Below, piece after piece: positions 1 through 64,000 of a DNA stretch of 64,000 nucleotides. Each line of letters starts with the position of its first letter. The stretch's first letter is position 1. This DNA is from Trichosphaerium sp. ATCC 40318. Taxonomy: Eukaryota; Protista; Tubulinea. The stretch is from the NCBI GenBank assembly GCA_038496445.1, contig JALMLS010000282.1:62001-126000 (forward strand), read 5' to 3'. The translations under genes were made by a program, and so were the position numbers. The notes under the pieces are model-generated. The model had not been told where the DNA came from and did no database searches. It was given only the letters and a program-made list of their open reading frames with translations.

Positions 1-927
1 ACATGGGGTGATGACACGCATAAGATACTGACTAGTTTATGGAATGATACTGGTATACAAAGAGCACATGACATACGACTTCTTCACGGAGGATCTCCTT
101 GTATGGCCAGGTACGATCCTCAGGACTAACTCTTTGCGTTTGAGTTTGTTTGACAGTCTTTGTTTAAGGTTTTTCGATGCTATTGACCGCATTGCTAAGT
201 CAGGTTATATTCCTACAAGTGATGATAATATTCAAGCTAGATTATCACATCCAATAGAGGATGTTACCTTTGAGTACTGGGTAGGCACCATGGATAAAAC
301 CATCCGATTTGTCAATAAGGAATGTACTGAGGTGCGAAAAGTGATAATTTTTAACACTAATGCCTTTGTCAGCTTCCTAGTGACACTAAAAGTGTTTATT
401 ACATGGTGTCCTTACTAGGGTATTGCCAATCTAATGGTGTACAAAATAATTTGATAAGGGCAATCGAAGCCTTTAATGAGATCAAAACCAAACTCAAAGA
501 GTAAGTACTCTAGATTTTCTGGTTTATTTCTTACTTGCTTTCTGTAGTCACACAAACATAGTTCTCATATTTTCTAAACAAGACCTCATGGATAAGCAAC
601 TAGAAACTACGCCAATTACAGCTTGTTTCCCTGACTATACACAACGTACGCACAACAAACAAGGGACAAGTTGTTTCCATTCGGAAACTAAACTTTTTTT
701 TTCAACTATAGCGCCACAAGAAGATTGGGGCAAGTTTGCTGCTTTTTTGCAAAGTAAATTTATTGATAATGATGACAAAGTTAGAGTATACACACACTTT
801 ATAAGTCCAATTTGCTATCGTAATGTTAAAGATGTATTTGAGGTATGTAACCACGCGAACGTGAAATAAGAAAAGTGCAAAAAGAAAAAATGTTCTGCAG
901 AACTCAATTTTCTCGGAGGATATATAA
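1..927 (+). CDS. Divergent heterotrimeric G-protein alpha-like gene, 3' part (multi-exon, 5' end outside window)
   Basis: Spliced translation gives LWNDTGIQ...FFDAIDRIAKSGYIPTSDDNIQAR, IVLIFSKQDL, PITACFPDY and VYTHFISPICYRNVKDVFE, all at G-alpha positions. The last exon (901-927) is tentative. Confidence 0.8.
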
Positions 928-1552
928 CAACGCCACGTGATATTCTTTCTAACAATATAATAAATTTTTTATGTACTAACTCCTTTCGCATAGCACACAC
1001 TTGGTCCTCTTTTTCCTCCCACCGCTGATATGCCTTTCTGATTTAATACTGTACCGCTTTGAACACAAGCTAAGCTTACTAAACTGCTCTACAAGAAATT
1101 ACAGCTTACATAAATTCTCCTTAACAGACCCAAAGGTGAAATCTTTGGTAGATTTGGTGTTGCTGTAAAACAATAAAGCGCAGTTGCCTTCTTGTTCAAT
1201 GACTAAAAAATTAATCCACAATGGATTCCTTTTAGTATGTACAAATGTTGTGGTCAGCAAGCAAGCAAAGAGCACTATTCCCTGTTTAGAGGGTCCATCA
1301 CTTTCCTTTCAGTGCCCGACAACACGTTCGCTCACATCATCCATTTGTGTGGAATGATTATCGGGTATCCCGGTTTAATAAAATTAATGGATCTACCCGG
1401 TACGTATAGCAGAATCCAACCGGGTATTATGTTAATTATGTGAATAAGTGCATTTAGTACTAAGCGTATTTTGTAGAAAATCGCATTAGCTAAAAAACAA
1501 GTTAAGTCCACGTGATTCCAAAGCTGTCTTTTTTCACATTAACAAGAAACTC

Positions 1553-2728
1553 ATGGAAACGCCTGTTATTACGGAAGGGATACAAGAACTCGCCAACAAA
1601 CTCAATGATGCAGTTATCACGCGAATACAAGAGCTTGAGGAGTTAGAGAGGAAGTATCAGAAAATAAACGCAATGTAAGTGTTTTTTAAGTACTTTTTAT
1701 TTGCTTACAACGCACTACCTAGCGTACAAAAATTCAACGAGAATGTATTATTGGATGTTGGTGGTGTTAAATACAGGATTTCGTTAAAAAACCTCCAAAA
1801 GTATCCAGACTCTATGCTAGGAGCTATGTTTAGGTATGTAGGGATACAAGAGATTAAATGGTTAACTGACATCGAGACAGTGGTCGTTTTGGTGTCAAAA
1901 AGCTAGAAGACGGTTCAGTTTTCATTGATAGAGATGGTGAGCTCTTCAATTACGTCCTGAACTACCTTCGCAATGGGACTATTTATTACGACTCAAAAGA
2001 CAAAGTCTTGTGCAAGAGACTGTACGAGGAGGCTGATTTTTATCAGATAGAAGGCTTCACAGCCATCTTGAAGAATGCGGTATTTAAGAAGTTCTTTCTT
2101 GATTCATTCTTATCCTATACAGGAAGTTATAGATGTTCTCAGTCTACAAGCTAAGTATGACGAAGGTCAATGGGATGTAAATCACAATGGCGAACTTTAT
2201 CAGCGTTGCATAGACAGGAGACCTTTGTTTATCGTCTATGGTGAATACAACTGGCATGACTATATTATAGAGTGCGATTTATACAACAATTCCGGTGCCA
2301 CTCAGAACCCATTCGGACACCCTGGTATTGTTTTTCATGCCAAGGAAGATAAATGTAAGTTCTTTACAGAATACTCTTAATCACTGATTTTTTTTGTAGC
2401 ATTTTTTGTTGTCTATTTTAGACCACATTCAAGCGATACGGGCAAAGCTGTTCAGTACGCTACGGTAGATAAAGAAGGTACTTTAAAGGGTGTGTCAACG
2501 TACAAGACAGTTGTACCTGATAAAGAGTGGTTCTCAGTCAAGCTACACGTGAAAAGCTCAAAAGGAACAGTGGAAATATTTTGTAAGGGTGAAAATGTTG
2601 GTACAGTTTGTATAGCATCAGGAGGTTGTGGTGCTGTTGGTTTGTTTCAACATCAACAATTGGGTTGGTTCAGAAACTTTAAATGTACACACATTAAGAA
2701 GTGGTCATCTGTAAAAAAAGATGAATAA
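1553..2728 (+). CDS. KCTD-type BTB/POZ protein with a C-terminal beta-sandwich (DUF1080/ConA-like) domain, multi-exon
   Basis: LDVGGVKY...LQKYPDSMLGAMF and VFIDRDGELFNYVLNYLRNG...EEADFYQ (T1-type BTB). C-terminal YNWHDYIIECD and EWFSVKLHV...GAVGL. GT-AG introns join the ORF pieces. Confidence 0.8.
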
Positions 2729-2919
2729 AGAAACCCGCTGCATATGCTACTTGATAGCAAGTCATTGAACAGTTGACTGTTGGTCAACAAGTTTTTACCA
2801 ATCCTTAAATTCCCTCCCTCTTGTTGATGTAGTAAAAGCTATTTTGGGCTGTAGCTTGTAGTCACAAGGTTCTTTGGCAATGGACGTAAGCACTAGTAAG
2901 TGCGTCTCGTGATTTTTCA

Positions 2920-3036
2920 AGTTAAGAAAAAACTAATATTCAGTTGGCATCTGTAACTTTTGTGTTTCACTCTTCAGTTAAGAAAAAACTAATATTCAGT
3001 TGGCATCTGTAACTTTTGTGTTTCACTCTTCAGTTA
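2920..3036. repeat. Perfect 56-bp tandem duplication
   Basis: The unit agttaagaaaaaactaatattcagttggcatctgtaacttttgtgtttcactcttc starts at 2920 and again at 2976, followed by a third AGTTA at 3032. Confidence 0.95.
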
Positions 3037-3725
3037 CATTTGTTTGAGCATGTAAACAAGACGCTTAGAGGAAGTTTCACTATCAACTATATTTAGATTC
3101 GCGCATAAGTTGCGACCAACTTAGTGGATACCAAAGTGAATGCATAAAAAACAATCACTTTTTCTGATTGTTTGCAGCAGCAATTTACGTAAATGGTACA
3201 CACAGAGAATTCAAAGATCATTTTAAACGGCGTTGATGAGCTGTAAGAAATATAAAACTGGTAACGCTTGTTCGTGGTGTGGGAAACGATTAAAAACTGT
3301 CTTCCCTTTTCATATTCTATTTTTTATTTCTCGTTTTAACAAGAGAATATTGTAGCATTTGTCCTCCACAAACAATAGGCATAGCTCTATCTACGACTCA
3401 CAAGCCAAAAAAAGAGCTTTTAAAACCAAACAGATAGGTTCATCACCATGATACTTCAAGAGATAGTAGGTTTGTGCAACTTTGGTGCTTTTATAAAAAG
3501 AACTTCTGTTGTGGCTTGGTTGTTTAAGGGCTAATTATGTTACGCGTTTATACAACCTGCGAGATACAACTTGATGTTAAAGCTGAGTTCTTAAGACGGT
3601 ATGAAAAGCAAGTTATCATAGAGTCACGTTTTGTATCACGTGGTTTTTCGCGAGTTTTCACAAAGATTTTTGTGTGATTTTTTGTTTATAATCGATACCA
3701 ACAACATTATTCCGCAACACTCACC

Positions 3726-4735
3726 ATGGTTAAAACGCTTCTCGTTTTTACGTTGCTCACAATATTCCTTATCGAAAGCACTAGCGCCATATCTGCTTCA
3801 AGACCAGATGGACCACCGGAGTGTATAAACAAGAACATTAACAATGTCTTGGTACGTTATTAACAATAAGAAGCTCAAAACTGTAAAACGGGTAAATTGT
3901 TTACTTATTTAATCGTCACTTCTGATGTTCTCTATCCAAATTGCCTGTTCCATTTTTCTTTAAGCTCCAAGCGTTACTTTAGTGATCTCTTCGATCACGT
4001 GATTTTACTTTGGAAAACTTTTTACTACTTTTGTTGCGCTAGTACTCGGATTTTTGTAACTCATGTCGTACCTAGCGCCGAACACTAATTGAGGCTGGTG
4101 TAGTTGCATTACCTCCTTTCTACAATGGAGCATTGGGCCCTACCGTACCAGATGGCCATATCCTCGGACAGCGTCTATTCAGACTGTTGCTTGAGAACCA
4201 ACATCCTTGCTTGACTCAAATGGTTTGGTTAAACAATGCCGAAGTACGCCAAGTGCTAACTGAAGCATCTCGTTTTCCTACAAACCAACAACGTCTTAAC
4301 GTTGGTAACGCTCGACAAGCAATAATCCTTACTGGCTCAAACCAAAACGGTCGATGGGACTTTCAACCGAATGGAAGAACCGTAGATGATATTGCAAGAA
4401 GTCTTCCTGTCGGCAACCATTTAATCCTCTCTCGATTCTTGTTGTTCTCTAGATCTCATCCAATGAACCTGGGTGGCCTTGACTTACACGCACATACTCG
4501 AGGTACTATCCGAAAGTACGCAGACGGCAGTTTCATGTATACCACGTGGGTTACTGTTCATGATTGGTTCAATGTTGAGGCAAGAACTGATCGTGCTGCG
4601 CTTGTTGAGACTATTGTTCGAAGACTTGATGATGCTCCTGGAAATCCTTATGAGATACAAAGTGTTAGAATCTGTGTTTCCTATGTACAAGGTCAATTTG
4701 CGCTATTCTTCCGTCCTAGTAGCTGGTGTAATTGA
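3726..4735 (+). CDS. Secreted protein with a colicin M-like (lipid II-degrading) C-terminal domain
   Basis: Exon 3726-3851 encodes the signal peptide MVKTLLVFTLLTIFLIESTSA. A putative 13-nt microexon (4043-4055) restores phase to the final exon 4104-4735. The segment LGGLDL..TRGT....ADGSFMY...V...DWFNVEARTDR....E...R......GNPYEI matches the ColM catalytic domain by eye. Confidence 0.65.
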
Positions 4736-5164
4736 TAATAAATCACCCTTCGTTAATACTTCGCACGTCATTAATATTAAAAAAATGCTATTTTGAAGCC
4801 TATTCTTTGTACAACCAATCCAGCACGTGATACAAAACAAAGTTTCTCACTCAGTCTTTGTTTGTACGCGCGTACTACTTGTTTATTCGCAAATCTGTGT
4901 CGTATATGGTTCCGCCGCACTCCGACAGTGAGTGTTAATACGCTTCTGGCGTAGTGGGATATAATATGCGACATCACTGTTACATCAGAGCTTCCCATCC
5001 ACTACGGCGCTAAATATTGCATAAATAAATTAGATGTGGTATTTCAGCTGCCAGCGTGTATGCGGTGATAATACGACACCGTTCATGTTTTGTAAAAAAA
5101 GTCACGTGCTGAAAAAAAAAGACTTTGCTTAATCTATTTTTAAACAATACAAGTTACGCTTTGA

Positions 5165-6902
5165 ATGGCAGAAACTCAAACAATAGAGGTTAATTTACAA
5201 TATGTCAACCGTCTGGCCGCAGGTTACAAGCATTCAATGGTAATAGCAGATAATGGCTTTGTTTACACGTGGGGTAATAACTCTTGGTGCCAGCTAGGCA
5301 CCAACACTTTTTTTCAGTATGTACACGAACTAATAAACAAGGCGAGAGCTATCGCTTGTCCAGTCAAGTCACTTGTAAATATTGTATGCATTGCTGCTGG
5401 GTTCAATCATAGCCTTGGTTCAAATGGTATTGTTTATTCATGGGGCTTTAATTCAAACGGTGAATGTGGCCTAGGTCACTTCAAGTCACCTGTTCCCAAA
5501 CCAAGACGTGTTCAACATCTCAACAAAATCACACAAGTCACTGCGTATGATGTGAGTATAGTGCTATCCCAATCAGGTCATGTCTATTCTTGGGGAAACA
5601 ACCGACATCATGGATTGGGACATTCATTCAACAAGACGAAACTAAACTCACCAAAACGTATCCCAAGTCTAGATCATGTTAAGAAAATTCAAACAAGTGG
5701 GCTTGTGGTGCTACGACATCAACAGGTCATGTCTTTCTTTGGGGAACAACAGAAGATGAAGAAGCAGATAAATCGCTATTTTTGAAACCAAAGACAATTT
5801 CACGTGTTCCAAGTATTGATGATGCCACTGATATTGCCATTGGTGATAAACACGTGCTTGTGCTCATCAAGTCAGGACAAGTATTTTCTTTTGGATGCAA
5901 CTTGTTTGACCAGCTTGGGTTGGGAATTGATGACAAGTATGGCCAGGGTATCATCAATGAACTCAGTAACATTGCATCTGTCCATGCTGGCGAGAGGACA
6001 TCGTTTGCATTAAATAGCGAAGGTTGTTTGTTTGGTTGGGGTGAAGGGACATGGATTGATTCGTTCTCGTCAAACATACCCCTAAAATTACCTGGAAAAT
6101 ACCTTGAGTTTGCCAATAAACGATATCATTACTTGGCAATATCTCATGACTTTCAGTTGGTTACAGGTGGTCATAACAATTATGGAGAATCAAATCCGCA
6201 AATTTTGACATTCAACGATCACAAAAAGGTACTGCAACAAAGTTATTCTTCCAAACTTTACGACAATTAGCGTATCAAATATGGCTCTGCACATCCTCTA
6301 CCAATAAAAGAAATGAGGTTAAAGGTGCCGCAAAACAAACCAAACATAAAAGTTCTTGAATAACAAATTTCAAGCAAATCACAACATCCAAAAGCAGCGA
6401 AGCTCTGAAGGAAGACCGAATGGATAAGTACATTTCAAAAGCTACAAGTGAACCCACTCGTGAGTACACCAAGTTTGGAGATGCTCCTGAACACCTTGAT
6501 ATGCTTCAAGATGCCCTTGAAGCCTTTGAAATACAAGAAGACGGTTTTACTGTAAGTATTTACAAATACCAACGTGTTTGGGACAACTGATCTTTGTTCT
6601 AGTATGACCAATCAGATGAACTTAAGCCACAACCTGAAATAGACAATAACAGTATTAATAAGGTATGTATCTCTTTTACTTGTAGTTGTATTTATTAATG
6701 GCTTTAGTCTCATGAAACTGATTGGAAGTCAATATTGGAGAGGTTGGGTATTGCAACAGAAAGAGCTCAAAAACTAGGATTGTTGATGAATGACTCTGGT
6801 ATCAAACATGAGGATATAACTTCAAAGTTGCTAGAAGAGCTTGGATTCAGCCCAATTGAACGTGTAAAAGTATTCAAAGCAAAGCACAACAATATCATTT
6901 AA
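5165..6902 (+). pseudogene. RCC1-repeat protein with SAM-like tail, frameshifted copy
   Basis: RCC1 motifs (GYKHS, VYTWG, GECGLG). A small deletion near 5700-5710 relative to the paralogs splits the ORF into 5165-5785 and 5782-6270. The last exon (DWKSILERLGI...LEELGF) ends at 6902. Confidence 0.75.
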
Positions 6903-7029
6903 TACTACACTAGACAAAGTACGATTATGTATCATCGTTTTAATATTCAGTATTGTCTAATACAACATAAACTGATTTACACTGAGCGTATTTGAGGTTT
7001 CTGGACTACAGAATAGCTAATTCTGGAGA

Positions 7030-7100
7030 ACATATTTTCGTGTTATTATTGTTCAAGTTTTCCGTTCTTGTCCCAGTACTCGTATTCTCCAACATAATTC
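7030..7100 (-). pseudogene. MORN-repeat relic
   Basis: The minus strand reads GEYEYWDKNGKLEQ, one repeat of the local MORN family, with no surrounding ORF. Confidence 0.45.
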
Positions 7101-7577
7101 TGTGTTGAAAGAGGCTCAAGCAAGAGCTGGCAGACTTGTTACAACTAATTAAAGACTACGTACCTTGCTGCACAGGGACGTGTTGTATAGTAAAATACTA
7201 TTCAGAGAACGCTATCAAAACAAGGTCAACACTCTTCTTCGAGTAACTTTAATCCAAAGAAGGAGAAATGATCATGCTAAATGTCTTTTCGAAGGGTATC
7301 TTTCTCTTTTGCCATGATAACCCTTTGATGGATGTAACGAAAAAAAGGTGATTAGTGGTAGTACGTAATAGAAAACCAAAAAAAAAAAAATCATCGAAAC
7401 CAACAGCTGCCGCACAAAATACACAAATTTACTTTCTTAATTTTTAGCCAAATACAGAACTGGTTGCTATAGACGTACCTCTATTTCGTTTTAAATTTGA
7501 GCGCTTTAGACACTTGTTTTACGTTTTTTAAGTCCCGATAAAAGTCTTTCTCGTTCCAACAACTTATTTCGCTATCT

Positions 7578-9022
7578 ATGGAGTTTAACGAGCTTCCGCT
7601 TGAGATAGCGTTTAACGTATTCGTCTATTTATCCGCCGCTATGAAATTAGTATTTTGCGGTACTTCCAAAGCATGGAGACGCTATATACTCAATATACCA
7701 GAATTCAAGGTACGATTTTTAATATCATTACTAAGTCTGTAACATTTTTCCCTTTCATCTTGTCTATAGGGCGAAATATACGATCTAATCAATAAACAAC
7801 CACCAGTGCCTCTTGATGAAGTAATAAACTTACCTCCATGCCCACCACATAATTTTTATTCATTCGAAATAGAAAGTTTTGTTTTCCGTGAACCAAAGGT
7901 AATCACGTGTTTTATCATCATTAACTACTCGCTTCTTAATTAACACGTAAATACCTCTAGTTTTATTTGGCGATAATAAGCGATGATACTGTTTTTGTGC
8001 GTCTCTTACTAGATTTATCAAGTTGACGTAACATTTATGGATAGGTTTTTCAAGGGGATGCAGATTGTCCATCAAAAACACTTGTTTTACTTTTAGCGAA
8101 GAAATCTCCTTCTTGTTATGTATTACAGGAGCCTCATTCTTTCGATTGCATACCAGAATTCACTGTTAAATTGACGATAATAGGTGATATCTTGTTTATT
8201 AATGTAGTGTTATTATCAAGTCGTATGGAGGAGGATAGTTGTATGACACTTAAGATAGACCTTTCTAAAGAAGTAATTAAAGTGAAAAAGACCAAATGGA
8301 AGCACTCAGACTTCTATCATACTCAAAGTAAGATAGATTCAAAAATAGTTTACTACATCGAATACAAAGATAAATCAAAGCATCAAAGTGTTTCTATGAT
8401 AGATACAAGAAAGTCTAAAATACCAGTAAAGACATATGTACAACAAACACTTTTTCTTACTTTTTTCTTTTTTATTATCAAATTACTTACTAACAAATTT
8501 GTCCGTCAAGGATTTGGATCTTTGTTGTGTTGCAGCTGATTCAAAAGATACGATTTTTCTATGTAAGGATGGTTGCTTGTATATACAAAAGAAGGTTGGA
8601 GATAATAATTGGAGATTGGTTGGGAAAGCTCGTATTAAATACTTTTTAATGCTTCATGTCACTGTAAATAGAGATGATATTCTTACTATTGTTGGAAAAG
8701 GAAAGTATAATGGACGTTCAATAAAAATAGGAAAATGGGATCATGAACAAAATCACTTTCAATTCTTGGTTAATGTGCCTATGTATAACTGGAAGAAAGT
8801 GCCAAAGTTGGCTCCACACGAAAAACAAGCTTTTTATCATGGATGTAAGTGAACGTTACAAAAAAAACGTGTTTTTGGTTTTTTTTTTTTGAAACTAATC
8901 TTCTCTCTGTTATAGCTGTTTTGTATATGGATGCTCCAGCTCGAATTGATTATAAATCTGTGATATATGTTAAATTGTTTCATATTAATGTTAATAAAAT
9001 AAACGCTCTGGTAGGCATATAA
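7578..9022 (+). CDS. F-box protein, paralog 1 (multi-exon, unassigned C-terminal domain)
   Basis: MEFNELPLEIAFNVFVYL...FCGTSKAWR is an F-box. Six exons join in frame through GT-AG introns. Paralog of 13566-14901. Confidence 0.75.
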
Positions 9023-9101
9023 AGCCACCATCTTGTAATCAGGTAGTTGGTTTTGTTAAAAAAACACATTAAGTTTACTGGTAGTCATATGCGACACTTG
9101 G

Positions 9102-9650
9102 TTACCAAACACATGTTAAAATGTGTATCCAGTATCGACTAACTGTGTACATATTTGAATACTTTTGCACAAGTACGGGTAACCCACTATCATCCTTCCA
9201 ACTCTTGTACTGTCCTTCTTCTTTACCATTAACATAAGTACAAGCAATGATCGCACAATTGCTAATTTGAGCCATTGGCCTTGTGATACCACCGCTTGTA
9301 TTCTCCTTCTGTTTAACAAGTACGTAATTACATCGTTTCCATAGTTGGCCATCCTCAAACCAATGCTTATACTCATTCACAAAATACCTCTTCTGAAAAT
9401 CCCGTTTTCGTGCCATTGAAACTCTCGGCTATTTTACCTTTAACAAGTGAAGTTTTAATTCGCAGCAAACCACTTTTTGGTTTCTCCATTATACCTATTT
9501 GCCGTAACATAGTCCTTGTAGACAATGGTTAAACCACTTTTTGTGTACCCCATGTAGCTCGTTATTCCTGTAGGTACATTGTTGTTTCAATTGGCCGTTA
9601 GCACACCTGTTTGAACACTCCATGACATTTACCACGAATCCAGCTGTCTA
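9102..9650 (-). pseudogene. Degenerate MORN-repeat gene
   Basis: EYKHWFEDGQL and TYVNGKEEGQYKSW fragments broken by frameshifts and stops. Confidence 0.7.
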
Positions 9651-9964
9651 GATGTGTAGTAAGATTCTTTAGACCAAGCGCCTGTCAACTTGGTTTAATG
9701 GCTTGAATGACCTTTTTTAGCTTCATATTGTTACAAGAAAAGGTGCGAGGTATGAGTTGTAGTTAAGTATGTTTTATTGTATCCAAGTACAGTACGATAT
9801 CGTGACACATATTTCAAGATGAACACCAAAAACAATCTGTTTTACAGTTTACTGATAGCTTTGGTGAACACATTGCATGACTTAACCAAAAGCTATCGTT
9901 GACCGATTTTGCTTGGCAAAACCTGTCCACGTAGACTACACTCATTTACTGAACAAAGCAACAG

Positions 9965-10377
9965 ATGAATACTAGTAAAGATGGATATTCATATCTTCTT
10001 TGTCTTCCAATAGAGCTACAGCTAGATATTATTGAATTAGATTATGAAATATACCAGAAGTGGCCTCTGTTTTCTAAAACAACATTAACAGTAGTGAGAA
10101 TTGATTGTCAGTTCAGAAAACATGGAAAGTGGCTTGTAGAAAAACCATCATCACAAACACTCATTGGATACATGGGAAGTGCCATGGAGACTATAAATGT
10201 GGTGAGCTGAGGGCTCAGTGTACCTATGTTGATGGTAAAATAGAAGGAGAGTTCAAGAAGTTTAAGAATGGTAAACTAATCAAGTTGTTTAATTATGTAA
10301 ATGGTAAACAGCAAGGAGTTTATAAGTTGTATTATCCTAGTGGTAAGTTGGCATTAGAAGGAAACTATGGATTGTAA
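9965..10377 (+). pseudogene. F-box-like/MORN gene, frameshifted and truncated
   Basis: LLCLPIELQLDIIELD...KHGKW in one frame, MORN repeats (TYVDGKIEGEFK, NYVNGKQQG) in another. Confidence 0.7.
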
Positions 10378-10729
10378 ACATAATCTGCAACTCAAACAAC
10401 GTCCGATTAGATGTGAGCTTGATTGCTTGGTCACCATACTTGAGACCCTTTGTGATTGTAAAAGTCATACCATAAACAACCAAATGCGTACATCATATTC
10501 ATTGAGCTATTGTTAGTTGGGAGTTAATCCAGATTAGTAAAAAAGACAACCAACAATTTGAGCTTGTTGTTATCTACAAACGTGTAGCTTTGTCTTTTCA
10601 TTAAAGTCAAGTGCCTTCCACTTACAGCGTTGGCGCTTAAAATGGCTTCAAGGGAATTAGATTTTTTATTCATTTTAAGTATGAGTTTGGTCTATCTTGT
10701 TAAAGCAGTTGTACACTTCTATAGTAGCA

Positions 10730-11970
10730 ATGCCTCCGAAGAGGTCTAGAACCCGAAAAAAACAACGCAAAGGCCGGAAAAAACGAGGAGCAAAGTCTTA
10801 TTGTACGCCAAATATCTGTAGCATGTTAACTGTAAGATCTAGCATCATTTCATGACAACGAGCATGGTAAACGAGCCTGGGTGAGTATCACGTGTATTTT
10901 TTTTAAAATAACGATTTGTAGTCTGAACAGCTCTCATACAGTGAAGGGAGTGAAGATCCGCAACAAACACAAAAGGAAAAACCAACTCCAACAGAAAAGT
11001 CTCTGAGAGACTTAGAAAAACTAACTATCCGTGCGTCATTAGTTTGTCGATGAAACTGACTTTTATACGTCCAGGAGTGTTTAAAGACAACAATCTAGTT
11101 TCTCAGGTCTCTATTACACCGAAGGTAGCTAAGGAACTTCCTAGTATCGCCAAGATAATGGAGAAGAGCAACACAGATAGTCAAATTGCGCTTCAACTTA
11201 GTGATACTGTTACACTAGTTGGAGTGATGCGTACGAACTCTTGTGCTTATCTATTACTTATAGAGATTGTAAGGTTTGTTGAAAGACGTAAGAAATAAAT
11301 CAGTGTTCCCAATAAAACCAAATGATCGTAACATGGAGGAACTAAACGAAGCACAAAAAGCTGCAGCTTGGATGGGGTGTCAGGAATGTACTTTGCGTTT
11401 CTTTATCAAGTCTAGGAGTTAACTAACTACCAAGCTAGTCATTGTACGAAACGTACACGATGGAAATCGCACTAGCCTCAGACGATTTTGAGCACGTGAT
11501 ATCTGAGAGTACCTTAAGTAGAAGTTTTCCAAAAATAGCTTGGTCAAGTATCAGCGAACACAAGCTGGAAATAGCTGAGGGCGTATTGCATAACTGTAGA
11601 GGGACTTTCAATAGTCAGAACAAAGACGGAGTGTTAGCTATATTCAAACTAGCGGTTAGCCAGCTTTCGTCCAAAGTAACAAGTCGTTTGTGCGAGAAGA
11701 CTTACATTCCTATATATGTACAATACGTTGACTCTGATATTATGTACCAAGTACTGAAAGAAGCAAAGTGAGTCTTTAGTTTTGAGTAATCTGCTGATTG
11801 AAATTAGTGTCGTTCAATACGGTCAAGATTCATGCTTTTACTCTGTAATTGAGCTGGCAATTACACATGCTATTTACAATGAGAGCTGCTCAGACTGTTT
11901 GAACTTCTTGACGCGACATAAACGCTATCTCGTTGCCTCAAAAACTGGTGATAAACTAATGTACAACTAA
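10730..11970 (+). CDS. Multi-exon hypothetical protein with a basic N-terminus
   Basis: ATG at 10730 (MPPKRSRTRKKQRKGRKKR) followed by consecutive ORF blocks separated by GT-AG introns. No family recognised and the 3' end is uncertain. Confidence 0.4.
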
Positions 11971-12189
11971 AATGTTTCTAACACGTGCTAAAACTCTGTA
12001 GGTACCTCTTTTTGTATAAAGCAAAAAACAACCTGTTAGTTTTTAATGATCTATTCACCTTTGTGAACTCCTTCTCGATGTTCCAGTTCGTTAAAACAAG
12101 AACTCTATTTGCCCAACAAGTAATTGACTTCAACAAATAACTATGTACAGTTATACCAATACATTTCACCCGTTAGATTTAATTGCATT

Positions 12190-12802
12190 AATGTAAAACA
12201 GTTGTAATATTGAGAATTGTAGATGAACCAGTAATGAAGACGGGAGCTTTGCACTCCCCTTCAAGGTTTCCATTAGTATGCTACATTGCTTTGACAATTG
12301 ACCATTTTCATTCCACTTCTTGTACTCCCCTTCAAGTTTACCATTGACATAATTGAACTGTAGAGATATTTGACCTTTGGAATACCACTGCTTGTACTCT
12401 CCCTCAAGTTTACTGTTACACTTCTTGAACAAACTTCCATTATCATGCCACTCTTTTTGTTCCCCATGTCTCGTACCATGTGACCAATGCTGTTTGTGAG
12501 TCTAATAAGCAATTAAAAAAGGTTGGTTCAGGCGTTTTATAACAAAGCATCACATACAAGTAAAAAGTGGTTTTATGACCATGGTTGACATCTCCATCTT
12601 TGCCATTTGCCATGCTTATTCATCTCTTCATCGAAACTTGTCATCATTGCGCTTGTTTTCGATAGAAGAGGCCAAATTAAATACAATGATACCTCTAAAT
12701 CAATAATATCAAGTTGTATCTCAACGGAAGGTGTAATGGATGACAACCGTCAGATTTATTATTAAATCTCTTTTCATGGTTTGTACATTGCTTCATTGTC
12801 AT
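12190..12802 (-). pseudogene. F-box-like/MORN gene with a frameshift in the F-box
   Basis: Nearly identical to 18668-18890 but lacks 1 nt (caccttccgttgag versus cgccttcccgttgag). The downstream MORN repeats also carry indels. Confidence 0.8.
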
Positions 12803-13565
12803 ATTTAAATATGTTGAAGATGGTTATAGAGGAAACCTGTTTTACTCATTTTTGGCAAGAGCAATTTAAGCAAATACATGTAGAGCTAAACTGTTGCTTA
12901 AGGGACTTCCAAATCATGATAACAATTTTACTGTGATGATAGAATGTACTCATCGCTAACACATATTGTACCAGATATATCGAGGCATCAGTTTCTCACA
13001 AGTTTAATAGCATCATTCGCTTAATATCGGCTTGTAGTGACCATTCACGTGATTGTACTTTCCTCGAAGTCCACTACTAAAAAACTGAGAAAATGGTGTG
13101 AGTTTAAACATACAGGCAGAAAAAGATTTCTCTTGTTCGAAGAATCTTGCTATCAAATACATTCAATAATACAGACGCAAGTATTATCGCGTTATTACAA
13201 GGAGGGCATCACACCTACACAGCTATGATGTATTGCAAAAGATCCTACTGAGCTATTTAAACATATTGGGTTGCTATTCGGTAGAAGAAGATAAACTGGC
13301 TTTTATCTCTTTGTTGACGTCATTCGTAATATTGCAAACTCGGATTGACAGATTTGTAGGAGTTGTCTTGCCCATGAAATCATCTGGAATCCATCAGCCT
13401 TATCACATACTTCTCTGTAGCATCTCTCTTCCGTTTTATCACGTGACAAACAATTTGTTATTTAAATAAAAGTGAAGCTATTATTGCTTGCGGTTAGTAT
13501 TGTTATATTTTGATTTAAGTCAGCGTAAAGAGTCTGACTTGTTTCTTAATCATAACAGACCTTCA

Positions 13566-14901
13566 ATGGCATTACCTATGTCGTTTGACGAGTTTCCGCT
13601 TGAGATAGCATTTAATGTCTTGATGTATTTAGACGACAAGATGAAATTTGTATTTTGCGGTACCTCCAAAGCATGGAGACGGTACATACTCAATGTACCT
13701 GAATTCAAGGTATGAATGTTAATCTCGTTTATGTTACTGTTTACGCCTGAATTAGGCTGAAATACATCGTTTCATCAATGCTCAACCAGCAACACGCCTT
13801 GAAAGAGTCATAAACTTACCTACATATCCACACCACCAATTTCTTTCGCCTGAGATTGAGAGTTTTGTATTCTGTGAACCAAAGGTAATCACGTGTCACC
13901 TTTGACATTTTAATTAACAGCTGTGTCTAGTTTTATGTGTCTATCATCAACGGAAACACTGCATTTGTACTACTCTTGTGAAGTTGTTTTTAGAGGTCTC
14001 ACACGTGTTATTGTAGGTATTTCAAGGCGATGCTGCTCATCCAACAAAAACACTTGTTGTACTTTTAGCAAAGGAACTTCCTTCAGTTGCCTTTAAACAT
14101 GGATTTAAGGATGTGACTGTGAAATTGACAATAATTGATAACATACTATTTATTAATGTAGTGTTACCTGTTGGCAAGGATATTTGCTTCAAGATAGACC
14201 TTTTTAAAGAAGTAATTAAAGTGAAAAAGACCAAATGGAAGCACTCAGACTTCTATCATACTCAAAGTAAGATAGATCCAAATATAGTTTACTACATTGA
14301 ACACAAAGCCAAGTCAAAGAATCAAAGTGTTTCTATGATAGATACAAGAAAGTCTAAAATACCAGTAAAAGCCTATGTACAAAACTATTGTAAATCAGTA
14401 CAAGAACTAACACTTTGTTCAAATAGCAAATGAAGCTCTGTTGTATTGCAGCTGATTCAAAAGATACTTTATATGTATGTAAAGATGATGCCTTTTATGT
14501 TCATAAATGGAATGGGGAGAGATGGGAGATTGCAAAGCTTCGCATAAGAAAGTTTAATGTATTGCATGTCAGCGTGAACTCAAATGATATTATTACATTG
14601 GCTGGATGCGGTGGTTATGGAAGGCACAATTCTGACTACAAAATAAAGATAGGTAAATGGGATCATGACAGCAATCAATTTAAATTCTTGGTTGATTGTG
14701 ACATACACCAACATCAATGGGCTCACAAAAGAAGCAAAAAAGCGTTTTGCATTGGATGTACGATTTCAAAAAGTTGTTTAACCACTGTTCGTTGTTCATA
14801 TACTTATTCTTTTTTTTTAAGCTGTATTGTATGTGATTGGCATTGTTCCAAAGGAAGACTTCAAATATGTTGTACTTGTCAAAAGGTTCCATACACCATA
14901 A
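13566..14901 (+). CDS. F-box protein, paralog 2
   Basis: MSFDEFPLEIAFNVLMYL...FCGTSKAWR, with the same intron positions as 7578-9022. Confidence 0.75.
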
Positions 14902-15280
14902 GTTCAATAAGTTTGCCTCACGCTAATGAGTAGAGCCGTTCACTATAACAACTAACCTCTGTTATACTGTATTGTTGTGAACGATTACTCTGGCGTTGCC
15001 TATGCATCATGGACATTCTCCGGCTTGAATAAATCATGATTGAACTGAAAACAGTTTTGATAAACTATTCATTACTGAGTAAATCTTCAACGTACTAGCA
15101 CCATTGTTGTAAGAGCGCTTTTTGCACGTACTACAAAACCCATTTTGTATTAAAACTCAACCTGGTCCAACGACAAGGGATAAAAATTTGTGGATTCTAG
15201 TACCAGCTTTTTATATGTAGATTGGAAATTGTTTTTTCAAAACATTTTGTTTTGCCATAACATCCCTAAACAACATGGTG

Positions 15281-16293
15281 TCACATTACAACGCAATTTG
15301 TCTTCTCTGTAGATTTATCAACAATTCCTTTATGTTTCAACGCTGCTAGAGCTGCTTCATCGAATACTACACAAAAAAGAAAAGTAGGTTAGCACTCCGA
15401 GTGTAAGAACACTCATGATACGTACCTTTCTTCATACCATCTTGAGTAAGAGCGCTACATTCCGCATAAGACACTGCCTTTGTAGAGATAATCAGTGCGA
15501 TAAAAATAGTGAAAGTAGCTTACCCCTATTTTTTTTGCAACCTTTTCAGCTTCTTCTCGAGGTACACAATCGTATGGACTTCCATCACTTTTTGGTGTTG
15601 TTCTCAAATCCATTTTAAGACCTACAAGAACAATAGGTGTATCTGGACAATGGTGATGTACTTCAGGTTTCCACTACATGTGATTAGTTTTGTTGTTAAA
15701 GAAAGAACCTTGAAGCTTTAGGTGTACCTTGGAAACAACTTTTTGAAGACTAGATGGCGAAATGACGCTGAAGCATATTAGAAAAACATCAGTTTGCTAA
15801 AACAATCACATCAGAACACAAATAAACATAGCAACAAAAACTATCAAGTCTTACAGGATAGCTCAAAGGTCTCAATGTGTCATAATCATCACGACTTGCT
15901 GTATCAAATAAACCTTTCAAATGTGTCAACAATATTATGTAGAAGGAAAGAGCCAGCGAACCTAAGTGTACAGTCTTGCCTGCAACCGTCACATCAGTAC
16001 TAAAAAACGTGTCAATTTTTTTTTTTGTGGATTTCTTGTTTTTCACAAATATCGAAGTCGCTTCAACCCCTAATTACCTGTAATTATCCTTCCCTGTATA
16101 TACTAAGCGGTATAAGCATCAACAAGGCTAATTAGGCCGTACCGTAATCTTGAGGGAATAAATTTGTTGTAACGCGTATAAGCAACTGTGTTTTGCCTTA
16201 GAAGGCAAGTATTAGCGCGAAATAACGACTTTTTGTCGTTTAGTACATACCAACTGCTACATCTCCGTTAACAACCACTTTGATATTATCCAT
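15281..16293 (-). CDS. Atypical Rho/Rac-family GTPase (G12V, no catalytic Gln), CaaX CVVM
   Basis: Spliced: [66 protein letters not shown]. Confidence 0.85.
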
Positions 16294-16439
16294 GGCGTAT
16301 GTGATGTGTTATTGAATGATTAACGGGATTTATGGATTAAGTGAGGTGCAACACAGAACCAAAATCCTAAAAATAGGCGAATAATGTAAAAGTAAACACA
16401 AAAAAAAGATAAACTTGTTGGATAGGAAAAATAACATGT

Positions 16440-16580
16440 AGGATTTGACGCGTAATAACGCTATTTTGTGGTAGCGCTGAGCCTTATTTCGTGACAATTT
16501 ACTAACATAGGTAGCCTTGTGCAACTCTGAAAGCTACACACCCTTGCCAAATTAAGATTTGTGGGAAAAGCACGTGTCTA
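16440..16580 (+). mobile_element. Partial copy of the MITE-like element
   Basis: ggatttgacgcgtaataacgctattttg...cataggtagccttgtgcaactct..agctacac matches 32856-32957. Confidence 0.6.
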
Positions 16581-17132
16581 TGAAATCGTTAAGCTGCTAA
16601 GGTCATATTTTTTAAACATGGTCACAAAAATCTACTTTATTTGTTTTTATTTCATAACAGACAAATATACGACGCACTAGTGGAACAAATATTAAAGGTG
16701 CTTATCCTTTTTGTCGTTTTGCGGAGGTAGGGTAGCGGAAACCAGCCCAGCTCTCTTTTCGGGTGATTAGTCTTTAAGGTAATGAACGTTTAAGTAGGAA
16801 TTTTAGGGGATTTTCTCGCTGACGTCTCTACAGCCATGTTAGACTACCAATATTTTGTGAGTTGACAGTTTACAAAGGCCTTTCGAATAAATAGCAGCTT
16901 GATAAGTATCCATGTCCATTTGATTAATACCGTGAACTGAATCTGTTCATTGATTGTAAGATTAAAAATCCTATGAAGTGTCTTCAACTTGCTTGTGTTC
17001 AATATGTGTGAGGTTCATTAAAACAGGAATCTAATAAACGCATACTTGTATTTGAAGTTCAACAAAGTGTGCTAGTTTTAATTACTTTTGAACTAAAGTC
17101 ACATTACTCCTTCACACTTTAAAAACATGTTT

Positions 17133-18184
17133 TCACATTACAACGCATTTTGGCTTCTCTGTACATTTGTAAGCAACAAGCCCTCTATGTGCCAAGGCTG
17201 CTAGAATTGCTTCATCGAATACTATGCAAAAAAAGAAAAGTTAACACGTTTGATGTTGTTTTTGTAGAAGCCGAGTGTAAGAACACTCATGATATGTACC
17301 TTGGTTCAAACCATCTTGAGTAAGAGCGCTACATTCCACGTACGACATTGCCTTGGTAGAGATAATCAGCGAGTGAGATAAAAATAGTGAAAGTAACTTA
17401 CCCCTATTTCTATAGCAACCTTTTCAGCTTCTTCTCGAGGTACACAGTCGTATGGAGTTTTATCACTTTTAGTTGTTGTTCTCAGATCCGTTTGAAGACC
17501 TGCAAGAACTATAGGTGTATCTGGACAATGGTGATGTACTTCAGGTTTCCACTACATGTGATTAGTTTTATTGTTAAAGAAAGATCCTTGTAGCCTTAGG
17601 TGTACCTTCGAAACAACATTTTGAAGACCTGATGGCCAAGCAACGCTGAAGCATATTAGGAAAACATCAGTTTGCTAAAAAAAAATCACGTGAGAAGACA
17701 AATTGTTTCAACACAAACAGGCGAAACATAGCAACAAAAATTACAGAAAATCTCAAAGATCTCAATGTATCAAAATCCATAGGACCTGGTGTATCCCATA
17801 AACCTTTTAAAAAGTTAAATAACAGTATGAGGTAAAGAAAGAGATAGCGAACTTAAATGTACTGGCTTGCTTGCAACCATCACATTAGCATTAGTGCTAA
17901 AAAACGTGTCAACATTTCTTATGGATATTTTTTTCTTCTAAAATACGCAAAGTCGCTTCAACCCCTTACCTGTAACTGCCAAACACTGTCGGTACTAAGC
18001 AGTATAAGCATCAATAAGGCTAGTTAGGCCGTACCGTATTCTGTAGGGAAAGAATTTAATGCATAGCTCATGAGCAAGCATGTTTTGCCTGAACAAACAA
18101 TATTAGGGCGAAATAACGACTCTTTGCTCTTTAGTTCATACCAACCGCTCCATCTCCAACAACAACAAGTTTGATATTCTGCAT
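17133..18184 (-). CDS. Rho/Rac-family GTPase (DTPGP in switch II), CaaX CVVM
   Basis: Spliced: [51 protein letters not shown]. Tandem paralog of 15281-16293. Confidence 0.9.
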
Positions 18185-18667
18185 GGCGTATGTAATATGC
18201 TGTTGAGCAATTAACGTGTTTTATGTCCGGTTTAGCCTAAACCCAACTAAAAAAAAGTTAAATTTCTAGCTTATCAATTTTATTTTGAGTTGTTTAAGGT
18301 ATGATAGGAAACGTTATACCTTCTTGACCTCGACAAGATGAGGAAACAAAATGGATAACTTACCACTTTTATCTAAACAGGAAACCAAGGTATTTAAAGT
18401 TTATTGTCGGTGTGCGTGATAGCTACATTGCTGATGGCTCATAGTTCTCAAAAGAAGTTACAGGCAAACATGTTTGTTTGGTTTTTTTTATTGAGTTATA
18501 CTTTATCAAGGCACATATAGTACACACAAGCTCCCCATGGAACCTGGGATATGTCCCTTGACAGGCAAACATGTTCACGTACTAGTAGTCAATGTCAGTC
18601 AGAAACGACTACAAGTTAAAAACACGTGGGTTCTAGCGGTTTATACTTTAACGCACCCATATTTAAT

Positions 18668-19682
18668 TATGACAACAAAGCATAGTACAAACAATGCAAA
18701 GGGGTTTAGTAATAAATCTGACGGTTGCCACCTGTTACGCCTTCCCGTTGAGATTCAACTTGATATTATTGATTTAGAGGTATCATTGTATTTAATTTGG
18801 CCTCTTCTATCTAAAACAAGCGCAATGATGACAAGATTCGATGAAGAGATGAAGAAACATGGAAAATGGCAAAGAAGAACATCTAACAACCAACTTGTAA
18901 GCTCTCAGTCGTATTCACAGTAATCAAGTTTCTTCAATTCTATTTTGAACGTGGACCACTTTTTAATTTTATCTTAGACTCATGAACAACATTGGTCACA
19001 TGGTAATATGCATGGAGAACAAAAAGAGTGGCACGATAATGGAAGTTTGTTTGAGACGTGTAACTATACTAATAGTAAACTTGAGGGAGAGTACAAGCGG
19101 TGGCACTTTAATGGTCAATTGTGGTTACATCTTGTTTATGTCAATGATAAATTTGAAGGAGAGTACAAGGAGTGGCATGACAATGGCCAATTGAAACAGC
19201 GTTGCAGTTATGCAAATGGTAAACGAGAAGGAGCATACAGGAGTTGGTATGACAGTGGCCAATTGAAAGAGTATTGTTGTTATGTCTTTGGCAATATTGA
19301 AGGAGAATACAAACAATGGCATGATATTGGTCACTTCAAAGAGCGATGTACTTACGTAAAAGGTAATCCAATTGGAGAATACAAGCAATGGTATGAAGAC
19401 GGCCAATTATGTAAGTGGATTAGATATATCAATGGCAGTCATGCTGAGTGTAATCTTGAAGCAGAGTATAAGATTTGGCATGACAATGGCCAAATGGCAG
19501 AGCACTTTTCTTATGTAAATGGTAAACGAGAAGGAGATTACAAGAAGTGGGGCTATACTGGCAAATTGTTATCACACTTCAATTTTGTCAATGGTACAGC
19601 TGAAGGACGGTGGGATACTGGTGGTCAATATCACGTATTTGAGACACCTGAGATAGAGCCCAATAGGTGTTTGTTGATGTAA
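18668..19682 (+). CDS. F-box-like + MORN-repeat (YwqK-like) protein with C-terminal CaaX (CLLM)
   Basis: Exon 1 (LLRLPVEIQLDIIDL...), phase-0 intron 18897-18977, then repeats of EGEYKxWxxNGQL ending NRCLLM*. Confidence 0.85.
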
Positions 19683-19994
19683 TTAAAGCTTCTTAAAAGT
19701 ACTTGCTTGGATACGTTCAGAGAAGGAAGCCAAAGAATTGTTTATAAAACAGTGCAATACAAATAAATGTTTCAAGTTTTTAGTTAATGTTGTAAACCTC
19801 GTTGATTAAGAATTCTAACAGGACATTGAAATTGACCCAAATTTACCATCAGAGGTAAGACTCACTTACAAAAAATCGCCCAAACAACGACATTAAGTTC
19901 AACTCTGACTCCGCCTTAATTAGTCACTTACTGTAGCTAACAAGTACACCTGGTGCCCTCAAAAATATCTACAACGTGTTGATACTATTTAATT

Positions 19995-21257
19995 ATGACA
20001 ACGAAGCATAGTACAAACAATGCAAAGGGGTTTAGTAATAAATCTGACAGTTGTTACCTATTACGCCTTCCCGTTGAGATTCAACTTGATATTATTGATT
20101 TAGAGGTATCATTGTATTTAATTTGGCCTCTTCTATCTAAAACAAGCGCAATGATGACAAGATTCGATGAAGAGATTAAGAAGCATGGAAAATGGCAAAG
20201 ATGGAGACACGTGACACTAGAAAACCGTATTATACTCGTAAGTGATGGCTTTTTATAAAAACGACCTAAAAACCAATTGTAACGTTTGTGTTAAATTATT
20301 ATTCTTCGGTGAAGCACCTTTAACATCTAAACTGACTTTTTTTTGAAGCCATTTTTAATCGCACAGTAGGTTCACGAACAACATTGGTCAAATGGTAAGA
20401 AACATGGAGAACAAAAAGAGTGGCACGATAATGGAAACTTGATGGATAAAAGTAATTACGTCAATAATGAACTTGAAGGAGAGCGCAAGCGATGGTTTGA
20501 AAATGGCCAATTATGGGTTCAGTCCATTTATCTCAATGGTAAACTTGAAGGAGAGTACAAGGTGTGGTATCAAAATGGCCAATTGAGCCACCACTGTACC
20601 TATGTCAATGATAAACTTGAAGGGAAGTGCAAAAAGTGGAAAGAAAACGGAAAACTGAACACTGAAAATAATTATGTCAATGATATTCTTGAAGGAGAGT
20701 ACAAGGTTTGGTTTACAGAAAACGGCGAACAAAAGCTATTGGATAATATCAATTACTATGTTAGTGGTAAACGACACGGAGAGTATAAGAGATGGTATAT
20801 CAATGGTCAATTGTACATCCACTGCAACTATGCCAATGGTAAACGACAAGGAGAGTACAAGCAGTGGCATGCTAATGGCCAATTGCGTGAGCACAGTAAT
20901 TATATCAGTGATACACTAGAAGGAGAGTACACAGAGTGGGATAGAGAAGGCCAATTGATACAGCACTGCTATTACGTAAATGGTAATGATTCAGGCCGCC
21001 GTAGTGTACTAGATGGAGAGTTCAAGCAGTGGTACAACGGTTGCCAATTAAAAAAGCAGTGCACTTATGTAAATGGTAAACTTGAAGGAGAGTACAGGGA
21101 GTGGGGTTATAATAGCCAATTGATACAGCATAGCACTTATGTAAATGATAAACTTGAAGGAGAGCACAAGGAGTGGAATAGTGATGGCCAATTGATACAG
21201 CACAACACTTACGCCAATGGTACAGTTAAAGAAGAAAACAGGTGTTTACTGATGTAG
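19995..21257 (+). CDS. F-box-like + MORN-repeat protein with C-terminal CaaX (CLLM), tandem paralog
   Basis: Exon 1 is nearly identical to the 18668 copy. Phase-0 intron 20238-20369, then MORN repeats ending NRCLLM*. Confidence 0.85.
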
Positions 21258-22055
21258 TGAAGCTACTAGAACCACGTGAAAGTGTACTTGTTGTTGGAGG
21301 TGTTCAGGAACCCAAAGATGTTTTCAATGAACAGTGCAAACAGCAAGTAATTTGCTGGCTAGAAAACTAACTCGTAGCTCAATCTTTAGTAGTGTCCTAC
21401 AAGTAAATTAATCCTTTACGTGTTAATATGTTTAACTTCATCCTATTAAATCCCATCCACCCTTGTTAATGTGCATGCCTCATGTAGTGTCTGGCTAAGC
21501 CTAGTCAACTAAGCAAACAAGCAAGCCAATGCAAAAAAGTCAAAGACTGTACAAGTCAATAAACAATACAAAGTACAAATAGCGAAATGGTGTACATGCT
21601 AAAATACCAACGCATAACTGATGAAGAAGTCAGCTTTTTTTTTTCATCCAAATAAAATTCGTTTGATTTCTCCATGCTAGAAGTGAGGTGAAGTATCAAA
21701 AAAACTAAACTGATTTCATCCTTCAATCTAATATCGCTCTATTTAGGATGTTGTAAACCAAGCTTACACCGTTAAAAACCGTTGAATTTCACGTGTTTTT
21801 TTTTTGTTAATTTCTTAACTAGTCTCAAGTTAAGCCAATTATCAGCTAGTACCTATCATCCGTCACCGTTGCAACATAATAGTAGGTACGTAGATAATAA
21901 ACTTGTTTTAAAACAGTTGTGATGTTAGAATTATTATACGTATTTGTTCGTGCACTCCTGCGGTGCTTACGCGTAGTGTGACGATATGGGTGCACTTTTT
22001 ATCGAATTACGTCATGTTCCGTCAGAAAAGCGCGTAGGTGATTCAAACAACTCAC

Positions 22056-24071
22056 ATGAGTAGGACAATACTGTATTGCACATGGAAACTGAGACTCTGA
22101 GCAGCGTGCGAGTAAACAGAGGAGCTGATTCCCTTGAAACAGAACCGTTACGGCAAAGTACGCAAAAAAGAGTTACAGGAGTAGTGATAGGACTCTTACG
22201 CAGAAATAGTTAGCCGGCTGCAAGATTGGTCTACGGACGATGTGGAGCAGTGGTTTATCAACGAAGGCTACCCTAGCCTTGCTAAAAAGTTTAAGAAGCA
22301 TAGTATAAACGGAAGTGACCTCTCAGAGCTAAGTACTGAAGATTTGAAAGAAATAGGCGTAAAAACAATTGGTCAACGTCGTAAGATAATGAGGAAAGTG
22401 AATCAAGTACTTTTAGAAGACAAAAAAGGTACACAAACGAAGAAAATCACAAACAAATCGACCTTTTTTATTTCTCGCTGAATGACGTTTTGTCACGCTT
22501 TAGTTCATTAAATCTCTTTTTAATCATATTAGAGGAGAACACAGATGATCAAGACACAATTGAGCTTGCTACAGAGGCATTTAAACTACTACCAGATATC
22601 AAAAGAGGACCAAGACAAGCTGTTGTTGGATTTCTTTTTCATGCTGAAGAGTTCTTAGATTCTCCTATTTGGAAGCAATTCGTTTTAGCTTTTTCTGGTG
22701 GTGCTTATATTGCTTTTGGTGCTGCTCTTTCTATTGTACTATCAGCGGGTGTTGGTATGTATACCGAAGTTTTTTTTTTTGAAGCTGCTAAAAGTCGAAA
22801 CTTTTTCTTTTTTTGTTGTTACAACTTTTTGACTCGCTTTCAGAGACACCTGGTCCAAAACGTTTCTTGACTTCTCTTGGATTCATTGCTGGATTCTCAA
22901 TGGTTATACTTACTGGTTCCGCGTTATTCACAGAGGTACGGGTCGTGTATATTGAGTTTTTCTTCTAATATCAATATGCAGATAAATGTGCTAATTCCTG
23001 ATATGATTTTGCTTCGATTACGGACCTACAGACTTATTTGTCGCAAATGCTTCAGATTTTGGGCTTTGGTATATGTAGGGAATATTATAGGAGCTTTAAC
23101 AGTAACATTCCTTCTTTGGTTAACGAGTACTTTAACTAAAGATTCGCTTGATAGATTGGATGACATTGTTTTTGAAAAAATGAAATACTCGGACAAGGTA
23201 CAACAACAGCCTTCTGAATTTTATGTGTACCCTTCTGCTTTACTTCATGGTCTATCATAATATTTTTTTAAAGCCACTATAATTGACCTAACCTTTTTTT
23301 TTAGCCAACTGTTGGAAGTTGGTTCTTGGTTTTAATTTCTGGTATTCTTGGAAATTGGCTTGTTGGTGTTGCTGCGTTACTTGCACAAACAGCAAGAACA
23401 TTGATATCTAAAGTTATTGCTGTATTTTTTCCAGTCATGACATTTGTTTCATTGGGTGTTGCACATGCACCAGCAAATATGGGTACGCCAAATGTTGAAA
23501 AAACAAAAAATCACGTTTTATTTCCTTACCTCAATCCTACCCTTGTCGTACGCGTCAGATTTTAAGTATAATCGAAAATGAGTCGTATATAAATCGAGAA
23601 AGGTTTCACAAAGGCTCATGATCACATAGTGTTGATGTAGCTCGAAAACTCTCAAAACTTATTTTTTTCCAACTTTTTTTGTATTTTATTCTTTTGATGC
23701 TTTTGGAAATTAGTCACGTGATCGCTGTGTCAAAAAATAACACGTGATGGTTTGACTAATAATTGTATTTTTAGGATACCTATTCTTGGGATTGATGGAA
23801 GGTAAAGGAAAGACATCAGTACTTAAAGTCATTGTGTGGAATCTTTGTACGTTAACTTGGAGAACATATTCAAGCTCGGAAAAATATTTTTCCGCAAAAA
23901 AGGTACTTATTTTTATATTTAGTGCCGTCATCCATCGGAAATCTCCTAGGAGGTATGATTATGGTTGGTTTATTCTACTGGGTTGTTTTTGCACCTCCAA
24001 AAAGACAGCTAAGGTCAACATTCCCACATTTGTTTAAAAAGCCTCACGTACGCCTTAAAATAGTAATCTAA
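22056..24071 (+). CDS. Formate/nitrite transporter (FNT) family channel with N-terminal SAM domain
   Basis: SAM: WSTDDVEQWF...FKKHSINGSDL..L..EDLKEIGV.TIGQRRKI. FNT motifs: AFSGGAYIAFG, LTGSALFTE, VYVGNIIGA, SGILGNWLV, FVSLGVAHAPANM and SIGNLLGG. The exact 3' end is uncertain. Confidence 0.85.
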
Positions 24072-25288
24072 GCGTAAGTAACCATGTCTGACGCTAAATA
24101 GAAGAAAAACAACAAGTAGCACCTAAAACGGCGACAAGTGAAAAAATCTTCCCAATATGTAATCTCTACGCATAGAAACTATGTTTAAAGAACTTAGACA
24201 TAGTTCTGTTACTGTTAAAGAAGGGACAAACAACAAATGGAAAAAAAAAACAGAAATCGACAAGAAACGTAAGGGTTATGTCTATCACTTGTAACATACT
24301 ACAATACATTCCTTTTTAAAAAGTACCGAAAAACGTCACAGCTGTTCAAAAAAGGCCAATTTCTGGTTTTGAAAACGCGTATTTTCGAGATTTATAACAA
24401 CGTACGCATTACTCTCAATATACCGCTTTCCTTACCACTTTGTAGATTGCTTATGAGAAAGATTTGTCTTTTTTTTTTCGAAACTACTGCGTAGTCAATA
24501 GTGAAAAATAGGGAAAACAGTATATTCTGTCTTAAAACCTTCACTGGTATACATTCCTACGCGAATTCTTGATAACCAATTTCGGCCAAGACCTTGAAAA
24601 TGCAGGAAGACCCTTGCACATGGAAGTACTATAGTGTGTTATCCCTATGCTGTGACTCTGAAAGTCACATACGCGTACTGATCATGTATTCAGTGATGTT
24701 CGTTGACAAGGCTTTGTCGTTTGTTTTAGTGTTGTCTAAAGGTCAAAAGATCCATTGACATAGTAGAGAATGTTGTGCAAATATAATAATGTCGCATTTG
24801 ACGCGTAGCGTAATTATACTTACACAACATTCTCTTATACTGAAGAATGCAACGCGTAGACATTAAAGTCTTACGTGCTACCTACTTTTAGCAGTCATTG
24901 TTACCCTTTTCGACAATGCATAAGACTTTTCTATGAGGTGCTGCGTACGTATCACTGAAGAGTTTTGAATAATTTATTCAAATTTTCGTATCATGTTCTG
25001 TGAAGCCTCCCAATGAAGTATTTTAGGCAAAGGTACTACCATATTGCAGACATTTGATTAATGACGTTGTACCCGTACAAGTTTAAAGCGTTACTCATCC
25101 TACGCTGCAACTTTGAATTCACTACAAATGGACTGGTGTTTATGCTCTTGAGAGTGGTGTTTTGTTGTATTGTGAGCGTATGTGCTTGTCCACTTGAAGA
25201 TTGTATTAATTTATATTGCTCGTTTTTGTCGTTGACGGTCAAACAGCTTTCTCGTGAAATCTCGATAATACTCGCAAAACCTCACGCA

Positions 25289-28200
25289 ATGCAACCACAA
25301 GGATACGGTCCACCTGGAGGTTACCCTCCACAACCTGGTTACGGCCAACCACCAGTAAACCAACAAAATCAACAACCTCCTCTACCACCATACCAAGGAG
25401 ATGCTCCTCAACGCTTTGGTAGCTTTCCTGGACCTGCGCCGGGTGAAAACGGTCCACCGCCACCAGGCCAACCTACACAGGGCTATCCACCACAAGGACA
25501 ACCAGCGTACGGTCAACCGCCACCAGGACAACAACAACAAGGTTACCCACCGCAAGGGCAACCAGCCCCTCCACAAGGCAGACCAATGGCGGGCGGACCA
25601 CCACAGGGAGCTTTTAGAGGAGAACTAACAGCAAAGTTAAATAACATGTCGCTATCAAACCAACAAGGTCCACCAGTAGGGAAGCCAAAACCTGGTGTTG
25701 GCTTTAAACGTGGCGGTAATGTTACCCGACAACAAGGTTCTGGCGGTGCAGTACACTCTTTCAGCGAGTCCGAACGACGTGCTTTCGTTGAGCACATCAA
25801 TTCGGTTTTAGAGGGCAAAAAGGGCGCAATTAACATAGACCCGAACTCAGACGCTGTTTTTGAAACGATGAAGGACGGTGTACTCCTTTGGTACGTTAAT
25901 CAACCAATTTTTTTTTCGTTTCTACAAATAACTGGTTGCTTCCAACCGAATTTCTTCCAAAAAATGATTTACTAGCAAACTACATACTTTATACGTTCTA
26001 TTTTAATGTGTATTGTGTTTTTTTTTTTTTGCGTTAAAAACGCTTTGTTTTGCGTTAAACAATTACTTACGTGCTTTATTAGTAATCTATTGAACGCTTT
26101 AAGACCTTCTACAATAAAAGAATCAAGTATTAATCAAAAACCGAAAAGCAAGTTTCAAGCTTTGGAGAATATAAGTATGGCACTCAATGCTTGTAAGGAT
26201 TTGGGTATGAGATTAGTTAATATTGGTGCTGTGGATATTCATGAGGGCACTGTACGTGGAGACCCAAGATACCCGAAATTTTTTTTTTTTTCCTATATTT
26301 CAGCGCTCATACGCAATTACATCCAACAAGCATTCGCCTTGTATTTTTTTTACATCTTTGGGTAATGTTAGAGTGGAGAAAAGACGCTTTTTTTTTATAT
26401 TTTTCTTGGGTGTTTTTTAAGTTTTGTCGAGTTTGCTTGGCTTCTATGGAGCCTTTTTTGTGTAGTTTTATTTTTCGTGTTGCGTGCTTATAGATTTTTA
26501 TAGAAACATCTTGTTTTGGGTCTATTGTGGCAGATTATTAAGGTACCATCTTCGTTTTTTATTTTTTTAGTTTGGTGAAAAACACAGTCGACGCACTGTT
26601 GTATGGCGCGTGTATTGACCTATATGTAGTGGGGATTATTAAATGGACTCAATGTTGGTGATCATCCAGAACTTGTAGCTCTTATGCAAAATGATGAGGA
26701 CTTGAACCAATTTCTTAACTTGACACCAGAGGTAAAAATGAGCGAAAAAGAGCTGCTATAGTTTTTTTATTGTTTTGTAAATTACGTACTAATCTGATTA
26801 ATAATTAGGCGTCACTATTGAGATGGTTCAATTATCATTTAAAGCGTGCTGGACATCCTAGACAAGTTAAAAACTTTACAGGCGATATTAAAGACGCTGA
26901 GAATTATTTGGTTCTTCTTGAACAAATAGCACCTCAAATTGTACCAAAAGGTTGTCACAACGAACCAGATGAGAATAATCGTGCTGCTTGGGTATTGCAC
27001 TATGCCGATCAACTGGGTTGTAAAAAGTTTTTGCATGATCCATCAGACATTCTAAAGGTATGTAACATTCGTGCCTGTACGAAAAGCTAATTGTTTTTGA
27101 AGCCAAATCCAAAGTTGAATTTGGCTTTCACAGCGAACTTGTTCAACAAACATCCTGGCCTACAAGCAGATAACTTTGACCAAGAACAACAAAAAGCAGT
27201 CGATGAAGCTAGAAAAAGAGCAGAGGCAAAATTTGCAGAAGAAGAAAGGTACAGCAAATTATATGAGCTAACTAGCTGTTTTTGCTTCTTTGCAGATTTT
27301 TTGCGTGAATTTCCACTTCTTCAACATGTATTGCTTCCGTAGCTCAGTTGGTTAGAGCGCACGACTGTTAATCGTGAGGTCGTAGGTTCGACCCCTACCG
27401 GGAGCGCTTAAATCTTTTCATTTTTTTTGACCTTTTCGGTTGTACTAAGATGCCACAGACTACGAAACGAACGATGGAAGAGAGAAGAAGAACAACAAAA
27501 GCGTCGTTTAGCGGAAATGGAGAATAACATGTAAGCACGACATTGTCTTTTTTTTTTCTCTGATTTCTCGTTAGGAAAAATAGCCTTGCTGCACGCGAAG
27601 CAGAGCATAATGCTCGTATGCAACAAGAAGCTCAGAGAAAAGCTGAAGAAGAAGCGTACCGTAATCAACAAATGCAACTCGCAGACCAAAATCGTGCTGC
27701 TCAGATGACTGCTGCTGATCAAGCACGCAGAGCACAAATTGACGCTGAAGAAAGGGTACATAACGTGGTTACTATTGAGTTGGTTTTAATGCATTGTTAG
27801 GCCATACAACAACGTAGATGGGAAGAAGAGCAAGCGCATAGGCGACGAATGGAAGAAGAAGGCAGAAGACATCAACAACAGATGCAGCAACAACAGCACA
27901 TGCAGACAATGCAGCAACAACAAGTATGATTCTTTTAATCTTTTAGTTACTTTCGTACCGTCTGTTTTTACTAACTACCTTTAACAGTGGCAGAGACAGC
28001 AACAGCAACAACAACAACAACGTGTTACAACTGTGCGTAGTTAAACATCTTCTACGCGACGACTACAAATCCTTATTTTAATACTAGACAACTACTACTC
28101 AGTTCAGACCACCTCCACCACGAACTACTACTGTTGTACATCAAAGAATATTCGCTATTGCTTGTTGGAGTTGTAAACGTCAATTTCAAGCCCAACCTGG

Positions 28201-28411
28201 TATTCCTCGTATCGCTTGTCCATATTGCAGGTGCGTTTTGTTGATTTTGATTTGCAAGTGAGTTTTGTTTGCTAAAACGTTACTTAGAGCCGTAAATTCA
28301 ACTGTACCTCAAGCTCCACCACCAGTACAACGTACTGTAGTAATACAACAACCAGTTGTTCAACCTACTACACAAACAGTAATTATACGTAAGAAGAAGT
28401 ACTACAGATAG
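25289..28411 (+). CDS. Fimbrin/plastin-type actin-binding protein: P/Q/G-rich N-terminus, one CH-pair, E/R/Q-rich coil, C-terminal Cys4 knuckle
   Basis: HSFSESERRAFVEHIN, KDGVLL, VNIGAVDI.EG..HLVLGLLWQIIK, LLRWFNYHLKRAG and NPKLNLAFTANLFNKHPGL. C-terminal CWSC...CPYC. Confidence 0.85.
27333..27406 (+). tRNA. tRNA-Asn (GTT), nested in an intron
   Basis: Acceptor stem GCTTCCG/CGGGAGC, D arm agctcagttggttagagc, anticodon arm cacga-ctGTTaa-tcgtg, T loop ggttcgac, oligo-T downstream. Confidence 0.97.
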
Positions 28412-28708
28412 AATAAAGGCGAAAAATGAGATTAAAAGCTTTTAATCTCAATACACAAGTTTGCGTGTACAGTGTTTAAAGTATAATAAATTAACCCCCT
28501 TTGCACGTTGTAACAGCTGGTATGCACTTCCTTTACTTGCGTGACTGTTTATGGTTTGTCTCGTTAAAATACGCCAATAATGTCAGGGACCCTGTTTAGA
28601 ACATATTAGAGTACATATATGTGTCTTTGGGTTGGTTTAGTTGTGACACTTAAAAAGTGACTTCACCATTTCTGTTAACTGCTTTTGTAAAACGAATCGT
28701 GGCATAGT

Positions 28709-31210
28709 ATGGCTGATAAACAGACTCCAGGTGATACCAGTACGCTACATGTAATTGTACTAGAATGACATTTAACAGAACATCAGATTCTGAGTTTCCA
28801 CCGCCTGGTACACCTCCAATACACGTAAATTTGTCTCCTAGTCATAAATATACGATACATTTTGTACGGGAACCAGACTACAACGTAAAATTGATCTAAA
28901 TACGTTACAGCATGATATTTCAATGCAAATACCATCTCCAAGAGCATACAAATGCGTCACGTTTGTAACAGATGGTATGCGCCAAGTAGGCCAACAAGAG
29001 TGTATGTTAACGTGTATTTGGAGCCCTGGAATCACTTTAGAGGGTCTGAAAGGACAAGTGTTTCAATTATTGAAAGTTATCTACGAATACGCTGCAAAAG
29101 GCGTTATAGCCACTCACGGTACGCCAATGACATTGCAGAAGCTTACCATACCTATATTAATACGTTTTTCGTACGCTGAGGCTTTTATTAAGGTTCACAG
29201 TCAAATTTTGGTGGTGGGTTCATTACCTCCAACGTGAGGGGTGTATTATATGCTGAAGTGGATCGTGCACTTGTCTCATCCCTCATACCAGGTATGGACA
29301 TTTCGCTAGACGTAATTTGTAAGGCGCACGTGCTGTAACTTGTAATTTTTTTTTCGCAATTTTTTTCTGTTCAAAAAGCATAGCAAGGTTTGCACTACTT
29401 TGCGCTACAGAAAACAGCATTTTTTAGTCAATCGTGGTTCTAATCAATTTCGTCCATGTGGTTTCTTTCCTGTATTGTTAATGTCTTGAGATTTTTGTGC
29501 CACTTTTTTGAAAAGTTTTTGATTTAACACGTGATTTCTGGTTTTCTTTAATTTTTTTGCTTACGATAAAGATGGCATACTTGATCCTAAAGTAAGTTAT
29601 TTATCAGTAATAACACTTTCTTCACTGGAGTTTGATATGTATTCTATTGCAGGCGAGACGAGGTATAAGAAGTTTTCTTATTTTTTTCTGAATTGTTCAC
29701 TGTCTACTTTGTTGTCCAAGTTCATGAATATCTAGTTGATAACTTTTACCTTCAGGGTTTTGGCTTTACTCGGAAACTACTATAGAACATATCCATATCC
29801 TTTTTGGAGCGATCCAGGGCGACAGTGTGTAATTGGCAACTATGACTTAAACAATGAAATTCTTGGTTCAATTTCGAAAATACGTCTAAAGTATGGCCTT
29901 TCTTGACCCTTAAGGCTTATTCAAAGTAATCAATACTATCTAGGGATTGTACTACAAAGTTACAAAAGCTTGATGATACTGTTATACTACGTATATTAGA
30001 CAAGGATTGCGCTAAGTTGACTGAATCTTTTGATAAGCTTGCTGCTTCTCAAGCAATTGCTATCATTACTGGTATTGGTCACCGAGAAGATTGTCATCTT
30101 GTATGGTACCCAGATGCTAATCAAGGCGGTTTACGAGTTATTGGAGCACCAAATTCTAAAGGTAAAAGAAAAACTGGAAAACAAGTCAATTTTTGTGTTT
30201 GTATTGTCTCTAATTTGTTTTAAAGGACAACATATTGGCGGTTCATATCTTATTATTGCTCCTGGAGATTTTAAAGAAAACAAAATCGTAATCATGGTAG
30301 ATGTAAGTACAAACATGTTGCCTTAATTTCAAAATAACTTGAACCAATTTTCTGAAAAAGTTAGAGGTCAAACTTGTCAGAAATCACGTTTTTTTTGGAA
30401 TGTCTCTATTCCTGAAACTTATTATTTTATTGATGTTTTGCACATAAACATTTTTTACCAAGTGGACATCTCTTTTTTCTATTCAGGTTTTTTTTCGTCA
30501 CGTTATTCTTTTTGTAAAATCACAAAAAAAAGCTTTTCAAACAAGACTTCTTCAAGCTACCGTACTTGCTTTTCTAAACAATTTTTTCGCTTTTTGAACG
30601 GATAAGTATTTCAACAGCAACTAAAGTAACTGTGTAGGGATTTTCTCTTTTTATCAATCAAGAAACATTCTCAGAAATTAGAGCAAGAATAAAAGAAAAA
30701 GATACCGAATACTTTGTTCAAACACAAAAAGATTCACCGTCATTCAAACTACTCATAGCATCAAGTACATTTATAAACCCTATAGATGGACAAAAACTTG
30801 TTGCATCATCAGGTTGGGTTACATACGGAAAAGACAACAAAGACAACAATGACGAAGTAAGCGTTGAAATAGTTCTTTTAACATCTGACAGTGAACTTAA
30901 AAAAAACGTCAGTGTTGAGTCCTTAGTGTCTTTTATCAAACCAATACTATCAAGAGTAGAGTCCTATGCAAAGGATAAAGGACCTAGAATAGTACCTAGC
31001 GCTGCATTACAGTTTGAGGTTGATAAGGAAAGCCTCAAAGTGACAGTTTCTGGTTCGGAAGAAGGTGATATTTTATCTGATGAAACAAAAAATGATTTAA
31101 AAGATATTGGTTTACAAAGTGGTTCTTCTTCACTTCAAGTAAACGGTAGCATTAAATTTCTTGTAACTTTAAAGCACAATGGCTCAATATCTGATAATAA
31201 CAACTCATAA
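28709..31210 (+). CDS. SARA/endofin C-terminal-domain (DUF3480-like) protein, multi-exon
   Basis: FVTDGMRQVGQQE, RVLALLGNYYRTYPYPFWS and EDCHLVW resemble conserved SARA/endofin C-terminal blocks. No FYVE motif is visible. Confidence 0.6.
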
Positions 31211-31452
31211 TAAAAGTATAAATGGTCGAAGTAAGCCTACTTTTCCTTTCGTCAAATTGAGCACTCTTTCTTACTTGGTTCAGAATGCGCTATTTCTTCG
31301 CCACCAGAGTCAAAATCTTCAATACCTTCCTGCATTGGTAACAAAAGAAGAGTTAAAGATATATATCTTTGATGAGGCAATGTTGTCAAACAAGATTTTA
31401 CGTGATTACTAAATCATTCTGAGGCTTTATTTGATCATTTTTTTTTTACTTT

Positions 31453-32664
31453 TTACAAATCAGGTTTTGAATCATCCTCTGTGAACTCGTCTTCAACATC
31501 ATTTTCTTCATCAAGTCTTTCTGTATGCAGACAAGGCAATCCACCACTATCTACTTTCATTTTTATCACGTGAGAATATAAATTTCCTCCTTCACTACCT
31601 GTGAAACAATCGGAGATGTAATCTGGGTACTCATACGTAATCTCCATACCAGTAATGTACTGGCAATTTTCACACGTTTTTTTCAATTTCTCAGGTAAAG
31701 ATGACTCCATAAAGTACTTGCTATAATTTCCATAGTTTTCCAATGTTTTAGGGTTCAATGGATTACCATCAATAGCATCATCAATATGTTGAACGATAAT
31801 GTCAGCATGTGTTCCTTCGTATGTTATACCAGAACCATCTGTCATATCTTTGATTCCCGATTTCATCGCATGCGCTACACCCTTTCGAAGCATTTCAAGG
31901 CTTTCAAAAACGCCTATGGACCATACCTCAGTACCATTGCCTCTCCAAGTATCTGTTGTAGCAGTCAACCATATATTTGGATGCATAGCATCGAATTTAG
32001 GGTCGATAGAACCTTCCAATACATCAGTAACCCTATCGCTCATATCGTCATAATTTTGTTTTCCTTTGCCGTAACGCAGTCTTAAATCACGTGGGAAAAT
32101 AGGTGGTGGCACGTGTTCTTTACCTTGTTGCCCTGGAGGTACGTGATCATCAGGCCGTTCAGGTAGTTCACCAAGGCCATCGTGACCACTGAACCCGTAA
32201 TGACCGGTCATCATTACGTTCAAAGGAAGAGGAAGCATACTAAAACCAAAACTGTCTTCCCCGAAATAAAATATTGAAGATTGAGTTTTTACGGCGTCGT
32301 TCTCTTCTGCAGACAATGATGTATCTGTGCGTCTGTGTATCCATCTTAGCGCTTTTTTAGCTTGGTTTGCGTCTTGAGAGAGCTGAACTGGCTCAAACCG
32401 GCATGGATCGCAGAAGCCGTCGCATGCAGAGAATAATACGGCGATATAGAGCTCTTTTGGGATATTTTGGCGGTTAGAAGAGCGGTATTGGTTCCACAGC
32501 GTGTTGCCGTATGAATGCCATAGTTTACAGACCATTGGAATGTTGTGGAGGGAATATCGGTCTAAACAAACGAATACTTCAAGCCAACAGTCTGCAGTTA
32601 ATGATTCCGGACCATATGAGGTATTTTGCATTATTTCTAGGCGTTGCTTTGTATTGTTAGACAT
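31453..32664 (-). CDS. Intronless F-box protein, 403 aa
   Basis: Uninterrupted ORF with F-box LTADCWLEVFVCLDRYSLHNIPMVCKLW and an acidic C-terminus. Confidence 0.75.
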   Translation of the reverse strand: MSNNTKQRLEIMQNTSYGPESLTADCWLEVFVCLDRYSLHNIPMVCKLWHSYGNTLWNQYRSSNRQNIPKELYIAVLFSACDGFCDPCRFEPVQLSQDANQAKKALRWIHRRTDTSLSAEENDAVKTQSSIFYFGEDSFGFSMLPLPLNVMMTGHYGFSGHDGLGELPERPDDHVPPGQQGKEHVPPPIFPRDLRLRYGKGKQNYDDMSDRVTDVLEGSIDPKFDAMHPNIWLTATTDTWRGNGTEVWSIGVFESLEMLRKGVAHAMKSGIKDMTDGSGITYEGTHADIIVQHIDDAIDGNPLNPKTLENYGNYSKYFMESSLPEKLKKTCENCQYITGMEITYEYPDYISDCFTGSEGGNLYSHVIKMKVDSGGLPCLHTERLDEENDVEDEFTEDDSKPDL

Positions 32665-32838
32665 TTATGAAGAAAATAACGGAAAAAAAAACACAAAATG
32701 ACAATAGTTCTCTGAAAACCTCATTGAAGCTTTCCAGGAAATGCTGTTATTCTTCAATTTCGTCCAGTAGCACTCCTTGAAAGAATAATAAACATACCAC
32801 ATCCACCATGTATTACTTGAAAAATCTAGACAAGCGTT

Positions 32839-33105
32839 TGAATTCTTGAGACCGAGGATTTGACCCGAAATAGCGCTATTTTGTTTTAGCGCTAAGCCTG
32901 ATTTTTGAGGAGGGTTTGTGAGCATAGGTAACCTTGTGCAACTCTCCAAGCTACACCGTGTATCCTTATGAAGTACTTCACATGAGTATAAAAGCAGAAA
33001 GTCACGTGCGCGCTACAAATCGATAGTGGCCTTTTACAAAGTAGGCTTAGCGCTACAATACAATAGCGTTATTTCAAATCAAATCCCGAAGCTCAACTGA
33101 ACTCA
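32839..33105. mobile_element. MITE-like element with long imperfect terminal inverted repeats
   Basis: Left end gatttgacccgaaatagcgctattttgttttagcgctaagcct matches the reverse complement of the right end, gatttgatttgaaataacgctattgtattgtagcgctaagcct. Non-coding, with related copies at 42600 and 16440. Confidence 0.75.
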
Positions 33106-33644
33106 ACATCATAATTTAGGTTTTCTTTTCCTGGCTTCGGTTTTGGTTTGTTATTATGCTCTTGGAAATCAACAACTGGTTTTCTTACATTACGTTTACG
33201 TGGTTTTTCGAAATCCTCTCGAGTCTAAGTCGTTCTGCTCTGGAACCTTCTATTCCGGCTTCATTATCTTATTTTCTTCTGTAAATTTAGATACTGGTGC
33301 TGAACGGGCAGTGGTAAAATTTAACAACTGTTTTCAGTTCGGCCATTGGTTTTTTTTTTTTCATAGCTCTTCACCCAGAACCCATGGCCCTTCTCACAGC
33401 TGGAGTTACTACGCAATCGCGGAGATGAGTAGTATGCAGATTTAAGTAGCCTGTATCTCGCTTGCCATTATCAAGCATTGCCTTTGTGGAAGGCACCATA
33501 CTCCCTTGCTCTTATTTTCTCCAGGTAAGAGAAACTGATATGTATTGACTCTATTACCTGTACTCTCTAAAGTCGTTTCTTTCAGGCACTCTAAGCTACC
33601 AGCAGCTCAACCCATCTCAGTGAGCTTTTTCACATTATTCCATG

Positions 33645-34830
33645 CGCTAGCATCTGGCCTCTAAGACTGTTTAGATCGAAATTAAAAATACACCATCACG
33701 TGCTTTTTTATTGCTCTCATTAATGAAATTGACTAACAGTACGCTCCGTGTATGTTAACAGCAGAATAAGGGACCACAAGAAGAAGGATATAATTTATAT
33801 ACTACAACTTTCGTTTGCTTTTGGTGTTGCGTTTAGTTTAGAGCCTGAACAGAAGAACCTTGAACTTCAAAAAAAAACCAGTCTGTTTTCCTGTTAGTAT
33901 GCACCAATTAAAAAAGTAGGTTTTACTTCCAGAAATGTACAAGGATATTAGGCAAACAAAGAAAACAAAGTTTGCTTAATTTGGAACATTTGTGACCACA
34001 ACGAGTGTGAGTAGAGTGTGGTTTGTTTAGGGTGACTAGGGTAGTCGTGAGAACCGTGCCGTTTCGCGTGAACGCGCACAGGAAGATTAGTAAACCCTCC
34101 AAACACCACTCAACATAAAACAACCATCTTCACCATTAACAAGATCGATTTTTATTCAACAAAAAATAAGTAGTAACTGTGAGTTAGAAACTGAAGCTAG
34201 CTCAAATATCTAACTTTCGTAGATTGCCTGGTTTAGAGTTTAAGCTCGTCACCAACTCAGCTCAATAGTGTACCTGATATCCGGATTTGAGCTTCTTTCA
34301 ATCCTTGACACTGAGTATGGTGGAAATGTTATTTTGTTTTAATGTCACTGAGTATACACATGCCGTAAGTACATGAAGTTCATACGGTTCATGCCACACT
34401 AGCAGCTTCCAACATTCTTCAAGCCCAAGAAACTATCTCAACGTTTGATTCCATTTCAGAAAAGAGCCTTCATTTTCAATGTAATAATAGCATATGCGGT
34501 TTGCTGATCGTAGAATTGTTTGATACAAACTGTTTGTATTATACACGTGATTTTTGTAAAACCAAATACAACGTACCTGTTTTATTTCCTTCAGCTCTTG
34601 ATGCTTTCTTTGGTTTATGTAGCGTGTACATGTACATACCCACCTAATTAAATACTATGGTCACTTGCTTGAGTTTCATTGCCGACATTGAAATGTGCAA
34701 AAAATTCGTCTGGTCAAACACAAAACGTGAATAAAATTAACTACCTAAACACACGAACCCATGGCAGAACCTCAGACTTTAGACATTAATTTACAATATG
34801 TTAACCGCTTGGCCACTGGTTTCCAACATT
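33645..34830. repeat. Segmental duplication, inverted copy at about 49680-51405
   Basis: Colinear reverse-complement matches: 33732-33783 vs 51238-51288, 34060-34088 vs 50766-50795, 34150-34475 vs 50365-50680, 34560-34830 vs 49680-49908. Confidence 0.9.
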
Positions 34831-36129
34831 CAATGGTAATCGCAGACGATGGCTTTGTTTACACGTGGGGAGTACACGATGAGCGCCAATTGGGTAACAC
34901 AGGCGTAAAAATGAGTTCCATCGCAAGACCAATAAAGTCACTTGTAAATATCGTCTGTATTGCTGCCGGATACAAGCATAGCGTTGCAGTTGATTTAAAC
35001 GGTATTGTGTATTCATGGGGCTTTAATGAATACGGTGAATTGGGTCTGGGTAACTTTGCGTCACCTGTTTCGTCACCAACACGTGTTCCAGATCTCCCAA
35101 AAATCGCCCAAGTCGCTGCTTATAATGTGAGTATGGCGTTATCACATTCAGGCCATGTCTACTCTTGGGGAGACAACCAATATCACGGATTGGGCCATTC
35201 ATTCGACAAGAAGAAAGTTTCATCACCAGTGGTTATTCCAAATCTTGAAAATGTTCAAAAAATTCAAACTAATCGCTTTGTAAGTGGAGCAATGACATCA
35301 ACAGGTCATGTCTTTCTTTGGGGAACAACAGGTGACAAAACAAATGATACAGCATTATTCTTGAATCCAAAAACAATTTCACGTGTTCCAAACATTGAAG
35401 ATGCCACTGATATTGCCATTGGTGTTTGGCATGTACTTGTTCTCCTCAAGTCAGGACAAGTATTTTCGTTTGGATACAACAACTGTGGGTATCTTGGGTT
35501 GGGTATTGATGACGAGTATGGTCAAAGTATCATCAAAGGACTGAATAACATCGTATCCGTCCATGCTGGTGCTTATTCATCATTTGCAATTGATGATGAA
35601 GGTTGTTTGTTTGGTTGGGGTAAAGGCAAATGGATTGATTCGTTCTATTCATACAAACCATTAAAATTACCTGGAAAAAAATATCATGAGTTTGCCAATA
35701 AAGAATTTCATTACTTGGCAATATCTCATGATTTCAGATTGGTCACAGGTGGTCGAAATGATTATGGAGGATCTTCGCCACAACAATTGACATTCAGTAA
35801 CCACAGTAAGGTACTCAATCATTTATTGTCAATATGATATGCAAACTGTTTGTTTTTAGCCAACATTCACTCAACCACGTGCTAGCGAATCAACCACCCC
35901 TTCAGTTGCTCCAACAACACCAACACCAGTTCAAAACAATGAAACTAATTGGGTGTCAGTATTGACAAGGTTGGGTATCTCAAGTGAGCGAGCACAAGAA
36001 CTTGGATCATTGATGAATGAACTCGACATTCAAGTCAATGAAATTGATCAAGAAGTGTTGAAAGAACTTGGATTCAACTTGGTGGAACGTATCAAGGTCA
36101 CAAAAGCAAAGAGAAATGGCCTTCTTTAG
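34761..36129 (+). CDS. RCC1-repeat beta-propeller protein with a C-terminal SAM-like helical domain (intact, 2 exons)
   Basis: RCC1 ORF to 35810, phase-0 intron to 35859, last exon PTFTQP...NWVSVLTRLGISSERAQELGSLMNELDI...LKELGFNLVERIKV*. Confidence 0.85.
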
Positions 36130-37049
36130 CGGCAATAGTGAATTTGTTTGCAACATTAAAATAGAGAATAAATAAAGAAAATTGAATCAAAACGCATCAC
36201 GTGATTATATAAAGACTAACACTTTAAACCACTTATTATCACATTCCCAATTTTTAAGCACACTTTGGTTAGAGGTTATTGTCTGCTTCAAGTTGATCGG
36301 CTGGCACAGGAACATGTGGAAGTTTGTCCGCATTTTTGAACTCAAAAGATGTTCACGACATTTATATTAGCAGCATTGTGTCGTATAACTTAGCTACGGT
36401 AATAGGACGAGTTGTTGCAGGTACGAGGTAAGGAGAATTCTAATTTTATTAATCTTATTACAAAATATTAAGGAACTTCGTTATATTCAGATAACGAATG
36501 ACGGATATGAACGTGTTCATATACGACAATTGTAGTTAATGGATACACAAAAACAACGTACACGTGATGTTATTTACGGTTAACCAAAAACGGTTTAAAT
36601 AAAACACCGAATATAGCGAAAACTGATATCGCAATACAACACCAGGACCGTAATGCTCACTTTTAATCACTTTTAGCACTTGTGTTTAGATTTTAAACGC
36701 GTAGGATTTGTTTCGCCGACATCCAATCAAGAAGTGGACATAGAACGTTTGAGTTAACAACCACAAAGAACATAACCACAAGCAGAAATAGTTTTTTTGC
36801 ATCCGTGCGTGGAAAAGTTCACAACAGCGCTTCTATCTTTGCAACATGGGCAACAAGCTGCTCATTTGTGGCTACCCCACAACCGTGTTCAACATAATCA
36901 CGTGTATTTTTTTCCTTCGGAAGAAGTTTGTCACTCCAGCGCATACCTATACAATAAAAGGTTGTTACCACAAATAGAAAAATCAAGGATTAAAAGTAGC
37001 AAAAGACAAAATAAAATCTTCTAGCGCTGTACTTGCGCTTGTACCGATA

Positions 37050-39316
37050 CACAACTTGCGCTAGCTCCATGTCCAATGCACAAATACAAACACAGATGGC
37101 AACACTTCTCAAAGCTAGCTTTTGTATAGTACTATACCTGTGCTCACTCTGTCTAGCGAATAAAATATCAGATGGAGGTTATCACTTTATTTTACCATAA
37201 AAAACCGTTTTATTAAACCACGTGATTTAGGTTTCGAAAACCGTCAACACTCTGACGTATTTGGTGGGGCTGATATCTCTTTTGTAACAAATCCAGTCCA
37301 ACAAGGGACGTACAGCGCTAAAATATCCAACAGGTTCGTTAACAGACAGTTGTAGTAGCGTTCACTAACTTTTAAAAAAGAAATGGAGTTTTCGCTGGCA
37401 TTAAGTTCAATATGAAAGCTGGTGGCTTAAACTTGCTTTCTCCTGAGGCTAACCAAGCAGGACAAGAGCTATCTTTCTCATGTTATGTTCGTACAACATC
37501 AGCTCAGACTTTTAAAGTGACAGCCTTGTACGTTCATCTCCTTTTTTGGTAGCTTTGTGACTTTTTGTTTTAGTTCTAAAAAAGGAGGTGTTGATTCGTA
37601 TGTAACGATGGCTACTGCCTCTACGACATCTAATACTTGGAAACGAATCGACGCTAGTCTTTCTCTTGAAGCGCAAAGTGTGTATGAGGAGTTTTTTATT
37701 TTTGTGGAAGGACCACCACAAAGTGAGTATTGGCAAAGAAACCAGTTCTGTTTTTTTTCTAATAGTTTTTCATTCAGGTGTCGACTACTTTATCGACACG
37801 TGCTCAATCACCATTGGCGGAAGCGGTGCTAATTGGGAAGCTGAGAAAATAAGGCTCCAAGGAGAAATAGATAAACTACGAAAGAGTACCATTCGTATCA
37901 GGGTTATCGACGGCAGTGGTCAACCTGTTTCAGGCGCTTCTGTTCAAATTTCACAAAAACAAAAAGAGTTCTGCTTTGGTACAGCTGTTGCCAATGAAAT
38001 GATTGGAAGAACAAGCTCTGATGCTGTAAACTATCAGAGGTTTCTTGAGGAGAATTACAACTGTGGCGTACCAGAGAATCAAGGGAAATGGCCGGAAAAC
38101 GAACCAAATCAAGGACAGGTGCAATATTGATTTCTCAGTTTTGAAGTCTTATGTTAGCGTAGGTCTCATACACTGAGATAGATAAAATTGTAGACTTCCT
38201 ACAGGACCGTGATATGAAAGTGAGAATGCACACTATGGTTTGGGCAGTAGAAAGAGTACAAAATGTTAAAAAAACATCTCAGAAGTTGACTTAGTTTGCA
38301 CCTAGTTTGTTCAAGGATGGGTGAAGGGATTGTCAAATTCTCAACTTCAAAGTGCATTGACTGCAAGGATAAACTCATATGTTTCTCGGTGGGAAGACAA
38401 AGATATTTGGCACATGGATGGTGCGTTTATCAACATTCAGTTAGGTCAGGAATGTAACTGTTTTTTTAGTCAACAACGAAGCGACACATGGTAACTTTTT
38501 CGCTGCAAAGTTAGGTTCTATGTCAACAGCAGATATGCACAAGGCAGCAAAGAATATAGGAGGAAACATTAAACTATATGTAAACGATTATAACATGATC
38601 ACAGAGGCGAATGAGTGGCCAACATACAAAGTACTTAACTAGTAGTCTCATTGATACTTACAGCTTTCAGACGTTCATCAGCAATCTCCTCTCTCAAGGC
38701 GCCCCAATTGACGGTATAGGTGTTCAAGGACATTTCGGAGATACTGTGAATCCCCTCAATGTAAAGGAACGCCTTGATCAACTCTCCACATTTACAAGCA
38801 ATGGAAAACAAATTCCAAGTACCGACCCATTTAGCAACTGATATGTTGTTTTTGACTTTGTTTGTAGTCACTGTAACAGAGTATGACAGCGTTAACGCAA
38901 ACGAAAATATAAGAGCGGATAACCTAGAACGCCTATACTATACAGCATACGGACACTCAAACGTAGAAGCAATACTCATGTGGGGCTTTTGGGTACAAAT
39001 ACTTTTCTTTTCTTTCTTTTTCTTCTACTTTTTTTCCTATTCAGTTACCTTTGTTTAGCAAGGCGCACACTGGCGCGAAAACGCTCACATTGTCAACCAA
39101 AATTGGGGTCTTAATGAAGCCGGTCGTAGATACCAAGCACTAATGAACTTATGGGAAACAAATGAGAATAAAGTGACAGATGGAAACGGAAGGGTAGAAA
39201 CACAAGGATACCATGGCACTTATGACATCACTGTCACAAAGAATGGTGTATCAAGGACTACTTGCTTAGTATTATCAAGTACAATGAGACGTAAATCAGT
39301 TACTGTAAGCCTGTAG
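37050..39316 (+). CDS. GH10 endo-xylanase-like glycoside hydrolase with an N-terminal carbohydrate-binding module
   Basis: CBM-like NKISDGGFE...GTYSAKISNR. GH10 motifs FGTAV, PENQGKW, HMDVNNE (acid/base), LYVNDYN, IGVQGHF, VTEYD (nucleophile) and MWGFW. The start is not resolved. Confidence 0.85.
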
Positions 39317-40736
39317 AGAGCATAAAGTCAAAGAGAATTAATAAAACCTTAGATAAACATTGACAGAGGTACTCTCAGTCGTAAAGCTTCCAATGCACGT
39401 GTAATCACTCTGTTCACAGGTACTCTTTACTTCGTAAACCTTGTTTGTCTAATTTCACTATTTTCGATAGCTCTATTGTTACTATGTGTTGTCTTTGTAC
39501 TGTAGTGTACGTTGTCCGAAATAAACTGACAGAAAAAGTTAAAAATGCAAACCATGCTCAATACTGCTATCGGTCTATAGAGGTTTACTACGAACTACCT
39601 GAGCTTTGAGAACTGAAATGTGTAAAAGGAGCACTGTAGAGGCATGTATATGTACACATAGTGTGTTGATGCAAACTGTTGTATTGTGTTTTGTCTACAA
39701 TAGTTACCTGGAGTGTACATCAACTTAAGTTGGAATTGACTCACAAGTTTTCAGAGGCAATACAGTTAACAAGTTTGACAACCTCACGATTGCAACGCTA
39801 AACAAAATTCATTGTCTCTTTCTTCGAAAACTTGAGCACAGGTTCCAATCAAAAAAGAAATGAAAATGTTTCTGTAATTGTAGTAGTTGCAGTGTGCACC
39901 ACGCGTGGGGCTTCGTAGCCATTTGGGCGAAAAAATTTAAGGGAGTCCTCCGTCTAGCTTAGTGGGTGTATGCATTGCGAGGTGGAGCTGTCAAAGTTCC
40001 ATCTTAATCCGACGTAGTGTGAAAGCTTGAATCGTTACATTAGCCAGCATGTCCTCGTAAGTAGCACGTAATTAACTTAGGAACTCGGTCTGGGCCAAGA
40101 AAATTATAAGGTCCGATATAGAGGTGAGTTATGCCGTTAGGGAAAAGCTGTATAAAATTTGAATAGGCGCTGTATAGCAGCCTATGATCGTTCTTTTTAC
40201 AACCTTTTGACCTCCTGTGCAAGCAGTTGTTGGGGTGTAACCAATGGGTACGAAAGAAAGTTAGAAGGGTGGTAATATACACTGCTCTATTCATTGGACG
40301 CAGTATGTAAGAAAACGCTAAGCATGTTTCTGTAGCAAAATCAAGATATAATGACCGTGGTTTCGTACTTGTCTTTGTTTATGGAGCAGTTTTTCAGATT
40401 TTGCACAACACGTGCAATGAAAAAAAGTACAGAGATAAGTACAATAGTGAATATGAAGAAAAGGTTTGGAAGACGACCATACCGGGGAGACCATTGACAC
40501 TGTAGTACTAGGTAAGCGTGAATTTGTTAAATTCTCAACTACTAAAACTACAAGCACTGATTGAGCTAACAACAGTTACTAGAGGTATCTCGTGTAGTAA
40601 TTTTATGAGCACTCTAAGAAAAAAGCGTGTAAATTTACGCCTGTTTTGGTAATACACGCGATTATTGAAAACTTAACACAATTTGAACTTGCCTTATATG
40701 AAAAAACAGAAATACGTCATTTCGTACCACACAAAG

Positions 40737-41294
40737 ATGTTAAAGCTTGTACTCCTATCATGCCTATTCCTATCCGTATCATTCTGCGCTGACCCTCCTG
40801 AATGGTTTGAGTACGCCAAGTACGCGAGATACCTCATTTCTGAAGCAACATGGGGTACAGCGTCTTCGATAACACTTGACAATCGCCCAAGAGGAAACGT
40901 CTTTTCTTTCTCAGATGGTGACGCTTCAGGGTCAACGGGGATTCCAGTGTTCCTACTCACTCCAATGGACCCTACTATACCTGAATGGAAAGCCAATAGT
41001 AACTGTAGCTTAAGCGTAACTCTGAAACAAATAGCTGATGGAAAGTACTGTAGTACCATTGATACAGAGAACCCAACATGTGGTAGAATAACATTATTTG
41101 GAAGCTGTCAGCAAGTTAAACCTGCGGACTTGGATAAAGCTAAGTCAGCGTTCTACTACAAGCACCCACACGCAAAAGATTGGCCAAGCTTTCATGACTT
41201 TGAGTTCTGGACAATGAATCTTACGTCTGTATGGATGCTTGATTACTACGGTGGACCGCATGATACGACTGTAAAAGAGTACTTAGAAGCTTAA
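40737..41294 (+). CDS. CREG: CREG-family secreted/lysosomal protein (intronless)
   Basis: Signal peptide, ARYL..EATWG, SFSDG....STGIPVF, ENPTCGRITL.G, KHP.AKDWP..HDF and WMLDYYGG. Confidence 0.9.
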   Translation: MLKLVLLSCLFLSVSFCADPPEWFEYAKYARYLISEATWGTASSITLDNRPRGNVFSFSDGDASGSTGIPVFLLTPMDPTIPEWKANSNCSLSVTLKQIADGKYCSTIDTENPTCGRITLFGSCQQVKPADLDKAKSAFYYKHPHAKDWPSFHDFEFWTMNLTSVWMLDYYGGPHDTTVKEYLEA

Positions 41295-41751
41295 TAAAAT
41301 AAATTGTCCTTCCTGTACTCAATCTCAGTTTGTGTGCTCAGCCAACAGCGTCAAAGTGCCTGTTAAAATAGTTCTAATGGACTAGTTGCCTCACGTGCGC
41401 GTACTTGTGGAAAGAACATATGAGGCTTTTCCTACGTTTGAAAGATATGCCTAACAATAACCAATGCAAGTATCAAAATAGATAGTAAGCGGAAATCATC
41501 CACGCTTCCCAAAAGGAAATAATACTGTACTTTTTTTATTGATGTTTTTCGATGACTTATATTCCATCTGTAAGATAGACATGTTTGTCTTCTCCGAAGC
41601 TCTCATTTGCTGGTAGTAGGGTGAATTTGCATTTGGGCAATACTGTTCCAGGCGGATTGTTGTGCAAGAAAATTGAAGCGTTGACTGCGAAATAAATTTG
41701 CCTTAATTAACAACGCTAATGAAGCATATAAACCGTTTACTTACGACATTG

Positions 41752-42497
41752 ATGGGCTACGCCAGCAATACCGTAAAACATGACGATTGCCACCTATTAC
41801 GCCTTCCCATTGAGATTCAACTCGATATCATTGAACTGGACGTATCATTGTATTTAATTTGGCCTCTTCTGTCTAAAACAAGTGCAATGATGACAAGATT
41901 CGATGGAGAGATGAAGAAACATGGAAAATGGCAAAGAAGAACATCTAACAACCAACTTGTAAGCTCAAGTTTGTGATCATCAATTCAATTTACACGTTTT
42001 TAAAAAGTCAACACGTGGCGCTTAGCCAACACGTGTTTGAAACCAACCTTACTAGTATTAGACAAGTCAAATGTATTACTCACATGGTATACTACATGGA
42101 GAATGGACTCGATATTTAAGAGGCCGATTGAGAGAACAATACAAATATGTCAATGGTAAGCAAGAAGGATACAAGTCGTGGTATGATAATGGCATTTTGA
42201 GTAAGCAATACAGTTCCATCAATAGTATACTTGAAGGAGAATACAAGGAGTGGCACAATAATGGTCAATTAGTTGAGCAACATTATTATGTCAATGGCAA
42301 ACAGGAAGGGGAGCACAAACACTGGTAATGGTCAATTGAGAGAACACTGTTTTTATGTCAATGGAAAGATAGAGGGAGAGTACAAGTCATGGTATTACAA
42401 TGGCCAATTGAGCAGGCAATACAATTCAATCAATGGAAAGCTTGAAGGAGAGGAGAAGAAATGGTTTTCAGATGGTAAACTGAAATACAAAGAGTAG
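41752..42497 (+). pseudogene. F-box-like/MORN gene, frameshifted
   Basis: F-box-like exon, intron 41958-42061, MORN repeats with a frameshifting deletion near 42325. Confidence 0.75.
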
Positions 42498-42599
42498 TAG
42501 CATAGAACCGACCAAATAATGTACACATTCATTGTACAGAATAGTAAGCAAGACTTTGTGTACAGTCCACAAGTTACTAATAATAACTTACGAACACTG

Positions 42600-42840
42600 A
42601 GTTTCTCATTCGACCTGCAATAACACTACTTTGCGTTAGCACTAAACCTGATTTTTCGACAAACTTTGTGAACATAGGTAGCCTTTTGTAACTATGCAAG
42701 CCATCTATTAGTGTATCCTTTTGGAGTACTTACATGAGGACAAGTACAAAAAGTCACGTGCTACAAATAGGGAGTGGCCTTTTAAAAAGTAGGCTTAGGG
42801 TTACAATCAAATAGCGCTATGTTAGGCAAAAAAATTCTCT
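42600..42840. mobile_element. Diverged copy of the MITE-like element
   Basis: Colinear with 32860-33075: cctgattttt, cataggtagcc, gtgtatcctt, aagtcacgtg, gtggcctttt, aagtaggcttag, aatagcg. Confidence 0.7.
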
Positions 42841-43235
42841 ATGTTCTTTCTCAACTTTCATTTTGAACTTTAGAACCTTCTATTACCACAATCGTCTTAG
42901 AGTACACCTGTTTTCTTTTGTAGAGCTTTCTAAGCTCTTACTTTGAACCAAAAACCGAAGCAATACATAGTACCACTAGCAACACAATTGTAGCATGCTA
43001 TGCATGCATGTTTCGTTCAAACATAGCAAAGTGAAGCGCATGTAAGACCCAACAGTATGCTCAATAAGGCAATAAACACCCGAATTGTACTATTCTTTTT
43101 ATGTTATTGCTACATTGTAAAGTAAATTTTCGTATTCTGGAAAATATAAGTACTATGTTTACAACTTTGGCTATTTATTCTATTCTAATGTCAAACGTTG
43201 TATACAAAGTCACTATCACTAATTCGCAAGGACCA

Positions 43236-44970
43236 CTAAAGATTGCCATTTCTCTTTGCTTTTGTGACCTTGATACGTTCCATCAAGATGAATCCAAGTT
43301 CTTTCAACACTTCTTGATCAATTTCATTGACTTGAATGGCGAGTTCATTCATCAATGATCCAAGTTCTTGTGCTCGCTCACTTGAGATACCCAACCCTTT
43401 CAATACTGACACCCAATCAGTTTCATTGTTTTGAATCGGTATTGGTGTTGTTGGAGCAACTGAAGGGATGGTTGATTTGGTATCACGTGGTTGAGTGAAT
43501 GTTGGCTAAATAACAGTCAAGTTAAAGAAACTTGAAACTGAAATAATACATACCTTGGTGTCAACAGAAACGTTGGGTTCCTCAATCCACGACTTGTTGG
43601 TTACATCATGTGACAATAAAACGGGGTTACTTGGTTCACTACTAGCCTATGAACTTGTTAGGAATGTATTTTGTTATTTTTTGGTACATCATTTAATATG
43701 TCTTTTTGGTTCTGTATTTCAAGAGCATCTTTAATCATATTGACATGCTCTGAGGCGTCTCCAAACTTGGTGTAACTTTTTTGAATGTTTACACCATCAA
43801 ACGACAAGTGTGTGTGGGTCTTGTTTCAACTCTTTGCGTATCTCTTCTAAAGTGTTCTTTTGAGGTTGGATTACCTAAAAACAAGCAGTTTGCATATATT
43901 GACAATAAATGATTGAGTACCTTCCTGTGGTTACTGAATGACAATTGTTGTGGCGAAGATTCTCCATAATCATTATCACCACCTGTAACCAATCTGAAAT
44001 CATGAGATATTGCCAAGTAATGCCATCGTTTATTGGCAAACTCAAGATATTTTCCAGGTAATTTTAATGGTTTGTTTGATTTGAACGAATCAATCCATTT
44101 CCCTCTACCCCAAGCAAACAACCAACCTTCATCATCAATCGCAAATGATGAATGACCACCAGCATGGACAGATATGATGTTATTCAGTCCTTTGATGATA
44201 CCTTGGCCACACTTGCCATTAATACCCAATCCAAGACACCCATAGTAGAGGTTGCATCCAAAAGAAAATACTTGTCCTGACTTGAGGAGAACAAGTACAT
44301 GCCAATAACCAATGGCAATATCAGTGGCATCTTCAATGTTTGGAACACGTGAAATTGTCTGTAGATTCAAGAACAATGCTTTATCTACTGCTTCATCAAG
44401 TGTTGTTCCCCAAAGAAAGACATGACCTGTTGATGTCATTGCTCCACTTACATGAGAATTAGTTTGAATTTTTTGAACATTTTGAAGATTTGGAATAAGC
44501 ACTGGTGATGAAACTTTCTTCTTGTCGAATGAATGACCCAATCCATGACATGAGTTATCTCCCCAAGAGTAGACATGACCTGAATGTGATAACGCCATAC
44601 TCACACTACCGGCAGTGACTTTCGTGATATTATTGAGATTTGAAACACGTGTTGGTGACGAAATAGGTGACTTGAAGTGACCCAGACCCAATTCACCGAA
44701 TGTATTACAGCCCCATGCATACACAATACCATTCGAATCAACTGCAACGCTATGTTGATATCCAGCAGCAATACAGACGATATTTACAAGTGACTTTATT
44801 GGTCTTGCGATAGAACTCTTTTTTTTGCCTGTATTACCCAATTGGCGGTTATCGTTTTGCCCCCATGTGTAAACAAAGCCATCGTCTGCGATTACCATTG
44901 AATGTCCATCACCAATGGCCAAGCGGTTAACATATTGTAAATTAATGTCTAAAGTTTGAGTTTCTGCCAT
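43236..44970 (-). CDS. RCC1-repeat protein with SAM-like tail (4 exons); exon 2 appears frameshifted
   Basis: Complete RCC1 exon. The tail exons match the paralogs, but the frame shifts at a short (CA)n run near 43808-43816. Confidence 0.75.
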
Positions 44971-45583
44971 TCACGTGTTAGTTTTAATGTTATTCACGTG
45001 TGTTTGCCCAGACGAATACTGTGTTTCGAACAGTATCCCAATTTTAGGGGGGCCATAGTTTTTTCCGAATTTTCCGAAAACAAAAATTCGAAAAAATAGA
45101 ATTCGTAGAAAGATGCATAGCTAGGGCAGTCACTAAACTACAAAGCTTTTTGGTTGTCACGTGCGAACATTTACTGAGCAGATAAGTTAACACTTTTTAC
45201 TTTGGGTTTCAACAAATACTCAACATTGACCAGTGGAGCACGTTTTTCCCCCTGTTAAGCGTTCGCCTTCCCATTCTCATGACTGTGGTTTGTTAGTACA
45301 TTAAACTACTAGTAGCGGCCTAAAACGCTCAACCAACATGCTGAAACTACGGAAACAACGGGTTATAGCTCGCATTGAGTCGTACATGCGAATTTAGTAT
45401 ATTTCCTCCTAAATGGACGTAAACGTTGCTTTTGACGCGTTTCCACGCTTGCAGAATTGTTTTAACGACAAATGTTGACTTTTGATTTAAGCTCCGAGGT
45501 TATTGGCGCTAATTCTGGCATCACCACTCTATGGCGCTACCTGTCGCGTTTTCATTATTAAGTAAAGCATATTACGTTTGTAA

Positions 45584-48500
45584 ATGAGCAAACGACTGTC
45601 TGCAAAGAAAGACACATCTAAAAAAGAGAACGGAGACCTCCAAAAGGTACATAATGCGTAGTAAAGATATATACCGCACGCCTGCTTGTCATAAAACAAA
45701 ACAATAACGTTTTTGACTTTAGATCCTTGACGATGAACGAAATACAGCAAAAGAGTTGTTCAATAAGATTTCTTCGCATGTTAGCGCATCTAAAGGTGCT
45801 CTAAATGACCTTTTTGATTTTTTTTCTTTCTTTGTCGTTAACGCCAAATATAGCGAGTGTAGACACTGGTAAGGATCTAGCGAAGTATCTTCTAGGTTCG
45901 TAACGACATTTTGTTCTTTTAAAGAAAACAATCACAATCGGTTTCAGATATCTCGCCATACAGCTAGAATATTAATATCTGAGCGTCCGTGATAGCTCCT
46001 GTTTGTTTTTAAAATTATTGGGCTACAAAATAGAAGATTAAAAAGATTTTGGTTTAGTTTTTATTAAAGGTTGAAGAGCTGTGCATTTTAACCGATTCCT
46101 TAGAGCTTGGTAATACCGGAGAAGATTTAAATAAAGAGTATGGTACGTAAATAGTTTCTCACCACGTGTTTTTTGTAAATTCACGTGTAAATCGGCGAAC
46201 AACAACGCTTTGTGAGATTTAGTTGTTTTTTTTTTTGAAAGCTTGAAACGGCCAATTCTATTATTCAGTTCCTAACTTGCTTATCAAGGTGAGGCATTAA
46301 AACTTGTCGGAGCATTACAACTACTTGTGCAAGACTTGAATTTACATATTGTACGGCTATTATAGCACAACGGCGACTTATTAGAATAACATTTTTGCAA
46401 TTCTTGAACGAAAATCTAAGTATTTTTTTTTAGTTGAATACCATGGAAACTCAAGTAATGTCACCAGTAAAGCAATACACACAATCGTTAAAGGAACTAA
46501 GCTCGCATTTAAAAAAGCAAGAACAACCGACTCATACAGTTAACAGCTTTTTGAGCAGAGGTAACAGTTTTTTTTTCCGACTTTTTCTTTTATTGCAAAC
46601 CTCAACATTTGTTTCTTTGGTGCTTCACCACTGGTTTATTATGATTTGCTTTATCCTTAACTCTTTCTTTAAAGCTAAGATGGAGCAGTTAACAAAATTC
46701 TACACTCTGGTTATGAGCTACAAACAGTTTTACGCGTGTGGACTAGAAAAAATGAATGAAGATGTTTTGCCTGAATTAAAAAGTTACAATGATATCGCCA
46801 CTCTTATGCTAGGTTCGAATCAGCTTTCTTTGTATTATTACTCTTAATATGTATTTTTAAGGTGATTCTAGATACCTGGCAGAAAAAGCAAAAACCGAAG
46901 CACCTGCGGCGCCTGTAGCTGTTAAAGCTAAAAGACGTCTTTCTTTAAATATCACATCAAAACGAAACTCTATAAAACTCTCTGGTGTATCAGCATATGC
47001 TGGTGGATCTGATAGTGAAAGTGGTGCTATAGCTTCACCTGGTGTTCAGCCACGTGCGTCTAGACGTGCGATATAAAAACAAACGCAGCATAGAAAGAAA
47101 AAAATTATGATGTTTATTTTTTGTTTTCTTCTAGGACTTGTTGCAAGACGACAGACTACCAAGAGGCGCTCTAAAAGATCGAGAAGACTTTCTCAATCGC
47201 CGGTATTTATTTATTTAATTGATAAAACCCTTTTATTTAATGTGTGTTTGTCAGGTTGGTATTGTATTTGGAAGGAGTTTGGAGGAAGTTTGTCTCAGAG
47301 AAAATCGAAACGTGCCTCGATTTTTACAAGGAGCTATTGAGCAATTAGAAACTCATTTTGATACCATTGGTTTATTTCGTATTGGAGGATATAAACCAGA
47401 AGTTAAAATGTTGAGACAGTTAATTGATAGCGGTGTACGCTGATTGAAACGCTTTTTGACAAAAAATTGATATTCTGGGAGTTTCACTTTTCTATGTACT
47501 GATCTGTTGTTAGGTATACTGCTATGATGACCTCAAGAGTCCTCATGTAATTTGTATATGTATCAAAGAATTTTTACGAGAAATGGCTGATGCGCCGTTA
47601 TTACCAGTGGAGCTATTCGATAAGTTTGGCAATATTTGTACGGGCTGATAAATGAGAATTTTCTGAGATATTTTTCTTCATTCAGAAGCACCCTGGCTTA
47701 TTCTATTTGTAGTGGGTTTACATCAACATAATCGCATTGATATGTTTAGACAGTTAATATCAAATACACCATACCATGTTCAAGGAACACTTGGATACTT
47801 GTTGATCTTTGCACAGTGCGTTTTTTAATTTCCTGGTTTTTTCCTTTTTTATTCTCGGTTTATTGATGCCTATCAGGCGAATGGCTCAATCTGCTGAAGT
47901 TCATAAAATGACTGCAGCGAACATAGCTTCTCTGTTAGCGCCGAATATACTTTATAGTAATGAACCAACTAATGTTGCACATGTAACAATGGCAAACAAT
48001 ATTATCACTTATTTTATTGAAAACGCCCACGAAATATTCAACAAGGTGCGCTATCACCCATGAAAGATTATCATGTTCTTGGTTTCTACGACAAATATTG
48101 TTCTTACTAACTTGTAAAACTCTACTACAGGTAAACTTAAGTATGCCGCTATTTATCTCGCCGATTGATAAACAACACTTTCCGGCTTCTTTTGTTAACA
48201 AAGAAGAACAGTGGAAATCAATTGGTCTTCTTTCAAATGATGTTTCTGAGCGTGAAAGACTTATTTGTGCATTGACAGTTATTAATTGCAAGCAAGTGCG
48301 TACTGGATGGGTGCTTGTTGGGTACAATGATTCAGGAGATATTGCTTTGCAATCTTATCGTGCTTTTGGAAAAGGAGATGAAGAAGTTTGTATTAAGTCT
48401 CTTTCTCAGTCTTTAGAGGATAAACAGGTTCAATATGCATTAGTAAGGTATGTTTGTTATTAGTTATATTCGAAACTATATCACGTGCTTAACACGTGTT

Positions 48501-49000
48501 TTTTTATTCCACCCAAATGGCGGGTTTTTCATTGCGAACCAAAAAAAAACAAAAATTCTGGCTCCGATTCGTTTTTTTGAACCATTGTTACTTGTATAAT
48601 CATATCCAAAGTTATGGTATAAAAGCGCTTTTATAGAAGTATTCTAATCCATAAACTTTGGATGTGCTAGTTATTTTAAAGAGCGAAAACTGAAGAAAAT
48701 TTGATGTTGGTTTTTTTTTACCGTTGATGTTCATTTCTTGTGTTTAGGATACCTATACCTAGTAATGATAAGTCGCCAGCTAAATCTACGAGTCAAAAAC
48801 AACAGGATATTTTTGTTCAGTGGTATGGTAGTGGTGTTGGGATAATGGAAAAAGCGAAAAAGAGATCACATCATAGCGAGTTACAGCAAATTTTGAATCC
48901 TTATCATTATGAGGTGTATGTCGTTTCTAGAGTCAATTTCACGCTTGAAAATTTATTGAAAGCAGCACGTCCAGGATCAGGAACACATGTTATTGATTAG
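45584..49000 (+). CDS. RhoGAP protein with helical (possibly BAR-like) N-terminus and C-terminal ADF-H/coactosin-like domain
   Basis: VFGRSLEE, VPRFL, GLFRIGG (arginine finger), IKEFLRE and HKMTAANIASLLAPNIL. ADF-H: GWVLVGY, QVQYALVR, IFVQWYG.GV, GTHVID*. Confidence 0.85.
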
Positions 49001-49316
49001 AAGAACAGACATATAGACCAAAGCTGTTAAACAAAAAAAGAAGAAAAAAAAGTGTAAATATCAAAGAAATTTTTTTGTGAGTGTTGTAGAGCTCAATTTG
49101 TATTCCTTGTGTGGTTATGATCCACTTAGATCATAGAAACTTAAGTTCAGGTTGTACTTTTGGTAACTGGAGCTGGCGTTAACAAGACAAACAAGCATAT
49201 CATTATCTTAGCGTCGAAGAATATGTCTCGAAGGTTTTGTGGAAAATATGAGATAATTGAACTTACAATTTTCTTTATTCTCTATTCTAATGTTGCAAAC
49301 AAATTCACTATTGCCG

Positions 49317-49747
49317 CTAAAGATTGCCATTTCTCTTTGCTTTTGTGACCTTGATACGTTCCACCAAGTTGAATCCAAGTTCTTTCAACACTTCTTGATC
49401 AATTTCATTGACTTGAATGGCGAGTTCATTCATCAATGATCCAAGTTCTTGTGCTCGCTCACTTGCGATACCCAACCTTGTCAACACTGACACCCAATCA
49501 GTTCCATTGTTTTGAACCGGTATTGATGTTGTTGGAGCAACTGAACGGATGGTTGATTTGGTATCACGTGGTTGAGTGAATGTTGGCTAAATAACAGTTA
49601 GTGTAAAGAAACTTTGAAACTGAAATAATACATACCTTGGCGTCAACAACAGAAACGTTGGGTTTCTCAAACCACGACTTGTTGGAAACCAGTGGCCAAG
49701 CAGTTAACATATTGTAAATTGATGTCTAAAGTCTGAGGTTCTGCCAT
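49317..49747 (-). pseudogene. RCC1-SAM-like copy with the propeller deleted
   Basis: ATG at 49747 reads MAEPQTLDINLQYVNCLATGFQ and is fused at CCAACA to exon-3 sequence out of frame, stopping after 26 codons. The tail exon is retained. Confidence 0.85.
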
Positions 49748-51398
49748 TATTGTGTGTTTAGGTCGTTAGAGATATTCACAAATTTTTTGCACATTTCAAT
49801 GTCGGCAATGAAACTCAAGCAAGTATTTTATCAGGTGGGTATGTACATGTACACGCAACATAAACCAAAGAAAGCGTCAAAGAGCTGAAGAAAATAAAAA
49901 AGATACGTTTGGCAATAAAAACTACATGTAAACACATTCAACGCATTTATAATACTCTCTAACGTGTTTGAGAAACTTCTGTTCACAAAAAACCACCAGA
50001 GCAGATTTATCTTTCTTCGCTAACAGCTCTACCCTACAATAAAACGGCAACCCTCGTGTTCAATCGTGACTTCGTAACTATTTCTCCGACAAGCTGATGC
50101 CAACCCGAAGGTACGCATATACCATACTTGCGCCACACAAAAGCGCTCACGGCAACACGGCAATAATATCACAAAACCAAGAAAGGCATTGCCAAACACA
50201 ACCAACATTACTATAAAGCGACACGCCACCACAAGCAGGTGCACTTAAAAATGTAACAAAGCAAAGTATTTGGTTTTACAAAAATCACGTGTATAAATAA
50301 AAACGGTTCGTAACAAACAATTACTCCCTCACATGCTATTACTACAAAGTTTTTGAAAAATCCGCATTGAAAATGAAGGCCTCGCTTTCCTGGAATGGAA
50401 TCAAACGTTGAGATAGTTCTTGGGCTTGAAGAATGTTGGAAGCGCTAGTGAGGATCGACGCGTATGAACTTCATGTACTTACGGCGTGTGTATACTCAGT
50501 GACATTTCCACCATACTCAGTGTAAAGGATTGAAAGAAGCTCAAAACCGGATGTCAGGTATACTGTTGAGCTGAGTTGGTGACAGGAGCTTATACTCTAA
50601 ACCAGGAAATCTACGAAAGTTAGATATTTGAGCTAGCTTCAGTTTCTAACTCATAGTAACTACTTAGTTTTTGCTGAGTGGAAATACATCTTGTTATGAA
50701 GGTTTTCAATGTGGCGAAGATGGTTTGCTTTGAGATATTTTTTTATATGTTTGGAGTGTTTACTCATCTTCCTGTGCGCGTTCGCGCGAAAACAGAAAGT
50801 TTACAACACTTTCTGTTTTCGCACAATGCATGATAGACTATGACGTACAAAGATGCTGAATAAAGTTTGAACTGTACAATTTAGTACTACCTTTGAGTGT
50901 GCGCTTGGTGAAACATGTACAGATATCTACAAGTTTTTCCGCTGCACTGTGAGTCACACTCGTTGTGGAGTCACAAATGTTCCAAATTGAGTATAAAACT
51001 TTTTTCTTTGTTTGACTAATTACCAGATTTGGTTTGACGAATTGGAAAACACATCCTCGGCCTTGTATAATTATTCTGGTATTTAAACCTACCCTGTTAA
51101 TTTGGTGCGTATGAACATGAAAACGGACTTCCAACTGTTTTTTTTTATGAAGCTCAAGTCTCATCTATTTAGGCTCTTGAACCTAAACCTGACGCCAAAG
51201 CAAAACGAAACGCACTTTCGTACAAAATGTCCCTTTTCTTGTGGTCCCTTTTTCTGCTGTTTACATACACGGAGCGTATTGTTAGTCAACAATTTGATAT
51301 CGCCCTAGATTTCGTTAATGCGAGCAATAACTGCTCTCAAATGCACGTGATTTTTCTTTTACAAAAGATTTCGCTCTAAACAGAGTCGTAGAGGTCAG

Positions 51399-52574
51399 AT
51401 GCTATTAGAAATACGTACTGAAAATGAATTCAAGCATTATAAAACTATGGCGAATATTCACGGTAACTTTTGGCTCAATGCGCGTCGTAATGATTCCACA
51501 AGTTACACAAAGGTGACCTGCGACCTTTGTCGTTTATCAGGGCAAGAATGTGATAGGTGTCGTGTGGCACTATCTACATACACGTGGCTGAGTGATCAAA
51601 CCTCTATTTTAGATACTGACTTGTTTCTTATTGGTGCTGGTGGGGATGTACAAACATTTCTTTTGAAATTTTTCAAAAACGAGCCTTCATTTGTTGATTC
51701 ACAGAATAATCAAGAGAGATGTGTACATATGCGTAAAGACGGTTTGTTAATATTAAAGAACTATACAGGCAATAATTTTGTTAAGGTTTCAATGATGTCA
51801 AATGTAGTGGTAAATCGCAGCTACAAGTTGTGTGCATGAACAATACGCAGGTATCCCAGCCTTCAGCTACACCGACAGCTACGCCAATAGTTCCCACTCC
51901 ACAGATTTGTCCAAACTGTAGCGCTCGACTTAATGACACAGTGACCGTTGGTGGCATTTTTTCTATTTCTGGAACAATTTATGTAACTTCAGGTAAATAT
52001 TTTCTGTTTGCTGGTGACCAGCTGTAACAATCGGTAGGTGATATTGTGTTTCTAAAGAATTCAGTGGTTGTTGTTGATTCAAATTCTTCACTGTCAATAG
52101 GAGGCTGTCCTACTTTTGAGGAAAATGTTGTTATTGATACAACTGCAGTACAAGTACAATGTTCATCTTTAATGTTGTGGTTATTTTCTAACGTATGTAA
52201 AGCAAAAAGGATCATTGATCTTGATTAGCTACAGTGACGATTGCATTGTTGACTTGACAAACATTTCACTCTCAGATCCAGCAAACACGTGCTTTCAACA
52301 AAGTATGTCATATTTCTTCAGAGATCAATCATACAATCATGTCTGGTTTTCACACTTAGTTTTCTGTATAGATACACGTGGCAAGTTAGTCATTTTGTTT
52401 TCTTCATCTTGTTTCGATCAAGATGGCAGCGAGACTGATTTTCCTATGATACCTGTAGTTGTCATAGTAGTGCTTGTGGTATTTCTTGTCATTCTTGTTT
52501 TGGTATTGACTTTAGGCATACCCTCATGGCGTGAACGCATTTATCCGCATAGATGGGTTTCCCCAAAAGGTTAA
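51399..52574 (+). CDS. C-type lectin-domain single-pass membrane protein (5' end unresolved)
   Basis: EIRTENE, FWLNAR, YTWLSD, NEPS...ERCVHM and FNDVKC...VVC. A P/T-rich linker and a hydrophobic TM (VVVIVVLVVFLVILVLVLTLG) follow. Confidence 0.7.
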
Positions 52575-52863
52575 AAAAGAACACTAGAAAGTTTAAAACT
52601 AGGGTAGTGTAATGTTAGTTCAAAAAAATTAAAAATAGTTTCTCTTACTTACACCGTTGTTCAACGTCAAAAAAATATCTTTATCAGATCCTACTAATAC
52701 GTGACGCATAGGATTCAAATTGAAGAAGAAATAAGGTTCGCAAAGTGTGAATTCAAGTCAAAATAAAATTGATAAGACACAGAAATTTGACTGTTTTTTA
52801 GAGGTGTTTAGGCTAAAGCCATTCATAAAACACTTTAATCACTCTAAGTACATCATATACGCC

Positions 52864-53932
52864 ATGCAGAATATCAAACTTGTTGTTATCGGAGATGGAG
52901 CAGTTGGTATGTACAAAACAGCAAAGAGTAGTTATTTCTCCCTAATACTCGTTTATTCAGGCAAAACAAGCTTGCTTATATGCTATACAACAAATTCTTT
53001 CCCTACGGAATACGGTACGGCCAAGCTAGCGTTAATAATGCTTATACCGCTTAGTACCGACAATTTTTGACAATTACAGGTTTGGGAAAAAAAGAAATCC
53101 ACAAAAAGTTTTACACCATTTTTTTTAGTGCTAATGTGATGTTTGCAAGCAAGCCAGTACATCTAGGTTAGCTATATCTCTTTCTTTATACCATCATACT
53201 ATTTATTGACACTTTTGTAAAAGGGTTATGGGATACAACAAGTGCTGAGGATTTTGACAGATTCAGACCTATGGGCTACCCTGTAAGACTTAGTACATTT
53301 GTTGTTGAGTAACAATTTTTCTGAAATGTTTCGTTTGTTTCTTGTACAATATTTTCTTCTCACGTGATTTTTTTTTTAGCAAACTGATGTTTTTCTCATA
53401 TGCTTCAGCGTTGTTTCACCAGTAAGTCTTCAGAATATAGTTTCCAAGGTACGCCTAAAGCTAAAAGGATATTTTTGTTTGTTTTAGCTGGTATATTTTT
53501 AGTGAAACAATTAATCACGTGTAGTGGAAACCTGAAGTACAACACCATTGTCCAGATACACCTATTATTCTCGCAGGTCTTAAAATGGATTTGAGAACAA
53601 CACCTAGAATTGATGGAACTCCATACGACTGCGTACCTCGAGAAGAGGCTGAAAATGTTGCAAAAAAAATAGGGGTAAACTACTTCCACTATTTTTATAT
53701 CTCACTCGCTGATTATCTCTACAAAGGCAATGTCTTACGTGGAATGTAGCGCTCTTACTCAAGATGGTTTGAAGCAAGGTACATATCATGAGTGTTCTTA
53801 AACTCAGCTTCTACATAAAAGCAATAAAGGGTGCTAACGCTCTTTGTAGCATTCGAAGAAGCAGCTATAGCAGCATTAACACATAGGCGAAGTTTTACAT
53901 CTACAGAGAAAACAAACTGCGTTGTAATGTAA
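52864..53932 (+). CDS. Rho/Rac-family GTPase (DTTSA in switch II), CaaX CVVM
   Basis: Spliced: [63 protein letters not shown]. Confidence 0.9.
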
Positions 53933-54398
53933 AATAATGTTTAAACAGTCTCTTTCCATCTCTGTTGTGATCGAGACCAATAAACAAAGTGTAAAAAAAT
54001 AGTGTTCATCCTCGAGTACAGTCACTCGTACATATGTATACAGTACAAATGTAGTAACACTAATCATGTAGCCTACATAACTAACCGCTTAGGTTATTAA
54101 ATAATGTCAAACAACAATGAACCAAGGCACTTGCTTCACAACAAAACCTTGTACATTTTTTAAGTGGTAGCAAATAACAGCATTTTAAAACGTCTTAAAA
54201 GCCTGGTCCTCAATAAAGATCCTTCCAGACTGTGACAGTGAGCTAATTGAGCCATTGTAGAAATAGGTGATAGGTTTATGGTATCTTATTCATTGAAAAC
54301 ACATAGTCAACAACAGTTGACTTATTCAGCTAGATAACGGCAAAAAATCTTAATTTACAAGTCAACGCACGTACCATAGTTATTAATAGGCAACCTCA

Positions 54399-55807
54399 AT
54401 GGCAGCAAAACGCAAGGTACATTAATGAGCGCATTTGCAGTAATATTAGACCATTCATACAGGAGCCTCTGTAGATTAAAAAGCCTTACAAGTTTACTAA
54501 GTTATTTTCGCTACTTACTAAATTACGCGTAGATAAATACCTCAAAATCTGATAACCATCTTTTTGACCTCCCAGTGGAGCTACATCTCGATATTATCGA
54601 TCTAGATGATAAGCTGTTCTCAAAGTGGCCACTACTATCGAAACACACAGCAATGACGACAAGGTTTGATTGTGAGTTTAATAAACATGGTAAATGGAAA
54701 GATTGGCACTACAATGGGCTTATAAGAAGGTTATGTGTCTTTTTAAATGGTAAACAAGATGGAGAATACAAAGAGTGGCATAACAATGGGAAACTACATA
54801 CTCAGCATAATCGTGTTGATGACAAGTACAAAGGAGAGTACAAGTCATGGGATTTGAGAGGCAGATTGACTGAGTTTTGTACTTATGTCAATGGTAAACT
54901 TGAAGGAGAATACACTACTTGGCATGCTGGTGTAATGACAAAGAAGTGTTTTTATGTTGATGGTAAACTTGAGGGGGAATACAAGAATTGGACTAAAGAG
55001 TTTCAACTTCTTGTTCATTGTCATTATGTCAATGGTAAGCAAGAAGGTATGTACCGTGAATATTATGAACAAGGTCAACGAAGAATCAGAGTTAATTATG
55101 TTGATGATAACAAAGAAGGTGAGTATAAGAGATGGTATGAAAATGGAAACCTAGAAGTTAAGATGTACTTTAAAAATGGTAAAGCAGAAGGAGAACAAAC
55201 GTATTATCATCAAACAGGAAAGAAGTATTTCCAACAGTTTTTGGTAAATGAAATACGACAAGGAGAGTACAAGGAATGGCATTTTAATGGTGCTTTGAAA
55301 AAGCAAAGTAATTACAAAAATGGTGAACTTGACGGAGTACACAAGGAGTTTCATAATAACGGTCAGTTATGCTGCCAAGGTTACAATGTAGATGGTAAGC
55401 TAAATGGAGAGTATAAAGAGTGGCATAGGAATGGTCAATTGTATCAACAGTGTTGGTATGAAGATGATAAACTTGAAGGAGAATTAACTCAATGGTATGA
55501 AAATGGTAACATTGAAAAACATTATCATCTTGTCAATGATAAACTAGAAGGTATGATGAAAGTATGGTACTATAACAAGAATATGCATTATCAATGTAAT
55601 TATTTAAATGATGAATATCATGGGGAGTATACTGAGTGGCATGAAAACGGTCAAGTTTACAAAAAGTGTAATTACACTAATGGAAGGATCAATGACGGAG
55701 AGTACAATGAATGGTACAACAATGGTCAATTATCTAGACAATATTTTATTGTTGATAATGAAAGGGTAAACAGTTTGACAGTAGAATGGAGTTATAACGG
55801 AGAATAA
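54399..55807 (+). CDS. F-box-like + long MORN-repeat protein
   Basis: 410-aa ORF with HLFDLPVELHLDII and many MORN repeats. There is no ATG ahead of the F-box. A likely first exon MAAKRK (54399-54416) joins through a phase-0 intron 54417-54532. Confidence 0.8.
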
Positions 55808-55901
55808 GTAAGGAAATAAACTCACGTGTCACAATTGTGAAATAAAAAACTCGATTTGAGGTTTTTTTTTATTTGTTCTTCTTGGCATACCAATAGATCG
55901 C

Positions 55902-58900
55902 TTACATGCTCATTATTTTTGCGGCAATAGCTACAGGGTTCTTTGGTAATCCAAATCCAGTGATAGGATCCCTACAAACAAATGTTTAAACACGGGTAAG
56001 GACAGAAAAAAAATAAAGGACAAAAGGACAGCCGGAAAGAATGAGAAATGCTTTTTGGGTTGTTTTCTCCTAACATGGAGCTGGAAGCTTCCCGCTTTCA
56101 AAACATATGGTTTTGTGAATATGTAAATACTCCATAAGAGTTATAAACATATAACTTATGACACTTGAACCAAAAGCAAGGTAGAAAGGTAAAACCGAGC
56201 AGATTTGTTTAACAAAAAAAAGAGCGTACCAGCCTACTGCACACTCAAAGCCACGGCATGATCCGTATGTGTTATCACCTTGTGTTACATCTGTAAAGAT
56301 AGAAGAATCTTTTGAGAGTACACCATAGATAAGAGGGTTTGCAAAACCAACAGGGGCGTGACCTTTGCTCACCAAAATATCGTTCACCAATCCAAAAATA
56401 CCACCCTAAAATAAAATTAATAAAAAAACCAACACCTACAGCGTCACTATCATTTTGATGAACTTTAAAATATGCCACATGCATTCATAAAACATAAAGA
56501 ATATCATGTGAAGTTATGAACATAAAAAATTACAAAGGGAGTGCTTGAGAGAAGAAAAAAAAGTTTGAAGAATTCCAAACGTACAACAACAGGTGAAGCG
56601 CAACTAGTACCAGCAACACCGTAGGTGTCCTGGCCTGCAGTAATCACAACATTTTCGCTAAATGAAGATACATCTGGAATAGCCCTTCCAGTCTTATTAA
56701 AAGAAGAAGCTGGAGGCAATGGAGAGTGATGAAGGTAGTTCTCAACAACGTCGTTCTAAATCATGTAAGAGAAAAAAAAACTTCAAGCAAGCATCAAAAC
56801 ACGCTTACTTGGTATGAAGGTCTTGCGAAGTAGTTACTGAAACCTCCAGAACTAATTGTATCACCAACATATGTTGATCCTTGAAGGTAAATTCCACCAA
56901 CAGCTGTAACATATGGGGAGCTAGCACTACGAGGAAAAATTAAACACAAAAAAAAAGGTTTGAAATTAAAAACAACTTACGGCCAGTTTGGCTCTTGTCT
57001 GTCTCCACCAGCATTACATCCAACACCATTATCACCTTAAAATATTTAGTTAACAAGAACAAAAAACAAAATACATTCAAAACCTTTGGAGCAACCAGAA
57101 CGCGAGTGTAAAAACAAAAAAAAAACCAAAAGTATTTTTTTCACGTAAACTTTTTAAACACGTACCAGAAGAAAACAGTACTGTGGTACCACGTGAACCC
57201 CTAAAAAGATAAGCGGTTAGTGTATGAGGTTGTTGAACAAAAAAAATTGTTGAAGTAAATCACGTGGTAACGTACAATTTGATGAATTCAGTGTTTACAC
57301 GTAATGTATAGCTTGGAGTAATTGATGACTCAGTATCACCATAACTGACAGAAATAGTATGTGGAACTAACAAAAAAAGTAAATACTACGAAGGAACTGA
57401 GGCACGAACTGTAAAATAAGAAAAGAATTTTTGTTTGGGGTTTTGTTGACAGTGCTAGCGGCTAATGTTTATGTACGCACTGGTTGGAGCGTTATTCACA
57501 GCTGTGGCCCATTCCAAAAATGGCTCTTGACCTTCGTGTAGACCAGCAGTAGAGTAGAACCTTAAAAAACAAGAGTAAGAATAGTTGGCCAACTTCTTGT
57601 ACAAAACAAAGCAGCACAGTTTTAACGGATTGTAAGGATTAAAGTACCATGTGTCAACACCATTAGCAGTACCAATAATGTATTCAATATCAAGAGAAGC
57701 TAGAAAAGAAAACATAAGCAACACGTCACAGTAAAATAAAAATGTTTCTGTTTTTACTTCCTAGAACAAGAAGTGCTCACCTTCATCGCCTGGGTTTGTA
57801 GCATCATTAGGTCCAACTACTTTCGCTACTGTTTGGGAAGGTACATTAAACTTTTGTTGAAAGAGAGCCAAATCTGAAACAAAAAGGATAAGTCAAAAGG
57901 GCCAGTGTTCACGTGCACAAACTTTCGCCCGGCGATTGAAAAAAAAAGTTTTACCTTTTGGATCATAGTATTGCTTCAAGAATTGAGCTACAGCCTAAAT
58001 ACTTCATAAGGAAGACCCATATATAGGTGGGAATAACATACTTGGATAGATTTGGTGCTACCACTACCAGTTACAGTGATTTCTGCTTCTTTTTTAACAA
58101 CATCAGGTGTGATCATAGTATCATCACCAACGTTTTCAGTCTTTCTTAAAGCACGTCTTATTTGTGGAATCCTAGATACACCACCAACAAGATCAATATG
58201 CTTTGCTACATCGCTTGGTAGGGAGTATGCATCAAGAGAACGACATAGACAAGTCTAAAAGCAAAAATCATAAATAAGTCGCTAATTCATTTTGGTTAAG
58301 CCGTACGTTCGTTTCGCTGTGTGTCACCATCCTGTACTTGATTTGAAGCATACGCTCTGCAGTTCTAACAGGTACAGTAGTAGTAAGCCAATCACCAGTA
58401 GTAGCTACTGTGAATTCAGCACCAAAGGAAGAAACAAACTCAGAAACAGCGTCAATAGCTTCTTGAGATGCTCGTGTCAACGCGCTGATTTGTTCAAGTG
58501 ATAGAAATTGCCCTAAAGAGCGTTTTTGGGTTAAAGATCTGAAAGGATCGTTTTTAAAGCGTACTGTAAGATACATCGTTTGGGTTGGAGATACGATGAA
58601 ATTGACGCTACAGGATAGCGTTAAACGTTGGCTCGTGAACGGAAAAGTGCTATGAAAAGTTTCTTACCTCTAATTCGGTTGGATTACCTTGTTTAAGCGC
58701 GAAGGACAATGTAATATTCATATCTAGTCGTTATTAGAAAAGTGTCTTCTAAAACACTATTATTTACCCGCTCCAGCGTCACTGGTAACTGTCCAGCCAT
58801 TTGGTAGCGTTTTGTCGGAAGATGACTCGATAAAAGTTCTCTAATAAGTATAAGAGCCACGAGAGGCGTATATAAGTATCTTACGGATGCAGCTAGGCAT

Positions 58901-58941
58901 AGCACAAAGGTGCACGCAAGAATAAGAAGTAGTCTTGCCAT
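55902..58941 (-). CDS. TPP1: Tripeptidyl-peptidase I / sedolisin (S53) precursor, many introns
   Basis: Signal peptide and prodomain. Catalytic motifs EASLDIEY, SSGDNG and GTSCASP, plus GRAIPDVS and WDPITGFG. Confidence 0.9.
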
Positions 58942-60258
58942 AGATCGACTATGTAAAAACAATCAAACTTATCGCCGTTAAGTCAACCTGTTTGTTTCCG
59001 TCTTGGGGAAAGCTTTTGGTCAGTTTGGAGGTGCGAACAAGCTTCTATACTTTCCATACTTCATTCTCAGACAGCTTTTAGCTGTGTATGTCATGTGACA
59101 GCTGTGCATGTCACCTAAAAAGTAATATAACTTTGCCATTGTACTTTTCTTCTACAGGTGTATTGTACAAGTGATACGTTTCTTTTGATTTCTGGGGGTT
59201 TTTTTCGGTTGCACAATTATTTCTTTTGTTCAGGTTCAATGCAATGACAAGATTCACAACAAACATGGGACGCAATCTTGTTTCTACAATATCACGAGAG
59301 TAATTTTGTCAACGGAACTGAGTACAAAAGGATGTATGCGACAACAAAGAAAGATCCAAGCGCTGAAAATATAGGTGTCTTTTTTGAATACTACCTTAAA
59401 ACAGTGTTCACGCTTATACAATTAGTTTATCTGTGACCTTCATTGGCTGGATTTCATACTATAACGCTGTATAGTTGTAACGTAACACATGAGGGAATCA
59501 AGGTACTGTCCACTCAATATAAACACAACAAATTATTGATTGATGTCTAAACAGTATCGTCTCCTCATATTCATTGGCATCATCAATATTTGCACTTGAG
59601 TTGATAGCGTATTAAATAAAGATGCCTATCACCAGTGCTAAAATAGTTGGTTGCAAATAATGTCTATTATATCACGTGTCTCTTATTAAAATAAGTTCAA
59701 ATTTAGTTACATCTATCGCGACTACATTATTTCATACTTTCCAAGTCGCGAACAAGGCTGAAAAAGATTTGAACTTCACAAACTCCGAATTCCATCGGAG
59801 AAGTTGGTTAACTTAACAATAGCGCACTTCGAAAGAACGTTAGATAGTGCAAAAGGTTGCAGAAACAGATAAACAGCGAAGTTGTTCTATAGCAGCACTT
59901 ATTCGTCTAAAAAGGCTCGATTTTGGTTTGACGGTGTATGAAAGTACGTATAAGAGGAAAGAACGCGCTGTAAATTATGATTTCGAAAAAAAGCGCCAAA
60001 ATCGCTACAATCAACTGCATTCGTACTAATCATGCGACTGAAAGCGTATTCGCACCATAACTGTCTCTAAAAGTGACTTTTGTTAAAATTGCATCCAAAG
60101 GCACTATTAATCATACTGCGGCGTCAACACGGCATAAAACGCTTTATTTTTCGGTTAATGAATTGGTTCCTTTAGTTTCGACTAAAACGCGCTAAAACCA
60201 TTCCTTTCGGACTAAAAACGTATAGAAATAGCGAATAGAGTGATTTTTATAGCATTAA

Positions 60259-62793
60259 ATGGCGTCTGTAACATGTTCACGGTTTTTCGCTTTTTGCACA
60301 TTTCTACTGACGGCTTACCTCGCTTGTCTCTGTGGTCTTTACTACGTCTTTAGTAACCCAACAAAAATAGTACGTTAAAACAAAAATACAAACTCACGTG
60401 ACATGGGTTGTTATCCTAACACGCGTTTTAATATTGTTATTAGGCTTCTTCTTATGATGCTACGATTATGCAAAATGGGTTAGTAGCAATAGAGAAGCAA
60501 GTCACTTTAATTGGTACGCAATAAAAATAAACATCAATAACTTTTTTGAGACTTTCCTTTTTTTCACGAGCCAAGTTCATGATCTTGGTAGTCAACCCTT
60601 GTGTACCGACATTGATTTTTTGTACATGTTTTCAACCATTTTAGTACTTGTTTATCTACATCTAAAACTGGTCGCAATATTGTAAATAATTTCTTCACCT
60701 TTTTTTTTTTTTTTGTGTTTTCTTTTTTTAATGTTTGTCATCAGGTGTTGCTGCTTTTTGTATATTTGCAGGCACTTTATTTTATTCTTGGGGTAGACCA
60801 AGTAACCCTGAAGAATTGGCTAGAAGACGTGTTGCTGAGGTGTTAGGAAAAGAGTTTGTTGAAAGGATAAAAAAGTCTGAACAAATAGAGGCTGAAGAGA
60901 TTGTTGAAGTTGAACCTGTTAAAAGCGATACTCTGGCATCACATGATACAATTCATATTGAAACCAAGCCGTCTGATAGTGTATTGGATAAACCTCAAAC
61001 CCCGATTGTCGCCAAGGAAGAGAAAAAAACGGATACAATTGCACTGCGTAAACATTTCCTAAACTGTTGTTAAACACTAACTAGTTTCCTAGCACCTGTC
61101 ATCCTTGATACCGATATACTATTTGAGTTGGAACCAAAGCCACAAGATATTTTAGAACCTATCAATACAACCACTGGCATTGTTTTAGGTAGTACAGAAC
61201 CGGTAAAGAAGAGTCCTGATCAAACACTTGACACAGTTGATAAAGTCGAAAAAGAAGAAAAAGTCAATGATGTGACCGTCAAAAAGACGAGCTGTTCATG
61301 CTGTTCTTGGGCTAGTATTGTTATGGCCACCTTAAGAAAAGAGTGGGTATTTGTTTTTGTTGGCTTTCTCTGTTTTACTATCGGATTCTTTGGTGTACGC
61401 ACAATGTCATTCATTGGCTACTGCATCCTGTACGATCAACTTTTTTTTAAAAAAATCTGGAACCATTTTCTTTCTTCAGTGTAGACTCTCTATCATCTTG
61501 AGAGTATGGATTGACTGTAGTATGAAAGAGATATTATGCTTACTATTTTTTCTAGTGTTTATTACTTTGGGTGCCTACTTTGCCCTGAAGTGTTGGATTA
61601 TTTATATGATATTTTTGAGCCTCTTATAATCGACTTGTCAAACTCCAAAAGTGCAACAGTTAGGAGTGTAGTACAATATTTTAGAACTCTACACAATAAA
61701 CACTTTGGCCATCTCGGACCTCGACTACCTCCGCCTCCAAGGGAGTTCAGGAAGCCAAAAGAGAAGAAAATTACGGGAATGATAAAGGTACCACAATGTG
61801 TTTTTTTTGCAGTCTATTCCTTTTGTGTGGCTCTCTGTCTCTTTGGATTATATATCAATGCTTAACGTTTTTAATAGGTTCAGCTTGTAAATTGTATAGA
61901 TCTTGTAAAAGCCGAGATATTGATGAGCTCTGATCCTTATGTACATACACTTTTTCTTCTTTATGTTTTTTTTGAAGTTTTCCGTTCAAAAACAATATTC
62001 GTTTTGTTCTTGTGCTTGCTCATATTCCCATCAAATTATTCTCTGTTCAAACATGAAACGCCTGTTATTACTGGCATAAAGAGTAGTTACTATCTTTGTA
62101 ATCGAAAACTATACAACTGCGCTGTAAACCTTTTTTTTTTGTATTTTTGGTATTTCAGGCTAAGTTCAGCTTTTGATTTTGACTCATTTTCTACAGGTTG
62201 TAGTTAGTTTTCATGGCCAGCGACAACAAACAAAGCCTTACTTTAATAGCCAGCATGTTACTTTTCAAGAAAATCCTTTTACATTCAACTATAACGGTAT
62301 GTTTGATGTACACGTGCTTAAACTAGTTGTAATGGATAGCGATGTTGTTGGGGAAGATAACTTTCTTGGACAGTAAGTAGCCCATTACCTTTTCATATCT
62401 TTTCAAAACAAATCCCTTGTTGATATTTACATCTCATAACTAATCATTAAAGTGAAATTAACCTTCTACATGCTCTGTAAACAGAGCAATGTTGCAGTTT
62501 TTTGGTTAAAAAAACATGAGATTTTCTTTTTCCTTTTTGTTAAATTTCGGGTATTCTATTTGGATAGTAGTTGCTCTATATGGATTGAATACATACTAAA
62601 TTTAATGATTAGGTGTTGTGTTGATTTAAAAGAGTTTATTGGTATTGGGGACGGAGTAAACATCCAAACTTTTGAGAAGGAACTCGAAAATGTTAAAAGT
62701 GGTTGTATCCGATTTAATGTTGAGTTTGAACCTCTGGAAGAGTCCTTTTTTACTTTCTCACAGTACAGGCAAGATAATTATGTTAATTTATAG
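60259..62793 (+). CDS. Membrane protein with a C-terminal C2 domain
   Basis: Hydrophobic segments, then SSDPYV..., TK.....ENP, VMDSDVVGEDNFLG and SGCIRFNVEF. The start is tentative. Confidence 0.7.
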
Positions 62794-63090
62794 AATAACA
62801 ATAAAGAAAAACAAAGAACCATTGACCAACACATGTTTGTATCAAGCTCGCTAGATAGTGTTCTTGCATGATTGCAACAAGTAACATGCCTGTATACAGC
62901 GATGGTTTACTATTTGGTGCTTACGAATATTCGTCATGTGGTCTGAATAGTTGGGAACTGGCTACCTAGATTTTTATGTGGTGAATGGCGCTAACAATAT
63001 GCGAGCCGAGTCAAGAATTAATTAATGGTGGCAAACTTCGTTGACCATTTTGTAGGTTCTACTTTCAATATTACTAACATTGCACGGTTT

Positions 63091-64000
63091 ATGGCGGAGC
63101 CACAAACTCCAGAGGTTAATTTACAGTATGTTAACCGTTTGGCCACTGGTTACAACCATTCAATGGTAATCGCAGACGATCGCTTCGTTTACACGTGGGG
63201 ACGAAATAATGAGCGCCAATTGGGTAATACAGACGAAATACAGAGTTCTATCGCAAGACCAATAAAGTCACTCCTAAATATCGTCTGTATTGCTGCTGGA
63301 TACAATCACAGCATTGCAGTTGATTCAAACGGTATTGTGTATTCATGGGGCTTTAACGAAGAAGGTGCATTGGGTCTGGGTCACTTTGCGTCACCTGTTT
63401 CGTCACCAACACGTGTTCCAAATCTCAACAATATCACGAAAGTCACTGCCGATTTTGTGAGTATGGCGTTATCACATTCAGGCCATGTCTACTCTTGGGG
63501 AGACAACAGATTTCATGGATTGGGTCATTCATTCGACAAGAAGAAAGTTTCATCACCAGTGCTAATTCCTCATCTTGAAAATGTTCAAAAAATTGAAACT
63601 AATTGTTATGTAAGTGGAGCAATGACATCAACAGGTCATGTCTTTCTTTGGAGAACAACAGGTGATAAAGCAAAAGATAAAGCATTATTCTTGAATCCAA
63701 AGACAATTTCACGTGTTCCAAACATTGAAGATGCCACTGATATTGCCATTGGTTTTCAGCATGTACTTGTTCTCCTCAAGTCAGGACAAGTATTTTCTTT
63801 TGGACTTAACTACAATGGGGAATTGGGTATTGGTCAAGGTATCATCAAAGGACTCAATAACATCGTATCTGTACATGCTGGTATTTGGTCATCATTTGCA
63901 ATTGATGATGAAGGTTGTTTGTTTGGGTGGGGTAAAGGGAAATGGATTAATTCATTCTCATCAAACAAACCATTAAAATTACCTGGAAAATATCTTGATT
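63091..64000 (+). CDS. RCC1-repeat paralog, open to the window end
   Basis: MAEPQTPEVNLQYVNRLATGYNHS..., highly similar to the 34761 copy, with no stop before 64000. Confidence 0.85.
   Translation, partial: MAEPQTPEVNLQYVNRLATGYNHSMVIADDRFVYTWGRNNERQLGNTDEIQSSIARPIKSLLNIVCIAAGYNHSIAVDSNGIVYSWGFNEEGALGLGHFASPVSSPTRVPNLNNITKVTADFVSMALSHSGHVYSWGDNRFHGLGHSFDKKKVSSPVLIPHLENVQKIETNCYVSGAMTSTGHVFLWRTTGDKAKDKALFLNPKTISRVPNIEDATDIAIGFQHVLVLLKSGQVFSFGLNYNGELGIGQGIIKGLNNIVSVHAGIWSSFAIDDEGCLFGWGKGKWINSFSSNKPLKLPGKYLD

Follow-up and report, generated by a model that had tools for sequence, protein, structure and literature searches.

The gene at positions 3726 to 4735 (plus strand) of the window (the whole 64-kb stretch of DNA that was analysed) was a real, spliced, transcribed eukaryotic gene, and the core of its product (the window protein) was supported, at the profile–profile level, as a homologue of the catalytic domain of colicin M (ColM) belonging to a distant sister family. 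A bacterial origin followed by domestication is the most likely history of this gene, and we put at a little better than even the reading that the window protein would be a secreted or phagosomal enzyme attacking bacterial undecaprenyl-diphosphate-linked wall precursors in the manner of ColM.

Gene structure, transcripts, and signal peptide

The gene displayed a two-exon structure with the following features:

3726..3851, plus strand: exon 1, 42 codons (ATG, signal peptide, and first residues of the mature protein, among them Cys33)
3852..4075, plus strand: spliceosomal intron, 224 nt, GT..AG, phase 0
4076..4735, plus strand: exon 2, 219 codons plus TGA stop (4733–4735), remainder of the mature protein
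4400..4660, plus strand: ColM-like domain core, exon-2 residues 109–195 (from hhalign and BLASTP to ColM)
4562..4594, plus strand: equivalent of the ColM motif, D-W-F-N-V-E-A-R-T-D-R, D205 to R215 of the full-length protein
4736..4956, plus strand: 3′ UTR, approximate extent from contigs (X3 to 4905 and X4 to 4956)

Logan contigs of four public runs (X1 to X4), presumed by guess to be RNA, were placed on window positions 3300–5300. One contig each from X2 and X4 (two independent studies) fused 3851 straight to 4076 with the 224 nt absent; these contigs spanned 3736–3850 and 3813–3850 of exon 1, continued at 4075/4076, and joined the signal exon in frame to the long ORF, giving a spliced product of 261 aa. 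Since the stretch missing from these contigs ran exactly from GT to AG in the genomic sequence and was missing in two studies, cDNA was the simplest explanation of the spliced contigs. The exon 2 region (4034–4956) was covered by contigs of X1, X3, and X4. A preliminary description of this DNA had proposed a signal-peptide exon, several introns, and a microexon at 4043–4055: the signal-peptide exon was borne out, with ATG 3726 opening the 42-codon exon that was joined to the ORF in the X2 and X4 contigs, and the translation that it quoted for 4469–4657 was exact; the introns came down to one (3852–4075), and the microexon was missing from the spliced contigs, which passed directly from 3851 to 4076. 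An acceptor at 4103/4104, used in the first gene model of our own analysis, was ruled out by the same junction.

Two further features of the contigs were observed: (i) the X3 contig 4034–4905 was collinear with the genome and still contained the 42 nt at the 3′ end of the intron, a sign that the intron is retained or that transcription starts internally; and (ii) X4 lacked 2 nt at 4867, within the 3′ UTR.

Exon 1, read from ATG 3726, encoded MVKTLLVFTLLTIFLIESTSA followed by ISASRPDGPPECINKNINNVL. By inspection of the sequence, the N-terminus MVK-TLLVFTLLTIFLI-ESTSA had the charged, hydrophobic, and small-residue parts of the classic three-part form; the predicted signal peptide comprised residues 1–21, with likely cleavage after ESTSA, and the protein would enter the secretory pathway via a cleavable signal peptide. 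Cys33 in exon 1 was paired with Cys in three bacterial relatives (P0001, P0003, and P0004; see below), and four Cys were conserved family-wide, as expected of extracytoplasmic proteins. The signal peptide ran directly into a family-specific N-terminal region, with no modular toxin layout.

A rare family with four bacterial relatives

The window protein had no match in Pfam at E up to 10, none in NCBIfam, and none in a word-indexed protein search; the same word-indexed search with a family profile recovered P0003 alone. An exhaustive phmmer search of 1.84 billion representative proteins gave four matches, three of which were true relatives: P0001 (268 aa, phmmer E 3e-14), with a signal-peptide-like leader, and P0003 (326 aa) and P0004 (293 aa), with the lipoboxes LTGC and LAGC. 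A further search with P0001 as the query added P0005, which was 66% identical to P0001. None of P0001, P0003, and P0004 matched a Pfam family at E up to 1. With the family profile, bacterial and archaeal genomes yielded no relative, and a metagenome scan yielded only the contig of P0001; judged by these searches, the five-member family is very rare and previously undescribed.

All four relatives were bacterial exported or lipoprotein-type proteins and were metagenome-derived. Their contigs were bacterial, with dense genes that included those for SDR, phospholipase A1, ECF sigma factor, and histidine kinase, and contig GC spanned 32% to 66%. The window protein was 26–33% identical to its bacterial relatives. 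In BLASTP, the spliced window protein aligned with P0001 over residues 1–244 (28% identity, E 6e-25), and P0004 aligned with it from residue 32 onward; these alignments indicate that the mature part of exon 1 is homologous to bacterial proteins and that the intron lies inside the homologous region.

It had been proposed earlier that an ER signal peptide replaced the uptake domains of a colicin, and this proposal did not hold: the bacterial relatives were already signal-peptide or lipobox proteins with the same full-length layout, so the eukaryote would have inherited an exported protein with no swap of uptake domains. The source would so have been a separate, undescribed sister family with a secreted architecture, not a modular colicin.

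The fourth phmmer match, P0002 (2116 aa, E 3e-11), was rejected as a family member, because it matched only exon-2 residues 68–122, via at least eight internal repeats. P0002 was metagenomic and had CopC-domain matches; the corresponding part of the window (4277–4441) resembled its repeats in the pattern G.W.Y ... G.Y.V.Y.F, and the similarity probably reflects a shared beta-hairpin-type module.

Six tandem paralogous 72-aa genes flanked the P0001 gene (4981–5787) at L002:4246–7136, two upstream and four downstream. The encoded proteins had signal-peptide-like N-termini (MTxKFLLACxTLSLCAAGTAFSAG...) and are candidate immunity or partner peptides.

Homology to the catalytic domain of colicin M

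ColM domains were taken from bacterial genomes by a degenerate motif pattern, and eight catalytic domains, all of which matched PF14859, were aligned (A2). In hhalign, the family alignment of four sequences (A1) matched A2 with Prob 92.8%, E 4e-7, and score 51.8 over 85 columns, and the five-member alignment (A3) did so with Prob 90%; the bacterial members alone reached Prob 80% and E 1.4e-5, and the window protein alone E 0.0025. As controls, 200 column shuffles gave scores of at most 22.4 versus the real 51.8, and reversed alignments gave 12–15. A more permissive hhalign alignment paired the N-terminal family helix ERLFxHYxQN with AxxHYxxGxG of ColM, which implied an insertion of about 50 residues.

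The E. coli ColM reference was the cma gene product of an annotated plasmid (L021). BLASTP aligned exon-2 residues 103–194 with ColM 163–257 (24/95 identities, pairwise E 1e-05). The preliminary description had counted by eye about 20 identities over about 64 positions to the ColM C-terminus; its register was the one recovered, and the count came to about 18 in a 63-residue stretch.

Searches of the PDB put ColM-type bacteriocins alone at the top: pectocin M2 ranked first with the single sequence in phmmer (E 0.33), syringacin M ranked first with the four-sequence family profile (three entries at E 0.03–0.9), and the four best matches with the five-sequence profile were syringacin M, pectocin M1, and pectocin M2. 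The alignment register was identical across these searches. By ESM Atlas features, the first cluster was Colicin M (score 0.95, 212/256 features) and the third was DUF3289 (score 0.94). A small ColM HMM gave the window protein 10.9 bits versus 7.9 for the best of 2000 shuffles; this marginal score points to a relation at the superfamily level, beyond the reach of profile–sequence comparison. In keeping with this, the profile–profile match foreseen in the preliminary description was recovered well above the shuffles, and a match to the Pfam Colicin_M HMM was not, PF14859 not being reached at E up to 10.

AlphaFold2 models were of low confidence both without an alignment (pLDDT 37.7) and with four sequences (pLDDT 49.0, pTM 0.51). 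With these poor models as input, Foldseek against PDB, VIA-align against 48,161 chains plus a second look, and an Atlas shape search returned noise only and no ColM. The C-terminal half was predicted, in a low-confidence model, as a pair of long strands followed by a loop, a helix, and a further strand, an element order that would be in weak agreement with the ColM sequence alignment.

These results also bear on a different explanation, that the window protein belongs to an unrelated small secreted family of unknown function and resembles ColM by chance or convergence. The single-sequence statistics were weak (the phmmer E above, together with the missing Pfam match), the poor models gave no structural match, and the hhalign probability was 90–93% and not 99%, all of which would fit a chance resemblance. 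Several different searches nonetheless converged on ColM in one register, the score lay far over the 200 shuffles and the reversed controls, and the bacterial members reached ColM without the window protein; we therefore consider chance or convergence quite improbable and retain distant homology to ColM as the preferred explanation.

Catalytic motif and putative function

The ColM catalytic motif is DKYDFNASTHR, i.e., DxYD(x5)HR, comprising D226, Y228, D229, H235, and R236; Ala mutants of each of these five residues had <2% activity, loss of D226 and R236 was the most damaging, D226 tolerated no substitution, and its equivalent in syringacin M binds a metal ion (PMC8469651). The earlier reading of the motif in this DNA as DxFN(x5)DR was confirmed: the equivalents of D226 and R236 and the downstream Glu were kept, while D229 was changed to N and H235 to D. 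Counting Y228 to F as well, the window protein differed at three of the five positions essential for ColM activity. The residues at the five positions were as follows:

Window protein: D226, D; Y228, F; D229, N; H235, D; R236, R
P0001: D226, D; Y228, W; D229, D; H235, S; R236, R
P0003: D226, D; Y228, F; D229, G; H235, N; R236, R
P0004: D226, D; Y228, W; D229, G; H235, ?; R236, R

The equivalents of D226 and R236 were conserved in 5/5 family members, an aromatic residue stood at the Tyr position family-wide, and the downstream Glu (equivalent of E241) was present in 4/5; the second Asp (D229) and the His (H235) were not kept family-wide. In addition, the family had its own invariant residues missing in ColM (D136, K147, T160, R182, N190, and S196 of exon 2). 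The ColM-like domain of PmnH also has an altered motif and was reported as apparently inactive (PMC8469651).

In the mechanism that we propose, this 261-aa protein of the secretory pathway is encoded in the nuclear genome of a eukaryote that is probably a bacterivorous protist; the gene would have come from a bacterium, after which it gained an intron, took on the codon usage of its host, and acquired a signal peptide of eukaryotic type. The protein would reach the phagosome or the cell exterior, where it may cut undecaprenyl-diphosphate-linked precursors at their diphosphate link (lipid II or a related carrier-lipid intermediate); bacterial wall synthesis would then stop, helping to kill or digest prey. 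Cleavage of lipid II by the window protein is itself something that we infer from the sequence relationship.

The same residues could be read otherwise, with the window protein as a true ColM-superfamily homologue from bacteria that does not hydrolyse lipid II, perhaps a pseudo-enzyme that can do no more than bind a carrier-lipid-linked glycan, or perhaps an enzyme whose remodelled active site acts on another substrate. Such a reading, which we regard as less likely but as the main rival, would account for the three changed essential residues, for the retention across the family of only D226, R236, and E241 (the Glu in 4/5), for the invariant residues that ColM lacks, and for the lipoprotein-type bacterial relatives, which were without the import or polymorphic-toxin delivery modules of ColM toxins. 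It fits less well with an ORF that was intact and transcribed, and with conservation of the two residues most critical in ColM, of the four Cys, and of a secretory leader, which together suggest a selected extracytoplasmic activity. An enzyme acting on wall precursors is accordingly kept here as the working interpretation, at the strength given at the outset.

Genomic setting and origin

The window harbored, elsewhere, ORFs for RCC1-repeat, MORN_2, and CREG beta-barrel proteins (Pfam). GC was 0.44 in the exons, 0.34 in the intron, and 0.37 (37.1%) as the window mean, and GC3 of the gene was 0.35 versus 0.30–0.42 in four neighbouring genes; the locus is eukaryotic and its codon GC host-like. 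No paralogue was found in the 64-kb window by tblastn.

The accompanying gene content was as follows: (i) three RCC1-repeat genes at 5165–5785, 34761–35837, and 43789–44970 (minus strand), the latter two each being one long ORF (358 and 393 aa); (ii) MORN_2-repeat proteins encoded at 19008–19682 and 54575–55807; (iii) a CREG beta-barrel domain encoded at 40683–41294 (Pfam E 1e-43), probably one exon of a larger gene; and (iv) two long ORFs with no Pfam match at 25061–25975 (304 aa) and 31453–32664 (minus strand, 403 aa).

With ColM domains as the root of the tree, the family formed one clade (100/100), and the window protein grouped with P0001 and P0005 (96/99) to the exclusion of P0003 and P0004; with five family sequences the tree, like the family profile, was thin, and it had long branches, that of the window protein included. 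The phylogeny thus nested the window protein among bacterial relatives. This nested placement, the bacterial range of the ColM superfamily, the wide GC spread of the bacterial members, and the intron within the homologous region argue for a transfer from a bacterium to a eukaryote, followed by intron gain and amelioration. Horizontal acquisition and domestication, as had been suggested from the sequence at the outset, fitted the bacterial nearest relatives, the internal intron, and the nested tree; the part of that suggestion that did not survive was the replacement of uptake domains.

Bacterial contamination or mis-assembly, by which the gene would not be eukaryotic at all, is close to negligible in probability. 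The bacterial nearest relatives and the exon GC slightly over the window mean might be taken to point that way, but a canonical GT..AG intron was removed in contigs of two studies, the gene sits within 64 kb of eukaryotic genes and has a GC3 in line with that of its neighbours, and its identity to the bacterial relatives is no more than 26–33%. Acquisition by transfer is the reading carried forward: a eukaryote probably captured what had been a bacterial weapon.

Comparison with known systems

The closest known systems are the colicin M bacteriocins (PF14859: ColM, PaeM, syringacin M, and pectocins M1/M2) and ColM-domain polymorphic toxins, to which at least 85 C-terminal residues of the window protein were homologous at the profile level. 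The window protein and ColM shared the strand block LG..L..G...G.W.Y, the metal-Asp loop, the Arg, the Glu helix, and the G..Y.I strand, but they displayed clear differences: (i) the motif was DxYD(x5)HR in ColM and DxFN(x5)DR in the window protein; (ii) the window protein had the insertion of about 50 residues and the four conserved Cys; (iii) unlike ColM toxins, it contained no translocation or receptor domains, no RHS/T6SS module, and no adjoining immunity gene (no immunity-like gene was found beside it among the window ORFs; compare cma-cmi on plasmid L021); and (iv) it was encoded in a eukaryote by an intron-bearing gene.

RHS-type polymorphic toxins ending in a ColM catalytic domain were also observed, one of 1911 aa in Kiritimatiellia (L007:1649–7381, minus strand) and others in Stenotrophomonas, Chthoniobacterales, and Candidatus Electrothrix genomes (L012, L017, and L020), which indicates that the ColM domain is widely used outside Proteobacteria. 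To our knowledge, ColM-type toxins are the only protein antibiotics that destroy lipid II enzymatically.

DUF3289 type VI effectors are structural homologues of ColM with DUF943 immunity (2024 paper, PMC11148199). DUF3289 is a branch of the ColM fold that has diverged in sequence and is not connected with Colicin_M in Pfam, as the family described here would also be; the window protein had no match to Pfam DUF3289 (PF11692), and DUF3289 proteins are T6SS-injected and immunity-paired, whereas the family of the window protein is predicted to be exported by signal peptide.

Reviews of the ColM family describe members from bacteria only (PMC8469651, PMC5821083), and a full-text literature search found no eukaryotic ColM member. 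We tentatively propose, at somewhat short of even confidence, that the ColM superfamily would have in the window protein its first eukaryotic member: a carrier-lipid phosphodiesterase of a rare exported-protein branch, captured by a phagotrophic eukaryote, that would have gained an intron and an ER signal peptide, be secreted or phagosomal, and kill or digest bacteria through destruction of their wall precursor. If true, this would point to a route by which amoeboid predators attack the cell walls of their prey. The analysis also brought to light a sister family of ColM so rare that billions of proteins yielded only four bacterial members, and whose conserved residues are different; this family could reveal the truly indispensable parts of the ColM active site, and it represents a putative lipid II-degrading scaffold with no need for the colicin import machinery.

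Bacterial antibacterial toxins have been domesticated in a eukaryote before: the dae genes of ticks are tae-derived and encode an amidase. If the proposal made here is true, the few bacterial weapons known to have been domesticated by eukaryotes would be joined by one of a new toxin class. Like tick dae, the present gene would be a bacterial cell-wall-targeting weapon that moved to a eukaryote and took on a eukaryotic gene structure, with a product that would be secreted; unlike tick dae, it would bring a putative carrier-lipid phosphodiesterase fold and not a peptidoglycan amidase or lysozyme.
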